Made by a program: the position numbers and the translations under genes | Shown here: positions 1 to 64,000 of the stretch, one piece after another | How positions within the stretch are numbered: the first letter of the stretch is position 1 | How the letters are laid out: each line of letters begins with the position of its first letter | Notes under the pieces: model-generated | The model's input: only the letters and a program-made list of their open reading frames with translations | Told to the model about the DNA's origin: nothing | Database searches by the model: none | Assembly (NCBI GenBank): GCA_965214835.1 | Contig: CBDCCK010000002.1 | Span: 2,528,001-2,592,000 of the forward strand | Length of the DNA: 64,000 nucleotides | Source of the DNA: Nitrosopumilaceae archaeon | GTDB taxonomy: Archaea; Thermoproteota; Nitrososphaeria; Nitrososphaerales; Nitrosopumilaceae | Direction of reading: 5' to 3'

Positions 1-419
1 ACACTTACTCCCATCCATATATGCGGGGGTATTTTTTCTCCAAAATATTCACGAAATAGTTTTGAGAATTCAACCATGGTGCCAGAACGTTTTGTCAACA
101 CTTGGTAAAAATGACGATCGGCTCTGAGCATGGTGTGAAAACATCTGCCAATGTACTCCATTCTAGAGCTTTCATGAAACAAATCCGACATGCTGTTTAC
201 AAAGACCTTCTTGCTTTTTTTCCAAGTCAACGGCAGTTCTAAATCATCTGGTTGCTCTGTAAATTCAAAATTGTTTTTGTATTTTTTCACTCCCATTGCT
301 TTTAGTCTATTTGAAAGTTTTTCGGCATAGCAATTAGCACACCCGGGAGATATCTTAGTGCAGCCTGTTGTTGGATTCCAGGTTGCTTCCGTCCATTCAA
401 TGGCGGAATTATTTGCCAT
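1..419 (-). CDS. DUF5131 (phage Gp37/Gp68-like, three-Cys motif) protein, runs off window start
   Basis: Manual translation from ATG at 419: MANNSAIEWTEATWNPTTGCTKISPGCANCYAEKLS...VFVNSMSDLFHE, the typical DUF5131 N-terminus. Confidence 0.9.
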   Translation of the reverse strand, partial: MANNSAIEWTEATWNPTTGCTKISPGCANCYAEKLSNRLKAMGVKKYKNNFEFTEQPDDLELPLTWKKSKKVFVNSMSDLFHESSRMEYIGRCFHTMLRADRHFYQVLTKRSGTMVEFSKLFREYFGEKIPPHIWMGVS

Positions 420-780
420 GTCTCTATCAGATCTACACCATGCTAAAAGTATTCATTTTGTATGTTGTGTCAGTTCTTGACTATGGGTACACAAACCTTG
501 CATCATAGCAATAAATAGAAATTTAAAAAATTAATATTGTTGAGTTGTCAGGAGGTATTGCTTGTCAAACAAATTTTCTATAACTGACAGTATCAAGAGG
601 GCAAGAGCAAGTTTTGCACATATTCATGACGATGGCTTAGAAAAATCAATCGGCGATATTTGGTCTATTAAGAAATTTCTTTTGCTTGACTATTACATGC
701 CTGTTTTCATATGTATCGTACGTTGATCTGGACCCCGTATTTTCGAACCACTTTTTGGGCATTTTTGCGTAGCTCTGACA

Positions 781-1617
781 TCATTTGCCTGCCTCCCTTT
801 GGTGCCGTACGATGAACTCCATCGGAGTGAGATATCCAAGCGAGGAGTGTATTCTATCGTGATTATAGTCCCTAAATGCCTCCTTTATGACGTCTGAGGC
901 GTCCTGGAAGGAGTCAAACTCATGGGGCCACAGGTATTCCCTCTTGATGCTTCCGTGAAACGACTCTATGTGGCCGTTTTGCTCTGGCGTCCTGTATGCT
1001 ATGAGCTCGTGCCTGATTCCCAGCTGTTTTAGGGACTCCCTGAACATACGCGATGTATACTGAGAACCGTTGTCTGTTCGCAGGGTCAGCATGCTGCAGT
1101 CCGGATCTGCTGCCGATACCGCATCGAGTACGGCCTGAATCGCATTCTCCTTTTGCGCCGTGGTATCAAAGGAGTATGCAAGCCATCTGCGCGAAAAGGC
1201 ATCAAGTACGTTGAAACAGTAGCACCAGCCGTCCCCGCCGCAGTCCACGTATGTAATGTCTGCCTGCCACAGCCGGTTGGGGGCATCTGGCTTTGTAAGC
1301 TTGCGCGAGGCCCGTATTATGTCGTTTTTGGTCTTTTTGGGCTCGATCCAGCCTATCTGGCGGTAGATTCGCTGTATCTTTTTGCGGTTTACGCGCACGC
1401 CAGTCTCGCGCAATATCTGGTTTGCCATCCTCCGGGTTCCATACGTCGGCCTTTTCTTGCCTATGGTACGTATGATTGAGACCGTCCCAGAGTCGGCTTT
1501 TCTGGTCCGTCTGTCGACGTCCTTCCTGGCGTAATACCAGATGCCCTTTGAGACGCCGCAGTATTTCAGGGCCGTGTTGAGGCCCATCTTCTGGTGGCAG
1601 ATCTGTACGGCATTCAT
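781..1617 (-). CDS. IS3 transposase OrfB (rve integrase core)
   Basis: WQADITY, TDNGSQY, PEQNGHIESFH motifs. Confidence 0.92.
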   Translation of the reverse strand: MNAVQICHQKMGLNTALKYCGVSKGIWYYARKDVDRRTRKADSGTVSIIRTIGKKRPTYGTRRMANQILRETGVRVNRKKIQRIYRQIGWIEPKKTKNDIIRASRKLTKPDAPNRLWQADITYVDCGGDGWCYCFNVLDAFSRRWLAYSFDTTAQKENAIQAVLDAVSAADPDCSMLTLRTDNGSQYTSRMFRESLKQLGIRHELIAYRTPEQNGHIESFHGSIKREYLWPHEFDSFQDASDVIKEAFRDYNHDRIHSSLGYLTPMEFIVRHQREAGK

Positions 1618-1901
1618 CCTTTGCTCAGCTCCATTGTTTTTTTTAAAGCGTCACAGGCCACTGCATACTCGCCTATGATGCGTTTGAGATTCTGGTTCTC
1701 CTTTTGCAGGGCAGCCGCTACCTTGTCATTCCGGCCCAGGATGGATGCCTTGCCGCCCTCGACGAACCTGTCCATCCACCTGCCAAACGTGGTGGGCGCG
1801 ATGTTGTGCTTGCGGCACAGCTCGGCAGTGCTGATGCTGGTCTTGATGGACTCCATCACTATGTCTGTCTTTTCGGCCAATGTGAACTTTTGTTTTTTCA
1901 T
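1614..1901 (-). CDS. IS3 transposase OrfA (HTH)
   Basis: MKKQKFTLAEK...AELCRKHNI; ATGA overlap with orfB and A-run slippery site. Confidence 0.88.
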   Translation of the reverse strand: MKKQKFTLAEKTDIVMESIKTSISTAELCRKHNIAPTTFGRWMDRFVEGGKASILGRNDKVAAALQKENQNLKRIIGEYAVACDALKKTMELSKG

Positions 1902-2785
1902 GCCCCGTATGCCCTCCCGTCATATACAAATTCTACGCATTTGGGTGGTTCGAATTTTATGGGGTCCTCACCAACGTAAAAACAATTTCAAGAAATTTTA
2001 TTATGCAGATCCTTTTTGTGGCTCTGGAAAGTTTGCAAATTTTAAGGATCTTAGTTTGAAAAAGGAATCTTTTCCAGGATCTGCATTAATTGGAGCACTA
2101 AATGCATCATCACTGGGTTATACAGACTGTGTTTTTTCAGATATCAAGTCAGATTATGTTAATTCGCTTAATGCTCGCTTGGAGAGCAGTAAGTCTATTC
2201 TAAGTGGAGTTTCCTATAAGGCAAACGCTATGGATTTTGAAAATGCTGTAAAGAAAATTCTAGCACTAAGAAAATATCAAGTTGCAATTCTTGTTTTGAT
2301 AGATCCTGCTGCATATGTACCGATTAAATGGCAATTTATGGAAAAGTTAGCCAGAGAGATTGGCATAGATATAATCCTTAATTTTTATACCCACAGAATA
2401 GCACAAAATGTTTCTGCTACAAGGAAAAACAAGAGGGGCGAAAAGAATCTCAATGAATTTTTTGGTGATGACTCTTGGAAGAAAATCAGAGACGGTCCCA
2501 GAGTATCGTCTTTGGGAGAAAAATTGTTAGATCGTTACTTGGAAAAACTTCGTACAACATCTAAGAAAAACGTAATTGATATTGGAGTGTACAAAGAAGG
2601 TGCTCGCAAACTATATGACTTGATTGTCGTTACGCGTAGCAAAGCAGGTGCAAAAGTAGTAACGGATGCAAAAGAAGTAATGAGAAATGCCACAACCGAA
2701 GCTATAAAACGCGAATTTAAAACTCAGATCACATCACAGAAAAGACTTTTTTAAATATCAAAAGATTTTGTATGAATAACATAAT

Positions 2786-2865
2786 AGACCTTATGCGTAA
2801 TCGACCTGAATGAGATGAATTTGTTCCTAATAATCCCGGATCTGAACCGATTACGCATAAAGTCT
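2786..2865. mobile_element. 80-bp MITE (family A) with AGACCTTATGCG...CGCATAAAGTCT ends
   Basis: Terminal IRs match the IS at 12259-13976; flanked by AAT on both sides; interior is the reverse complement of 48829-48906. Confidence 0.85.
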
Positions 2866-3776
2866 AATGTCTTGACCCTGCGTATGCCATTCTCCACGTA
2901 CACCCGTATCTTTGAGTGTGTTCTGTTGTACTCTTTTTCATCGTCGGTCAGCTTGCCGCCAGGACTCTTCTTGATTGGAAGTATAACCTTCGTCCCTGCA
3001 TCGATGTGCTGCGCACCCTGGTATCCGCGATCCATATAGTGCCGCAGCTCCTCGCCGTCCTCCTCACCGCTCCAGAACGTGGGATGCTTCATCCGGTATA
3101 TCTTGACGTCGTTTACGCGCCCCGGCGAGTGCGGGGTCTTGTGCACTATGGCACCGTGTATGTTGACCGTATACTGGACCTTGGCCGTGTGCGTGCCTGC
3201 CTTGCCCGAATAGTGCGACTTTTCCATGTCCTTTCTCTTGGGCCTGTTTGTGGGCTGCTCGGAGGCGTCAGTCAGGCACACCATCCCCGGGAAGATCTCG
3301 GCCAGCTCCTCGACTGAGGAGATCCTCTTGGAGTCCTTGTAGATCTTCTCGGGGATCGGCAGGCATTGTTTTAGCAGGGGCTCAGTCAGGCTTATGGAGC
3401 GCGAGACCGACGCCTGTCCTATACCGAACATGGCGCCAGCCACGTCCTGGGAGACGTACGTCCTGTAGTAGAACAAGACCAGCAGTACGCGGTTCCTCAG
3501 ATCCAGGGCAAAGGGCCTGCCTGCGCCTATATCCCGCACACGGTCGGGCCTTGAGAGCCTCTTCTTCTCGGTATCTGGAAATTTCTTTTGCACCTCGGTA
3601 CACAGCTGGTCAAACTCTGCCTCGGTCATTCCTGCAAACATCCGGAACGTCCGTGGGTTTTTTGTCAGTCTATCGATCAAACACATGATTTGTACATGGT
3701 TTTACAGGTATTTTGATCCGTCAGGCATAGATTAGTGCCCAAGTGGGTCAAAATCTGCTAATTAAGAATCGCTTCT
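2866..3776 (-). mobile_element. IS5-family (DDE_Tnp_4-type) element, 3'-truncated copy of 41214-42298
   Basis: Near-identical to ORF 41304-42239 up to RRVKT, then replaced by the MITE; one IR retained at ~3760-3776. Confidence 0.9.
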
Positions 3777-3902
3777 CTGTGCTCGGCACCATATGATCCC
3801 GCGGCGGTCTCGAGTTTCCAAGGCTTGTAACCCCGGCGGGTGTGAGCCGTCCCCGCACTGAACTCTGCCCAGAAAGAGCCGGATTTCTGCGAGACGCCCA
3901 GC

Positions 3903-4082
3903 TCACTTTTTTCTAACGGTGGCAAGCCACATGTTTTTAATTTTATCAAGCTTCCAAATGATCACATCCCCCTCACTAAGATCCATTTGCTCAACTATGT
4001 GCATGGGCACGGTTGTTCTAAGCGACCTGCTTTTTGACACGGCTAGCGACAATGCAGATTCATTCACTCCGAGCCTTGCCAT
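3903..4082 (-). CDS. AbrB/MazE-like small DNA-binding protein (59 aa)
   Basis: Manual translation MARLGVNESALSLAVSKSRSLRTTVPMHIVEQMDLSEGDVIIWKLDKIKNMWLATVRKK*; SLRTTVP...L.EGD pattern. Confidence 0.7.
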   Translation of the reverse strand: MARLGVNESALSLAVSKSRSLRTTVPMHIVEQMDLSEGDVIIWKLDKIKNMWLATVRKK

Positions 4083-4301
4083 ATAGGTAAACTAACTGGA
4101 TATTATATCAGCTTACCTGCGGCATGGATTGCCAAACCATTTACCTATATTTATATAGGGCCGCCTGTTTGCCTGTACCGTGAAAGGGTTGGCGGGCAAG
4201 GCAGGTCACCATGCTGATGATATGACCTTCCATGGAACTTGCCGGCTCGAATCCCGCACGCCTGTCTTTGGGGGTTCTGCCTAATGGGTGCAAGGCAGGA
4301 C

Positions 4302-5405
4302 ATGGGAAGAAGGATTTCAGAAGGGCAGGGACAGGTTGCAAGACTTGATGATGCGCATTATACCGTAAAATCCCAGTCCAGAGAAATACGGCACGACGTT
4401 GTTGCCGCCGGGTTCGACTGGACATGCTCCTGTGAGGATTACCGGTTCAGAAACGCGTGCTGCAAGCACATCCATGCCGTAGGAATCGGCCTGCAGCTTG
4501 GAAAGAACGCCCCGGATGGCGTCGTCATACCGGAGATGACCGGCAAGGCGTGCAGGCACTGCAAGTCGGACAGGACGGTGAGGGCCGGAGTCAGGCACAA
4601 CAGGAGCGGCGACGTCCAGAGGCTTTTGTGCCGCGACTGCAACAGGAAATTCTCAATCAACCTCGGCTTTGAGGGAATGAGGGCCACCCCGGAACAGATC
4701 ACGATGGCCATGAACCTGTACTTCAACGGCGAGTCGACCAGGAAGGTTGCCCAGTCGCTGAGGCTTGCCGGCATCAGCGTCTCAAACGTCACCATACACA
4801 ACTGGAACAGGAAATACGTCGAGCTGATGGACAGATACGTCGATAGGATCAGCCCACGGGTCGGCGAGAGCTGGAGGACAGACGAGCTGTACCTCAGGAT
4901 CAGGGGAGACCGAAAATACCTCTTTGCCATGCTGGATTCAGAAACCCGGTTCTGGCTGTCCCAGATGGTGTCGGCGCACAAGGGAAGCGATGATGTGGCG
5001 CCGATGTTCCGGGAAGCAGAAAAGAGGGCCAGCAAGGTTCCATCAACCCTGATCTCCGACGGGGCTGCAAACTTTCACCACGCGTGGAGGAAGCAGTACC
5101 GATCCAGGAACTTCCTGCACAAGGACACCGAACACCACAGGCACATCCACATCTCAGGCGACCTGAGCAACAACCAGATGGAGTCGTTTAACGGCAACAC
5201 GCTGAGGGCAAGGGAGAAGGTGATCAGGGGAATAAAGAAGGACGGCTCTGCAATACTCAAGGGGATGCAGATCCACCACAACTATATCCGGCCACACCAG
5301 GGACTTGACGGGGATACCCCTGCCGGACGGGCAGGAATCAGGATATTGGGCAGCAACAAGTGGAAGACCATAATTCAGAATGCCGCCTCATGCCCCGACT
5401 CTTAA
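4302..5405 (+). CDS. IS6-family (IS240-like DDE) transposase with N-terminal SWIM and Zn-ribbon
   Basis: WTCSCEDY...CKH (SWIM), CRHC...CRDC, WRTDELY, LISDGA, NNQMES; start uncertain. Confidence 0.85.
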   Translation: MGRRISEGQGQVARLDDAHYTVKSQSREIRHDVVAAGFDWTCSCEDYRFRNACCKHIHAVGIGLQLGKNAPDGVVIPEMTGKACRHCKSDRTVRAGVRHNRSGDVQRLLCRDCNRKFSINLGFEGMRATPEQITMAMNLYFNGESTRKVAQSLRLAGISVSNVTIHNWNRKYVELMDRYVDRISPRVGESWRTDELYLRIRGDRKYLFAMLDSETRFWLSQMVSAHKGSDDVAPMFREAEKRASKVPSTLISDGAANFHHAWRKQYRSRNFLHKDTEHHRHIHISGDLSNNQMESFNGNTLRAREKVIRGIKKDGSAILKGMQIHHNYIRPHQGLDGDTPAGRAGIRILGSNKWKTIIQNAASCPDS

Positions 5406-5494
5406 CAGGAAGAGCCATATCCCGACAACTTAACAGTCCCCGCCGCCATACAAACTTAAATGTGGCGTTTGAGCAAACCATCCTAGGATCGAAA

Positions 5495-5773
5495 TTGAAA
5501 AAAAACAAGCTTACCTTTGCCGTAAGAAAGGAGGAAAAATGGCTCACGGCACAGTGCATAGAGTTTCCCTCGGTGGCAACCCAGGGCCGGAACCACAAGG
5601 AGCTCATGGCCATGATCAGCGACGCTGTAGACGGATATTTCAGTGCTTTTCCAGAGGAAAAGGAAAGGCTAGAAAGCTTGGAAAAGGCCAAAGTGATAGA
5701 GATTACCATCTCAGTAGTTCCTCGATGTACTTTTGCAGGCACGATAATTACGCAATTTGCCGAGATTTTTTGA
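5495..5773 (+). CDS. HicB-family antitoxin, C-terminus altered by ISH3 insertion
   Basis: WLTAQCIEFPSVATQGRNHKELMAMISDAV; native stop (ATC TAG) displaced by the IS. Confidence 0.75.
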   Translation: MKKNKLTFAVRKEEKWLTAQCIEFPSVATQGRNHKELMAMISDAVDGYFSAFPEEKERLESLEKAKVIEITISVVPRCTFAGTIITQFAEIF

Positions 5774-7127
5774 CCATCATACTATAGATCAGGCGGTGTG
5801 CCAACCATCATCATGATACCAACACAAAACGACGTGTTTGCACACCAGTTTGACATAACATCGAGACAGTTTAAAACATTGCGACGGCGGTTTCCCAAGC
5901 TCGGGCTGGCCGTCTCAAAGAGTCGCAACGCAGTGTATGACCACATCGACGCACTGCGCGTTCTATATTTCATGTCTGAGAGGAGGATGTTTGCAGAATC
6001 TGCCGTGACGCACCTTCGCAGGCGGGCCTCAAAATGCAGCAGGCAGCAGCATGACGACGGGGCTGCCTCCAAGGGCGGCGCGTATAGTTGCCGTACGCCT
6101 AGTCCGGACTGGATCCTAAAGGCGATCCGGGGCGTCAGCCTGGATGATGCGCAAAAGTGGTGCAGCTCCATGCTGCAGCATACGGTAAGGTGCGCCCGCA
6201 GGTCAGGCATGCTGCACAACACGGACGTCGTGGCAGTGGACGTTACCGACGTGGAATACTATGGCAAGGGCCTGGAGGATATCGCCAGAAAGTCAAAGCC
6301 CAAGAACGGCACGTCGACGTTTCTCTCGCACATTACCATGCACGGAATAGGATCAGATGACGGGTCTGACCTCGTGCTTTCCTCGCTGCAGCTTCCAAAA
6401 GAGGCAAAACTGGCCGATTTCGTGCCTAAAATGATCCGCAAGGCGTCCAGATCAGGGATGAGGATCAAGACGTTCCTGTATGACCGCGGGTTCTTTAACG
6501 TGGACTGCATGAGGGCTGCAGAAACAAGCACGGGCAGCTACATCATGCCTGCCGTCAAGAACAGGAGGATAGTGGCGGCAATAGAGGAGCATGACCGCGG
6601 AGAACGCGGTGCGGTATCAAAATATACAATGACCAACAAGGACGGCAAGAGCGCCACATTCAGGCTAGTCATTGTGGAAAAGGACGAGGTAGAAAAGGAC
6701 GGCACGGCAGCAGCAAAGAAGGACAAGGCAGAAGAGACCATAGCCGACAGGTATCTGGTCTTTGCCACCAACATGTCTGCTAAAAGTGCAGAGGCAGTCA
6801 TTGAGCAGATACCGGAGGAGTACCGCAGTCGGTGGGGAATCGAGACCGGGTTCAGGGTGATCAAGGGGATAATGGGCAAGACGTGCAGCAATTCCCCGGT
6901 CGTCAGGCTGCTGCTGTTCTATATGTCTGTCATACTGTACAACCTGTGGAGGACTGCCGTGTTCATAGACGTGGAATCCAAGTGGGACGGATTTGCAGGA
7001 GGGAAGGGGTTTACCATGATGCTGTTTGTCGCGTGCATTGTCGATGCGGCCGACTCGTTTGTAAACGATCGCGGAAAGTAGCGGAGGTGCCGTGTCGGGT
7101 CTGCAAAAGTACATCTAGGAAGTACTG
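5712..7127 (+). mobile_element. ISH3/IS4-like insertion sequence
   Basis: IRs CAGTAGTTCCTCGATGTACTTTTGCAG / CAGTACTTCCTAGATGTACTTTTGCAG; ATCT duplication. Confidence 0.88.
5798..7081 (+). CDS. ISH3-family DDE transposase
   Basis: VAVDVT, LYDRGFF, YRSRWGIETGFR motifs. Confidence 0.88.
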   Translation: MPTIIMIPTQNDVFAHQFDITSRQFKTLRRRFPKLGLAVSKSRNAVYDHIDALRVLYFMSERRMFAESAVTHLRRRASKCSRQQHDDGAASKGGAYSCRTPSPDWILKAIRGVSLDDAQKWCSSMLQHTVRCARRSGMLHNTDVVAVDVTDVEYYGKGLEDIARKSKPKNGTSTFLSHITMHGIGSDDGSDLVLSSLQLPKEAKLADFVPKMIRKASRSGMRIKTFLYDRGFFNVDCMRAAETSTGSYIMPAVKNRRIVAAIEEHDRGERGAVSKYTMTNKDGKSATFRLVIVEKDEVEKDGTAAAKKDKAEETIADRYLVFATNMSAKSAEAVIEQIPEEYRSRWGIETGFRVIKGIMGKTCSNSPVVRLLLFYMSVILYNLWRTAVFIDVESKWDGFAGGKGFTMMLFVACIVDAADSFVNDRGK

Positions 7128-7195
7128 ATCTAGCAAACTTCCTGTCCTGTCATGGAGGGATGTCATGAAGATCCTGAGAAGATCTGGCTTTTTCC
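7128..7195 (+). pseudogene. HicA toxin N-terminal remnant
   Basis: SKLPVLSWRDVMKILRRSGF follows hicB in the reconstructed empty site; truncated by the repeat at 7196. Confidence 0.65.
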
Positions 7196-7306
7196 GTAAC
7201 AGGTCAGGCTCTGGAAGCTGCTCCTGATTTTAGGCATGAATTCTGTCTGAGCGGCCCTTTTTGGTGGCAAAATTTGTGCCTGAACTTCCAGAACCCGACC
7301 TGTTAC
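7196..7306. repeat. ~110-bp palindromic MITE-like repeat (family C)
   Basis: GTAACAGGTCAGGCTCTGGAAG...CTTCCAGAACCCGACCTGTTAC; related copies at ~35253-35360 and ~46923-47035. Confidence 0.75.
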
Positions 7307-7642
7307 CTGCGAAGGGCTCTGGTGGTAAAATTCACGCCTGAGATCCGAGCCCGAACTGTCACCTGCATCGCGATTTTCACTGTGGCCTCGGCCAGCTGTT
7401 CGATAAGCCCGGTTATTGCCCGATCCCTGCCTGCGATGGTCTTACCCTTCATGCCGGACTCTGACGCGGGCCAGCTCGTTGCACAGCATCTTGGTCTCTG
7501 AATTAGGCAATGAGCATGGGCGTGGTCTGGGTGCACAGGGATCGAGTGGTGATCAAAAACTGGCCCTGTGCCCAACCCGGCCGATTACTGGGAGGACATG
7601 TCAAAAAATTAAATACGCCAGAGTACGGCATGAATCTGTCTT

Positions 7643-8953
7643 ATGATTGGAACAGAGCTAGGTGATCTTAGAAGGACGCACTATTCAAGCGGGCTGAACC
7701 CCTCCCTTGAGGGCCAGGACGTCACCGTAATGGGGTGGGTCTTGAGTGTGAGGGGCCATGGAAACATCTCGTTTCTCAACATCAGGGACAAAGACGGACA
7801 AGTCCAGGTCGTTGCAAAAAAGGGGGCATGTCCGGATGACGTGCGTGAAAAAATCTCAAGGCTAAAGGCGCACTCGGCAGTCAGCATCACCGGCAGGGTA
7901 CAGGCATCCGAAAAGGCCCCGGGCGGCATCGAGTTGTCACCCGAAGAGCTGAGGGTGTTCTCCGAGGTGGTCAAGATCCCCCCGTTTGAACCCCAAGCAA
8001 GGACCGTAAAGAACATCGATACGCGCCTGGAGGTCAGGCCGATTGATCTCCGCAGGCAGGCGCTGCGGCACATCTTCAATGCAAGAAGCATGGTACTAAA
8101 ATCAATACGGGACTATTTCTACGGCAGCGCCTTTATCGAGATCAACACACCGAAGATTATCTCCAGTGCGACCGAGGGCGGCGCGGCGCTGTTCCCGATA
8201 TTTTATTACAACAAGCAGGCCTTCCTGGCCCAGAGCCCGCAGCTGTACAAGGAGGAGCTGACGATGAGCTTTGAGAAGGTGTTTGAGATAGCCCCGATAT
8301 TTCGGGCAGAACCGTCCAGAACCAACCGGCACCTGGCCGAGGCGATCTCAATCGACATGGAGGAGGCATTTGTGGACTATAATGACATCATGGACAGGAT
8401 CGAGGAGATCATCTGCACTGCGGCAAAATCGGTGTCTGACTATGTCAGGGATAACGCCGATGCGGAGTTTGTGGTGCCATCAGCTCAAGAGTCCATTCCA
8501 AGATACCCGTATGCGGATCTGGTGGACAGGATGCAAAAGGCAGGCGTCAATACGGAGTTCGGCGATGATCTGTACCCGTCAGGCCTGAAAAAGATCGGCC
8601 TTGAGGGGTTTTACTTTATCAAGGACTGGCCCCGGGGACCAAAGCCGTTTTATGTCAAGGCAAGCGCGTCTGATGCAAGGATCTCCGAGTCCTTTGATCT
8701 GATGTTCGGCGACCTCGAGCTGTCCTCTGGCAGCACCAGGATTGAAAAGCGAGACGAGCTGGAGGAGAGGATGAAAAACAAGGGCATGAAGACGGACATG
8801 TTTGGGTATCACTTTGGTGCGTTTGATTATGGCGTTCCACCCCATGCAGGTTGCGGAATCGGCCTGGAGCGCCTCATGATGGCCCTGACGGGCACGGAAA
8901 ACATACGCGACGTGACGTTTTATCCAAGGGACGTGGACAGACTGGTGCCATAG
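7643..8953 (+). CDS. aspS: Aspartate-tRNA(Asp/Asn) ligase, non-discriminating
   Basis: OB-fold N-terminus, LAQSPQLYK, FRAE, PPHAGCGIGLERL; operon with gatCAB. Confidence 0.96.
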   Translation: MIGTELGDLRRTHYSSGLNPSLEGQDVTVMGWVLSVRGHGNISFLNIRDKDGQVQVVAKKGACPDDVREKISRLKAHSAVSITGRVQASEKAPGGIELSPEELRVFSEVVKIPPFEPQARTVKNIDTRLEVRPIDLRRQALRHIFNARSMVLKSIRDYFYGSAFIEINTPKIISSATEGGAALFPIFYYNKQAFLAQSPQLYKEELTMSFEKVFEIAPIFRAEPSRTNRHLAEAISIDMEEAFVDYNDIMDRIEEIICTAAKSVSDYVRDNADAEFVVPSAQESIPRYPYADLVDRMQKAGVNTEFGDDLYPSGLKKIGLEGFYFIKDWPRGPKPFYVKASASDARISESFDLMFGDLELSSGSTRIEKRDELEERMKNKGMKTDMFGYHFGAFDYGVPPHAGCGIGLERLMMALTGTENIRDVTFYPRDVDRLVP

Positions 8954-8961
8954 GTGAGATA

Positions 8962-9228
8962 ATGGTTTCCAGAGAGGAGATAGAGAAGGTGGCCGGGCTG
9001 ATGAGGATCGAGCTGTCCGATCACTCTGATCATATCGAGCGCGTTCAAAAGATGCTGGCATACTTTGACATCCTGGACAAGGCCGGGGTGGAAGACCAGG
9101 AGATCACCGGGCAGGAGCTGGCCGTTGACCGGCTGCGCGGGGACGAGCATGTTGAGTATCCTGACAGGCTGATTGAGAAAATCAACAACTACAAGGGAAC
9201 CTTTGTCAGAGCACCCAAGATGATGTGA
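8962..9228 (+). CDS. gatC: Asp/Glu-tRNA amidotransferase subunit C
   Basis: MVSREEIEKVAGLMRIEL...LRGD...VRAPKM, between aspS and gatA. Confidence 0.88.
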   Translation: MVSREEIEKVAGLMRIELSDHSDHIERVQKMLAYFDILDKAGVEDQEITGQELAVDRLRGDEHVEYPDRLIEKINNYKGTFVRAPKMM

Positions 9229-10671
9229 TTGGACCTAGGAATCTCTGCCCTCAGATACGTCGAAGAGGTAAAGTCGGGAGGCTTTACCGTCGAGGAGTTT
9301 GTCTCTGCAACGCTGGATCACATCAGGAGGCACGAAAGGCTGCACGCCTACCTCAGCGTCGACGAAAAGTCAGTAGAGCGGGCCCGCAGCATAGACAGGA
9401 AAATCAGGGCAGGGGAGCGGGTCGGCGCGTGCTACGGCATGCCCATATCCGTAAAGGACAACATCTGCATCCGCGACACCCCGACGACCTGCGCATCTCG
9501 GGTTCTAGAGGACTATGTGGCGCCGTATGACGCCACGGCAGTCTCAAGGCTTCGATCGGAGGACGCCATATTCGTCGGAAAGACGAACCTTGACGAGTTT
9601 GCCATGGGCCTGACCACCGAGTTTAGCGCCTACGGGCCCAGCCTCAACCCGTGGAATACGGACTGCGTTCCGGGTGGCTCGTCGGGTGGCAGCGCCGTTG
9701 CGGTGGCCGCCAACGAGTGCGCCGCATCCCTGGGATCCGACACGGGGGGCTCTGTCAGAAACCCCGCCAGCTTTTGCGGGGTCGTCGGATACAAGCCGAC
9801 CTACGGTCTGGTAAGCAGGTACGGCCTCATATCGTATGCCAACAGCATAGAGCAGATAGGACCCCTGGCAAGGACCGTCGAGGACGCCGCGTTTCTTCTG
9901 AACGTGATTTCCGGGCAGGATCCCAATGACAACACCACCGTGGATGGCAGGCAGGCAGACTATCTGGACGGAATCGACGCCGGAGTCGAGGGCAAGACGT
10001 TTGGAGTGGTCAGGGAGATGCTGGGCCACGGTGCAGACGGCAGGGTCGTAAGATCGACGAGGCAGGCGGCGGCCAGCCTAGAAAAGATGGGCGCGGCATG
10101 CACGGAGATCTCCCTGGACATGGTGGACTATTCTGTCGCCGCATACTATACGATAACTGCCACCGAGGCCGGAAGCAACCTGGCAAGGTACGACAACCTG
10201 CGCTACGGCTTTGACTTTCCGGTGGAGGGGTACGAGTACAACTCGTACATCTCAAAGGCAAGGAGCCGGTTCGGGCCGGAGGTGACCCGCAGGATGATCC
10301 TGGGTGGGTTCGTCCCGTCTGCAGGACACGCCGGAAGGTACTTTCTCAAGGCCCTGAAGGTGAAAAGCAAGCTGACCCGGGAGGTTGCAGAGGCGTTCAA
10401 GACCGTTGACTTTTTGCTGTCGCCTACCGTGCCCGTCCTGCCCTTCAGGCTGGGCTCAAAGATAGACGATCCCGTGGCGATGTTTCTGGTCGACATCAAC
10501 ACCATCACCGCAAACCTTACGGGCAAGCCCGCCGTCTCCGTGCCCTTTGACGTCATAGACGGCCTGCCCGTCGGGATGCAGATCATGGGACGTGCGATGG
10601 ACGACAAGTCCGTGTTGCAGGCAGCATATGCGCTGCAGGGTGCCGCAAAGCTGCCGGAGGTGCCACTGTGA
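9229..10671 (+). CDS. gatA: Asp/Glu-tRNA amidotransferase subunit A
   Basis: Amidase signature GGSSGGSA, GSDTGGSVRNPA. Confidence 0.97.
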   Translation: MDLGISALRYVEEVKSGGFTVEEFVSATLDHIRRHERLHAYLSVDEKSVERARSIDRKIRAGERVGACYGMPISVKDNICIRDTPTTCASRVLEDYVAPYDATAVSRLRSEDAIFVGKTNLDEFAMGLTTEFSAYGPSLNPWNTDCVPGGSSGGSAVAVAANECAASLGSDTGGSVRNPASFCGVVGYKPTYGLVSRYGLISYANSIEQIGPLARTVEDAAFLLNVISGQDPNDNTTVDGRQADYLDGIDAGVEGKTFGVVREMLGHGADGRVVRSTRQAAASLEKMGAACTEISLDMVDYSVAAYYTITATEAGSNLARYDNLRYGFDFPVEGYEYNSYISKARSRFGPEVTRRMILGGFVPSAGHAGRYFLKALKVKSKLTREVAEAFKTVDFLLSPTVPVLPFRLGSKIDDPVAMFLVDINTITANLTGKPAVSVPFDVIDGLPVGMQIMGRAMDDKSVLQAAYALQGAAKLPEVPL

Positions 10672-12077
10672 CCAGGATCGGACTGGAGATCCACTGCCAG
10701 CTGACCAGCCTCAACAGCAAGCTGTTCTGCCCGTGCAAGGCAGACTACCGGGGCTGTGGGCCCAACACGAACGTCTGCCCAATCTGCCTGGGGCTTCCCG
10801 GTACCCTGCCCCGGCTGAACAGGGAGGCAGTCAAAAAGGCCATAGCCATAGCCGGGGCGCTAGGCTGCGCGACCCCAGAGAGGATTGCGTTTTTTAGGAA
10901 GAACTACTTTTATCCGGATCTTCCAAAGAACTTCCAGATTACCCAGCTGAACGCCTACGGGGATGCCAGCATCGGCGGCAGTGGCAGGGTGTCTGTGGGG
11001 GACCGCAAGATCCGAATCCGCAGGGTTCAGCTCGAGGAGGATCCCGGGCGGCTGGTTTACGAGGGCGCCTCTGAGAAGACCCGGATTACGCTGGTCGACT
11101 ATAACCGCGCGGGCACTCCGCTAGTCGAGATTGTCACAGAGCCCGACTTTGAGGATCCGCGCGAGGTTCGGCTGTTCCTCAACATCCTGTCTGACCTGCT
11201 GGAAAACCTCGGGGTCTCGGATCCGGGACTGGAGGGGGCCATGAGGGCAGACGGCAACGTCTCAATCGAGGGCGGGCCCAAGGTCGAAATCAAGAACATC
11301 AGCTCCTTTCATGACCTGGAAAAGGCGCTGGACTACGAGCTGGTCAGGCAGGGCAGCCTCGCCTCCAGGGGCATTGCCGTCGACCAGGAGACGCGCCACT
11401 GGGACGAGGGGCGAAAGGTCACGGTTCCGGCAAGAGGCAAGGAGGAGGACATGGACTATAGGTACTTTCTGGAGGGCGACATTCCATGGATATCCATTGA
11501 TCCGGGCACGCTGGAAAGAATCCGGGAGGACATGCCGGAGAGCATAAGCTCCAGAAAGGAGAGGTACGTATCAGACTATGGCATCGCCCCCCAGGTCGCC
11601 GACGTGCTGTCCTCGGACAGGTTCTACTCGGATCTGTTTGAAAGGTCGCACAGCAGGGAGAATGCAAAGGAGATTGCCAACATGATTACCACCGACGTCA
11701 TGGGCCTGGTGGACACGAAGGAAAAGCGCAAAGAGTCAAAGCTTGCCCCCGCGCACCTCTCTGAGCTGGCCACAGCCATGAGGCAAAACTCGATCTCCAG
11801 AAGCTCCGCAAAGCGTGCGCTCTACGAGATGGTCATGACGGGCGAGTCGCTGGGGGACATAGTAAGGAGGCTGAACCTGGGAGGCGTATCGGATGCCTCG
11901 GAGCTAGAAAGGATGGTATCCGAGGTGGTCTCAGAGGAGCCCGAGGCAGTAGAGGGGGTAAAATCCAACCCGCAGGCGATAAACTACCTAGTGGGACAGG
12001 TCATGAAAAAAAGCGGCGGAAGGGCCGATCCAAAGGCGACGCTGGATCTGCTCAAGGAGAGGATTTCAGATCCATGA
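10668..12077 (+). CDS. gatB: Asp/Glu-tRNA amidotransferase subunit B
   Basis: IGLEIHCQL, RKNYFYPDLPK, DYNRAGTPLVEIVTEP, Yqey-like tail. Confidence 0.97.
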   Translation: MTRIGLEIHCQLTSLNSKLFCPCKADYRGCGPNTNVCPICLGLPGTLPRLNREAVKKAIAIAGALGCATPERIAFFRKNYFYPDLPKNFQITQLNAYGDASIGGSGRVSVGDRKIRIRRVQLEEDPGRLVYEGASEKTRITLVDYNRAGTPLVEIVTEPDFEDPREVRLFLNILSDLLENLGVSDPGLEGAMRADGNVSIEGGPKVEIKNISSFHDLEKALDYELVRQGSLASRGIAVDQETRHWDEGRKVTVPARGKEEDMDYRYFLEGDIPWISIDPGTLERIREDMPESISSRKERYVSDYGIAPQVADVLSSDRFYSDLFERSHSRENAKEIANMITTDVMGLVDTKEKRKESKLAPAHLSELATAMRQNSISRSSAKRALYEMVMTGESLGDIVRRLNLGGVSDASELERMVSEVVSEEPEAVEGVKSNPQAINYLVGQVMKKSGGRADPKATLDLLKERISDP

Positions 12078-12258
12078 TCGACTTTGCCGGACTGAGCCCG
12101 GAGGAAAGGGAGGTCGTCTCCGTCGTGGCAAGGCTTGAGGCGGTACTGCCTGAGGCGCCTGATGCGCACTCCCTAGAGGACATCAAGGCAAGGGCGGGAG
12201 AGGCGCTGACCGGCTACCGGGGTTGTCGCCTAATTCATCAGAATTCCTGAAAACCATT

Positions 12259-13976
12259 AGACCTTATGCGTAATCGACCGGATCGAAATATTCCGACGGT
12301 GGCCGGCCATACATGCAAGGCTGACGGCATCACATGACGTGTATGAGGGCGGCAGAGTCCGTATATAGTGCAGCTACGAGCCATTACAGCTGGTAAAAAC
12401 TACAGTATAGTGCGGCATCGTGTGGCGCCGCAATGCGCTCCGTATCGTGGTATCAGAACCCATGCATGAGCTTCTTGTTCCGCTTGTCCCACAGCAGCCT
12501 AAAGTTGGCAAGCCCGGCCGTCACCTGGAACTCCCTGTCGAACTCCTCGGCGGTCCCGTCGTACGGATCACGCATCCGCTTGTACTGCTTTATCCGTCCT
12601 ATGGCGTGCTCTACTGTCACCCTCTTGCTGCTTATCCTCCTGTTCTGCGCTTTCTGTTTCTTTGTAAGCTTGCCTTTCCTTGGCTTCTTGTCGGGCTGCA
12701 CGGATGTGGCCCCGGGATACACCTCCTCGATTCCCATGTATCCCAGATCAGAGAACATCTTTACCTTCTCGTCCTCGGGGTGCTTTCTGTTGCTGCGCAT
12801 CCTGGCAGTCAGGATTCCCAGATCCGGTGGGTTGTTCTTTATCATGGTGAGGTCGTGCGTGCTTCCGGGCGCCGACTTGCTTGCATACATCGCCAGTCCC
12901 TTCTTGTCGGCAATCACCTGGGTGTTGCGCGTAAAGCTCTTCTTCTTGCCAGAGTATGCCTCCTTTCTTGGCTCCTTGTCTGTGGGGCGCTGTATGTCGA
13001 TGTGCGTGCCGTCTACAATCACGGTCAGATCCGGGACGATCTTCTTGACTTCCTTGATCGTGCGGGCGTTTTGTATCTTTCGCGATACGGCGTCCGGCGT
13101 GGGCAGTATCTTGGTGAATATCATGTCGCAATACCTGAGGTACCTGCATACGGTGCTCTGGTCTATGCCAAAGAATGCCGCAAGCTGCTCCTGTGTCGGG
13201 TTTCCGTACTTGCGCATCAGCGACATCAGCAGGGCGTGGCGGTAGGACAGCTTGCACCGGTTTCCGGGCAAGTTGTCCTCGTCTTCTGAGAACAGGGGGC
13301 CTTCTGTGTGCTTTTTGGCAAGCTTCGTAAACCGGTCATATATGTAGTCAAACTGGCGGAGGTTCATCGACGTGGTGGGCTGCAGGGACCCGCCACCGAT
13401 TATGTCATCGAGCACCTCGAGCCTGTGCATGAGGGCGGCGTTGTCCGCGGAGCGCCTGTCGTCATCCCAGGTTGCGGGCCACATCCGGCGCTCGGCGTCC
13501 AGCTGCTGTTCCAGCTGCCCTATCCTCTCCTGATCCCGCTCCTGCCTCCTGCCGTCCTGCCTGCTCTTCTTCTCGTACTCTCTGATCTCCTTCCTGTACT
13601 GCATCCTCTCCGTCCTGTCCCGCGCCTTCTCCTTCCTGTCCTGCCTGCTCTTCTTCTCGTGCCTCTTGATCCTCTTCTCATACTTCTTGATCTTCTTTTT
13701 GTCCCGCGCCTTCTCCTTCCTGTCCTGTACCTTCTCCTTCTCGTACTGCTCGATTCTCTTCTTCAGCAGTCGTATCTGCTCGGTCTCGGACTTTGCCATT
13801 ACTCTTATGCGAGAATGGATCCCGGATCTAAATCAATCGTCTGAAAATAGTTGTGGTTTTGATCAAATATTTTCAACGTTGTAAGGTACAGTCGCGCGTG
13901 CGCCGGCCCTGACTTGCCTCATTTGTAGCCCGTGCGCCGGGGGCATCGCCGCTAATTTCGTTTACGCATAAGGTCT
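12259..13976 (-). mobile_element. IS5-family element, putative autonomous partner of MITE families A/B
   Basis: AGACCTTATGCGTAA / TTACGCATAAGGTCT IRs, 3-bp TSD ATT. Confidence 0.9.
12453..13799 (-). CDS. IS5-family (DDE_Tnp_4) transposase with repetitive coiled-coil N-terminus
   Basis: IVDGTHIDIQRP, YSGKKK, SDLGYMG, RVTVEHAIGRIKQY. Confidence 0.9.
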   Translation of the reverse strand: MAKSETEQIRLLKKRIEQYEKEKVQDRKEKARDKKKIKKYEKRIKRHEKKSRQDRKEKARDRTERMQYRKEIREYEKKSRQDGRRQERDQERIGQLEQQLDAERRMWPATWDDDRRSADNAALMHRLEVLDDIIGGGSLQPTTSMNLRQFDYIYDRFTKLAKKHTEGPLFSEDEDNLPGNRCKLSYRHALLMSLMRKYGNPTQEQLAAFFGIDQSTVCRYLRYCDMIFTKILPTPDAVSRKIQNARTIKEVKKIVPDLTVIVDGTHIDIQRPTDKEPRKEAYSGKKKSFTRNTQVIADKKGLAMYASKSAPGSTHDLTMIKNNPPDLGILTARMRSNRKHPEDEKVKMFSDLGYMGIEEVYPGATSVQPDKKPRKGKLTKKQKAQNRRISSKRVTVEHAIGRIKQYKRMRDPYDGTAEEFDREFQVTAGLANFRLLWDKRNKKLMHGF

Positions 13977-14339
13977 ATTGAGTTGCCATATGGATCAGGC
14001 GTGTAAAAGGGCGGGAATTCAGAAAAACGTGCAGATTGAGTCAAATAAGTGGAATTAGGCGACAACCCCCCGGCTACCACAAGGATCACACGCAGATGAC
14101 AAGCTCCGGATGGTTCAAAAGGTTCGAGGATGCCGGAATCACCGAGGAGGAGGGAAAGTCCGCAATCTCCTGCGCAAGAAGAATCGGCATCGACATAGGA
14201 TAGGCACAGGCCGCCTTTGTGCCTGCCTTGCAGGTACCCACGGGCACCTGCCGTGATCCCCCGGTGGATCCACCCGGCTGCTGTGGGCCCCAGCGCCTCC
14301 CGGACTTAGATTTTTTAGCCCGGGCTCTTTTACAGTATC

Positions 14340-16265
14340 ATGTCGTTTGAGTTTGTCCCGACAGAGGAGCAGGCAAAAAACTCAAACATATACCGCTTTA
14401 TGCAAAAACACGGCATAGCGACGCTGGACGAGCTGTCAGAAAGGGCCAGGTCTGACCTGTCCTGGTACTGGGAGGCGGTAAGCGAGGATGTCGGGATTGT
14501 CTGGGACAGGCGGTACTCGAGGGTGCTGGACACCTCGCGTGGGAACGCTTGGCCGGAATGGTTCGTCGGCGGACGCACCAACATTGCAAGATCATCGCTT
14601 GAGAGGTTTGCCGGCAGGACTCCCGAAAAAACGGCATACTGCTTTGTGTCAGAGTCTGGGAGGGAGGCAAGGGTGTCGTATTCCGAGCTGAACCGGGAGG
14701 TGAGCATGCTGGCCAACGCCCTGAGGGGCCTGGGGATAAAAAAGGGGGACGTGGTGGGCATCTTCATGCCGATGATGAGGGAGGCATTCGCCGCGATACT
14801 GGCATGTGCCAAGATCGGCGCCGTCCAGACGGTGATTTTTTCAGGATACAGCTCGGACTCGCTTCACACCAGGCTGCGCGACTGTGGGGCAAGGGTGCTG
14901 TTCACAAGCGACGGGTTCAGGCGACGGGGCAGGAACGTATCACAGAAGGACGCCGTACTGGACGCAATAAAAAACACCGCAGTCGAGAGGGTCATCGTTG
15001 CAGAGTATGAGGGCATAGACTCCCATGACCGGCCCGACTTTGTCTCGTATTCCGAGCTGATCTCCGGACAGCCAGAGACATGCGAGTCCGTGGCCATGGA
15101 CTCGGGGGATCCGCTATTCATCCTGTACACGTCGGGCACCACCGGGAGTCCCAAGGGAGTCGTGCACTCTCATGGCGGCTTTTCTGTGTTTGCAGGGCAC
15201 CAGGCCGCATACCCGATAGACCTTACGCCTGATGATGTCCTGTTCTGGCCTGCAGACATTGGGTGGATAACGGGACTGGTGTGGAACGTCTACGGGATGC
15301 TGATGATGGGCGGAACCGCTGTTCTCTATGACGGGGCGCTGGACCACCCCGATCATTGTAGAGTCTGGAGGCTGCTGGAAAAGCACAATGTGACAATCTT
15401 TGGAATATCGCCGACTGCGGTACGGATGTTCAAAAAGAACAACGTCGAGCCCAGAGCGCTTGCAGACTTGGGCAGGATCAAGAACATGCCGACGACGGGG
15501 GAGCCCATCGACGAGGATTCCTGGCACTGGCTGTTTGAGAAGGTAGGCGGCAGGAAAATCCCGATCATGAACCTGTCGGGGGGTACGGAGATTGGCGGCG
15601 CAATGCTTTCGGTGTTTCCGGGCATGAGGCTCAAGCCATGCACGGTGGGAATCCCGTGTCCCGGCATCGATCTGGATGTCCTTGACGACGAGCAAAGGCC
15701 GGTCAGCAATGAAAAGGGATACCTGGTGATAAAGTCGCCGTGGCCTGCGATGACCAGGGGCCTGCTAAATGACAACCAAAGGTACCTGGATACGTACTGG
15801 TCGAGGTTTGATGATGCCTGGTTTCACGGCGACTATGTCCTGCGCGACGGGGACGGGCTGTGGTACATGCTGGGACGCGTAGATGACGTCATCAACGTAT
15901 CAGGACACAGGCTGAGCACCGCGGAGATAGAGCAGGCAGTAATCGCGCATGAGAAGGTCTCCGATGCGGCGTCGATCTCCATACATGATGAGATCACCGG
16001 GGAGGCCATCGTGGTCTATGTCGTGCCCGAGGATCGGTTCAGAGACGACGACATCGGCGGCGAGATCACAAGGCACGTGTCTGAGACAATCGGAAAGCTC
16101 GCCCGCCCAAAGCACGTCTGCGTGGTATCGGATCTGCCAAAAACAAGAACCGGCAAGATCATGAGGAGGCTGCTCAAGGCAAAGGCTTCAGGCAGGCCCC
16201 TCGGAGACACGTCGTCGCTGGACAACCCGGGCGTGCTAGACGAAATCCCGAGGCTGGGTCGATAA
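14340..16265 (+). CDS. AMP-forming acetyl-/acyl-CoA synthetase
   Basis: ILYTSGTTGSPKG, GRVDDVINVSGHRLSTAEIE, LPKTRTGKIMRR. Confidence 0.92.
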   Translation: MSFEFVPTEEQAKNSNIYRFMQKHGIATLDELSERARSDLSWYWEAVSEDVGIVWDRRYSRVLDTSRGNAWPEWFVGGRTNIARSSLERFAGRTPEKTAYCFVSESGREARVSYSELNREVSMLANALRGLGIKKGDVVGIFMPMMREAFAAILACAKIGAVQTVIFSGYSSDSLHTRLRDCGARVLFTSDGFRRRGRNVSQKDAVLDAIKNTAVERVIVAEYEGIDSHDRPDFVSYSELISGQPETCESVAMDSGDPLFILYTSGTTGSPKGVVHSHGGFSVFAGHQAAYPIDLTPDDVLFWPADIGWITGLVWNVYGMLMMGGTAVLYDGALDHPDHCRVWRLLEKHNVTIFGISPTAVRMFKKNNVEPRALADLGRIKNMPTTGEPIDEDSWHWLFEKVGGRKIPIMNLSGGTEIGGAMLSVFPGMRLKPCTVGIPCPGIDLDVLDDEQRPVSNEKGYLVIKSPWPAMTRGLLNDNQRYLDTYWSRFDDAWFHGDYVLRDGDGLWYMLGRVDDVINVSGHRLSTAEIEQAVIAHEKVSDAASISIHDEITGEAIVVYVVPEDRFRDDDIGGEITRHVSETIGKLARPKHVCVVSDLPKTRTGKIMRRLLKAKASGRPLGDTSSLDNPGVLDEIPRLGR

Positions 16266-16330
16266 TTTCTCACCCCGCGATACAGTAGTTTTGTCCTGCC
16301 GGGCTTTATTGCAAGCCAAGACTAGACAAT

Positions 16331-17671
16331 GTGAAGCTCCTGGTAGACCAGAACGTAGAGGACATAGAGATGCCAGAGAACCTCAAGCTGAACACGTTCC
16401 TGCAGGAATTTCACTCAAACTGCCCGAGTATCGAGTGCGGCTTTGGATTCTACGGCTTTGCATTCGGCCAGTCGCCGTTTCCGGTGCCGCAGATCATGCA
16501 GAACGCGCTGATGGACAACGCAGGCCAGGGCACGTATGCGCCGGTTGCCGGAATCACCCGGCTGCGCGAGGCAATCTCAAAGTACAACAGGCACTATTTT
16601 GACATCGACGTTGATCCAAGCAGGATCTACGTCGGTCCGGGCACCAAGGAGCTGATCTACAACCTGCTTGAAACATTGCACGGAACCGTCATACTGCCGA
16701 CGCCCGCATGGCTGGGATACCTGCCGCAGATCAGGTTCCTGAGGAAAAACTACCACATGCTGCCTGCTGGCAGCAGCCACAAGATATCCCCAGACGAGCT
16801 GGAAAGGCTGGCGCTGAGGCTGCAGGACAGGCAGAAGATACTGATCCTCAACAACCCTAACAACCCCACGGGCCTAGTCTATGACAGGCTGGAGCTGGAG
16901 GAAATCGCAGACGTCTGCAGAAGGCACAACATCGTGGTGATTTCAGACGAGATTTACGCACAGACGACATATGACTTTAAAAAATTCGTGACGATGGCCA
17001 AGATTTATCCGGAGGGAACCTTTGTCACAAACGGGCTGTCAAAGTCGCACGCCGCCGGAGGATACAGGCTTGGATACGTCATCGTCCCGCAGCATGCAAT
17101 CGAGATGAAGAGGCAGTTCAAGAAGATTCTGGCCGCAGAATACACCGCGGTATCGACGCCGATCCAGCACGCCGCAGTCGCGGGATTTGAGCCCTGCACC
17201 GAGATGGACCAGTATTTTCTGATAACGCGAAAGATCCACGAGATCATGGGGCAGTACGCGTATGACGCGCTAAGCGCAATAGACGGGGTAGCCGCCACAA
17301 GGCCGGAGGCCACGTTTTACCTGCTTGCCGACTTTAACCACTTTGCGCCTGACTTTGAGCGGGCAAGGATCAGGACGGCGCAGAAGCTCTCCGAGTCACT
17401 CATAGTCCACCCGTATCACACCGCAATCGTTGGGGGCGACAGCCTGGTGCTGGAGAGGACCGACTATAGTGCAAGGATCGCCTTTGTCGACTATGACGGC
17501 GCAGGCGCGTATCGCAACTATGTGAAAAACACCCCAAAGACGCGCTCTGAGAGGACGGCGTTTGTTGCAGAAAACGCGCCAAGGCTGGCAAACGGAATCC
17601 GGGCAGTATGCCGCTTTATACATGATCTGCAGCCAGGCAGGTCAAGGGCAGAGATGCTTTTGATTCAATGA
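16331..17671 (+). CDS. PLP-dependent aminotransferase class I/II
   Basis: NNPNNPTG, ISDEIY, NGLSKSHAAGGYRLG. Confidence 0.92.
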   Translation: MKLLVDQNVEDIEMPENLKLNTFLQEFHSNCPSIECGFGFYGFAFGQSPFPVPQIMQNALMDNAGQGTYAPVAGITRLREAISKYNRHYFDIDVDPSRIYVGPGTKELIYNLLETLHGTVILPTPAWLGYLPQIRFLRKNYHMLPAGSSHKISPDELERLALRLQDRQKILILNNPNNPTGLVYDRLELEEIADVCRRHNIVVISDEIYAQTTYDFKKFVTMAKIYPEGTFVTNGLSKSHAAGGYRLGYVIVPQHAIEMKRQFKKILAAEYTAVSTPIQHAAVAGFEPCTEMDQYFLITRKIHEIMGQYAYDALSAIDGVAATRPEATFYLLADFNHFAPDFERARIRTAQKLSESLIVHPYHTAIVGGDSLVLERTDYSARIAFVDYDGAGAYRNYVKNTPKTRSERTAFVAENAPRLANGIRAVCRFIHDLQPGRSRAEMLLIQ

Positions 17672-18017
17672 CTGCCGCCTTGGCGCCTGACCCTTCATGC
17701 CGGGCAACCGTGATTCCTCGCTTGGCGGATCCTGCATAACGCCTGGCTCTACGGCGCGAGGCCGCCTCCCATTGGGCAGCTGGATGCAAATCTGTACACC
17801 ATGTGGTTTTCATGCCTGGCCGGCAGGGTGGCATGAACCCATGCGCGGCCCGGCACCGGATTTTCATCGTAACGACTCGGGCTTGAAGTCTGGGCATGAA
17901 TTCTGTCATCCGAGTATCCCGATCGAGTGTAATCCGTGCCTAAAACCAGGAGTGGCCCTAGTGCGGGCTGTTGTTTTTTACCCCCACTCCTGAATTTTGT
18001 GCCATGTGCTCATATGT

Positions 18018-19082
18018 TGTATTGTACGAAAATTAGGTCGCACTAATTTGAGGAGGGTTGCAAGGGATTACTTTAGGCTTTACCGATCAAGAAAACCGAT
18101 GGTTGCAAGGCTCAAGGCAAAGCAGATCAGATACGCAGTGACGCAGTGTGCAGGGGGACGAAAGCCCTCGGAGGTGGCCCCGGAGATAGGCGTCACGACA
18201 AGGCACGTCCAGCGGACGTATGCCAGGTTCAGGAAGACAGGCGACACGCACCACGTGCCGCTCAAGCCGGGAAGGAAAAGGAGCGCCCCGGTTCCCGACG
18301 TGGCCGTGCGCGCAGTCCTAGAGGAGTACAAACACAGTGCAGTAGGGGTGGTTCATACGGCCAAGAGGCTGCGAAGGCAACTCGATATAAGCTACTACGA
18401 GGTATACAGGATAATGAAAGAAAACGGACTGGTGACGCCATCGGCTGCAAAATCAATGCCCAGAAAATACGTCCGCTTTGAGCGCAAATACTCCAATGCC
18501 ATGTGGCACGTGGACTGGCATACCATGAAGGATCCGCGCTTTGCAGGGCTCAATTTGGTCACGTTTCTGGACGACTCGTCCAGATGCGTGACTGGTGCGG
18601 GCCTGTTCAGGGAGGCCACCTCGGAGAACGTCGTGGCGGTCCTGCGGCAGGCCGTGGCCCAGTTCGGCGCACCTGCTACTATTCTATCAGACAACGGCAA
18701 GTGCTTTGTCGGGACACGCTCGGATCCGAAGAAGAGAAAGAACCCTCCCAAGAAAGGGTGGACGCCGACTGCCTTTGAGGAGGAGCTGCTCAACCTCGGA
18801 ATCGAGCTGATAAACTCCAGGCCGTACCACCCACAGACCAACGGCAAGCTGGAACGCTTCCATCGGAGCATCGAGGAGGAGATATGGAACCACGAGAGCC
18901 TGTCTGCATACATAGGCTACTATAACGAGGACAGGCTGCACTGGTCGCTGGATATAGACAACTACGAGACGCCTCTGCGAGCATTCTGTGACAGGAAGGC
19001 CACAGAAGCGATCAGGAAAAGCAACCCAAAATGGATGGAGGAGGACACCGGTGATGGTGCGACATAATTTTCATATAATACA
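18018..19082 (+). mobile_element. IS481-family element
   Basis: TGT...ACA ends, IRs TGTATTGTACGAAAATTAGGTCGCAC / TGTATTATATGAAAATTATGTCGCAC; no TSD seen. Confidence 0.85.
18099..19067 (+). CDS. IS481-family transposase
   Basis: WHVDW, DDSSR, SDNG, PYHPQTNGKLERFH. Confidence 0.9.
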   Translation: MVARLKAKQIRYAVTQCAGGRKPSEVAPEIGVTTRHVQRTYARFRKTGDTHHVPLKPGRKRSAPVPDVAVRAVLEEYKHSAVGVVHTAKRLRRQLDISYYEVYRIMKENGLVTPSAAKSMPRKYVRFERKYSNAMWHVDWHTMKDPRFAGLNLVTFLDDSSRCVTGAGLFREATSENVVAVLRQAVAQFGAPATILSDNGKCFVGTRSDPKKRKNPPKKGWTPTAFEEELLNLGIELINSRPYHPQTNGKLERFHRSIEEEIWNHESLSAYIGYYNEDRLHWSLDIDNYETPLRAFCDRKATEAIRKSNPKWMEEDTGDGAT

Positions 19083-19189
19083 CCGGGGATTCTAACACCG
19101 GCAACCTTGAATATGATGCCAGTGAGGGCTCATCCAAGTCGTTTACATTTAATTCGGGGCATAGACACCTGAATCCGAAAAAAATCAGG

Positions 19190-19807
19190 GTGAAAATCAT
19201 GCCAAAGGGAATCCCTTTTGAGGTGCTAAAGGCAGTACCGTATCCGCGAGAGCCTGATAAAAGTATGAAGCGTGGTCAAGGTATGGTCATGAATAATCTG
19301 GAACAAGAAGAACTCAGACTGGATACCACAAAACCTGTCAAGTTTGATACGGATGCAGTCGTGGCCATATCCGTAATAGACAGGAACAATCCGGCAATTT
19401 GGGGCGATTATGAGGGAGAACTAGACGAAATTGCCAAGAAGTTTAATATCAAGGTCGATGTTATAGGAGACATGAGTGAGACGGTATCATCGGCTGTGGT
19501 TCCTGTAACATATGAAAGGCTCGGAATTATTATGGAGGGCGACGGCCTGATAAACACAATGAGACATGGTGATCCTGTTCGCAGTGGCGGCGGCCTCCCA
19601 TTCCAATGGATGGCAGATAATTATCGCAGCTGGGGGATGCCCGTATATGTTGTTGACGGGACACTCATTCATACTGACGATGATATGACCCCGGAACAGC
19701 TGGTTCAGCTGTATATTGACAAGGGAATCATCGTCAAGACCACCGGCAAGGCCTCGCGCGGCGGCACGCTTGACATCTACTGGCTCGCAGACAAATACCG
19801 TACCTGA
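19190..19807 (+). CDS. Hypothetical protein
   Basis: 205-aa ORF with globular composition; no recognised motif. Confidence 0.6.
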   Translation: MKIMPKGIPFEVLKAVPYPREPDKSMKRGQGMVMNNLEQEELRLDTTKPVKFDTDAVVAISVIDRNNPAIWGDYEGELDEIAKKFNIKVDVIGDMSETVSSAVVPVTYERLGIIMEGDGLINTMRHGDPVRSGGGLPFQWMADNYRSWGMPVYVVDGTLIHTDDDMTPEQLVQLYIDKGIIVKTTGKASRGGTLDIYWLADKYRT

Positions 19808-20139
19808 CATATAAGCTTGCAGCCGTCTCATTAAAGAAAAACGCCTTTTCCTATAATGGTGAGTCAGTTTGTTATAGATCCCTATAATGAGATGTCAATC
19901 CCTTAAATGATATGGAGGCGGATATGGTGAGATTCTTCCATAGTTAACGCTTCGGTCTGGGAGTGCCCTGCCTTTCCGCCGTACCGGTGCTGGGCACGAT
20001 TTCAGTGTCTGCTGAGTTTAATACAAATCTGTGCTATTGTTTAAAAATTAAATACTAACACCTCTAAATATAGGTGTTGATATATAAATATTATATGATT
20101 GGCACCTTGAATTTGGATGGCATGGTGGAGATATAAAAG

Positions 20140-21426
20140 ATGGGCAACCTGCTAGCTGCCCAACAACATGTTACAACTTGGCTTCTCAGATATGATGATG
20201 AATTTTTTGGATTGCTGTACCAAGACATCAATGAAACTCCAAGGGAGATTGCAACGCAGGTCTTTGAACACGGCAGAAGTGTATCGATATACGGCGTAAG
20301 GGGAATTGGCAAGACAACGCTGATGCAGGCTGTCTTATGGCACGGCTTGCAGAATCCCAGCAGGAAATTCTTGCCCGTAGTCGTTGAAGTTGTTGGAGCA
20401 AGCAGTGTTTCAAGTCAATCTGATCTTGCCGACAAGTTCTATCGTGCAGTCTTATCCGGATTAATATCTGCAGGCTCCCTAGGGAACAAACATAGCAAGA
20501 TAAAATCAGCCGTTGGCTCTCATGTTCCTTGGATTGCAGCATCAGCCGTCTCTGTACTGGGGCTAGTCTTTCCGCCGGTTGCAGTTGGTTCACATGCGAC
20601 TAAAAAGGCGCTAGGGGCATTGCTGGATGAATTTGGAATAAAAAAGGAAGTAGAGGGCAGTCTGCTGATAAGCAAAAACATTGAACCAAAAATTGCAGTT
20701 GATTTCATTGTTGAGAAGCTGGCAGATGCAGACGTCCATCCTGTTTTTGTGATGGATGAGCTTGACAAAGTCCCAAATGATGCAATGCTGTCAGAGTTTT
20801 TTAATGGAAACCAAGGATGGTTTCAAGGCAAGCGTTCGGTTATTTCTTTGTCCCATACATATGGCCAGTCAGTTGAAAAAAAGATGATAGAATCATTGGG
20901 AAGAATTTCTCAAGCTCAAAAAATTGAAGGGCCAACAGCAGTTGACCAATTCAAAAAAATTCTTCATGCAAGGTTGCTACTTGGGATATCAAACATAGAG
21001 CCAAACGAGTCACGTGCAACGAAAGCCGTGCAGAACATGTTTCCGGATGAGGTCATGGCGGCAGTTGTCAACATGTATGTTCCTAACCTGTACTTGATGC
21101 TTGAGCATTCTTATCGTGCAATGCAAAGGGCACGGACAAGAAATGGGACGCAGGTGATACTGAATGATTTGGAAAAATTTGAATCAAACGAGATCAGGGA
21201 GCCAACAGGGATTGAGATGAAAATCCTCAACCATCTGAGTAAAAATTCATCCAGTCCAAGGGAGTTGATTGCAAAAACCGGGAAAAACAGAGGCACCATA
21301 ACAAAAGGCATAAAGTCCCTGTACTCAGATGGCCTTATAGAAAAGACGGGAACTGGCAAGAGCGTAAGATATTCCATAACGCAAAAAGGCGAGACTGTGA
21401 GGAGGGTTGGCGGAGTAACAGGATAG
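20140..21426 (+). CDS. P-loop ATPase with hydrophobic insert and C-terminal winged HTH
   Basis: Walker A GVRGIGKTT, Walker B VFVMDELD, hydrophobic stretch WIAASAVSVLGLVF, wHTH-like tail; lower GC than core genes. Confidence 0.75.
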   Translation: MGNLLAAQQHVTTWLLRYDDEFFGLLYQDINETPREIATQVFEHGRSVSIYGVRGIGKTTLMQAVLWHGLQNPSRKFLPVVVEVVGASSVSSQSDLADKFYRAVLSGLISAGSLGNKHSKIKSAVGSHVPWIAASAVSVLGLVFPPVAVGSHATKKALGALLDEFGIKKEVEGSLLISKNIEPKIAVDFIVEKLADADVHPVFVMDELDKVPNDAMLSEFFNGNQGWFQGKRSVISLSHTYGQSVEKKMIESLGRISQAQKIEGPTAVDQFKKILHARLLLGISNIEPNESRATKAVQNMFPDEVMAAVVNMYVPNLYLMLEHSYRAMQRARTRNGTQVILNDLEKFESNEIREPTGIEMKILNHLSKNSSSPRELIAKTGKNRGTITKGIKSLYSDGLIEKTGTGKSVRYSITQKGETVRRVGGVTG

Positions 21427-21515
21427 CTGCTGCCTAGGCAGCAATCAGGCACGAATTAGATGCATGATTGTGGTTTTCGTGCACGTCTGGCAAAGGGACG
21501 CGTCCACATACGACG
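21427..21515. repeat. Palindromic intergenic repeat (family G, CAGGCAYGAA...TTCRTGC)
   Basis: Similar to ~31566-31620 and tandem units at ~61825-61958. Confidence 0.55.
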
Positions 21516-21632
21516 CAGGCAGGCGCGGCCTGCATCCAAGGTATCTAATGAGTCACACCGTCTTGTGTATCAAATTAGACCACATAGATCTAATATCTGA
21601 TCGCAGAAAACATACAATGCAGGAGGCTTGCA

Positions 21633-21899
21633 TTGGCTAGGACTAGGAGGGCAAACAGGTACTGCGTCGACTGCGGCGCAAGGCTGGTCTACTATCCCCG
21701 GCTCTCAAACCCAAAGGCGCCCAACGAGCACCGCGTCCTGGTGTACGCCTGCCCTGACTGCACCGAGGACTTTGAGCGCCCAAAGATGTTCTCGATAAGG
21801 CGCAACCAGGTCGAGGATCCGCTAGAGACCGTCGAGATCGAGATCACGCAGGTGCAAAAAAAGGTAGCAGCGCGCGGTGAGTCTCGGACAGCATCCTGA
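21633..21899 (+). CDS. Small zinc-ribbon protein
   Basis: CVDC...CPDC pairs. Confidence 0.75.
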   Translation: MARTRRANRYCVDCGARLVYYPRLSNPKAPNEHRVLVYACPDCTEDFERPKMFSIRRNQVEDPLETVEIEITQVQKKVAARGESRTAS

Positions 21900-21945
21900 G
21901 GCAAGGCAGGGCGCCGCCCGCACCGGAGATGCCTTCTGACTTAGG

Positions 21946-22185
21946 GTGGATCCGGCGACACGTGATCAAACCCCATTAATAAAGCCGCAGACGCGTAATC
22001 CCGTGCTGCACAAAGCATACCCCGTGTTCGTAGGACTGCTGGCACTTGGCGCCATAATCATATCCGTAGGGATGATAATCGACAGCGACGAGTACTGGCT
22101 GGTTGCCGACTATACGACCATCGGCATCTTTGCGGCCTCTGCCGTATTCCTGATCGCATTCAGGCAGAGGGGGTATGGGCAGTAA
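21946..22185 (+). CDS. Small membrane protein (2 TM)
   Basis: Two hydrophobic segments. Confidence 0.6.
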   Translation: MDPATRDQTPLIKPQTRNPVLHKAYPVFVGLLALGAIIISVGMIIDSDEYWLVADYTTIGIFAASAVFLIAFRQRGYGQ

Positions 22186-22401
22186 CTGTAGCCTGCAGGC
22201 TTTTTGCACAGGGCATCGCAGACTGCCCACCAGGGCCAAACCATGAGCCGCAGGGCGGCCTACGTGCATCCCCGAGTCGCGGGGATCACCTTACAAATGG
22301 GCATGAGTCCAAGGGATTCCAAGACCGGCAGCTCGGAGCTGACATAATCATCAAAGCAGGTTCACACAAAGGTTAAAGGACGCACGCGACAAACCATTCC
22401 C

Positions 22402-22602
22402 ATGCATCCCGAAAAACAAAGAAGCAACATGTGGTTTCTTTTGCCGATATTCATGAATGTGTGCGGTGGACTGATTGCATACTTTGTCCTGCGGCATGAC
22501 GACCCCAGAAAGGCCAAAAACTGCCTCTATCTCGGAATCGCCCTGATAGCAGTCGGCATCGCGACAAGCTTGATCTTTTCACTGACAGGCATAGACATGT
22601 GA
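22402..22602 (+). CDS. Small membrane protein
   Basis: WFLLPIF...GGLIAYFVLRHDDPRKAKNCLYLG, two TM segments. Confidence 0.75.
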   Translation: MHPEKQRSNMWFLLPIFMNVCGGLIAYFVLRHDDPRKAKNCLYLGIALIAVGIATSLIFSLTGIDM

Positions 22603-22832
22603 GTCATGACAGGCATCAGCTGATCCTTCCGAGGATCTGCAGTCCCCAGGCCAAGAGCCGCGTGGACAGATCAGCTGCGGCCGTCCGGGCCCTTTCACTG
22701 CGGCGTTTTTTCCCCGGGCATCGTTCTGTCTTTTTTTTGAAGGTTCCCGGCGGGCCAGAAGCGCCGCTTTGCCACCCCCTGAAAGAGCTGCCTGCAGAGT
22801 ACAGTCATGAGTAGAGGGCCGCACGGGATGTC

Positions 22833-23282
22833 ATGAAGGCGGCAAGGCTCAGGGACAGCGTGGAGAGGTGGCTGGTTCATGAAAGCTACAGGTTCTCCCA
22901 GATACAAAATGATGGAAACAACTTTACCCTGACGGTAAAGCATGCCGGCTCATTTGGAAACCAGATCGAGGTCTTCAGTCCAAGGCGGCAAAACGTCGTC
23001 CTGGTAGTAGGCAGCCTCGTGCCCCTAGCAAACCGCCAGAATGCCAGGTATCAAAAGCTGAACCATGCGCAAAGGGAGAGCATTGCAAGAAAGATAGGCG
23101 ACTATTGCCACTCCATAAGGGCCATAAACAGGATGATGCTGGAGGACGGCAAGATGACAGTCGGCGTATACGCGGTGCTAGATGACGAGGAAAAGCTCAA
23201 CCAGCACGACTTTGCCGATACCATGATCCGGGTTGCAAAGATGGGCGACAGGATGGCTCGGTTTTTGCTAAAGACGTTCTAG
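22833..23282 (+). CDS. DUF2299-like hypothetical protein
   Basis: 149-aa ORF; family assignment from recall only. Confidence 0.6.
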   Translation: MKAARLRDSVERWLVHESYRFSQIQNDGNNFTLTVKHAGSFGNQIEVFSPRRQNVVLVVGSLVPLANRQNARYQKLNHAQRESIARKIGDYCHSIRAINRMMLEDGKMTVGVYAVLDDEEKLNQHDFADTMIRVAKMGDRMARFLLKTF

Positions 23283-23716
23283 CTCCGGGCACCCACAAGG
23301 CAGGATCACACAAAAGCTTTGATTCGGGCTCTTGCTCTGCTGGCCAGACGAGACCATGGCGAGGCCTGTGCAGCACCGTTGCTCTCATAGTGCAAATATT
23401 TTACCCGCATGTTTTTTGCACTTTTTGCATGCTTACAGCAACATGTCCCCCCCATGTGACATGATCCGGGACCCGGTAAAAAGACGTACGAGGCCGCCCG
23501 CCCCCCAGTCAGGCACAAGTTGGCGCGTATAGCTCGCACAAAAAAATCCAAGGTTCCAGTTCGGCTTGGTTGACTGCATGGAGACGGCAGCGATCCTGTC
23601 AGGACGGCACGGTACACATGCGGCTGCGCGCTCTGGTACTGCATGCCGGCACGCATGATCTTCGCCGACGCGGCGATCAGCATCACGCTTATGAACGGCA
23701 TCACAGAACGCCATAC

Positions 23717-26700
23717 ATGATTGTTCTGCATGCCGGCGTGGTCGACAACGGCATGGCGTTCTGGGGCGAGATCGCAGGCGACGGCGAGTCTCGCAGACCC
23801 GCAAGGGGCAGAAAGGCCAAAATCAGCAGGCACCCGTACTCTGCCACCGCGCAGGAGATCAGCGACAGGTTTGCAGCGCAGAGGGGCATGAATGTCAGTG
23901 GGAGCACCGTTGCTGCAAGCGTATGGCTTCCAAGTACGGAGGATGGCCCCCTCCCTTCGGGCGGGGGCGGCATGCAGCCAGGATCCGGCGGGGAGATCAG
24001 CCTCATGCGGTGGGGGATCAAGGCGGTATCGCTCTCGTGGATGGACTCCATACGGGTGCTCTCAGAGGTGGTGCGCAACAAGAGTGTCGTGGCCGGGATG
24101 ACCGTCGGTCCTGACCTTGCATACTGGGCCGACGTCCTGCGCCTTGCCGCATCGATAGTGGCGCGCCAGAAGTTCATGCCGGATCTGTCGACGTATGACG
24201 GCTCGCACGAGGCATATTGGATCCCCCTGACCACCGGCAGTGAGCAGGAACGGCTCGACGTCCTGGCAGCCCGCATGCCGCCGGCCGCCCGCGCGCTTGA
24301 TCACGCCAAGAAGACCATGCCCAGGGAGCCGCCTGCCACGTTGCTCGACACTACTTGGGCCAGCCTAGTCGACGGCATCGTGCGCGCCAGGGCGCTGGCA
24401 GGGGTGCCGCGAGGATATACCAGGCGGAGACACTTTAACAGCACGCATGACGGCTGGCTTCACTCCCTGAGGACCGAGTACCCCGCCATGGGTAACTACC
24501 CGGCCGTCACCGCGCTTGAGAAAAAGGTACACGTATGGCAGTACCCGCTCACCCACCTGAACAACCCGCTTCTAAAGATGTGCCTCCGCCTCGAGGATCC
24601 CCAAGAGGGCATGGACGGGTCCGGCCTGTACTGGCCCATCAGGTACTTTGTACAGTCCCGCAAGGATCCCGGCCCCATGGTTCCTGCCGACGAGATATGG
24701 AGTAAAAAGACTGCCATTCCGGGGCTCGACGGCGCGCATGCAAGGGGGCTCATGATGGCAGCGCTTGGGAGCGCAGCCACAATAGTAGCCGGAATGTCCG
24801 AGGGCATAAAAAAGTACGGGGTGGCAGGATATGCCGTCGGCACCGCCGAGGCCCACAGGTTCCTGCGCGAGGAGGCGCCGATCCTAGAGCAGTTCGGATA
24901 CGGCGTCATGCTGCCCTCGTGGTGGGCCGGCGGCCGCGCGGGGGCCGGGCTGAGGGCGCGTGCCAGCGTGACATCAAGGATGAAGACCGGCAGGATGCTG
25001 GACATAAACTCCCTGGTCAGCTTCGACTGGAAGCTTGCCCTCGGGGATCAGGGCATCACGCTGGACGAGCTGCGGGGGCTGGCAGAGGAGAAGGCGCCGC
25101 TGGTCAACATGCACGGCAGGTGGATCGAGACGGGGTCAGAGGAGATCCGGCGCGCGATAGACTTTGTGACAGAAAACGAGACGGCCACCGTCCGCGACAC
25201 GGTGATGATGGGGATCGGTGCAGGCACCGCGCCCGAGTGGGTGGATCTCGAGGTCTCCAGCAGCGACGACAGGATTGCAGGCATGATGGGGATGCTCAGG
25301 GGGGACGCGGCGGTGAAGGAGCTGCCGCAGCCCGAGGGGTTCGAAGGCACGCTGCGCCCGTACCAGCTGCACGGGTACTCGTGGCTGTCGTTCCTGCAGG
25401 GGATCGGCATGGGCGGGTGCCTGGCCGACGACATGGGGCTGGGCAAGACCGTCCAGGTGCTGGCGCTGATCCAGCAGTACAGGCTGGACGGCGGGAGGCA
25501 GCCGGTACTCCTCGTCTGCCCGACGTCGGTGATGGACAACTGGAGGAGGGAGGCAGCCAGGTTCGCCCCCGGCATCTCGGTGGCAATCCACCACGGATCG
25601 GACAGGAGGAGGGGCGACGCGTTTGCAGAGGAGGCCGCAGGATGTGACGTGATAGTCTCCAGCTACGGCCTGGTACAGCGCGACATAGAATCTGTCAGCA
25701 AGGTCAGGTGGGGTGGCGTGGTGCTTGACGAGGCGCAGAACATCAAGAACGCAGACACCAGGCAGGCGCGCGCAGTCAGGACGCTGGATGCCGGGTTTCG
25801 CTTTGCGCTGACGGGCACACCAGTCGAGAACAACGTCGGCGACATCTGGTCGATAATGGAGTTTCTCAACCCCGGGCTGCTCGGGACCCGGGCCGAGTTC
25901 AGGCGGAATTTTTTTGCGCCCATACAGACGAGGAGGGACGCCGCGGCAACCGAGACGCTCAGGCGCATAGTAAGCCCGTTCATGCTGCGCAGGCTCAAGA
26001 CGGACAGGTCGGTGATCTCGGACCTGCCAGAGAAGATGGAGGCCAACACCTACTGCTCGCTGACCCGCGAGCAGGCCTCCCTGTATGCTGCCGTGCTCAA
26101 GGATCTCGAGGAGAGGATCAGCTCGGCCGAAGGCATACAGCGAAAGGGGCTCATACTGGCCGCGCTGACCAAGCTCAAGCAGATCTGCAACCATCCGGCG
26201 CACTTTCTCAAGGACGGCTCGTCCATACCGGACCGGTCCGGCAAGCTGTCAAGGCTGACTGAGATGCTCGAGGAGGTGACAGAGTCCGGTGATCAGGCGC
26301 TGATATTCACCCAGTTCGTCGAGATGGGCGAGATACTCAGACGGCACATATGTGAGACGACCGGCCGCGAGGTGCCGTTCCTGCACGGCGGGACGCCGAG
26401 AAGGCAGCGCGACGTGATGGTAGAAAGGTTCCAGGACGGAGGATCAGGGGTGCTTGTGGTCTCGCTCAAGGCAGGAGGTACAGGTCTGAACCTGACGGCG
26501 GCAAACCACGTGTTTCACTTTGACCGCTGGTGGAACCCGGCAGTCGAGGACCAGGCCACCGACAGGGCGTTTCGCATAGGGCAGGAGCGCAACGTCCAGG
26601 TGCACAAGATGATATGCTCCGGTACGCTAGAAGAGAGGATAGACGAGATGATACGCCGCAAGAAGGAGATATCCGACGAGGTGATCGGCACCGGCGAGGG

Positions 26701-26773
26701 CTGGCTGACGAGCCTTTCTGATGATGACATCCGCAAGGTGCTGTCTCTGAGCAGGGAGGCCATCCAGATATGA
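23717..26773 (+). CDS. SNF2/SWI2-family helicase (DUF3670-type, bacterial-like)
   Basis: LADDMGLGKT, VLDEAQNIKN, LTGTPVENN, GTGLNLT, WWNPAVEDQATDRAFRIGQ. Confidence 0.95.
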   Translation: MIVLHAGVVDNGMAFWGEIAGDGESRRPARGRKAKISRHPYSATAQEISDRFAAQRGMNVSGSTVAASVWLPSTEDGPLPSGGGGMQPGSGGEISLMRWGIKAVSLSWMDSIRVLSEVVRNKSVVAGMTVGPDLAYWADVLRLAASIVARQKFMPDLSTYDGSHEAYWIPLTTGSEQERLDVLAARMPPAARALDHAKKTMPREPPATLLDTTWASLVDGIVRARALAGVPRGYTRRRHFNSTHDGWLHSLRTEYPAMGNYPAVTALEKKVHVWQYPLTHLNNPLLKMCLRLEDPQEGMDGSGLYWPIRYFVQSRKDPGPMVPADEIWSKKTAIPGLDGAHARGLMMAALGSAATIVAGMSEGIKKYGVAGYAVGTAEAHRFLREEAPILEQFGYGVMLPSWWAGGRAGAGLRARASVTSRMKTGRMLDINSLVSFDWKLALGDQGITLDELRGLAEEKAPLVNMHGRWIETGSEEIRRAIDFVTENETATVRDTVMMGIGAGTAPEWVDLEVSSSDDRIAGMMGMLRGDAAVKELPQPEGFEGTLRPYQLHGYSWLSFLQGIGMGGCLADDMGLGKTVQVLALIQQYRLDGGRQPVLLVCPTSVMDNWRREAARFAPGISVAIHHGSDRRRGDAFAEEAAGCDVIVSSYGLVQRDIESVSKVRWGGVVLDEAQNIKNADTRQARAVRTLDAGFRFALTGTPVENNVGDIWSIMEFLNPGLLGTRAEFRRNFFAPIQTRRDAAATETLRRIVSPFMLRRLKTDRSVISDLPEKMEANTYCSLTREQASLYAAVLKDLEERISSAEGIQRKGLILAALTKLKQICNHPAHFLKDGSSIPDRSGKLSRLTEMLEEVTESGDQALIFTQFVEMGEILRRHICETTGREVPFLHGGTPRRQRDVMVERFQDGGSGVLVVSLKAGGTGLNLTAANHVFHFDRWWNPAVEDQATDRAFRIGQERNVQVHKMICSGTLEERIDEMIRRKKEISDEVIGTGEGWLTSLSDDDIRKVLSLSREAIQI

Positions 26774-27696
26774 CACGATACGGCCGGCACGATTCGATCA
26801 GGGTGACCAAGTGGAATATCAGGATGAAGGCGGACTTGGATTGGCCGCAAAGCGGGCCTGTCCGCAAGTGGATGCACATGCTGGGCGCATCATGCGCCGC
26901 TGAAGGCAAGGGCCGCCATCACGACGTCAGGAATCTTCCCAATTTCGAGATTCTGGAGGCTGCAGAGGCCGACATGACCACGAATCTCGGCAGGATGCAT
27001 GCACAAAGCGGACACGTGACATCAATGAACGTGTACCTCGGACAGGTCAGTGCGTGGGTGCAGGAGCCCGGGGGATTTTCATACAGGGTTGACATGTGGA
27101 TCGACGTGATTGACGCGCCCGCGTGGAAGAGGCTGGCAGAGTCGCTGTCCACGCGGCCGGACATAGCCTCAGAAATCCTTGCAAGAAGGATGCCCGGCCA
27201 CATAGAGCATGCATTCGAGTCAGCCGGCCTGCGCCTCTTTCCCACAAGGGATAAGATCAAGGTCTGGTGCCCGTGCAGTGACGGGGCCAGACTGTGCAGA
27301 CATGCCATGGCCGCCTTCTTCGTGCTTGCCCAGGAGTGCGAACGCAATCCCTTCTTGATGTTCGTGCTGCGCGGGTGCGATATAGTGGATCTGACGGAGA
27401 CGGCAGGCCTCGTACTCATACCCAAGGCGATGCCAGAGATCAGCAGTGATCCTGTCGAGCCGACATCCGAGCCCCTGCCTGCGGATCCGGACGTCTTCTG
27501 GGGCAGGGATGCGGACGCATACGATCACGAGGACGCGTTTATTCCCGCCACAAACGCCGTGGTACCCAAGATGCTCGGGGAGTTCCCGTTCTGGCAGGGC
27601 AGCGACGACTTTGCCCCGATGATGGAGAAGATATACCGAGAGGCGTCCCAGGACGGCATGAGGCTGTTCCGGGGGGAGCCGCGCGACGGCATCTAA
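26770..27696 (+). CDS. SWIM zinc-finger protein, SNF2 partner
   Basis: CPCSD...LCRH motif, NPFLMFVLRG; ATGA-coupled to the helicase. Confidence 0.85.
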   Translation: MTRYGRHDSIRVTKWNIRMKADLDWPQSGPVRKWMHMLGASCAAEGKGRHHDVRNLPNFEILEAAEADMTTNLGRMHAQSGHVTSMNVYLGQVSAWVQEPGGFSYRVDMWIDVIDAPAWKRLAESLSTRPDIASEILARRMPGHIEHAFESAGLRLFPTRDKIKVWCPCSDGARLCRHAMAAFFVLAQECERNPFLMFVLRGCDIVDLTETAGLVLIPKAMPEISSDPVEPTSEPLPADPDVFWGRDADAYDHEDAFIPATNAVVPKMLGEFPFWQGSDDFAPMMEKIYREASQDGMRLFRGEPRDGI

Positions 27697-27788
27697 CGGG
27701 ACGCCACGGAGCAGGGCCCGAAAGGTGAGACCGTCCACCGGCACTCCCCCACCGAAGGCATTATTTTCCAACGGATTCCAGAAAGGGC

Positions 27789-28135
27789 GTGCCCTCCTTT
27801 GACGGCTTTACCGAGGGTGAATTTGAGGGGATATTCCCAAACATCTTGAATCTGACTTGCAGGGACAACACGTACAAGTTCGCCCTCGCCCGGTTCCTCC
27901 TGGATTACAGCAGAGAGCACGGGCCCCCGGAGACGCACATCTGGTTCCGTACCGCAGCAGGGTCGTCAACCACAACAAGAAATACGTGGATCCCGACTCT
28001 GGCATGACGCTCAGCCCCGAGGCGATGGCGTTTCTCAAGAAATACAACGTCGTCCTGCCAAAGGCAGCAATACCGGAGTGATCCCGATTCCTCGAGCAGA
28101 TGAACCAGCCTCATCTGAATTGTCTCGAGCCCGGG
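27789..28135 (+). pseudogene. Fragmented remnant of a putative HNH restriction-type endonuclease
   Basis: NTYKFALARFLLDY and LSPEAMAFLKKYNVVL in different frames. Confidence 0.4.
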
Positions 28136-28333
28136 ATAATTTGACGTGGTACTTGTGGGAAGACTGCTTTAATGAAAACATTCTAAAAAACAGTCAATGT
28201 GTATGCTGTCCTGCACGCACGCCCGGTCTTTACGAGCATGTCCCGCCCGAAATACAGCTATGACCAGGACGCAATCCGCCAGACATGCGTTTGGGTCGCT
28301 ACACATATTATCTCATTTGGTGCAATGTGACGC

Positions 28334-28990
28334 ATGCGAACTCGTGCAGGCAGACAGGGTTCCAGCCGGGCAGGCAGCAGACATGCTGTTGTCGCCTGCA
28401 CCCTTTCTGCATCCCTGTTTTTATTGGCATTCATGTTCCCCGCGTCGGCGCCGGCGCTTGCACAGCCGGATCCAGAATACGTTCCCACATGGGTCCGCGA
28501 CCTTGCCCTATTGTTTGATAGTGGCGGCATCACCGCTGCCGAATTCGACGCGGCGCTGACATACCTGATAAACAACGGCATTCTGGATTTCGGCAGTATA
28601 GATCCTCCAGAGGCTGACAATCCAGAGATGGTCAAAGGGACGATGGTGCGCGTCATAGACGGCAACACGGTGCACATAGACAGCACGAGAATAAGGCTGT
28701 CGTTGGTTGACGTAGAGAATAGTGGGGACACGGAGGCCCCGCACGCCGTCCTTGCCAGAATCCTGTGCCCGGTTGGTTCGGTGGCATATCACGACGTTGA
28801 CGACATGCAGCCAGTAGACGTGTATGGCAGGACGGTTGCAGTCGTGTACTGCTCTGGTGCATCACTCAACCAACTGATGGTGGAGTTTGGGCTCGGTTGG
28901 ATAAACGAGTACTATTGTCCGCGATCCGAGTTTCACGACGAGAGGTGGGCGTGGCCATGCGCCGATGTCGTACATGGCAGAGCGGGCTAG
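28334..28990 (+). CDS. Secreted thermonuclease (SNase)-like protein with thaumarchaeal IPxW-type domain
   Basis: Signal peptide, VPTWVRDLA...YLINNGI, VRVIDGNTV, RIRL, DVYGRTVA, LNQLMVEFGLG. Confidence 0.8.
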   Translation: MRTRAGRQGSSRAGSRHAVVACTLSASLFLLAFMFPASAPALAQPDPEYVPTWVRDLALLFDSGGITAAEFDAALTYLINNGILDFGSIDPPEADNPEMVKGTMVRVIDGNTVHIDSTRIRLSLVDVENSGDTEAPHAVLARILCPVGSVAYHDVDDMQPVDVYGRTVAVVYCSGASLNQLMVEFGLGWINEYYCPRSEFHDERWAWPCADVVHGRAG

Positions 28991-29261
28991 CCGGCTTTGA
29001 GGACATCCCAGCAGATGTGCCGGATGCCGCGATTTTGCATGCTGGATCTGAAAACGCCCGGTTTTGCCCAGGTACCCCAAAATGCACATGCAGTGCAAAG
29101 TGGTCATGTGATGGGTGCATCATGTAGAGTGGCAAAAAACACAGATTTCGCGTTCCTGACTTAAAATTCCCATGGTAATTGATCTGATTTCGAGCCGCAT
29201 GACCGGGCGCAAGCCTGTGCAGTATCGTGTTTCCAGAGACTCCTGTTGCTGCAATCTGGGT

Positions 29262-31373
29262 CTAACGCACTTGTGACTTTATGCTCTTGGCAAGCTTGGC
29301 TCCGATCCTGCCTATCCGGGCCAGCCTTGCAGTCGAGACGCCCGGTATATCGGCGCGTGTTCTGATTCCCTGCCTGTACATCTGCCTTGCCCTTACGCGG
29401 CCAACGCCTTTTAGCGAGACAAGATCAGCTAGCTCCGCCTTTACCCCGTACCTGATCCTTTTACGCAGCATGCTCAGCTCTGCTGCAAGCTCCCTTTTGC
29501 CCAAATGTCTTGAAATTTCCCCCATGCACATGATCAGCCACTCGGATGTCTCAATCATCCTGTAAAGATCCCCCGACTCTACTGCAAACCTGTCAAATAT
29601 GTCCAATTCCCGCATCTCTGAGATCCAATTGTAGAGCACGAGCAGGCTGCGTGAGATCCGCTCCGTGTCATCCGGGACGGACTGTCCTAGAATACTGTAG
29701 GCATGTGCATAATCCCCATCCCTCATGTAAAACTTGGGAAAGAACACGTCTGATCCTGTTGCCATGACAAGAAAGTCCGTCGCGTTGGATCCGGGCTCCA
29801 TTGACAGCAGTCCGTCTCGGAATCTGGCTGCCGTCGCGGGATCGATGTACAGCAGCGAGATCTTTTGACCGAACGCCGTTGCCGCAAACCTTCCTCTGTT
29901 GGATGCTACCATCCCGTCTTTTTCCAAAAGACTTAGCGAATCGACGACGATGCGCCGGATTCTGGCCTCTCCAAACTCGATGCCGCCAAGCGTCTTGGAA
30001 AAGAATCCAATAATGCCGCTTTTGGTCATTCCGGCATCCGATGCTGCTACAAGGCCTAGAACATGCATGCTCATTGTGGATCCCTTGATCTTTGACTTGA
30101 TCGGCTCGGGCTTGCCACGAACATACTTGTCACGCAAATCATTGTTGTTTTCACGGCTTACCAGTATGGCCTCGCCATGATCGTCGTATTGCGGCCTACC
30201 TGCCCGGCCGCACAACTGCTTGTACTCTGCGATACTGATTGGCTTGTTGTATCCGGCACGAACATCGTACCGGCTCGCACTGGTTATGATGACGCGTCTG
30301 GCAGGAATGTTGATGCCGGCAGCCAGTGTCGGCGTTGACGAGATGAGCTTTATTCTCCCTCTCCGGAATCCGTCCTCCACTGCCTCCCGGCAGTTCTGGT
30401 TCAAACCGGCATGATGAAACGCCGCACCCTTGCCAATCACCCTTGCCAGCGTCTTTACCATGGGGGTTTTGTCATTATTTTGAAGCAACGAGTCTGATAT
30501 CTCCCTCAGGTGTCTCCTCTCCTCTGCTGAGATCGTTTTAGATATGGCATCGGCCACCTTCTCTGCAAATGATGCCGAGCGCGCCCTTGTCATGGCAAAG
30601 GACAGGACCTGCCCGCCCTGGGAAACCGCATCGATTCCAAGATCAGCGGCCGTGCCAAGGGTAGATCGTCTTATCTTGAACTTGCTGCCGTCATTCATTG
30701 TTACGGTGGTTCTGTAACAGGTACCCTCGATCAGCGGGACCGGCCTCCAGTCATCCGATACCAGTTTGGCGCCCATCCACTTTGCAATCTTGCCTGCGTT
30801 GGATACCGTGGCGCTCAGGCCCAGCAGCTGCGGCCTTGTTTCAGGCATCCTCATCATCTTTGTAAGCACGATCTCCAGTGCTGGGCCCCTGTCGGCATCA
30901 CCTACCAGGTGTATCTCGTCTGCTATGACAAGCCCTATCTGATCAATCCATTCCGGCCTGTGTCTTGTTATGGAATCGAGTCTTTCGTTGGTCATGACCA
31001 GCAGGTTTGCCCTGGCCATGGCAGTGTTTGGGGCGCTATAGTCACCAGTCGACATGACGGTGTTGATTTTCGTTTTAGAGTCTATTCTGCCCATCCTTTT
31101 GAACTCGCGATACTTTTCTGCTGCAAGCGCTCTAAGCGGACTGAGATAGATCGCCTTGCCGTGCCTATTTCTCATCAGATAGTTCAATATGGCAATCTCG
31201 GCAATCAGGGTTTTGCCCCCTGCCGTGGGGGCAGATACCATGATGTTCTTGCCCTTAAGCAGGCCTGCCCTGATGCTCTTTTCCTGCGGGGGGTAAAGAG
31301 ACTCGTATCCGGAGGAGTTTAGGAACTCTATGGCCTTTCTTGGCAGTTTTAGATCCGATATTTTCATGATCAT
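29262..31373 (-). CDS. hel308: Ski2-like DEAD/DEAH helicase (Hel308/Hjm type)
   Basis: APTAGGKT, ADEIH, LSAT, FHHAGL, TLAAGINIPA, GRAGRP, C-terminal HhH. Confidence 0.9.
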   Translation of the reverse strand: MIMKISDLKLPRKAIEFLNSSGYESLYPPQEKSIRAGLLKGKNIMVSAPTAGGKTLIAEIAILNYLMRNRHGKAIYLSPLRALAAEKYREFKRMGRIDSKTKINTVMSTGDYSAPNTAMARANLLVMTNERLDSITRHRPEWIDQIGLVIADEIHLVGDADRGPALEIVLTKMMRMPETRPQLLGLSATVSNAGKIAKWMGAKLVSDDWRPVPLIEGTCYRTTVTMNDGSKFKIRRSTLGTAADLGIDAVSQGGQVLSFAMTRARSASFAEKVADAISKTISAEERRHLREISDSLLQNNDKTPMVKTLARVIGKGAAFHHAGLNQNCREAVEDGFRRGRIKLISSTPTLAAGINIPARRVIITSASRYDVRAGYNKPISIAEYKQLCGRAGRPQYDDHGEAILVSRENNNDLRDKYVRGKPEPIKSKIKGSTMSMHVLGLVAASDAGMTKSGIIGFFSKTLGGIEFGEARIRRIVVDSLSLLEKDGMVASNRGRFAATAFGQKISLLYIDPATAARFRDGLLSMEPGSNATDFLVMATGSDVFFPKFYMRDGDYAHAYSILGQSVPDDTERISRSLLVLYNWISEMRELDIFDRFAVESGDLYRMIETSEWLIMCMGEISRHLGKRELAAELSMLRKRIRYGVKAELADLVSLKGVGRVRARQMYRQGIRTRADIPGVSTARLARIGRIGAKLAKSIKSQVR

Positions 31374-31409
31374 TAGAGACTAGGTTACTATAATGATGTT
31401 TACGTATCC

Positions 31410-31520
31410 CAGCCAAGTGAAAAGTACCCTGAAATCGAGCAAAATCAAAAACTGGGCAAGAGGCGCAACGCCTCAGCAGCAAGGCAAAACAGCAAACCTT
31501 ACTTACACTTCACTTGGCTG
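31410..31520. repeat. MITE family F (CAGCCAAGTGAA IR)
   Basis: 12-bp perfect IR; inverted sibling at 59468-59578. Confidence 0.7.
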
Positions 31521-31860
31521 ATCCGGCAAGGAGGCGGCAGAATTAAAGTCATGATCCCCCTGGACAGGCATGAAAATTACAACTGCAGGCAAATGTACGC
31601 CTGATTGCTGCCTAGACAGGGGCCATCCTATTACATTCCGTTCAATCGTAAATTTTCAACTCGGGGAATATCCGTATTCCGGCCCTCGAAGATGCAACAG
31701 AACTCTAGGCAATAGCCTTGGCCTCGGGGATTGGCGTAATTCCACATGCTTGATATAATCTGAATATTTTTCTGAATTTCCACTCCCCTTGCATATAGTC
31801 CGTATGAAACCCGTGGTTTTTGGCAGTTCTGGTGAATCCGGCAGGCAGCACCGATCAGAT

Positions 31861-33111
31861 CTAGGGGCTGGGATCCGTGACCCTCCCCATGAACAGGATC
31901 GCGCCGCTCTCGTCGTCCTGTATGATGAAGACGAACGGGCGGTCTGCGATAAAGGGCACCGGCGGCGGTGGTGCTGAAATCATTGTGCCAACAACCGCAG
32001 TCACGGCTGCCGCCTCGGTCCCCTCCTCGTTTACATCGACAAACGCCTTTTGTACCGACTTGCTTACGAACATTTTTCGATCCGACACGTCTGCGATGCC
32101 CGAAAGATTGGCCTTGTGGGGATCAAAGACGTCTGTCACTCCAAGCCTCGTCAGGGAGTCTGCGACGTCATAGTGCGTCTCCATCCTGAACTTTGGCATC
32201 GACACCCTCACGTCCGTCTGGAGCATGTCTTTATTCCATTTCTGTATGAGATCAGCCGAGAGCGTCTCCTGCAGCGGATCCATCCCGTCCCTGTCTGCCG
32301 GCAGTATTACCAGCATGGAGAGCCGATCACCCTTGTATGGAAGCCTGAGCACCTGCACGCCGTCCTGCTGCGTATGGTCGAACATGCTCACCACGTTCAT
32401 AAAGTCCGTCCTGACGCTCTGCGTGCCGTCCTTCCAGAACTCGGACTCGCGCGTGTTCTCCTCTGGAAACTGCGTCACCCACGTTCCCTTGAAGTATATG
32501 GCGTTTGCCAGGACAAGCGCGGTCAGGTGATTTACATCCTCGGGTGCGAGTATCTTCTTTATCTTTTCGCGCGTCTTCTCATACGCCCAGCTGTTTATCC
32601 TGTCCGTGCTGCCCTGCGAGTCTTTAAAGTCAACGCGCTCGATGTCGGCAAGGTATGTGCCGCGTATGGTATTCACATACGAGTCATACGGTGCAAGCCA
32701 GTCGGCAAGCCACATCGAGTTTGCCAGCTCCAGCGTCGAGTGTGGATCGTATCTGGAAATGGAGGACATCGTATGTGCAGTAGCGTTGTGGCGCGTCTGC
32801 TCGTCTGGATCAAAGCCAAAGGCAGTCTGTATCTGCTCTGCACTGTCGCCTCCTGCCCCCTCGTACAGCATGGAAAAGACCACGTATATGCTGGCAGGCG
32901 AGAAGAAGATGTTCTTATCATTGTCTGAGACCTGCTTGTAAAAGTCTACTGCAAAGCCGTTGTTTGCAGACGCGATATCCTCTGGAATCGCAGCGGATCC
33001 TAGCTGCAAAAATGCAACTATGGAGTGCGGTACCGTCGTTTCGGCGTACAAAAAGACGGATGCCGCAATCACAACGGCGGCTGCTGCTACGGCATAGAGG
33101 CGCCTTTTCAT
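31861..33111 (-). CDS. Serpin (serine protease inhibitor), secreted or membrane-anchored
   Basis: NIFFSPASI, NAIYFKGTW, EEGTEAAAVT hinge, FIADRPFVF, LFMGRV. Confidence 0.95.
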   Translation of the reverse strand: MKRRLYAVAAAAVVIAASVFLYAETTVPHSIVAFLQLGSAAIPEDIASANNGFAVDFYKQVSDNDKNIFFSPASIYVVFSMLYEGAGGDSAEQIQTAFGFDPDEQTRHNATAHTMSSISRYDPHSTLELANSMWLADWLAPYDSYVNTIRGTYLADIERVDFKDSQGSTDRINSWAYEKTREKIKKILAPEDVNHLTALVLANAIYFKGTWVTQFPEENTRESEFWKDGTQSVRTDFMNVVSMFDHTQQDGVQVLRLPYKGDRLSMLVILPADRDGMDPLQETLSADLIQKWNKDMLQTDVRVSMPKFRMETHYDVADSLTRLGVTDVFDPHKANLSGIADVSDRKMFVSKSVQKAFVDVNEEGTEAAAVTAVVGTMISAPPPPVPFIADRPFVFIIQDDESGAILFMGRVTDPSP

Positions 33112-33368
33112 GGAACGATCACCGTGTATGGCTCGCGATCATGGTCCTGCAAGTCCGATGCGGTGACCCAGAAGACATATGTGCCCGCTGCCGTGCCGTG
33201 ATCCGTCACCGATACGGAGCCTTCCGGCATGCTGTCCAGTATGCCCGGTATGCCAGAATGCGCCGAGCTCGTATCGTCTTGGGTGGTCTGCGACATGAAG
33301 GCTGCCGGAGGAATAAAGAGAGCCATTGAGAATAATACCATGAGAAGAATCGCCGTTCTGGTATTCAC
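33108..33368 (-). CDS. Small secreted hypothetical protein coupled to the serpin
   Basis: Signal-like N-terminus; ATGA overlap with serpin start. Confidence 0.55.
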   Translation of the reverse strand: MNTRTAILLMVLFSMALFIPPAAFMSQTTQDDTSSAHSGIPGILDSMPEGSVSVTDHGTAAGTYVFWVTASDLQDHDREPYTVIVP

Positions 33369-33452
33369 AGTATACCGATGGAATCTTTAACCCATTTAAC
33401 ACTTACAAACCGTGTTGTGTTCTTAATTTCCCAAGTTTTATTTAGTTTGTAG

Positions 33453-34610
33453 CAGACTTTGTAATCGACCGTGTTCAAACTCAGCGGGGTTTTCCAGGCG
33501 CAGCTGCGTTGATCAGATCAAGCTGTTGCGTGCAGATGTGTCATGACGCGCGCAAGAATCGGCTCATGCCAAAAAGACGTACGCAATGACATAGCACAGT
33601 GATGTGCCCCGCCAAGTCAGAGAAAAAGGCAGCCCGTGCCGCCGTACGTCATATGTCAAGACGGCGATACTTTTTCTTTTTCAGTATAGTCTTGAGGTAC
33701 TCAAGGCCCGCAATTACCTGCATGAGATAGCTTGGATCCCTGGCGGTTCCGCCAAACGGCGTGGTCAGGATGGCATATCTCCTGGGCTTCCCTATGTAGT
33801 GCTCCACCCTGACGCGAACCCCACTGATCTGCCTGCGGTGCCTCTTCTGCGTCGCGGCAAGCTCCCCGTCTCCGGGCTTCTTGGGAGGCTGCCTGCGTAT
33901 GGCACCCGGAGGCATCCTTTTGATGCCATCAAAGCCCAGGTCGCTGTAAACTATAAACGCCGTTTCCCGGATCGTCTGCGTTTTCTGCGTTCCTCATTGC
34001 TCTCGTGTGTCTTCAAGTCCGGGCCGCCTCCCGCGTTCATCAGGCCCTTGTCGTTGACGCTGCCATCTACAGTCTCGCTGCAGTCCGGCGCGAGGCCGTC
34101 TAGGTTCGTGGTGACCGGCGTGTTGTACATGCGCCTCTTTTTTCTTCCCGTGTACCTGGTCTTTCTTGCAGTCTTGTCCCCGGGCCTGTCTGCCGGGGTC
34201 ATGGTTCCGTCAATCAGGATCGTCTTTGGGATCATCTCCTCTATCCTGTCTGCCGGGGTCTTGCAGATGACGTCCGCCATCTCTTCGGCAGTAGGCAGCA
34301 TCCGGCATAGTATCATGATACAGTACCAGAGGCACCAGGACATCGTAGACTGGACGTCAAATGTTGCAGCCAGACGGTGCTGCGTCGCGCCGGTCCTCAG
34401 GCTCGTGAGCTTTGCAGGCAGCGCGTGCCTGACGTGCAGCTTGCACCGGTTTCCGGCATCGCTGCTGCTCGCGTCGTCCTCCCAGAACAGGGACCTGTCC
34501 CCGTCGGCCATGACCGCCTCTGTAAAGCGCCCCAGCATGGTTCCCAGACGATACCCTTGCTAGCATGTTGATTGGTTTGGCATACATCATATGTACATTT
34601 GATCAAAACC
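33453..34610 (-). pseudogene. Degenerate IS5-family transposase related to 12453-13799
   Basis: GNRCKLHVRHAL, ILIDGT, YTGRKK, RVRVEHYIG in broken frames; decayed AGACTTTGTAATCG end. Confidence 0.8.
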
Positions 34611-34663
34611 CCTAACTTCGAATCAACCCCCAGGGACTAGATAAGGGAAGCGGAGACAGACAG

Positions 34664-35233
34664 ATGGCCATCATGAACACCATGGATATTTTTAAAAAGA
34701 CAAATAATGGAGGGAGCGCCAGATTTAGCATGAATGAAAAATTCCAGGCGTTTTTGAACGCATGCGACATCGATGTCGTAGAGAGGGGGATACTGCCCGA
34801 TGCCAGGCTGCCAGGCGACCATTCACGGCCAGACAACGTCCTCTATCGTACCGGAAAGGAAACTGAGATCAGGACGATGGACTGTACGATCACTTTTGGG
34901 CCGCACACCTGCTATGGGCACCACATGATGACGCACAACACGTACTATGTCAGCGTACACGGCAAACCGTTTGACTTTCTGGTCGCATACGGGATGTGTC
35001 ACGCCCTCAAATGCAAGAAAAACATCACCAATGGCAAGATCATAGCATATACGAACATATACGAACGTGACGGCAGCAAGTACATCAGCTTTGACGTGGT
35101 GAATAGAAGAGGCCTAAGCAGTTTCATGATATCCCTGCGTATGAACAATCCGGAGGCAGTCATGGTAAACGAGAAAAAATTCACAAAGATTGTCAAGGAT
35201 TTCATCTATTCTAACACATCCTCCTCCACATAG
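34664..35233 (+). CDS. Hypothetical protein
   Basis: 189-aa ORF, no recognised motif. Confidence 0.55.
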   Translation: MAIMNTMDIFKKTNNGGSARFSMNEKFQAFLNACDIDVVERGILPDARLPGDHSRPDNVLYRTGKETEIRTMDCTITFGPHTCYGHHMMTHNTYYVSVHGKPFDFLVAYGMCHALKCKKNITNGKIIAYTNIYERDGSKYISFDVVNRRGLSSFMISLRMNNPEAVMVNEKKFTKIVKDFIYSNTSSST

Positions 35234-35464
35234 GCCAAGTCCTGGCTTGCAGGCAACAGGTCGGGCTCGAAGCCGTCACTGATTTTAGGCACAAATTCTG
35301 TTTTGATCGATACTCATTGGTGGCAAAATTCATGCCTGGACTTCCAGTCTGACCTGTTATTTGTGGTCAGACTGCTCTAATGTAGTATGAGTTTACCCCT
35401 TCACCTACTTGGTGAATTCTTCCTGACCGCCCGATCTACAAGATAGCACTACCTAGAAAAATGC

Positions 35465-35750
35465 ATGTCATCAGGCTCGGAGGTCAGGATACTGCGCGAC
35501 GAGATAGCCCGCCTCATAGCGGAGATTGGCAAGATGAAAAGGGAATTTGCCACAAGAAACGAGGAGCTTGCCACACAGCTGGCCGAGGCCACGGCACGAA
35601 TCGCGATGCTGGAGGCAGAAAACCGGCAGCTCAGACAGCACATCAAATATTACGAAAACCCGCACACCCCCTCCTCGCAGAACTCGATTCCGACCAGGCA
35701 GAAAAAGGCTGCCGCAAAGGCATCAGGCAGCAGACCGGCGATACAGGTAG
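35465..35750 (+). pseudogene. IS66-type transposase N-terminal fragment
   Basis: Coiled coil followed by YENPHTPSSQNS. Confidence 0.6.
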
Positions 35751-35796
35751 TAATCTATATCACAAAATACCACTTGGTGGCAGGCTGTGAAACAAG

Positions 35797-36022
35797 GTGA
35801 AGATCAGCACAATAGTCGACAAGATTAGACTGGAAAAAAAAGAGTTTGTTACATCAGACGAGTTGGAGAAATACTGTAAGGCATTCAAAATCGATCACAG
35901 GGCAGCCATCCACTATCTCACAAAAATGAGGTACCTAGTGAGGATATTCAGAGGCATATTCTATGTAAGGACCCTTAAAGAGTTCAAGCTTGGGATGACC
36001 ACAAGGTATAACCACTTAACTA
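35797..36022 (+). pseudogene. AbiEi-like antitoxin N-terminus truncated by IS630
   Basis: wHTH-like FVTSDEL...YLVRIFRGIFYV; frame runs into the IS end. Confidence 0.5.
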
Positions 36023-37116
36023 TACTGATGACCATTGAAAATTTCGCCTCCCTTACAAGCTGCGCTCAAGATACTTGTAGATGTCAACCCTGATGGAACA
36101 CGTCCTAAAGTATTCCGAGACGGCCTTTTTGAGGTGATCCACCGTGTCGTAAAAGGCCGACGTGACCAGCCTGTACTTGGCATCCTTCCAGACTGCCTCT
36201 ATGGCGCTCAGCTCCGGCCTAGCTACCGGCAGGTACAGCAAGACAACGTCGGGATTTTTCTTTAGGTATCTGCGGACCTTTTTGGTCTTGTGCTGTGCTG
36301 CGTTGTCCATCACCATCAGGACCTTTCCCCACTTTTTATGCGCCTGTTTAAGATAATGCACAAAGTTTGCGCTGTTGAACTTGTCGTACGTGCGCATCAG
36401 CCTGGTTCCGTCGTCTGCAATCGTTCCATACACCACGACGCGCTCCCTTCTGCCGGATCGTTCCACCTCGATCCTGTCCCCCACGGGCGACCAGAACTTT
36501 TTGCCGTCCCTTCCCGTACTGACGAATATCGATTCGTCCTGTACGGTTATCCTAAATCCGCGCCTTTTTGCAAGCTTTATCGCAGTTTTTGCCTCTCTTT
36601 GCCACCGTCTTACCGCCTTTGCGTCGGCAGCGTCTGCCAGCCTGGTGGTTGACGTCTTTAACGAGAATCCCATCGTGCGCAGGATTCTTCTGATGCTTCC
36701 CACGCTGTATGTGACATGCAGCCTGCGGCGCGCCCAGTTGCACAGCTTCTTCGGGGTGAGCTTTTCCATCCTGCGCAGCCTCGTGGTGATCTTTTTTATC
36801 CTGCCGACCGGAACTTTTGGCTTTTTGCCCCTGTCAGGGGAGTCACGGAGGCCGTCAATGCCGTCAAGCTCGAACCTTTCAACCCACATCTGTACTGTAC
36901 GCTGTGTCACGTCGGCAATCTCCGCAGTATGTGCGGTGGTGTTGCCAAGCAGTACGGAGCGCACCGCCATGATTCTGGTGTGAGTCTTGAGATCCTTTTC
37001 GACATGCATGGCATCCGTGAGGATTTTCGTCTTGTTCATGCCGGGAGTGACATGGTGGGGAGCTATAAACCTTTACAAGATGTGTGATCAGGCGAAATTT
37101 TCAATGACCATCAGTA
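36023..37116 (-). mobile_element. IS630-family element (transposase 36053-37039)
   Basis: IRs TACTGATGnnCATTGAAAATTTCGCCT, TA flanks; QDES, MDNAAQH, PELSAIE. Confidence 0.92.
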
Positions 37117-37328
37117 TAGACGCACTTTTGCAGACCTGACGCGGCAGTCCTCCGCAGGTTGGGATTTTACGCTACTGCTGGTCGCAGGCGAGCTTGTCGT
37201 GGAGGCCAGAAGTCTTGCAGAACACGTGTTTGCCGGCCAGCCGTAGTATCTGGGCGGTCTCTGGAGGTTACATTTCCACCTACTGACTTGCAGTCTTTCC
37301 AAATGTAACCGGACTCATGGCGGTGCAG

Positions 37329-37465
37329 ATGGTTGATTCGAAATTAGCAGATTCTGATTATTTGTGAACGGGTTTGTATGAAGCAGCTCAAAACATCGAC
37401 AGAATGCAAGTTATCTGTGAAATCACTTGAAAAATTCGCACGGCTTCTGATTTTGGATCAATTCT
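37329..37465. repeat. ~135-bp MITE family E
   Basis: TGATTCGAAATTAG...CTGATTTTGGATCA; siblings at 42808-42940 and 45003-45139. Confidence 0.7.
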
Positions 37466-37532
37466 TTGGAGGCGGGCAAACTCTACTGTCGTGCAGTCGC
37501 ATATGCTTTTATAACATCGCAGGCATCATCTC

Positions 37533-37967
37533 TTGTTGGAAGAGTCCGACGTTTGTAAGTTAATGGACGATGCAGGTATTCAATACAAAAAGATTCAGGA
37601 ATGTCCGCCGTCCTACCTGTATGCCTTACTTGCAACAAAGGACACCATAATGATGCTTGGCAAGTCGGATCTGGTTGAGCTGCAGGCCACGCACCCCTTC
37701 AGTGCCGAGATAACGGAGAAATTCTTCCAGACGAATGAATCCTCCAAAAACGTGATCAGGTACGAGCTGGAGCACATGCTGGCGACTCTGGACATCAGGC
37801 ACAAGATAATAGTAAACGACAGCAAGCGGTTTTTCGGTTTTTCACTATCCATATTTTTACGGGACAACACGTCTGCCGTCGATTTTCTCAATTCTTACAA
37901 CAAAGTCAAGGAGACAAGGGAACTCCTAGGAATGCGGGCAGTCACCCTCATTCAACGTCCCGCATGA
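37533..37967 (+). CDS. Hypothetical protein
   Basis: 144-aa ORF, first of a three-gene cluster. Confidence 0.6.
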   Translation: MLEESDVCKLMDDAGIQYKKIQECPPSYLYALLATKDTIMMLGKSDLVELQATHPFSAEITEKFFQTNESSKNVIRYELEHMLATLDIRHKIIVNDSKRFFGFSLSIFLRDNTSAVDFLNSYNKVKETRELLGMRAVTLIQRPA

Positions 37968-37983
37968 TGCGAGTGCGAATGCC

Positions 37984-38565
37984 ATGACACACGTGAGTGA
38001 CTCAAGTATGACGCAACACTTTGGTAGCATGATGACTGTCAAGGACCAAGACAATATCTACAAACAGACGAAGTGGCCAGCCCATTTTGTTGCACGAATT
38101 CTTATTGCACTGCAGGACCACGCCATACCGTACGATGGCGGTGCAGGCACCTCCAAGGACGTCATACCGTACGATGGCGGTGCAGGCACCTCCAAGGACG
38201 TCATAATGAGGAATCTGGACAGGATCATCTCCGAGGCAGCTGCAAAATATGACGAGGTCGACGTAGAGGATCTAAGGGGATTCGTTTCAGATCCGGCCGT
38301 CTTGTACATTCCACGCCTGCCGGAACGCCTCTCTGCGGTATTTGATGCAATACATGCATTCATAGGCAGACTAGATCATGCCGGAAAATCCCGAATTGGC
38401 GTGTTTCATGACGGCGACTCTGAAGACAAGCTTATCACCACAAAGTGGTACGTCAGCGCATCAGTCGACCAATGCATAAAATGGACAAATGAGATGGTCT
38501 CTGCAATTATTGAGATGGATGAGGACATGCTTGACATAATTATGGTACAGGTCGTTCCCAAATGA
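37984..38565 (+). CDS. Hypothetical acidic protein with 39-bp tandem duplication
   Basis: IPYDGGAGTSKDV x2 (38124-38201); ATGA-coupled to the HEPN-like gene. Confidence 0.6.
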   Translation: MTHVSDSSMTQHFGSMMTVKDQDNIYKQTKWPAHFVARILIALQDHAIPYDGGAGTSKDVIPYDGGAGTSKDVIMRNLDRIISEAAAKYDEVDVEDLRGFVSDPAVLYIPRLPERLSAVFDAIHAFIGRLDHAGKSRIGVFHDGDSEDKLITTKWYVSASVDQCIKWTNEMVSAIIEMDEDMLDIIMVQVVPK

Positions 38566-39035
38566 GCGGTGATGGCTTTGAGCCCGGAGACTATCTGGAG
38601 ATCAGCTCGTCCATAGAAACGTCCCTCAAGGCCGACGCGGACATAAGGATGAAAAAGCACGCGGCGTGGATGCGCTGTGCGGTCAGCAGGGCATACTATT
38701 CTGCATTCCTGTCAATACGATCCAAGTTTGAAAAGGATGCGGAGCTGCGCAAGTACCTCAAAGAAAGCGGCAATCCCCACAAAGCCATTACCGATGGCCT
38801 GAGCGCGGACATGAAGACACATGCACACATCATGAACCTTCTGCGAGAAGCCCGGAACTGGTGCGACTATGATCTGCCACCCAAGTTTTCCGTCTGCACC
38901 GAGGTGGTGGAATGGGCCAATAAGCAAGCGAAGTGGCTGATTGCATGCTCCTCGGACATGGCTCGGACGTATGACGTACGAAAGGCCAGGACCGCCAACC
39001 AACGCCGTCGAATCAGCAGACAGCGGCAAGGATAA
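38562..39035 (+). CDS. HEPN-domain-like protein
   Basis: AVSRAYYSAF, H, LREARNWCDY pattern. Confidence 0.7.
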   Translation: MSGDGFEPGDYLEISSSIETSLKADADIRMKKHAAWMRCAVSRAYYSAFLSIRSKFEKDAELRKYLKESGNPHKAITDGLSADMKTHAHIMNLLREARNWCDYDLPPKFSVCTEVVEWANKQAKWLIACSSDMARTYDVRKARTANQRRRISRQRQG

Positions 39036-39166
39036 AGCGTCCTAGAAATGATTGGAGATTAGCAGATTTTGACCCGCACGGGAACGAATCCGTACCTGAC
39101 GGATCCAAGTTAACGTCTCCTCATCTAGAGGCGGTCATCGCCTAATTCCATTTATCTGGTTCAACC

Positions 39167-39296
39167 TGGGTTGTTTCCTAATTCGCCAGAATTCCTGAAA
39201 ACCGTTGAGATGCCATATGGATCAGGCGTGCAAAAGGGCGGAAATTCAGAAAAATGTGCGGGTAGGGCCAGATAAATGGAATTAGGCGACAACCCC
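39167..39296. mobile_element. MITE family D, uninterrupted copy
   Basis: Matches the two halves of 12219-14069; an extra partial end lies at 39131-39160. Confidence 0.8.
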
Positions 39297-40240
39297 GCTG
39301 GCACGTACAAAAGGCCGGCCGGGGGTTTTTTCCTGACGCCGACGCGCCTTTTTTTTATGAAGTTCGACGGGAAGAAATTCGAGATGAGAGTGAATCACAA
39401 GGACGACGTAATGACCGGCATGCTGTATGAGCGACGCCGGTTTTTGGACGATGGCCGGATAATCATCGCCAGGATCAGGAAAAACCTGTAGTCTTGAGGC
39501 CGCCTGACACGGGGCTGTATCTGTGCGTGGACTAATCCATGCAGTGCCTTCCCTTGAGGATAATGTGCCCCTGTGTGTTTACCAAAAGTGGCGTAAAAGA
39601 TGCCTGGTTTTTTCGATCTGTGCTGACTACGCGAGAGGCCTAGCGCAAGACGATCCGATGTGATCCATGTCAAGGTCTTCGGCTGTGGTGCGGCCCCCTG
39701 ATAGACTAGTAGACGTATGGGATCCCGTCCACCCGCCATCCTGGGATTCCACTTGGGCACAAAATTCCAACCCAAAGAAGATCTGGGTTTCATGTCCCGA
39801 AGATTGCACAGAACCATTGGGCGGGGAACTGGGACATTAACGGGTGTTTCTTCTCCTTGGGACACGCCGGGTGCCGGAAATCTCCAATCTTGTAAGACTT
39901 AAAAACGGAGCATTTGTACGGTAGGCATCGGCACGGCATGGCCTTACTGGCCAATCAGGTGTTGGAGGTTTTACCTCAACACTTTTCATTTTAGGTTTAT
40001 CGCTCAACCCGACACGTCGGCTATATACGACGCCAAAAAAGTCATTCTGTGAAAATATGTGACTTTGTAGTGTCTGTGACGCGCATAGGCGACGTGGAAC
40101 CTAACTCTGTCGGCATAGTCAAGGAGATTCACGGCGCGTCGGCAAAGGTCTATTGTAAAAAAATAGACGGTGCAAAATGGCACCGATCCGGTTTCTCACC
40201 CGATATATTTTATATGTGACGTCCATTAATAAGTATTCGT

Positions 40241-40315
40241 GGGCCGGTGGTGTAATCGGGTAGCACAGTCCGGTTTCTCACCCGACTGGTACGGGTTCGA
40301 ATCCCGTCCGGTCCA
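40241..40315 (+). tRNA. tRNA-like gene with non-canonical anticodon arm (possibly Glu-CTC derived)
   Basis: Acceptor GGGCCGG/CCGGTCC, D arm GTGT/GCAC, T arm ACGGG-TTCGAAT-CCCGT; anticodon arm 2 nt too long; TATA-like TTTATAT ~30 nt upstream. Confidence 0.7.
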
Positions 40316-40335
40316 GCCCACACTTTTGATCAATC

Positions 40336-41213
40336 CGACGCAAAGTCGTGCGGCCAGACGTACTCCTTTTTGAGGGTCTTGTGGAAGGACTCGACATGTC
40401 CGTTCTGCTCGGGCGTGTTGTGCCAGATGTACTCGCACCGGACTCCCAGAATCTTCATGCTCTCCTTGAACTGGCGGCTCGTGTACTGGGTGCCGTTGTC
40501 GCTTCTGACCGGAAGCTTTCTTGCCTCGTCTGCCGAGATTGTAGAGACTGCCCTTGTCAGCGATTCGACTGCGACCTGTGCGGTGGCCTGCGTGGCAAAG
40601 ACGTATGCTATCCACTTCCGGGTGAACGTGTCAATCACGCTAAGGCAGTAGCACCACCCGTCTATACCGCACCAGACGTATGTAATGTCGGTCTCCCACA
40701 GCTGGTTTGGCCCTGTGAGCTTGAACCTGTCTCTTTTTCCTGCTCTTATTATGTCGTTTTTGGTCTTTTTAGGCGTGATCCAGCCTATTTTGCGGTATAT
40801 CTACTGTATCTTTTTGCGGTTTGTCGGCACGCCGGTCTCGCGGCTTATCTGGGCTGCCATGCGGCGCGTGCCGTATGTGGGCCTCTTGTTGCCGATCTCC
40901 CTGACAAGCGAGACCGTCTGCGGATCCGGTTCTGTCTGTCTTTGCGGCTTTTTTACGTGGTACCACGCAGTTCTGGAGGCGCCGCTGTACTGCAGGGTCT
41001 TGTCCATGCTCCAGCCCCTCTCCCTTAGCAGTATTGCAACGCTCACCTTTTGCCTGCCTCCAAGGTTTTTTTTAAAAGCGCATTGGCTATGGCATACTCG
41101 CCGATGATGTTTTTGAGCGACTCGTTCTCCTTTTGGAGCCTGCCTTCGGCCGTTGCAGGGCCGCTGCCTGACAGCGATGCGCGTCCGCCCTGCAAAAAGC
41201 GTTTCCTCCACTG
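40336..41213 (-). pseudogene. Doubly truncated IS3 copy (sibling of 52630-53890)
   Basis: High similarity to 52825-53700, internal stops, both ends missing. Confidence 0.88.
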
Positions 41214-42298
41214 AGAAGCGATTCTTAATTAGCAGATTTTGACCCACTTGGGCACTAATCTATGCCTGACGGATCAAAATACCTGTAAAACCATGTACAA
41301 ATCATGTGTTTGATCGATAGACTGACAAAAAACCCACGGACGTTCCGGATGTTTGCAGGAATGACCGAGGCAGAGTTTGACCAGCTGTGTACCGAGGTGC
41401 AAAAGAAATTTCCAGATACCGAGAAGAAGAGGCTCTCAAGGCCCGACCGTGTGCGGGATATAGGCGCAGGCAGGCCCTTTGCCCTGGATCTGAGGAACCG
41501 CGTACTGCTGGTCTTGTTCTACTACAGGACGTACGTCTCCCAGGACGTGGCTGGCGCCATGTTCGGTATAGGACAGGCGTCGGTCTCGCGCTCCATAAGC
41601 CTGACTGAGCCCCTGCTAAAACAATGCCTGCCGATCCCCGAGAAGATCTACAAGGACTCCAAGAGGATCTCCTCAGTCGAGGAGCTGGCCGAGATCTTCC
41701 CGGGGATGGTGTGCCTGACTGACGCCTCCGAGCAGCCCACAAACAGGCCCAAGAGAAAGGACATGGAAGAGTCGCACTATTCGGGCAAGGCAGGCACGCA
41801 CACGGCCAAGGTCCAGTATACGGTCAACATACACGGTGCCATAGTGCACAAGACCCCGCACTCGCCGGGGCGCGTAAACGACGTCAAGATATACCAGATG
41901 AAGCATCCCACGTTCTGGAGCGGTGAGGAGGACGGCGAGGAGCTGCGGCACTATATGGATCGCGGATACCAGGGTGCGCAGCACATCGATGCAGGGACGA
42001 AGGTTATACTTCCAATCAAGAAGAGTCCTGGCGGCAAGCTGACCGACGATGAAAAAGAGTACAACAGAACACACTCAAAGATACGGGTGTACGTGGAGAA
42101 TGGCATACGCAGGGTCAAGACATTCAAGATAATGAGCTACAAGTACAGAAACAGGCTCAGAAAGTACGATCTGGCCAACAGTATCGTGTGCGGGCTGGTC
42201 AACCTGAGGATACTGGAACGGATAGCCGCTGTGGCCTGAAAAACACGGCAGAAAACAACTGCAACCTGCCACTCGTAATTTAATTACGGATTGCTTCT
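41214..42298 (+). mobile_element. IS5-family element, complete (transposase 41304-42239)
   Basis: IRs AGAAGCGATTCTTAATTA / AGAAGCAATCCGTAATTA, CTG on both flanks; TDASEQ, MDRGYQG, RVYVENGIRRVK. Confidence 0.92.
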
Positions 42299-42347
42299 CT
42301 GCGGTTACGATAACAATCTTAAAAGCGTGGCTGGACATATAAAATCC

Positions 42348-42557
42348 ATGAAGACAAGAAGGTTTACCGTGCAGGTGATCAAGTCTCCTGAAGGCGGATA
42401 TACGGGCAGGTGCCTTGAACTGCCCGCTGCCATAAGCGAGGCAGACACGATCGAGCAGCTAGAGACAAACATGAGAGAGGTCATCACTCTGGTCTTGGAG
42501 GTCATTGAGGAAAAAACAAGACCCGACCAGAAAATTACCATCGAGATCCCAAATTGA
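42348..42557 (+). CDS. hicB: HicB-family antitoxin
   Basis: GGYTGRCLELPAAISEADTIEQL. Confidence 0.85.
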   Translation: MKTRRFTVQVIKSPEGGYTGRCLELPAAISEADTIEQLETNMREVITLVLEVIEEKTRPDQKITIEIPN

Positions 42558-42769
42558 GCCTTAGGAACCACAATTGGCTGGATGTCACAAAGGCACTGGG
42601 CAGGTTTGGATACTATGTAAACAGGCAGAGAGGAAGCCATATTATTTTGCAAAACAAAGCTGGCAATATCGTTCCGGTGCCAAGACATTCCCCAATAAGA
42701 GAATCCACACTGAAAGTGATCCTAGCGCAGGCCAAAATATCAAGGGATGATTTTCTAAAACATGTCTGA
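42554..42769 (+). CDS. hicA: HicA-family toxin
   Basis: RQRGSHIIL, VPVPRH, TLKVILAQA. Confidence 0.88.
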   Translation: MSLRNHNWLDVTKALGRFGYYVNRQRGSHIILQNKAGNIVPVPRHSPIRESTLKVILAQAKISRDDFLKHV

Positions 42770-42949
42770 TCTTTTTGGGACGGGGGTTGCTCATGTATGT
42801 TCTCCTGAGAGGTGATCCGAAATCAGGGATCATGCGAGTTTCTCAAGTGACTTCAGACAGTTTGCATTTTGCTGGTATTTTGGACTGTCATGCAGATTCG
42901 TTCGCAAACAATCAGAATCTGCTGATCTCGAATCGACTCTCGGCACGGG

Positions 42950-43850
42950 TCACCGGTCCCAGTCAAAGCGACGCTGCAAGAGATCGTACAGGCGCTCGTT
43001 GTGCGGCCGAAAACAGTCCACCAGCATCCTGCGCGTGTCGTCTCGCATCGGGAGGTAGCTGTCTATCTTTAGACTTCTAGGATCCCCGTCTGGCCGGATG
43101 CTGTCTGGCCGCAGCCCCAGCTGCAGCACTCGACGGGGATCACGCAGGACCGCGCCGCCTGCGTCAAACGGCTCCAGTCCCAGAAACTCAAAGACCCGGT
43201 CAAGCATGCCCTGCCGGTCCGCCTCACTCATCGGTAGTCAGGACAAGGAGCCTGTCCCCATCGTAGTGTCTGAGCCATCTGGCCAGCTGCTCTGCGTAGT
43301 GGCCCTTGTGAAGGTAGGAGTACCGGTGCAGGCTGTGCCAGTGAAACCCCGGATCCGATGCGGCTCTTCCCATCTCGTATGATATCCTGTCCTTCTCTGC
43401 CGCTATCGCGTCCTCAAACGTCAGCGATTCGATCCCGCGGCGGAGATCCTGTTATAATCAGAGTAGGCGCGGTCTACCGGGTTGCGCAGGATGGCAATCA
43501 GCCTGACGTCCGGAAGCGCGGCCTTGACCCTGCCTGGCGCCAGCGGGTGGAATATGTAGACGGGGGTGGCCTCTCCGGACAGCATCCTGCTGTCTGTCTT
43601 CCATGCAAGGTAGCGCTTGCGCAGGACGGTCGGAAAGTAGGAGCGGTACCACATCATGCCCCTTCCTATAGGCCAGAGCATTGGAAAAAAAGTGCACCTC
43701 CTTGGGCGCAGAAAGCACCTGCGGATGCGTGTTTATCAGGCTGTACAGCGACGAGGTCCCCGACTTGGTAATCCCTATGGTGAGAAAGTCAGGCAGGGTA
43801 CGGAGAAACGACGTGTAGATGCCATTCCTGTGTGCCATACGGGTGATCCA
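42950..43850 (-). pseudogene. Frameshifted sulfotransferase (heparan-sulfate sulfotransferase-like fold)
   Basis: LPDFLTIGITKSGTSSL (PAPS loop), KEVHFF, GEATPVY, ILRNPVDRAYS, FRPHNERL in several frames. Confidence 0.85.
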
Positions 43851-44436
43851 GTGGGTGCGCTTAACGAGACTGCCCGGCGGCGGGGGGACATGCCCGTATT
43901 TGCTGCGTCCACTGCCGGCACCGGCACCTGTAGCATCGCCCTCCCCCCCCCCACTCTTCACAGTGGCACCGGGTACTTGGGCACCAACAACACTACGGCG
44001 GAGTTCGCGCGAGATCAGCTTTGGCACGAAGTCCAGAAGCATCGATACTCTCGGGTATTTTGCGAGCCGCCAAAAGTCCGTCCTTAAGACGTGTCGTGAA
44101 CGTCCACAAACGGGACACCTCACGCGACAGTCATGCGATCCCATGGGCTCGAACAGCAGGCTGCGCGTCTTATTCGGCTCAAGGCGTGCCCCACAGACAT
44201 GAAAGACCCACGTCACCAGTCACAGCGTAGCATGTTGGGCGATGCGATATAAATGTACAATGTCAGGCGGGGTTGTGTCTTGTGCGGAAATTTTTTTTTT
44301 TTTTTTGGACAACCCCCGCCCAAGGCGTCCGGATAACGAGAATGATAATCACAGCCAAGAAAAATACACCTCACGGCAGGCCTCATGTTTTGAAAAAAAA
44401 GATAGGCTGCAAGGTGCGCTTTCAAAACATGTCTAG

Positions 44437-44790
44437 TTGAACGTCAACAGGACATGCGTTTACCTGCGACAGGGATGGATGGCGATAGCGCCAGTATTTG
44501 GATTTGGCAACTTTATCACGCTTATCTGCATAACGGTCGGGTTTGACGTTCCGCTGTACGTGTTTGCGCCGCTACTGGCAGCCGCCGGGCCGGTCTTTAC
44601 AGGCAAGCTGTTCAGGGACAGGCAGGTGCCAACGGACATGAGCGTGAAATATTTTCGATCACAGGAAGCGCTGACGTCCCAGTACATTTTGTGGGAGCAG
44701 ATCAAGCTGATCTGCAAAAACAGAGGAGTCCCACTCCGAGACGAGTTTGTCAGGCGTCTTGACACGCTAAAGACAGCAGCCAAAAAGTGA
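44437..44790 (+). CDS. Hypothetical membrane protein
   Basis: 117-aa ORF with two hydrophobic segments. Confidence 0.5.
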   Translation: MNVNRTCVYLRQGWMAIAPVFGFGNFITLICITVGFDVPLYVFAPLLAAAGPVFTGKLFRDRQVPTDMSVKYFRSQEALTSQYILWEQIKLICKNRGVPLRDEFVRRLDTLKTAAKK

Positions 44791-45158
44791 GCGGCCACAG
44801 ACACCGCATCCCGAACAGATCCACGGTGGGTAGAGAGACGGCAACAAGCAATCCCGGTGCAAGACCGCATGGGAAAAATCACCGTTGCACGGTACCTGCT
44901 TTTACAGCAGCTGACTGCGCATGGACTCCCCTTGACATCCCTGAATCCGTGACTTGTCGTGCCATCATCAAGTCACATGATCCCAAACGGCTTTGATTCC
45001 TGAGAGTTGGTCCGAAATTGGCAGAATTTGATCATATGTGATCAATTTGCACAGAACGTCTCAAAAAACTGGCAAAATGCAAACCGTCTGCGAAATTACT
45101 TGAAGGATTCGTACGGCTTCTGATTTCGGATCACGCCTTTGCAGTTAGTTTTGAGCGG

Positions 45159-45968
45159 TCAGAGATGCGGTTCAATCTTGCCTAAAATTTCCCTTGCGGC
45201 AACATCCCACCCCACTCGAAGACCTTTTGGAACGTATGGATTTGTCGAGCCGTGCAGGCCCTTCATTTTTTGCCCATCCAGAAATTTTTCCGTCATTCTT
45301 GTTCTAAAATCATCGTATTTTATGTCAGCGGAGTTTAGAACATCTTTCAAGATTTTGATTATTGTGCCTGTTTCACTCGTAATTTTGAGGCCAGAGTAGA
45401 TGTCATAGACGTCTTTGCCCTCGTCTCTCTCGTAAAACGCCTTTAGTTTTTTGGCAATCAGAGTATGGAGCGAATAGACCGGAACCTTGTCTACTGTCAG
45501 CGGGAGTATCGTGCTGCTTGCGCCGGTCACTTGGCTGTTTCCAGCCGTTGCTTCTCCCATATTGAATTCAAGAAACACACTATCATCCATATTGATTTCG
45601 TTTTTGAATTTGCACGTAAAATGAACAATGTTTTTTCGCCGTGCCTCTTTTGGAATTGTGTAAGAGCTGCTCAATGGGGCAATAACGTTGTTTTTAATAA
45701 ATTCTATTTTTTCATCTTTTGATCTGTCATCTTTGAAAAATATATCCAGATCAACATCCTCTGAGAATCTCTGTATATGGCCAAGATATACTTTGTTCAG
45801 TGAGGTACCGCCTTTGCATACTATTTTGGCCTCAGACAAAACTGCATCAGACAACATGACAGGACACGTCTTGCTCCAGATGTCAAACACCCTTGCCTCT
45901 TTTAGGACGTATTGCATTCCAATGCCGGTTCTTGCAGCTGCCTGCTGTGCTTCCCGTAATTCAACCAT
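45159..45968 (-). CDS. AbiEii/AbiGii nucleotidyltransferase toxin
   Basis: KGGTSLNK...RFSEDVDL, AKKLKA, DVYDI. Confidence 0.9.
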   Translation of the reverse strand: MVELREAQQAAARTGIGMQYVLKEARVFDIWSKTCPVMLSDAVLSEAKIVCKGGTSLNKVYLGHIQRFSEDVDLDIFFKDDRSKDEKIEFIKNNVIAPLSSSYTIPKEARRKNIVHFTCKFKNEINMDDSVFLEFNMGEATAGNSQVTGASSTILPLTVDKVPVYSLHTLIAKKLKAFYERDEGKDVYDIYSGLKITSETGTIIKILKDVLNSADIKYDDFRTRMTEKFLDGQKMKGLHGSTNPYVPKGLRVGWDVAAREILGKIEPHL

Positions 45969-46785
45969 CGTACCACCACGAGAGAAGATTTCTCTCCCCT
46001 ATGTTATCTGTCACCATCCATTCTTTGATGTACCTTCCGCCCTTCAGGGCATAGTCAAGCTTTGCCTTGTTTTTTACCCTGCCCTCCAAATATTCCACAA
46101 AGTCTGCAGGGATGTCATATCCCGTCTCTTTGCGAAGCAGTGAAAGCACATAACCAATCTTCTGGCACAGGCTAGACGATCCAAGGCGGTCAAGATGTTC
46201 CTGCATTTCAGTCCAGTCGATTCCTTCCTCTGCCAGGTGCAGGGATTTTAAAACCTCAGAATAGCCGCCTGCGTGACACGGATGGCAGAAGCAGTCAAAG
46301 AACGTCTTTGCCTTTGTTGAGACTGTGTACTTTCCTTTTTTCTCAAATCCGGCGAACCTCCTTCCAAGCTTGACGGCCTTTACCTCATAGTGCTCAAGCA
46401 ACGGGGTCGTCTCCGATTTGTTTTTGGTCGCAACAAAAACTGTGAATGGCTCGTATTCGCTTAGCCCGTGTATTCTCAGTGCGCTTTGGAAGGCAAGGTA
46501 CCCCGAGTACATCTTCAGGCCGACCTCGAAGGGATCCTCAAGGTATGCGCGTCCCTCAAACGCAGTGCTGGCCGGGAGTCTCAGATATACGCCCTTTCCC
46601 ACCCCGGTTATCCAGCCCTTCTTTTCCAGCCTGTTGATTACCACGTAGAGATAGGCCCTGCTCAGTCCCAGTCTTTTATCATCTATTTCAGATACCTTAA
46701 AGGAGTTCTTTCCCATGCTTTCCAGATGGAGATAGAACTTTTGCTCTTCATGGCTGAGTGGCACTGTGGAGAGGTTTAGGTCCAT
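45961..46785 (-). CDS. AbiEi-family antitoxin / transcriptional regulator
   Basis: LEKKGWITGVGKGVY, YLAFQSALRIHGL, KTFFDC. Confidence 0.88.
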   Translation of the reverse strand: MDLNLSTVPLSHEEQKFYLHLESMGKNSFKVSEIDDKRLGLSRAYLYVVINRLEKKGWITGVGKGVYLRLPASTAFEGRAYLEDPFEVGLKMYSGYLAFQSALRIHGLSEYEPFTVFVATKNKSETTPLLEHYEVKAVKLGRRFAGFEKKGKYTVSTKAKTFFDCFCHPCHAGGYSEVLKSLHLAEEGIDWTEMQEHLDRLGSSSLCQKIGYVLSLLRKETGYDIPADFVEYLEGRVKNKAKLDYALKGGRYIKEWMVTDNIGERNLLSWWYDG

Positions 46786-47283
46786 AATCTAACCATGACA
46801 GTTAGATTTTAAATTCTTTTCTCGCCAACAGGCATGTGGGATCGGATGCCATCTATCTATCCGAGCAGTCTTTCAACTGCCAGAATTGTAATAGGTTAGC
46901 CCCTAGCCAGATTCGCATGAGGGTAACAGGTCGGACTCTGGAAGCTCAGGCGTGAGTTTTGTCACTGATGAATGTCGATCAAAACAGAGTTTGTGCCTGA
47001 AATCAGAAACGGCTTCCAGAACCCGATCAGCTGCCTGCAAAGCAAACCGTAATTTTGACACATCGTGTCTGTTTCGATGAAAAGATATTCGATTTTCGAC
47101 CGTGCGCACTTGCAAATCAATGCCGTCTCGGGCTGACACGGGGAACGGGGTTTTCATACCTTCATTAATGGCCGCCGTTCCTCGTAGCTGTTCACGAAAT
47201 TCTGTACCGTCTGTGACACAAAACTCTCCCAGAACTTTCACGATGCTGGCGGTCCTGGAATATGCCCCAAATGCAATCCCGAG

Positions 47284-48828
47284 ATGATCATTCCAAAGAG
47301 TCAGGCATTTGGAGCGAATCGTTCCGGAAAAACGAGACCCTGCTCCAAGGGCTGCGGCGCCGAGATCTACTGGGATGGCTCGTTCAAGTCTGACAGTGGC
47401 AAGTTCGTTCCGATTGATTCGAGGACTGATGAGCCGCATCGGTGCGACGGTGCGGCCAAACCAGCAGGGCCCGCCATACTGCCAGCGAGGCAAAAGAACA
47501 CCCCGGGAAAAAAGAGTCAAAGCAGGAATCAAAAATCCCGCTGCCCGAAGAAATCTTATTCGACGTCAGAAAAATCCCAAGATCCCTCATCGAGGATAAT
47601 CCGATAGTTCATGAAATCGTCCAGGGTCACAAAGAGAAATCCCTGGGGATAATTCACTAGACTTTATGCGTAATCGGCACAAATCAGAAAAATCAGGCAG
47701 CTTTTTCGTCGTTTTTGACAAATACGCATAAAGTCTACTATGAAAACATGGCATCCCCCGAGCCTGAAAAGATTCCGGTCGGATCCCTAAATGATGTCTT
47801 GTCTGAAAAAATCCTGAACGGGATTAAAAAATACGGTTTTTCGGGGCTTTTGCCTTTCCAAGCCGAGTCCGTCCGTTCAATTCTAAGTGGAAAAGACACC
47901 ATCATCTCTGCGCCCACCGGCTCGGGAAAGACCGAGGCCTTTAGCATACCTATTTTGGAGAGGATGTTGCAAGAGCCCGAGCTCAGGGTGTTTGCCCTAC
48001 TTGTGTACCCCCTAAACGCACTCATTGATGACCAGGTTTCAAAAATCTCAAGCCTGACAGACAAGTGTGATCTGAAAGGCATGATGGGCGTCTATTCCAT
48101 TCATGGGGGACAGAGTTCCCAATACAAAGACATGATAATTTCAGACGCCTCCAAAAAGTCGCTAGTCGTCGTGACGAATTTCGATTTTATCAATTACCAC
48201 CTGATTCTGCAGGACAAAAAATGGAACATACTGTTCAAAAACGCAAAAATCATCGTGATGGATGAGGCACACTCGTATACCAGATTTCACGGATCAAACG
48301 CGTATCACGTTCTAAAAAGGATGAGGCGCCACATGAAGGATGTTCAGTTTGTCGGCTCTTCTGCAACCCTGGACAACTTCCCGGAGTTTTTCTCAGACAT
48401 GTTTGACCTGCCCCAAGAGTCCTTTTCGTACATCAAAAGCAAGACCGGGCGGAAAAGAGACATGGAGATGATTTTCATCATGCCAAGAAAGTTTGGCCAG
48501 CGAACCACCATGGAGATGCTGGCATCCATCTGCCACAAGAACAAATCTGCACAGCTGATTTTCAGCAGCTCCCACAACGATGCGGAGTTTTTAGCGTCAA
48601 ACGTGGAATCTGCCAACGGCGGGATGTGCATCCAGATTCACCGCGGGGCCTTGACCAGAGCAGCCGAAAGCTGTACGAGTCCCAGACGAAGGCAGACGAG
48701 CTAGACGCCCTGTCCTGCACCCCGACCTCGGAGCTGGGCATCGACATTGGCCGCGTGGACGTGGTGATCTCTGCGTTCAAAAACGAGTTTGACTCTTTCG
48801 TGCAGAGGATTGGCCGCGCGGGCAGAAT
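47284..48828 (+). pseudogene. DEAD/DEAH-box helicase with N-terminal Zn-finger, disrupted
   Basis: APTGSGKT, YPLNAL, MDEAH, SAT, ELGIDIG, QRIGRAGR; frameshifts, MITE at 47659 and truncation at 48829. Confidence 0.85.
47659..47736. mobile_element. 78-bp MITE (family B)
   Basis: AGACTTTATGCGTA / TACGCATAAAGTCT IRs, ACT TSD. Confidence 0.9.
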
Positions 48829-48906
48829 AGACTTTGCATAATCGGTTTAGATTTAGGATTATTACGAACAAATTCAACTCATTCAGGTCGATTACGCATG
48901 AGGTCT
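48829..48906. mobile_element. 78-bp MITE (family A)
   Basis: Inverted sibling of 2786-2865. Confidence 0.85.
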
Positions 48907-48981
48907 ACTACACGATCTAGGCCAGCTGGACTTGCAGGGTACATTTTCAAGTATTGGCATGTGGAGTCTAGAGAAACTGCT

Positions 48982-49059
48982 AGACCTTATGCGTATTTGC
49001 CAAAAATGACGTAAAAGCTGCCTGATTTTTTTGATCTGTAGCGATTACGCATGAGGTCT
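48982..49059. mobile_element. 78-bp MITE (family B)
   Basis: Inverted sibling of 47659-47736; its end forms part of the TAG stop of the AbiEii gene. Confidence 0.85.
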
Positions 49060-49852
49060 ATTCAATCACATTGGGTATTTCTTCTCTAATCTCAGACAAC
49101 ATTTTTGGAATGTTGATTGACTCGTTGATCAAACGTGTTAAACTGCGTAAATGTTCCTTCAAAACTTCTTCAATATCTTCAGGAAAGAATTGTCCGATGC
49201 CAGTAAATTTGACATTTTTTGTTTCACATTTTTTCAAAAAAAGATCTCCGACACCGTTCCAGATTTTGTTTTCTTTGAGCAATCGCCAGACATCATAGTA
49301 ATCCCTAATCTTTCTACGCTGGAGGATTGCTCTCAATTTTTCTGCCAGTATTGTTTCAAGTGAGTAAACGCTTACCGAGAATTTTGGATAGTCATAATAC
49401 TGTGGTACCGGCATTGCTACAATTTTGCCAATCTCCTCTTCGCGACTAATTTCAATTTTTAATCTAGCCGTGCTAATGGGCCCCGTATACTTGAACCTGC
49501 TTTGAAAATATCCCGGGTTTGTGTATGGTGATCCTTCAAGTTTTAACGCAATTTGGTTTTTTTGCATCACAATATTTGGTATTTCTTTTTCAATCGGCTT
49601 GACAAACTTTTCCCATGCTGTATTGCCTATGGGTGTGAAATCAAGATCTTCTGACAGCCTCCACTGGTTAGGAAAGTAGATCTTTGACAGGGCCGTACCT
49701 CCCTTGAAAACAAGCTTGTTAGAAATTGAACTGTTTGCAATGCCATAGAGCATCCATCCGAGAACATAGTCTTTTTCCACCGTGTCGACTCCGACTTTTA
49801 GCTCCACGGCCTTCTTCCTAAGTTCTTGATGTGAGATCATTATTGCGTCCAC
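49058..49852 (-). CDS. AbiEii/AbiGii nucleotidyltransferase toxin
   Basis: VEKDY, FKGGTAL, RLSEDLDF, AEKLRA, RDYYD. Confidence 0.92.
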   Translation of the reverse strand: MDAIMISHQELRKKAVELKVGVDTVEKDYVLGWMLYGIANSSISNKLVFKGGTALSKIYFPNQWRLSEDLDFTPIGNTAWEKFVKPIEKEIPNIVMQKNQIALKLEGSPYTNPGYFQSRFKYTGPISTARLKIEISREEEIGKIVAMPVPQYYDYPKFSVSVYSLETILAEKLRAILQRRKIRDYYDVWRLLKENKIWNGVGDLFLKKCETKNVKFTGIGQFFPEDIEEVLKEHLRSLTRLINESINIPKMLSEIREEIPNVIE

Positions 49853-50658
49853 CTGTCTGGATCAATTGTTGCATTGACAATCAGAGACCATTTTGTCTTT
49901 ATTTTGCCCCTTTTTGGAGAGAGTGGATCAAGCATGGAATATCCCTTTTTAACTTCTGCATTTTCCAAAACATTGAGACACTTATCAAGTCCCAGTACTT
50001 CGGAGATGTATCCAAGCCTTTTGACTACCGCGCCATTTCCAATCTTTACTGCCATCTTGGACAACGTTTCAAGCTTCAGCTCACTGGCAGAAAAATAAAG
50101 TGCCCTTGCAACCTCGTCAATGCCTCCCGCATGTTCCGGATGATCTAGGCAGTCTACGAATGTTTTTGCAGGCGTTGAGATGTTGACAGGCATGTTCTCA
50201 ACTGTGGTGATTGCGGCAACGCCAAACATTTTACGTGGAATTATTGTAACAAACTTGAATTCAACATTCAGTATTTTTCTAGAATTTCTTGGTTTTGGTG
50301 TGGCAATGTACACACAGGGCGGTGTCTGCTCTGTGAATCCGTAATGGTTGAGGGCGCTCCAATATCCGATGTAATATGGTTTTGCCAGCAGTGATCCTAT
50401 TACAAAGCTGTGAATGGTGTAACTGTCAGCTCCTTCCTCGCCTGCCTCAAATGGAGCTATAGCATAAACCCCCTTTCTTACTTTTAGAATCCATTTTTTT
50501 CTGACCAGCCAGTCTAGGACATTTTTTGGATTGCTTACTAGGTTCTTGACATCATCTAGCGTGAATATTGTCTTGTTTTTGTGACTGAGTCTTGCCAGAA
50601 CTCCCGCCTCCCTTTCCGACAATGTATGTCTGTATTTTTTTATGGGCATTCGAACCAT
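49840..50658 (-). CDS. AbiEi-family antitoxin
   Basis: LVRKKWILKVRKGVY, YIGYWSALNHYG, KTFVDCLDHPEHAGG. Confidence 0.9.
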   Translation of the reverse strand: MVRMPIKKYRHTLSEREAGVLARLSHKNKTIFTLDDVKNLVSNPKNVLDWLVRKKWILKVRKGVYAIAPFEAGEEGADSYTIHSFVIGSLLAKPYYIGYWSALNHYGFTEQTPPCVYIATPKPRNSRKILNVEFKFVTIIPRKMFGVAAITTVENMPVNISTPAKTFVDCLDHPEHAGGIDEVARALYFSASELKLETLSKMAVKIGNGAVVKRLGYISEVLGLDKCLNVLENAEVKKGYSMLDPLSPKRGKIKTKWSLIVNATIDPDRWTQ

Positions 50659-50967
50659 AACTCGAAAATCATTAAGAAAATATAGGTTTTTGGTGCTTAA
50701 AAGTATGACGGAAACCGGCTTGTTGCATAACCCCGATTTTAGGCACGAAAAACTGGCTGTTTTTACGCGTTCAGGCACGGTTATGCATCCATGGTAAAAC
50801 GCCCGCCAGTAACATGGCGACGTTCCTTTCGTCTTCTGATCCGTGCCTAGTCGGCCGGGCCGTGCTTTATAGCTAACGCTAGCAATACGCACGAGCCAGT
50901 CCTGTCGCACCTGCCGAGGTGCGGGCGGATCATTGGGTGGGTGGGTGGGGGATGGAAGGTGGCAATC

Positions 50968-52045
50968 CTATGCCGTTCCCACCAGTTCTGTCACCCTCTT
51001 GATCTTCCTGTCGTACAGGGCAGCATTGCGCGATGAATACACAGTCTTTGTCGTCAGCATGTGCCAGATTATCCTGAGCATCTTGTTTGCAACATGCGTT
51101 ATCGCTATGACGTGGTTGTTGCCGTTCCTTTTGCGGACCCTCTCGTAGAACTCCCTCATCCTGTCGTCGTGCTGTACGGCGACGTTGGCTATCTGGATCA
51201 TCAGCCAGTTGATCCTGCGGTTTGCATCCTTTTTCATGTGGCCGTGGTACTCGCGATCCCCCGACTGGTACACCCGGGGACACATGCCGGCCCAGGACAC
51301 AAGCTGGTTCGGCGATGGAAACCTGGTTATGTCACCGATCTCTGCTATCAGCAGCATTGCTGCAAAGGTGTCTATTCCCGTCATGCTCAACAGCAGCTTG
51401 GCATCCTCGTTCGATCCTGCCTGTCTTCCTATGTCCTCCCCTGCTTGGTCTATCTCCTCTGTGACGTGTACAATCCTCCTAGTGCAGCTTGCCAGTATCC
51501 TGTCATCGTTTGGCATGTTCAGCCTGGTATTGGAGATCTTCCGTATGGCCTTCTTGGAGTACATCGTGGATGCATCTATGGCTATGTCGTACTTGTCAAG
51601 CCAAGCTGTGCAGCCCGTTTATGACTGCGGTCCTCTCCTGCACCATCCGTATCCTGTACCTCATCAGCTCCCTGACATCCCTCAGCTCTGCTGATGCCAC
51701 GTAGCATCGTGGTATCATTCCGGCCCTGAGCGTTTCGGCTATCTTCCTTGCATCTATCGGGTCAGTCTTTACGCTGGTCTCTGATACTATCTTCATCTTG
51801 AGGGTGTTTGCAAGCAGTATGGGGATATGCTGATCCTCAAACGCCCTGAACGTCTTTAGCCACATGTTGCCCGTTGACTCGCACGCGGCCTGGCACTTTT
51901 TGTACTCTTTTTTCAGTCGTGCAGCAAGCTTTGATGCCTCCTTGTACGTGTTGTTATACGAGCCCTCCTCTAGCACGTGTCCCTTGGCGTCGATGACGCA
52001 CACTGCGCATTTTCTCTTTCCAATGTCTATTCCTATGCTTCTCAA
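50968..52045 (-). pseudogene. IS110 DEDD recombinase with a single +1 frameshift at ~51600
   Basis: GIDIGK, CESTG, KTDPIDA (RuvC-like) and IGDITRF...YQSG (Tnp20 serine); removing one G restores SLLDKYD. Confidence 0.92.
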
Positions 52046-52084
52046 TCCTTTTCTTTCACCTCCTTTTGGATATGGTTTGACAGA

Positions 52085-52225
52085 TCAGAAGCTGCATTCA
52101 TCCATCAGTGCGCGTAGCACAGGAACACAGCAGCTCGGATATCCCCATTCAACAGGTAGTGCGCGAAGCACATGCATAACGAGGGGTTGATCCATCACCC
52201 TGGCTACGGCGGGGGCGTTTTTATC
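52085..52225 (-). ncRNA. Predicted IS110 bridge/seek RNA (target loop then donor loop)
   Basis: Two internal-loop hairpins with GTGC-n5-GCAC tips whose loop strands match both element junctions; ends approximate. Confidence 0.82.
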
Positions 52226-52251
52226 ATGTGTTCAACAGGCTAGGAAACCGT

Positions 52252-52629
52252 AGCTTGTTGCATAACTCCGACTAGAGCCCAGCCAATTCTTCCGGATCAC
52301 TACCGGCGCTCGGTTCCTACACGGCAGCCACCGCCTCTGCGATCCACTTGTTGTACAGCCATATCCTCAACTTTACCTCCTGCACTATATTGGACCACTT
52401 GAGGGCCTTTACGTCCTCGCCAAACATGCGCTTTATGGCCGATATCACGATCTCGACGATCCATCTGATGCCAAAGCCGACCGTGCTCTTCGGGTACCGC
52501 AGGTTCTCCTGCCTCTCCTCCTTTGATAGGCTGCCCACCGGCTCCTCGGGGCCGCCCCCGAGCTGCCATCGCACCAGCCGGCCCCACTTGTCGCCGCTGC
52601 CCAGGTGCATCTTGACAAATCCTCGCCTT
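52252..52629 (-). pseudogene. 3' fragment of an IS5/IS903-like element
   Basis: RWIVEIVISAIKRMFGE; end AGCTTGTTGCATAAC matches the MITE IR. Confidence 0.75.
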
Positions 52630-53890
52630 TGGTGCGGACCCCAAAAAAAAGAAGGAACGATCTGCAATGCACACTTTTTTAGTTCGGAGGTCGAATCACA
52701 GATATGACCAAGAAAACATGGAGTACGCAGGACAAGATAGGGATAGTCATGGAGCACTTAAACACCAACATCGAAACGGCAGATCTATGCCGCCGCCACA
52801 ACCTCTCCCCCAAGACGTTTTACCAGTGGAGGAAACGCTTTTTGCAGGGCGGACGCGCATCGCTGTCAGGCAGCGGCCCTGCAACGGCCGAAGGCAGACT
52901 CCAAAAGGAGAACGAGTCGCTCAAGCACATCATCGGCGAGTATGCCATAGCCAATGCGCTTTTAAAAAAAACCTTGGAGGCAGGCAAAAGGTGAACATTG
53001 CAATACTGCTAAGGGAGAGGGGCTGGAGCATGGACAAGACCCTGCAGTACAGCGGCGCCTCCAGAACTGCGTGGTACCACGTAAAAAAGCCGCAAAGACA
53101 GACAGAACCGGATCCGCAGACGGTCTCATTTGTCAGGGAGATCGGCAACAAGAGGCCCACATACGGCACGCGCCGCATGGCAGCCCAGATAAGTCGCGAG
53201 ACCGGCGTGCCGACAAACCGCAAAAGGATACAGCAGATATGCCGCAAAATAGGCTGGATCACGCCTAAAAAGACCAAAAACGACATAATAAGAGCAGGAA
53301 AAAGAGACAGGTTCAAGCCCACAGGGCCAAACCAGCTGTGGGAGACGGACATTACATACGTCTGGTGCGGTATAGACGGGTGGTGCTACTGCTTTAACGT
53401 AATCGATACGTTCACCAGGAAGTGGATAACATACGTCTTTGCCACGCAGGCCACCGCACAGGTCGCAGTCGAATCGCTGACAAGAGCAGTCTCCACGATT
53501 TCGGCAGACGAGGCAAGAGGACTGCTGGTCAGAAGTGACAATGGGACCCAGTACACGAGCCGCGAATTCAAGGAGAGTATGAAGATCCTGGGAGTCCGGT
53601 GTGAGTACATCTGGCACAACACACCCGAGCAGAACGGACATGTCGAGTCCTTCCACAAGACCCTCAAAAAGGAGTACGTCTGGCCACATGACTTTGCCAG
53701 GTTCCAGGATGCCGAGGCCGTCCTGGCAGAGGCGTTTGCAGATTACAACAAAGACAGGATCCACTCGGCACTGGGATACCTGACGCCGGACGAGTTTGTC
53801 CGGAAAATGCAGGAGGTGCCACAAAAATGAGCGATCAGAGCGTGCGTAAAATATCGCAAAAAGCGTTCCTATTTTATGGGGTCCACTCCA
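52630..53890 (+). mobile_element. IS3-family element (orfA 52704-52994, orfB 52991-53830)
   Basis: TGGTGCGGACCCC / TGGAGTGGACCCC IRs; WETDITY, SDNGTQY, NGHVESFH; no TSD. Confidence 0.92.
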
Positions 53891-53982
53891 GTATATCGGA
53901 CTATGGGATGCTGCCCCAACCCCCTCCACCGGTGCCTCCATGATCTGCTTCATGGAAGACGGCATAATGGGCATTTGCCGTA

Positions 53983-54249
53983 TCAGTCCTTGCCGTATGC
54001 TGACTTGTGGTCGCAAACTCGCATCAAATCTATTATCTTTTCAGAGTATCTTATGCTAAAGATCATTCTGTATTTCCCGATCTTGTATGCAAAAACGCGC
54101 ATGCCTGGCTTGTAAACCCCCAAATCAGAAGGGTTTTCCGAATTGGCAAGTTCTTCTAACGCACTGTTGATGCGTTTTTTCGTTTGCAGATCTAGTCGTC
54201 TAAACTGCTTCAGAAATTCGGATCTACGGTAAAAATTCCACATCATCAT
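53983..54249 (-). CDS. RelE/ParE-family toxin
   Basis: FLKQFRRLD...YKIGKYRMIFSI...DHKSAY. Confidence 0.85.
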   Translation of the reverse strand: MMMWNFYRRSEFLKQFRRLDLQTKKRINSALEELANSENPSDLGVYKPGMRVFAYKIGKYRMIFSIRYSEKIIDLMRVCDHKSAYGKD

Positions 54250-54450
54250 TCGTTGAGTTCTTCCAAGAGTTCCTCAAGAGTTCTAGTTTTCCCGTCATCA
54301 CTTTCTCTGAATTCCTCAATATCTCTGATCTCTTCTGGTGACAAGTCGTCTGTCTGTCTTGCCTTTGACATGTTTTTCTGTATTTTGCGTACTTTAAAAA
54401 TAGTTGTATCGTAGTCTTCTTGCATCATATGAAAATCATGTCGCATCACC
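54246..54450 (-). CDS. Putative acidic antitoxin
   Basis: LSPEEIRDIEEF...TLEELLEEL directly upstream of the toxin; start uncertain. Confidence 0.65.
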
Positions 54451-54454
54451 ACCA

Positions 54455-54674
54455 ATGCACCGGACCCTTCTTGCAATCTCGGGCACGCCTACATCATCTT
54501 CTAGCACAAACGTCAACGCCATGATCCTTTTGTAGACTTTGGCATCCTTTTCTTTGCGCATGGCCTCTGACAGGCTGTCTGTTTCTTTTGCCATGCCCAC
54601 TACGCCTGTTACGTGATCATCATACTTTTCGAATGAACCCTGTTTTGACTCAAAGACTTCTGCTCGTTGTTATA
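54455..54674 (-). pseudogene. Diverged 5' remnant of the IS630 at 55158-56263
   Basis: Aligns by eye with ~56050-56265. Confidence 0.8.
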
Positions 54675-54691
54675 AATCAAAACACAGCATC

Positions 54692-55156
54692 TTAGATTTT
54701 TCTAATCCTTCTGAGTTTTTTTATTAACTTGTCATCAAATGTTGATTTTTCATCTATTCGATAAGGGAATTTTGTATCATCATTTGTTAGAGGCTTCTTA
54801 GACTCTTTTGTATATGCAGATTCAAGTTTTTTCAGTGCATTTTTCATTTTCAAAGTTTGTTTTTGAGCTGCATCTAATTCATTTTCTAAATCAGTAACTT
54901 CTTTTTTAGATTTCTCTTCTAAAAATTTTATTCGTTCTTTTAGTTTTTCTGATTCTTGTTTAATTTCATCTGGATTTTTTTCTAATATTAAATCCATTCC
55001 TGTGGTTGCAGGTTTAGGTAGATAATCAGACAGTATTATGTTTGGATCAAATCCTACACTTGTGAGATTCTTCCCACAATTAGGGCACACCACAGCAAGA
55101 ATATCTACCGGGGTATTACAATTATCACAAATTATTTTGAAACTATCAAATGACAT
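54692..55156 (-). CDS. Zinc-ribbon plus coiled-coil hypothetical protein (AT-rich)
   Basis: MSFDSFKIICDNC...CPNCG; IS630 inserted at the TA overlapping its start. Confidence 0.6.
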   Translation of the reverse strand: MSFDSFKIICDNCNTPVDILAVVCPNCGKNLTSVGFDPNIILSDYLPKPATTGMDLILEKNPDEIKQESEKLKERIKFLEEKSKKEVTDLENELDAAQKQTLKMKNALKKLESAYTKESKKPLTNDDTKFPYRIDEKSTFDDKLIKKLRRIRKI

Positions 55157-55157
55157 A

Positions 55158-56263
55158 TAGCAACGGTCACAAGTAATTGAGGGCTTTGACCGGCGATCTG
55201 TAAATGTACTTGTACATGCAAAGGTGGGCAAATGACACCGTCCTATAATATTCGGATATGGTGTGCCGCAGCTCGCTGATCCTTCTGTACACTATCCCCC
55301 TGAAAACAAAATGTTTGCCCAGGTTCCAGCATTCTTCCACGATATTGAGGTACGGCGATCCTTTCGGAATCATTATCAGCCTGACGTCGGGATGGCCCGC
55401 CAGATATTCTGCGACATCAGTAGATCTGTGCACACTCCACCTATCACAAAAGACTGCAACCTTGCCAAACTTGATGCGCAGCGCCTCCAGACATTCTATG
55501 AACTGCACCGACGTAAACGATCCCGTAAACGTCCTGAATAGCCTTCTGCCGTCTTCTGCGATGCTTCCAAACACGGCCACCTTTGTGTGGTCCCCCGAAT
55601 ACGATGCCACGCTTCTGGTGCCGACCGGACCCCACACGTATCTGTCGTATGCGCCCTGCACGAAGAACGCCTCATCAGATGACACCAGCGTAAAACCGTC
55701 GTTTTTCAGGCACGGAATCCGCACGTTTTCAAGGTATCGCTGCCACGAGTATACCGAGCTTGGGGTGGCATGGTTGACATGTATGTTTTGCACCTTGCGG
55801 CGCGACAGGCCGTGCTGGCACATCAGTCTTCGGACATGCTCTATGCTGTATTCTATCCCGATGGCATTCCTTATGTCATCGCGTACCGTCATGACATCGG
55901 TACTTTTGCATGCAGTGGACAGATCCATTATGGCTGCAATACTTTCTCTGTCCACCTTTGATCTGCATCCGGAACGGGGAAGATCCCGGAGACCGTCTAT
56001 GCCGCCCTCCGAAAACCTCACCAGCCAGTTGCGCACGGAATTCTCACTGCACCGGATCTTTCTTGCAGTCTCGGGTACGCCCATGTCGTCTTCTAGCACA
56101 AACATCAGCGCCATGATCTTCTTGTAGACTTTGACATCCTTTTCTTTGCGCATGGCCTCTGACAGAATGTCTGTTTCTTTTGTCATACATACTGCGCCAG
56201 TTACGTGATCATTATACCTTTCGAATGACCTTGTTTTGGCTCAAAGACTTATGCTCGTTGCTA
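55158..56263 (-). mobile_element. IS630-family element (transposase 55167-56186)
   Basis: TAGCAACG IRs, TA flanks; SDEAFF, CDRWSVH, PYLNIVE. Confidence 0.9.
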
Positions 56264-56385
56264 TACAATAGCATATCCGGTTTCGACGGATTCTGTTGAC
56301 TGTCCCGAATGCGGCGAAAAAATAAATTTATTGCCGTTCAGGCAACAGATGGAATCGCAGACTGGAAAAAAGGTGGTCGAATAAA

Positions 56386-56568
56386 ATGTCCGGAGACGGA
56401 TTTAAGATAATCTTTGAGCACATGGACAAGGAAATGAAAGGACAGGCAGAGCTGCAGGCAGATGCGATCAGGTGCGCGCTGGAGCAAAGCGACGAGATAA
56501 GAAAATTAATCGAGATTATCAACGACGCGGCCCCGGCTGACGAACCCCTCCTCTATTCCAGCTCATAG
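56386..56568 (+). CDS. Small hypothetical protein
   Basis: 60-aa acidic ORF. Confidence 0.4.
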   Translation: MSGDGFKIIFEHMDKEMKGQAELQADAIRCALEQSDEIRKLIEIINDAAPADEPLLYSSS

Positions 56569-56589
56569 GTTTCAATTCCTGATTTGAGA

Positions 56590-56735
56590 CCTTGTCGGGT
56601 CGTACTTTGTCCATCTCCGATACTATCTTCATCTGGAACGCGTGTGCAAGCTGTATCCATGATGCATGCAACGCATCTCCTCTTTCCAGTGTACATGCAT
56701 ATGCTTCCCAATCCTTTCATCACCTCCTTGTGAAT
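56590..56735 (-). pseudogene. Internally deleted remnant of a second IS110 recombinase gene
   Basis: AAGGAGGTG...LGSICMYTGKRRCVACIMD and ATGAAGATAGTATC match the gene at 52045. Confidence 0.7.
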
Positions 56736-57314
56736 TGCTAAACCTTACGCGTAGTCGGTGCAGATCAAAAAAATCAGGCATCTTTTACGCCATTTTTGGC
56801 AAATACCATAAAGCCAATTGTGGAATCCATACCAGATAATTGAACAAAAGGTAGACAAGTGCAAGAAAACCACAAAGCTATGTGAACGTTTGATGTCTGC
56901 CGTCATGGTCTTTTTTGGATTTTTCTGCAAACGTATCCTGTTGGGAGGAATTTTTCGGAATGGTCTTTGCGGTCATCCATAAAATCATTGATTTTGAGAA
57001 AAACTTTGGAACATCTGGAACAAAAAGGTGGCAAATATATCAAAAAGCGATCAGAAAAAGCGACCCGAAACAGATGGAGGGGGACATCAATGACCGGCGG
57101 GCATGATTTTCATACAAAACGAGGCGACTCAATCCTCGAAATCATCTTTTGTGATTTTTCGTGATTCTATGATGTCAAAAGTGCCTCTGGGCCTGATTTG
57201 ATACGCCAGTGGACTCTCATCACAGTCATACATTTTTTTTACCCGTTCCTTTTCTGCGTCGGTAATTTTACCCATAGTGTACATACCCAACACCGTTATT
57301 AAAACTTGTAAGGG

Positions 57315-58226
57315 TCAGACAAACACCATCAGCAGGCCAAGACCGATCGGCATCAAATACCAGGCCATCAGCTGCCTTCTTATCTCGTGATCGGCCTGAA
57401 TACTGGGCAGTACCAACGAGGCGCCGACTACAAACAGCCCGATGTCGATTTTTTTCGCCAGAAACAGTTCAAATCCAGCCATGTTGGAAAGGCTTGCCAG
57501 AAAGTACATGATCGGCAAGAGGCACAGGGATATCACGCCTGCCTTTGTCAGTATTTTTGAGGAAGGACTCGCAGCAAGCGAGTAGGTCAGCACAAAATCA
57601 TATTCTATCTCTTTTCTGACCCTCAGGGACATCGAGTGGTAGCTGTTGTGCACTTCAATATGTTCAGGCGGCCTGTCTACGGTTTTAATTCCATCAGACT
57701 CTAAAGATGTGAATCTTGGCCGATCAAAATCAAAGCGGTCGGGTGAAAACAGCGAGTAGTATACGGGGAAATTCTGCGTGTTGATCTTGATGAATATCTC
57801 GGGATTTTTGACCTTCTCCAACTGTGGAAGATATGTCAGGGTAAACGTTCTGATCTGATCCTTTTGCAGGGGCCGGTCCTTAAGCGAAAGCCAAATCATG
57901 TGCTTTTTCTGATCACGTATGTCCTTCAACTCCCTCTCTAGCAGGGATTTCTCGTGTCCTGAGCTGTTCTCTATATGGTATGTGTAGAGAATCTCTGTGT
58001 CCTTGCTTGACATGAGAGGAACGGTGCTGCCCTGCTCATCATGAATAAGCAGGCTGGGAAGGAACTTGTCGTAATTTAGAAAGATGTTCTTCAATTGAGG
58101 CAGCTTGGATCTTATGGTGTATTCTACGGTTATTTTTCTTTGGCTTGTACTGGCATGATCTATGAACAGCCTCTGGCGTATGATTTCCATTGAGCTTCCG
58201 GCCGTCACAACCCCACTTTCAGACAA
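57315..58226 (-). CDS. Hypothetical protein with C-terminal TM helices
   Basis: 303-aa ORF, ~3 hydrophobic segments at the C-terminus. Confidence 0.7.
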   Translation of the reverse strand: MSESGVVTAGSSMEIIRQRLFIDHASTSQRKITVEYTIRSKLPQLKNIFLNYDKFLPSLLIHDEQGSTVPLMSSKDTEILYTYHIENSSGHEKSLLERELKDIRDQKKHMIWLSLKDRPLQKDQIRTFTLTYLPQLEKVKNPEIFIKINTQNFPVYYSLFSPDRFDFDRPRFTSLESDGIKTVDRPPEHIEVHNSYHSMSLRVRKEIEYDFVLTYSLAASPSSKILTKAGVISLCLLPIMYFLASLSNMAGFELFLAKKIDIGLFVVGASLVLPSIQADHEIRRQLMAWYLMPIGLGLLMVFV

Positions 58227-58469
58227 TTATCACGGTTTGTTGTTTGGGGACTATTAACATGTTGTCTCAAGCTGCGTGTCACCACCCATGCCTGAAAAAC
58301 AAGAGCTTCAGGAAACCGCCAAGACGGTAAATGGATCACGGCCAAAGGGATCCGGAATCGTGAGGGCGCCACACGCGGCGTCTGACGACATACGCCGGCA
58401 GTCTCACGACGTGTCGAGAGGGGCCAGGCCAGTTTCTGGACTCACAGCTTGGACTGAAACGCCTCCCGC

Positions 58470-58695
58470 TTAGTCCCCGCCGGCGTACCTGTCAAGGCTC
58501 ATCTTTTTCGGCTGCCAGTCAGGATTCGGTTCGAACTCCTTGGGGAGTCCCGCGATTATCCTGTCTGATTCGACACCGGCGTAGACTGCACGCTCTATCA
58601 CAGATATAATGTCGGTGCTGGTGCAGGGGTCGTTTGTTATGCCGCCGTCCTTGTCCGTGGTGATTTTGTAGCGGCCTACTATCCATTCAAGTGAC
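58470..58695 (-). pseudogene. C-terminal remnant of a type ISP restriction-modification enzyme
   Basis: SLEWIVGRYKITTDKDGGITNDP...VESDRIIAGLP. Confidence 0.65.
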
Positions 58696-59300
58696 ATCCT
58701 GCCGTACTTGCGGCGCAGCGCTCTGAGAAATTCGAGGAGCGTGCCCGTGTTGGCCTTGTCGTAAAAGAGGCAGCCAAGGCCGTTCCTTGAGAGGGCCCCC
58801 ATAGCATAGAACCTCTTCCTTGACAGGCTGACCGGCGTGAAGACCGGGCCTTCCCACGGGATACCGGCCGTTCTTGACGTTCCATCTCAGAATGAACGAG
58901 GCCTCATCCCCTATCATTACCGTGTACCCCCTCTTTGAGTAGTACCTTGCGTACCACCTAGCTTTTTTTGAACTCCTCTTTCTCGGATTCTGAGGCTGAT
59001 TTTGGGTGCTTTGGGCCTGGGCTTCCTGCATGAAAAGTCCATCCTGTGCAGCAGGTCGTACATGCCCGTCTCCGCGTACGTGATGCCGAACTTTTTTGAC
59101 GTGGGCGATGGCCAGCGATCCGCTCCATGTCGTCGCCTAAGCCGCAGCTGCGCGGGCCCGCAGTCAGGCTGCGCGCAGCTGCCAAGCCCAATTGCCGCCT
59201 TGGCGTTCTCGGACTTGTGCATCTTGAAAAGCTCGTCCCTGCCTGCTATCCCGTGCAGGAACGCAGTTCCCGCCGGCAGTTCCTTCCTTCCTTTCATGTG
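58696..59300 (-). pseudogene. Degenerate IS630-family transposase
   Basis: KFGITY...LLHRMDFSCRKPRP, GDEASF fragments in several frames. Confidence 0.75.
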
Positions 59301-59703
59301 TTTGTACAGGATCGGCTGGATCTTGGATCCTTTGGTTGAAGAAAATCGCCCTTTTTGTGATCAACTGGTAGCCGAGGATACTACGGTACTACATTTTTCC
59401 ATGATGCTGTACATCAAGCACCAACAGACCAAGATTATGATGATCCATAAAATCCTTGGTACTACTCCAGCTAAGTGAAATGTAAATGGGATTGTTGTTT
59501 TTGCCTTGTCATTGAGGCGTCGTATCTCTTGCCCAGTTTCTGTTTTTGTTCGATTTTCTGGTACATTTCACTTATCTGTACTCCAGTCTTCCCAAATGTA
59601 CCTGACTCATCGCGGTGCAGGCGTCCACATGCGGATCTGCAGGCAGCTTGGTTTGAACTGTTTCGAGTTTTAGAATCGCTTTGTGGATTACTTCTGGGAA
59701 GAC

Positions 59704-61336
59704 TGTACTCCACATAACGCAAATGTATTTCACATTAACGCGTGTTTTTTGCTTGTATTGACGAAGATTGCCGATTTGGGGGGGGTTATGGCAGCGTGGT
59801 GGGTTGGCATGTCCAGTGTAACGGACGGATTCTAGGCTAGTAAGGCACCGGTGGCGTGGTAGTGGTGCCGCAATATGCCTGGATGGTGCGGCATCTGGCG
59901 TAAGAAGAATCCGAAATTCGGATTGGCAGTGGGTGTATACGGCGGGCCGCAGTGCAGAACGTTAGGCAGTTACGGCGGCGGCAGAGCTGGCAGGACCGGC
60001 GGTGGTGGCGGTGGCAGTCCGGCTTCCGATCCCATCACGCATACGGCAAGCATCACATCAAGCAGGGAGTGCAGCGGCAGGACCGGCGTCTCAAGAATGC
60101 GGCTGTGAGACGACCAGGCCAGCATCATGTTGGCACACACCCACGCATTGTAGAGGACGGCAGTCATCATAAAGTACATGACCCTGACCCCATGCGACTT
60201 GCTGCGTGTCTTGATCCTCATGGACTCGATCATCTTGTAGCCGTTCTCGATACCCCATCGCCTGACGTACCCGTCCACGTCAATGTCCGGATCGTTGGTT
60301 GCAAAGCCGATGTATTTGTTCTCCGGAAGAAGGTTCCCGTCATCCTCTCCATCTTTCTTCCTGCTCTTTTTCCGGCTCTTCCTCTTGCGCTCCGTTATGA
60401 TCAGAGAGTAATCTGCCGTGGTTCTACCTGCACTAGTGAGGACGGCATCTGATACCCGGTCCCTTTGCTTGTCTGAATACTCGCGTATGCCTGCAATTAC
60501 GCTGGGGTGGTTTACGCACGGAACCATGTATGTGATGCCCAGGCTCTTCATCAGGTTGATGATCGCAGTAGAGAAGAACTCGCGGTCCATCATGAGCGTC
60601 TTGATCTGGATGCAGTGCATTTTGCACGTGTCAAGCAGCCTCTTGACTACGTCCTCGTTGGAATCCAGCGGTGCAAACGGCAGGATGCCCAGTATGAACC
60701 GCCTGCCGCCTGCTATACACTGCACCGTACAGTACGTCTCAAAATAAGGTGCCTTTTTGCCCTTTGTCACACCGTGCACCAGGTTCTCCCTGTGCTTGCC
60801 GTCCCTGCGTTCAATCTTGTGCTTGCCAATGGCCACCTCGACGGTCTCACCGTCTTTCCAAGCTCCAATCTTTTTGAGATCTGCAAAAAACATCCCCCGT
60901 GTTTTTGTCAAATGTCTTGATGGCCTCCTCGACGGTCACCTCTGATACCATCTTTCGGAGCCACTCACCTGAGGGTGTGCCCTTCTGCCTGTCACATTGT
61001 TTGGAACCACCGCCTTTGCCCAGTGCAAGGGATACATCGAGCTTGGCCCTTGCAGCCGTAGCCATGTTCTTGTCACGTATTGCAGCGTTGATTGCGCACC
61101 TGCAAAAGTCATTCCTGCCATAAATGGCATTGTGACGCTCAGAGAAGGGCAGAATATCAGCTATTCGGCCAAAGCCCTCAAAAGTATCCTTATAAACAAC
61201 CGGATTGTTTAACATATTGCGTTTCAAGTGATTTGTTTTCATTGCTGATAATAGGTCACCAAACGCATCTTTTAGATCTTTTGGTTGGGAGCAATCGTGC
61301 TCTGCTAACTCGTTTTACATTTGCGTTATGTGTACT
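59704..61336 (-). mobile_element. ISH3-like element with frameshifted transposase (60847-61242 + 59970-60911)
   Basis: 17-bp IR CACATAACGCAAATGTA; MMDREFF, YVRRWGIENGYK. Confidence 0.82.
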
Positions 61337-61344
61337 CAATTCAA

Positions 61345-61652
61345 TACTCGGCAACGAATATTACATGATCTTTTTTTATTTTGGTATGAAACATAAAGTT
61401 GTTTTTTCAGGGGCAGTATCCATAATAATCGGAGTTGTATTTTCTCTTCAACCGTACAATCCGGGCAGATTTCAAACAGTTCATGAATTTACCATTCAGT
61501 GCCACTTACGTTCAGATCATTTTCTCGAAGTGTTTGGAGGTTCATTGGCAGAATTAGACTGGTGTCTTCACAATACGGGGTTATCCTTGACGCTATATGC
61601 AATAGTTGGAATAGGCGCATTCTTGATTTACAAGTCAGGGATCAGGCAATAA
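61345..61652 (+). CDS. Small membrane protein
   Basis: Two hydrophobic segments; start uncertain. Confidence 0.5.
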
Positions 61653-62052
61653 GACTTCGGATGAATTTGCTAGATCAACAGGCAATCAACACGGAGAGAT
61701 CAGCCGGAGACGGACGCAGAACCTCAGAATATGCGGGCCGGGGACAGGAGGTGGTTTGGTCAGGCAGTACCGTCTGTGTCTCCAATACTTGGAATGTAAC
61801 ATGGTAGCCCCTGCCCAGAGTTGGAATCACGTCCCTTGCAGGTCAGGCATGAAAACCACAGCTGCAGGCATATTCGTGCCTAGTTGGTTGTATGTGGTCA
61901 CGTCCCCTTGCTAGCTAGGCACGAAGATCACAATCACTCATGCTAATTCGTGCCTGACTGATGGGGGTAGGTGACCTTGTACAGTTGGTTAGTGGGTGGC
62001 AACCCCGTACGCAAAAAGTCGCAAAATTCATTAACACAGTATTATGCCAAGA

Positions 62053-64000
62053 TCATGCACTTGCTTTAGTTGCCCTGTATGCCTGGTCAAGACGGCGCAT
62101 GATTTGTTGTAATGATCCTGGCGACATGGTTATTTTTCTTCCTTTTCTTCCAGGGAAAAACGATTCGGCCACCTCTCCTACTTTTTCACCATCCGCATCA
62201 AATGAGTTTGGATTTATTCTAAAAACGACATCTATGACGTATTTTTTACACTCGACTATTGCAAATAAATTACGCTCTTCGGCGGGTTTCTCGGTGTAAA
62301 AAAATAGCCATTTGCGATATGGTTCTGACACGCAATCGAATTTATCATCTATCATTGAAATCAGCTCGTCTACTCTCTCGCTGTTCGCCGGTGTCGCCCT
62401 TTCAAGGCTTGAATCCCATGTATCCCTGTCCTCGCCTTCTTTGCTCGCCAAATCTTTCTCACGTTTTTTTTCATTTGACAGTTCCGGATATTTCCAGATT
62501 TCAAGGGATTTTTTTGCCATGTCATCTGCTCGCTTGCAAATTGCAGTTTTGTTCCATTGCAGCAGATCTTTAAGCTTTAAAGTTAGCCCTATTTTACTGC
62601 TGGAATAGATGAGTTGCTTATCTTGAAATGATTTATCGCTCAACTCGGGATTATAACCCGTCAGTGTAAGATTTCCAATTGTGTGTAGGTGTTTAGAGCG
62701 GATCTCCTCCCACTCTCCTCCCAATTCTTTCTTCCATTCTTCTGACAGGTTTGGGTTTTGCGGCATAATGTGTTCAACAGTTAAGGGCTCGAGGCTAACA
62801 GTTTCTTTTTCTTCACTAAATTTTTCTAATTTGACTAAAAGATATTTCGCTATGCGAGTATTGTAAACATCTTTGTGGATTAACTTGCCTTCAAATTCCT
62901 CATCATCTGGAAATCTTTGGTGTGGTTTCATGCTAACAAATGCGTCCTTTATGCTCTCAACATAATCGCCTTTGGTTTTTCTTGCAAGATTTGCAAATAT
63001 CCTGTTTAATGAGTTTGCGGGAAGTTCACATATGGAACGTCTGAACACATAACTTTCAACCATTGAAAATATCTCCAAAATGTCATTTTTTGTGATTTTT
63101 TTCTCTTCGGATTCTTCTTCTTTGCCTTCTTTATCGTCTTTCTTGTAGTCAGAATAGACCCTTAGCAGGAATGGATATGCAACATCAACTTGAAGTGCGT
63201 TGATATCTGCAATTTTTTGATTAAGATCCGTGTCTGATTCCTTCTCAAATGCCAGCTTGCAAAAGAACTCTGCAAAACGTTTGATGTCAGATACTAGCTC
63301 ACGCGTGAATTCCTGCTCGGATTTTTGCTTGGCAAACTTCTTGAAGCTGGAATACACGTCTTTGATTTTAGGAATCTGGCCTGTTCTGATTGTAAGATAA
63401 TCCCTCATGAATCTGTCAAAATGCTCAGTTCCTTGAGCGTGGAAATTTTCCTCAATGCGAGACCAATAATTGTTGTAAATGTAGTCCTGCTCTTCTTTGT
63501 TCAAATCCATCAAAAGATAATTTCGAATCAGATCTGCTTGTGACAATTCCAGCCCTGTAGAATTCAGGCTTTCAAAGATTAGTTGCGGATCATCATGGTT
63601 GTTGTCCAGAGCAATACAAACGATCATCAATCCACGAATTCCCTGTAATAGCTTATCCAAATTGATTTTACTTTTTTCTATTTTATTTTCAAAGAATTCA
63701 TAATTATTCCGGATGTTAAATGATTCTTTCTCCGAAGGTTCTTGCCCGTCTAATAATCTGATCAAAGTATCTCTGTCACTTTGTGTTAAAATCAGCTTGT
63801 ATTTTTTTTCTCCATCCCCTTTACTGTTAAGTAAAAATTTGCTGATTTGTTCTTTTGTAACTTCAGTGTATCTTTGTTTTTTCAGTGCTTTTGAAAACGC
63901 CGACAGCAGCAATGTCAAAGTTGTTAGACGCTGCTGCCCGTCAATTACGAAATATTCCTTAACTCCTGATTTGCTCTTCTGTTCTTTGTCTTTGTCTATG
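62053..64000 (-). CDS. DUF262/DUF1524 (GmrSD-like) restriction endonuclease, 5' end beyond window
   Basis: IDGQQRLTT, IFESLNSTG, TVEHIMPQ, HTIGNLTL. Confidence 0.9.
   Translation of the reverse strand, partial: IDKDKEQKSKSGVKEYFVIDGQQRLTTLTLLLSAFSKALKKQRYTEVTKEQISKFLLNSKGDGEKKYKLILTQSDRDTLIRLLDGQEPSEKESFNIRNNYEFFENKIEKSKINLDKLLQGIRGLMIVCIALDNNHDDPQLIFESLNSTGLELSQADLIRNYLLMDLNKEEQDYIYNNYWSRIEENFHAQGTEHFDRFMRDYLTIRTGQIPKIKDVYSSFKKFAKQKSEQEFTRELVSDIKRFAEFFCKLAFEKESDTDLNQKIADINALQVDVAYPFLLRVYSDYKKDDKEGKEEESEEKKITKNDILEIFSMVESYVFRRSICELPANSLNRIFANLARKTKGDYVESIKDAFVSMKPHQRFPDDEEFEGKLIHKDVYNTRIAKYLLVKLEKFSEEKETVSLEPLTVEHIMPQNPNLSEEWKKELGGEWEEIRSKHLHTIGNLTLTGYNPELSDKSFQDKQLIYSSSKIGLTLKLKDLLQWNKTAICKRADDMAKKSLEIWKYPELSNEKKREKDLASKEGEDRDTWDSSLERATPANSERVDELISMIDDKFDCVSEPYRKWLFFYTEKPAEERNLFAIVECKKYVIDVVFRINPNSFDADGEKVGEVAESFFPGRKGRKITMSPGSLQQIMRRLDQAYRATKASA

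What the first reader, a model, noticed from the sequence alone, without database searches (positions are those of the whole stretch)
50717..52241. Archaeal IS110 RNA-guided recombinase whose bridge-like RNA encodes the inverted repeat of another transposon family as its target
Seen in sequence: read on the minus strand, the non-coding end upstream of the recombinase forms two parallel hairpins. Loop 1 is CCCC-tcGTTATGCAt-GTGC ttcgc GCAC-taCCTGTTGaat-GGGG (52186-52143). Loop 2 is AGCTGC-TGTGTTCct-GTGC tacgc GCAC-tgATGGATGAAt-GCAGCT (52135-52090). Loop 1 spells the target GTTATG-CA-ACAGG, found split at the flanks (50780-50787, 52233-52239). Loop 2 spells the donor TGTGTT-CA-TCCAT, the element's own ends (52227-52234, 50786-50792). 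The reconstituted target is the right IR of a ~78-bp MITE whose left IR is at 50717, and the same IR ends the IS5/IS903-like fragment at 52252. Established: IS621 bridge RNAs and ISEc11/ISEc21 seekRNAs work this way, and IS4321/IS5075 target Tn21 IRs in bacteria. Inference: an archaeal, CA-core bridge recombinase parasitising a multicopy IS5/MITE family and probably immobilising the copies it hits.
Basis: partly seen in the sequence, partly recalled or inferred. Interest (0 to 1): 0.93.

Follow-up and report, generated by a model that had tools for sequence, protein, structure and literature searches.

The report
Archaeal bridge-RNA transposon targeting other transposons' ends
This is a jumping gene in an ammonia-oxidising-type archaeon that carries its own two-loop guide RNA. 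One loop spells the end sequence of a different transposon family, where the element inserts, and the other spells its own ends, so it is a new layout of the recently discovered bridge-RNA recombination systems.

Summary
Window 50786-52234 (minus strand) is an IS110-family element (PF01548 + PF02371). Loop 1 spells the flanks and loop 2 spells the element's ends.

The genome holds 26 copies of the RNA module. Three subfamilies carry different loop-1 sequences, and each matches its own flanks: an IS5-family IS and its 78-bp MITE, an ISH3-like IS, and a ~117-bp MITE. Across 70 copies from several genera, loop-1 and loop-2 arms covary with flanks and ends (0 of 20000 shuffles for each of three tests). 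The stems show compensatory changes (13 of 31 pairs).

Corrections:
- The guide order (top-strand complement first) and the long subterminal inverted repeats are IS1111-like. The RNA nonetheless lies upstream of the recombinase gene, as in IS621. This hybrid layout is also seen in a Haloarcula plasmid element.
- The frameshift is shared by all 8 copies of this subfamily and by two diverged copies. Both halves show dN/dS of 0.2-0.3.

No RNA or circle-junction evidence was obtained. Targeting of other transposons' inverted repeats has bacterial precedents (IS4321/IS5075, IS1383).

Verdict: real, and a new variant of a known kind.

The parts
50786..52234 (-). Whole IS110-family element (1449 bp), with one copy of the core dinucleotide at each end (TG in element orientation, CA on the plus strand: 52233-52234 and 50786-50787)
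   Evidence: Boundaries come from 8 near-identical copies with unrelated outer flanks.
52079..52196 (-). Predicted bridge-like RNA core. A long-range closing stem (GAUGGAUCA at 52196-52188 with UGAUCUGUC at 52087-52079) encloses both guide hairpins.
   Evidence: Fold (z -2.29). Closing stem: 8 pairs, 5 of them with changes on both sides, 91% of cells paired. Covariance model R1 finds 26 copies in the genome.
52143..52186 (-). Target-binding hairpin (loop 1). The 5' arm GTTATGCA (52180-52173) is complementary to TG+CATAAC on the recombinase-sense strand of the right flank. The 3' arm CCTGTTG (52156-52150) is identical to the left flank CCTGT+TG. It is followed by AAU, whose AA matches the first two element bases.
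   Evidence: 3' arm against left flank: 102 of 145 positions, shuffled 41.2 +/- 5.8. 5' arm against right flank: 54 of 90, shuffled 24.7 +/- 5.0. Both 0 of 20000 shuffles.
52090..52135 (-). Donor-binding hairpin (loop 2). The 5' arm TGTGTTC (52129-52123) is complementary to G+AACACA, the start of the left end. The 3' arm ATGGATGAA (52105-52097) equals the right-end tail ATGGA + TG + the first left-end bases AA, which is the circle junction.
   Evidence: The 3'-arm 7-mer occurs at the right end in four variants (ATGGATG, ATAGATG, ATAGGTG, ATGAGTG). 5' arm against left-end start: 79 of 108, shuffled 62.8 +/- 3.1, 0 of 20000.
52208..52228 (-). Left subterminal inverted repeat CATGATAAAAACGCCCCCGCC, 4 bp in from the core. 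It contains an A-rich TATA-like stretch.
   Evidence: Read. Its partner is at 50790-50807. It is imperfect (one mismatch and gaps), so the repeat finder did not list it. The Haloarcula relative has a perfect 13-bp pair.
50790..50807 (+). Right subterminal inverted repeat (plus strand CATGGTAAAACGCCCGCC), 2 bp in from the core
   Evidence: Read
51596..52045 (-). Recombinase N-terminal half (RuvC-like DEDD domain, TTG start behind GGAGGTGA), ending at UGA 51598-51596
   Evidence: PF01548, E 1.2e-28, residues 4-148
50968..51595 (-). Recombinase C-terminal half in the +1 frame (coiled coil plus Transposase_20 domain with the SG motif). The listed ATG ORF is 50968-51564.
   Evidence: PF02371, E 1.6e-26. 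The frame relation was read.
51595..51607 (-). Shared frameshift site AGCTTGGCTTGAC (0 frame ...GCU UGA C). The single intact copy elsewhere in the genome has AGCCTGCTTGAC.
   Evidence: 10 copies share it. dN/dS is 0.18-0.34 between frameshift-bearing lineages. Contigs from 3 studies span the site with no indel listed there.
50788..50967 (-). Long right non-coding end. It holds the conserved block GCTAGCGTTAGCTATAAA (TATAAA at 50871-50866) ... CTAGGCACGGATCAGAAG, pointing outward across the right end.
   Evidence: The block is conserved 84-89 nt from the right end in elements of G000, G010, G004, G059, G077 and G080. A promoter role is inferred only.
52235..52242 (+). Outer half of the target: ACAGG (= CCTGT, the left target in element orientation) plus CTA, the tip of the MITE's right inverted repeat
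50717..50785 (+). Body of the ~78-bp MITE that was hit. Its left inverted repeat is GGCTTGTTGCATAAC... and GTTATG (50780-50785) is the inner half of the target.
   Evidence: An intact MITE copy elsewhere in the genome (C2 about 3110708-3110777) has both inverted repeats uninterrupted.
52252..52670 (+). Neighbouring IS5-family fragment. Its end carries the same inverted repeat with CTTGT instead of CCTGT and is unoccupied. It is cut by an IS3-type element from about 52667.

Best explanation
Window 50786-52234 is one copy of a multicopy archaeal IS110-family insertion sequence. It most likely moves by RNA-guided recombination of the bridge-RNA / seekRNA kind.

Proposed mechanism:
- The 190-bp left end encodes a structured RNA of about 120 nt. 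A closing helix encloses two hairpins, each with an internal loop.
- Loop 1 reads the target. Its 5' arm pairs with the recombinase-sense strand of the right half-site (TG-CATAAC). Its 3' arm pairs with the opposite strand of the left half-site (CCTGT-TG).
- Loop 2 reads the joined element ends in the same way (ATGGA-TG-AACACA).
- The DEDD/Ser recombinase exchanges strands at the TG core shared by target and donor.

The target is 6-8 bp inside the terminal inverted repeat of an IS5-family IS and its 78-bp MITE. The element therefore lands in other transposons, always in one orientation, and splits that inverted repeat.

What is shown here: the anatomy, the loop-flank and loop-end covariation, the stem covariation and the family membership. 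What is inferred: transcription, RNA binding by the recombinase, a circular intermediate, and loss of mobility of the host transposon.

The window copy has a frameshifted recombinase gene. It is either mobilised in trans by the single intact paralogue, which has an identical loop 2 and identical ends, or it is expressed through the frameshift.
For: 1. Family. PF01548 and PF02371 match the two ORF halves. The intact paralogue P0001 scores 234 bits on NF033542 'IS110 family RNA-guided transposase', cut-off 140. PDB hits are the ISCro4 and IS621 transposases.

2. This subfamily. All 8 of 8 copies have the right flank CATAAC. The left flank is CCTGT in 6, ACTGT in 1 and TCTGT in 1. The outer flanks are unrelated.

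3. Natural reprogramming within the genome.
- Copies with loop 1 CATTTTCA/GTAGTTG sit at cAGTAGT|TG...TG|AAAATG.
- Copies with loop 1 TCTTCCCA/ACTTCTG sit at ACTTC|TG.
- The uninterrupted targets are multicopy transposon ends: 31 TGTTGCATAAC, 23 GTAGTTGAAAAT and 72 CTTCTGGGAAG.

4. Across 70 aligned copies from G000 and other genomes.
- One representative per distinct loop-1 3' arm (29) matches its left flank at 102 of 145 positions, against 41.2 +/- 5.8 shuffled.
- Fifteen distinct 5' arms match the right flank at 54 of 90, against 24.7 +/- 5.0. Both give 0 of 20000 shuffles.
- Eighteen distinct loop-2 5' arms match the left-end start at 79 of 108, against 62.8 +/- 3.1, 0 of 20000.
- The loop-2 3' arm is found at the right end in 4 sequence variants.

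5. RNA structure. 88.7% of cells are paired, against 28-50% when partners are slid. Thirteen of 31 pairs have changes on both sides. 0 of 500 shuffles reach the observed values. RNAalifold recovers both hairpins on its own.

6. Specificity. The two inverted repeats next to the element in the window carry CTTGT instead of CCTGT and are empty. Genome-wide, 12 CTTGT sites are intact and none holds a copy of this subfamily.

7. The same geometry is established experimentally for IS621, and for ISEc11 and ISEc21 (passages of PMC11208160 and PMC11187229).
Against: - No RNA evidence of any kind was obtained.
- No Rfam family matches (best E 0.28-0.84, unrelated families).
- The fold of the full left end is not better than shuffles (z -0.73).
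- Matching is imperfect. Left flanks are within one mismatch in 40 of 54 rows. Right flanks are within one mismatch in only 16 of 30 rows. Several elements have right flanks unrelated to their loop (L018, L036, L048, L061, 1519221, 1302399).
- The last base of the loop-2 5' arm does not complement the core. In G004 and G059 the loop-1 5' arm does not complement the TG core by Watson-Crick pairs.
- The recombinase gene of this copy is frameshifted.
- The sequences used for covariation are related to one another, and the alignment was fitted to my own model.
Confidence: 0.85

Rival explanations
1. The frameshifted copies are not defective. The shared site ...GCU UGA C is either read through by a +1 ribosomal frameshift, or it splits the recombinase into a RuvC-domain protein and a coiled-coil/Tnp-domain protein that work together. 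On this reading the window copy is autonomous.
For: - The same 1-nt insertion is present in all 8 subfamily copies and in two copies that differ by 8-12% and carry another loop 1.
- Both halves stay open in these copies.
- dN/dS is 0.18-0.34 in both halves between frameshift-bearing lineages, at dS 0.14-0.32.
- The break lies exactly at the end of the PF01548 domain.
- Contigs from three studies show no indel at the site.
Against: - There is no slippery run, and GCU cannot re-pair on CUU.
- Relatives in other genomes (G010, G004, G059, G077, G080, G088) encode one uninterrupted frame.
- The constraint could predate the frameshift if the frameshift spread between copies by recombination. Identity profiles do not show the frameshift-bearing copies as one clean clade.
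- An intact paralogue with the same loop 2 and the same ends is available in trans.
Confidence: 0.3
2. The window copy and its 7 siblings are non-autonomous. Each supplies only its own guide RNA and ends, and the recombinase comes from the one intact paralogue (G000:C2 513383-514459).
For: - Only 1 G000 row covers residues 1-359 without a stop.
- That copy has the same loop 2 and the same ends as subfamily A.
- Elements of about 372 bp that lack the recombinase gene but keep the RNA module and both ends exist. At least two sit between half-sites close to their own loop 1. m2139582 matches 5 of 5 on the left and has CATAAC on the right. m2955988 matches 4 of 5 and 4 of 6.
- Four to five RNA modules of the sister genome G002 have no recombinase gene downstream.
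- In-trans bridge RNA works for IS621 (passage of PMC11208160).
Against: The purifying-selection signal on both halves of the frameshifted genes is not expected for dead genes. The intact paralogue is only 79-89% identical in protein to the halves.
Confidence: 0.4
3. The matches are DNA-level features (protein-binding or homology sites in the left end), not an RNA guide. Alternatively, the RNA is made from the other strand.
For: Transcription was not shown. The first helix of my model overlaps the subterminal inverted repeat and is poorly paired (61% of cells), so that part may be a DNA signal.
Against: - The two arms of each loop match opposite strands of adjacent half-sites that overlap at the core. 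This is the bridge geometry, not a copy of the target.
- Compensatory changes keep four helices.
- Read from the other strand, the 5' arm would equal core plus right half instead of left half plus core. That does not fit the geometry described for either IS621 or IS1111-type RNAs (my reading).
- The family is experimentally RNA-guided.
Confidence: 0.04

Closest known systems
IS621 bridge RNA system (IS110 group; Durrant et al. 2024, PMC11208160, passages read)
   Same: - DEDD/Ser recombinase of the same Pfam families.
- The RNA is encoded in the left end, upstream of the gene.
- The target loop comes first and the donor loop second.
- Each loop has a longer 5' arm (8 nt here) and a shorter 3' arm (7 nt here) that pair with opposite strands and overlap at a 2-nt core.
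- The targets are repeated sequences.
   Different: - Arm polarity relative to the gene is reversed. [quoted passage not shown] Here it pairs with the sense strand of the right half.
- The core is TG, not CT.
- The subterminal inverted repeats are long (about 18 bp against 2-3 bp).
- The right non-coding end is also long (about 180 bp).
- A covarying long-range helix closes both hairpins. I have not seen this described for IS621.
- Protein similarity is remote (phmmer 37.9 bits, C-terminal part only).
- The host is an archaeon.
IS1111-type seekRNA elements (ISEc11, ISKpn4, ISPa11; Siddiquee et al. 2024, PMC11187229, passages read)
   Same: [quoted passage not shown]
- Subterminal inverted repeats with short asymmetric terminal extensions.
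- The GL-P----SG motif is present.
- Full-length though weak similarity to the IS4321 transposase (22% identity, E 2e-14).
   Different: - The guide RNA is upstream of the recombinase gene, not downstream.
- The terminal extensions are 4 and 2 bp plus the core, against 7 (or 6) and 3.
- That paper notes exceptions by the position of the non-coding region only: ISMtsp17 (upstream), and ISHvo10 and ISAcp5 (both sides). In the passages I read, no RNA was described for them.
[quoted passage not shown]
   Same: A DEDD-family IS inserts at a fixed position and orientation inside the terminal inverted repeat of another transposon. I checked IS4321 in R751. Its right flank is a Tn21-type inverted repeat, and its downstream non-coding region contains AAAACGGAA, complementary to the sense strand of that flank.
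   Different: These are bacterial, and IS4321 and IS5075 are IS1111-type with a downstream RNA region. Here three sister subfamilies in one archaeal genome each target a different transposon's inverted repeat. I saw the two original papers only as titles in reference lists.
ISPpu9 / MITEPpu9 of Pseudomonas putida (PMC12288879, passages read)
   Same: An IS110-family element with derivatives that lack the recombinase gene, are flanked by the element's end sequences and are thought to be moved in trans.
   Different: MITEPpu9 carries the Ssr9 sRNA, which that paper found not to be required for transposition. The short derivatives here carry the guide module itself, with their own loop-1 sequences.
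IS110-family element on a Haloarcula sp. GH36 plasmid (NZ_CP142029.1, 253752-254744)
   Same: - Best plasmid hit of the recombinase (34.6% identity, E 1e-48).
- The layout is the same. It has a 13-bp subterminal inverted repeat.
- Upstream is a hairpin whose 3' arm ATAGGTG equals the right end, and another whose 3' arm GAGAT-TG-AC equals the left junction.
- The 5' arm predicts TG-TTGATA, and the right flank is TG-TTGGTA.
   Different: It is in a different archaeal phylum. Model R1 matches only part of loop 2 (10.3 bits, E 0.26). It is a single copy, so its boundaries rest on the inverted repeat alone.

Membership tests
IS110 family (DEDD recombinase IS) | N-terminal RuvC-like DEDD domain (PF01548) and C-terminal Transposase_20 domain (PF02371) with the conserved SG | tested here: met
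   The window halves score E 1.2e-28 and 1.6e-26. The intact paralogue scores 234 bits on NF033542, cut-off 140. The motif GLCPRVYQSG was read.
IS110 family (DEDD recombinase IS) | Site-specific insertion with one short core repeated at both junctions and no classical terminal inverted repeats | tested here: met
   TG is present at both junctions in 8 of 8 copies, and the target is conserved.
Bridge RNA / seekRNA-guided recombination | Structured non-coding RNA in a long non-coding end with two internal loops | tested here: met
   Structure supported by covariation. The model finds 26 copies in G000 and matches in 29 of 151 genomes of the family.
Bridge RNA / seekRNA-guided recombination | One loop complementary to both strands of the target, overlapping at the core, and covarying with the target among relatives | tested here: met
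   102 of 145 and 54 of 90 positions, 0 of 20000 shuffles each.
Bridge RNA / seekRNA-guided recombination | Second loop complementary to the joined element ends (donor) | tested here: met
   four right-end variants; 79 of 108, 0 of 20000.
Bridge RNA / seekRNA-guided recombination | The RNA is expressed, binds the recombinase and is needed for recombination; a circular intermediate forms | not testable with these tools
   No RNA run holds the stretch. The runs laid were contigs only. No junction is present in the assembly.
IS110 group sensu IS621/ISEc21 | Guide RNA region upstream of the recombinase gene | tested here: met
   The hairpins at 52186-52090 lie upstream of the TTG start at 52045.
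IS110 group sensu IS621/ISEc21 | [quoted passage not shown] | tested here: not met
   Here the 5' arm GTTATGCA complements the sense strand TGCATAAC of the right half, and the 3' arm equals the sense strand of the left half.
IS110 group sensu IS621/ISEc21 | Subterminal inverted repeats absent or only 2-3 bp | tested here: not met
   Arms of about 18-21 bp at 52228-52208 and 50790-50807.
IS1111 group | Subterminal inverted repeats, usually 11-13 bp, with short terminal extensions | tested here: met
   The repeats are present, though imperfect here and a perfect 13 bp in the Haloarcula relative. The extensions are 4 and 2 bp plus the core, against 7 (or 6) and 3 in the literature, so the spacing differs.
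IS1111 group | [quoted passage not shown] | tested here: met
   Definition.
IS1111 group | Long non-coding region and seekRNA downstream of the recombinase gene | tested here: not met
   The guide module is upstream. A 180-bp downstream non-coding region exists but contains no match to model R1.
IS1111 group | The transposase clusters with IS1111-type transposases in a tree | not tested
   Only pairwise figures were obtained: IS4321 59.7 bits over the full length, and IS621 37.9 bits over the C-terminal part. The methods differ and no tree with labelled references was built.
Rfam families | Match to any curated RNA family | tested here: not met
   No relevant match at E up to 1 in 50000-53500. 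Only a tRNA reaches gathering score in the window.

The most novel reading that the evidence does not exclude
Nitrosopumilaceae and haloarchaea host a distinct third architecture of bridge recombinase elements, with an upstream guide RNA, IS1111-type polarity and a closing helix. This lineage specialises in the inverted-repeat tips of DDE transposons and MITEs.

It works as a distributed system. One or a few recombinase genes, possibly expressed through a conserved +1 frameshift or as two polypeptides, serve many independently programmed guide modules. Some of these modules are guide-only miniature elements.

By splitting inverted repeats reversibly, the system would act as a transposon-borne brake on other transposons in IS-rich archaeal genomes.
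Probability: 0.3. Interest if true: 0.8.

Novelty: new variant of a known kind. Interest (0 to 1): 0.62.

Why it matters
Bridge recombinases are under intense study as programmable tools for DNA insertion, inversion and excision, and the characterised ones are bacterial.

What this locus offers:
- An archaeal clade with clear, natural examples of reprogramming. At least 29 distinct target guides are seen together with their sites.
- A compact RNA of about 120 nt whose architecture mixes features used to separate the IS110 and IS1111 groups. This bears on how the guide module moved between element ends during evolution.
- A genome in which three sister elements each parasitise a different transposon's end. 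This is a clean system for asking whether such insertions silence their hosts.
- Guide-only miniature elements and a conserved frameshift, which make in-trans use of one recombinase by many guides directly testable.

Tried and rejected
1. Rfam. There was no relevant family in the region or the window.

2. Single-sequence fold of the whole left end. It was not better than shuffles. I replaced it with the trimmed fold and with covariation.

3. The search for related loci in genome contigs with the intact recombinase. It gave only one locus, a same-genus MAG record. Relatives were then found with the genome search.

4. Sequencing runs. No RNA holder was listed.
- I laid contigs of four runs from four studies. 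No joint skipped the element, and no circle junction was among the loose ends shown (81 more were not shown).
- Loose ends at 50787 continue with ACAGGCTA... in three runs. Their further sequence differs between contigs, so they are other, uninterrupted copies of the multicopy target, not an empty allele of this site.
- Contigs cannot show rare forms.

5. Circle or tandem junction in the assembled genome: 0 matches.

6. Antisense-strand RNA. Rejected on geometry (see rivals).

7. Model R1 on the Rhizobium plasmid element (28.6% identity) and on three IS110-family loci of about 30% identity. No convincing match. I could not parse the Rhizobium non-coding ends by eye.

8. Frameshift in other species. 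Not found in the 6 uninterrupted relatives examined, so conservation beyond G000 is not shown.

9. Promoter scan. The tool covers sigma-70 only and is not applicable to an archaeon.

10. The repeat finder did not list the subterminal inverted repeat because it contains gaps.

11. IS1111 versus IS110 placement by a tree. Not done, for lack of labelled IS110-group sequences that I could hand in.

13. Supplements of papers were closed. These may already list archaeal or ISHvo10-like guide predictions, and I could not see them:
- Durrant et al. Supplementary Table 5 and Supplementary Data 2
- Siddiquee et al. Supplementary Fig. 2
- the supplementary tables of the Nop5 preprint

14. Searches for prior description found no paper in the held library on the layout of archaeal bridge RNAs or on guide-carrying miniature elements.

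Rows dropped from counts:
- I aligned 19 sequences chosen by me as distinct representatives. I left out the truncated or degenerate L012, L032, L034 and L035, and near-identical siblings.
- 54 of 70 rows entered the left-flank test. The rest lacked a 12-nt loop, a GAA anchor within 16 nt, or 20 nt of upstream sequence.
- 31 of 70 rows entered the right-flank test. This needed an exact loop-2 7-mer behind a T..C context downstream. One of the 31 had no flank left, so 30 were scored.
- 53 rows.
- G094 is unpublished. It contributes one genome to the tally of 29 of 151. Its locus L063 was left out and of all other analyses.


Full report
**What is there**

The window lies at G000:C2:2528001-2592000. 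The genome is archaeal. The archaeal SSU model scores 1452.6 bits and the bacterial model 1089.2 on the same gene. A same-genus genome, G002, corresponds to a record titled 'uncultured Nitrosopumilaceae archaeon'.

On the minus strand, 52234 down to 50786 is a 1449-bp element. Two adjacent ORFs carry the two IS110 domains: PF01548 (E 1.2e-28) and PF02371 (E 1.6e-26).

On the plus strand the junctions are GTTATG-CA-TCCAT and TGTGTT-CA-ACAGG. Loop 1 therefore spells the flanks and loop 2 spells the element's ends.

**Copies in the genome**

BLAST finds 35 matches. Eight copies are 97.9-99.2% identical to the window copy and carry loop 1 GTTATGCA / CCTGTTG, apart from one copy with TTTGTTG.
- All 8 have CATAAC to the right.
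- To the left, 6 have CCTGT, 1 has ACTGT and 1 has TCTGT.
- Beyond 'tag' the sequence is unrelated between copies.

The right flanks fall into four repeated classes. These are the two ends of a ~1.4-kb IS and the two ends of a ~78-bp MITE. The IS has a 404-aa ORF that is IS5 family (NF033579, 166.7 bits, cut-off 140).

The uninterrupted sequence TGTTGCATAAC occurs 31 times, always at such an end: CCTGT 4 times, CTTGT 12 times, TTTGT 9 times and others 6 times. The crossover lies 6-8 bp inside the inverted repeat, and the orientation relative to the repeat is always the same.

**Natural reprogramming**

Three copies at 85-92% identity have loop 1 CATTTTCA / GTAGTTG.
- They sit behind ...GTAGT|TG.
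- The one with an intact gene (514649-513238) also has TG|AAAATG to its right.
- GTAGTTGAAAAT occurs 23 times, as the tip of another IS whose 415-aa ORF is DDE_Tnp_1 and ISH3-like (NF033541, 111 bits, below the cut-off of 225).

Four copies at about 66% identity have loop 1 TCTTCCCA / ACTTCTG.
- They sit behind ACTTC|TG (ACTTT in one).
- CTTCTGGGAAG occurs 72 times, mostly as the inverted repeat of a ~117-bp MITE (29 pairs at that spacing).

So three sister subfamilies each read the end of a different transposon.

**RNA structure**

I aligned 19 left ends from G000 and six other genomes. RNAalifold recovered the inner and outer stems of both hairpins.

I then counted a structure of my own with 31 pairs. 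It adds a long-range helix (GAUGGAUCA with UGAUCYRUC) that closes both hairpins.
- 88.7% of cells are paired, against 28-50% when partners are slid.
- 13 pairs have changes on both sides.
- 0 of 500 shuffles reach the observed values.
- The closing helix has 5 of 8 pairs with double changes, for example GGAUCA/UGAUCC, GGAUCG/CGAUCC and GGAACG/CGUUCC.
- The 5' helix overlapping the subterminal repeat is weak (61% paired) and may be a DNA signal.

The 121-nt core folds into this shape (-41 kcal/mol, z -2.29). The full 189 nt do not stand out (z -0.73).

**Distribution**

A covariance model, R1, finds the module as follows.
- 26 copies in G000.
- 29 of 151 genomes of the same family, in 11 of 27 genera. 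This tally includes the unpublished G094, which I did not use otherwise.
- In a phylum-wide sample, 6 of 151 genomes have a match. Five of these are G000 and four other genomes of its own family, and one is from another family.

**Guide-flank tests**

Seventy matches were aligned to the model. The loops have a fixed layout.
- Loop-1 5' side, 11 nt: 2 nt, then 6 nt complementary to the right half-site, then 2 nt complementary to the core, then 1 nt.
- Loop-1 3' side, 12 nt: 2 nt, then 5 nt identical to the left half-site, then TG, then AAU.
- Loop 2 is parallel.

Junctions were anchored on constant features only. The results, taking one representative per distinct guide, are these.

| Test | Distinct guides | Matches | Shuffled | Shuffles reaching it | Rows within one mismatch |
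|---|---|---|---|---|---|
| Loop-1 3' arm vs left flank | 29 | 102 of 145 | 41.2 +/- 5.8 | 0 of 20000 | 40 of 54 |
| Loop-1 5' arm vs right flank | 15 | 54 of 90 | 24.7 +/- 5.0 | 0 of 20000 | 16 of 30 |
| Loop-2 5' arm vs left-end start | 18 | 79 of 108 | 62.8 +/- 3.1 | 0 of 20000 | 37 of 53 |

The loop-2 3' arm 7-mer is found at the right end, behind the subterminal repeat, in four variants: ATGGATG, ATAGATG, ATAGGTG and ATGAGTG.

The misses are real. Several elements have right flanks unrelated to their loop. Some of these abut another repeat...CGCCTAATTC..., which suggests rearrangement or a further target.

**Comparison with the known systems**

[quoted passage not shown] Siddiquee et al. 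state that in IS1111-type seekRNAs the top-strand complement comes first, and that in the IS110-type ISEc21 the order is reversed. They also state that IS1111-type elements have 11-13-bp subterminal inverted repeats and usually a downstream non-coding region.

In this element:
- The 5' arm complements the recombinase-sense strand of the right half-site.
- The 3' arm equals the sense strand of the left half-site.
- There are subterminal inverted repeats of about 18-21 bp (52228-52208 and 50790-50807).
- Yet the RNA lies upstream of the gene.

The RNA-DNA pairing geometry is thus the same as in the known systems, but the gene-plus-guide cassette is arranged differently from both described groups.

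I checked IS4321 on plasmid R751 directly. Its downstream region holds AAAACGGAA, complementary to the sense strand of its right flank, a Tn21-type inverted repeat. Its transposase aligns with P0001 over the full length (22% identity, E 2e-14).

The best plasmid hit of P0001 is a Haloarcula element (34.6% identity). It shows the same upstream layout, with loops matching its own junctions. The layout is therefore not confined to one archaeal phylum.

Siddiquee et al. mention exceptions by position of the non-coding region (ISMtsp17, ISHvo10, ISAcp5). In the passages I read, no RNA is described for them.

**Precedent for the target choice**

IS4321 and IS5075 target Tn21 inverted repeats, and IS1383 targets the inverted repeats of IS1384. 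I saw these only as titles in the reference lists of the papers above. Landing in another transposon's inverted repeat is therefore known in bacteria.

**The frameshift**

All 8 subfamily copies, and two copies that differ by 8-12% and carry the other loop 1, share a 1-nt insertion: AGCTTGGCTTGAC against AGCCTGCTTGAC in the intact copy. It gives ...GCU UGA C, with the rest of the protein in the +1 frame, exactly at the end of the PF01548 domain.

Between frameshift-bearing lineages dN/dS is 0.18-0.34 in both halves, at dS 0.14-0.32. Contigs from three studies span the site with no indel listed there. Uninterrupted relatives in other genomes lack it.

I cannot decide between trans-mobilisation by the single intact paralogue, a +1 frameshift and a split enzyme.

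**Guide-only derivatives**

Eleven of the 26 RNA modules in G000 have no recombinase gene behind them. Four are ~372-bp elements with a left end plus a right end. Their right end is ...CATAGATG, and in three of them the loop-2 3' arm has changed to ATAGATG or GTAGATG accordingly. At least two lie between half-sites close to their own loop 1. G002 has four to five such modules as well.

**What was not obtained**

I obtained no RNA evidence, no circle junction and no experiment. The claim that insertion immobilises the host transposon is an inference from the position of the crossover inside the inverted repeat.

**Verdict**

The kind of system is known (RNA-guided IS110/IS1111 recombination, inverted-repeat targeting). 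The archaeal clade, its hybrid layout with a closing helix, the three-fold targeting of transposon ends, the guide-only derivatives and the shared frameshift are, as far as my four literature searches show, not described. Supplements that I could not open may hold predictions for such elements.

Noticed in passing
window 51595-51607 (minus strand); also G000:C2 copies at 1519221 and 1302399: The recombinase frameshift (...GCU UGA C, continuing in +1) is shared by all 8 subfamily copies and by two diverged copies. It lies at the domain boundary. Both halves show dN/dS of 0.18-0.34. This could be a programmed +1 frameshift or a split enzyme.
   Followed up: partly
G000:C2 639989, 2139577, 2955988, 3124522 (about 372 bp each); fragments at 10108, 655669, 2928842, 504218, 2915634, 2772765, 1869341; G002 contigs C58, C67, C34, C27: Miniature derivatives keep the guide-RNA module and both ends but have no recombinase gene. 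Some have their own loop-1 sequences, and the right end and loop 2 have changed together (CATAGATG with ATAGATGA).
   Followed up: partly
window 50840-50885 (TATAAA at 50871-50866, minus strand): The block GCTAGCGTTAGCTATAAA ... CTAGGCACGGATCAGAAG is conserved 84-89 nt from the right end in six genomes. It looks like an archaeal BRE/TATA box pointing out of the element. In a circle it would read into the guide RNA.
   Followed up: partly
window 50833-50844 and 52080-52091: A 12-nt inverted repeat (92% complementary) links the conserved right-end motif ACGGATCAGAAG with the 3' strand of the RNA's closing stem. It could be an alternative long-range pairing in a circle-derived transcript, or a second DNA-level repeat.
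   Followed up: no
L040 and L026 (G010:C1 about 1328214 and 1542295): Two copies lack the first 8 bp of the left end (AACACATG) and join their left flank at the next internal TG. Their loop 1 still matches that flank (TCATT-TG). This looks like recombination at a second TG.
   Followed up: no
G000:C2 right flanks of 1519221, 639989 and 3124522; interiors of 10108 and 2928842: Several elements are followed by another repeat, ...(T)CGCCTAATTCGCC..., instead of the half-site their loop 1 predicts. Two miniature elements have loop 1 ACGCGACA / GAGGTTG, which fits GGGGT-TG-(T/C)(C/T)GCGTAATTC. This may be a fourth target family or recombinase-made rearrangements.
   Followed up: partly
L044, L076-L082 (G059:C1): In another genus the related element sits in tag|TCTGT-TG-CACAAC, again an IS5-like inverted-repeat tip. 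Its loop-1 5' arm matches only 4 of 6 positions and does not complement the core.
   Followed up: partly
window 49840-50650 (minus strand): The gene directly beside the MITE has AbiEi antitoxin domains (PF09407 E 2.6e-13, PF13338 E 4.5e-06). The MITE and the IS110 element sit just upstream of its likely ATG at about 50647.
   Followed up: no
window 52667-53830 (plus strand): An IS3-type transposase (rve, rve_3, HTH_21) with an upstream small ORF truncates the neighbouring IS5-family copy. This makes three nested or adjacent transposon families within 3 kb.
   Followed up: no
L089 (Haloarcula sp. GH36 plasmid NZ_CP142029.1, 253076-255438): A haloarchaeal IS110-family element shows the same upstream two-loop layout, with a perfect 13-bp subterminal inverted repeat and loops matching its own junctions.
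   Followed up: partly
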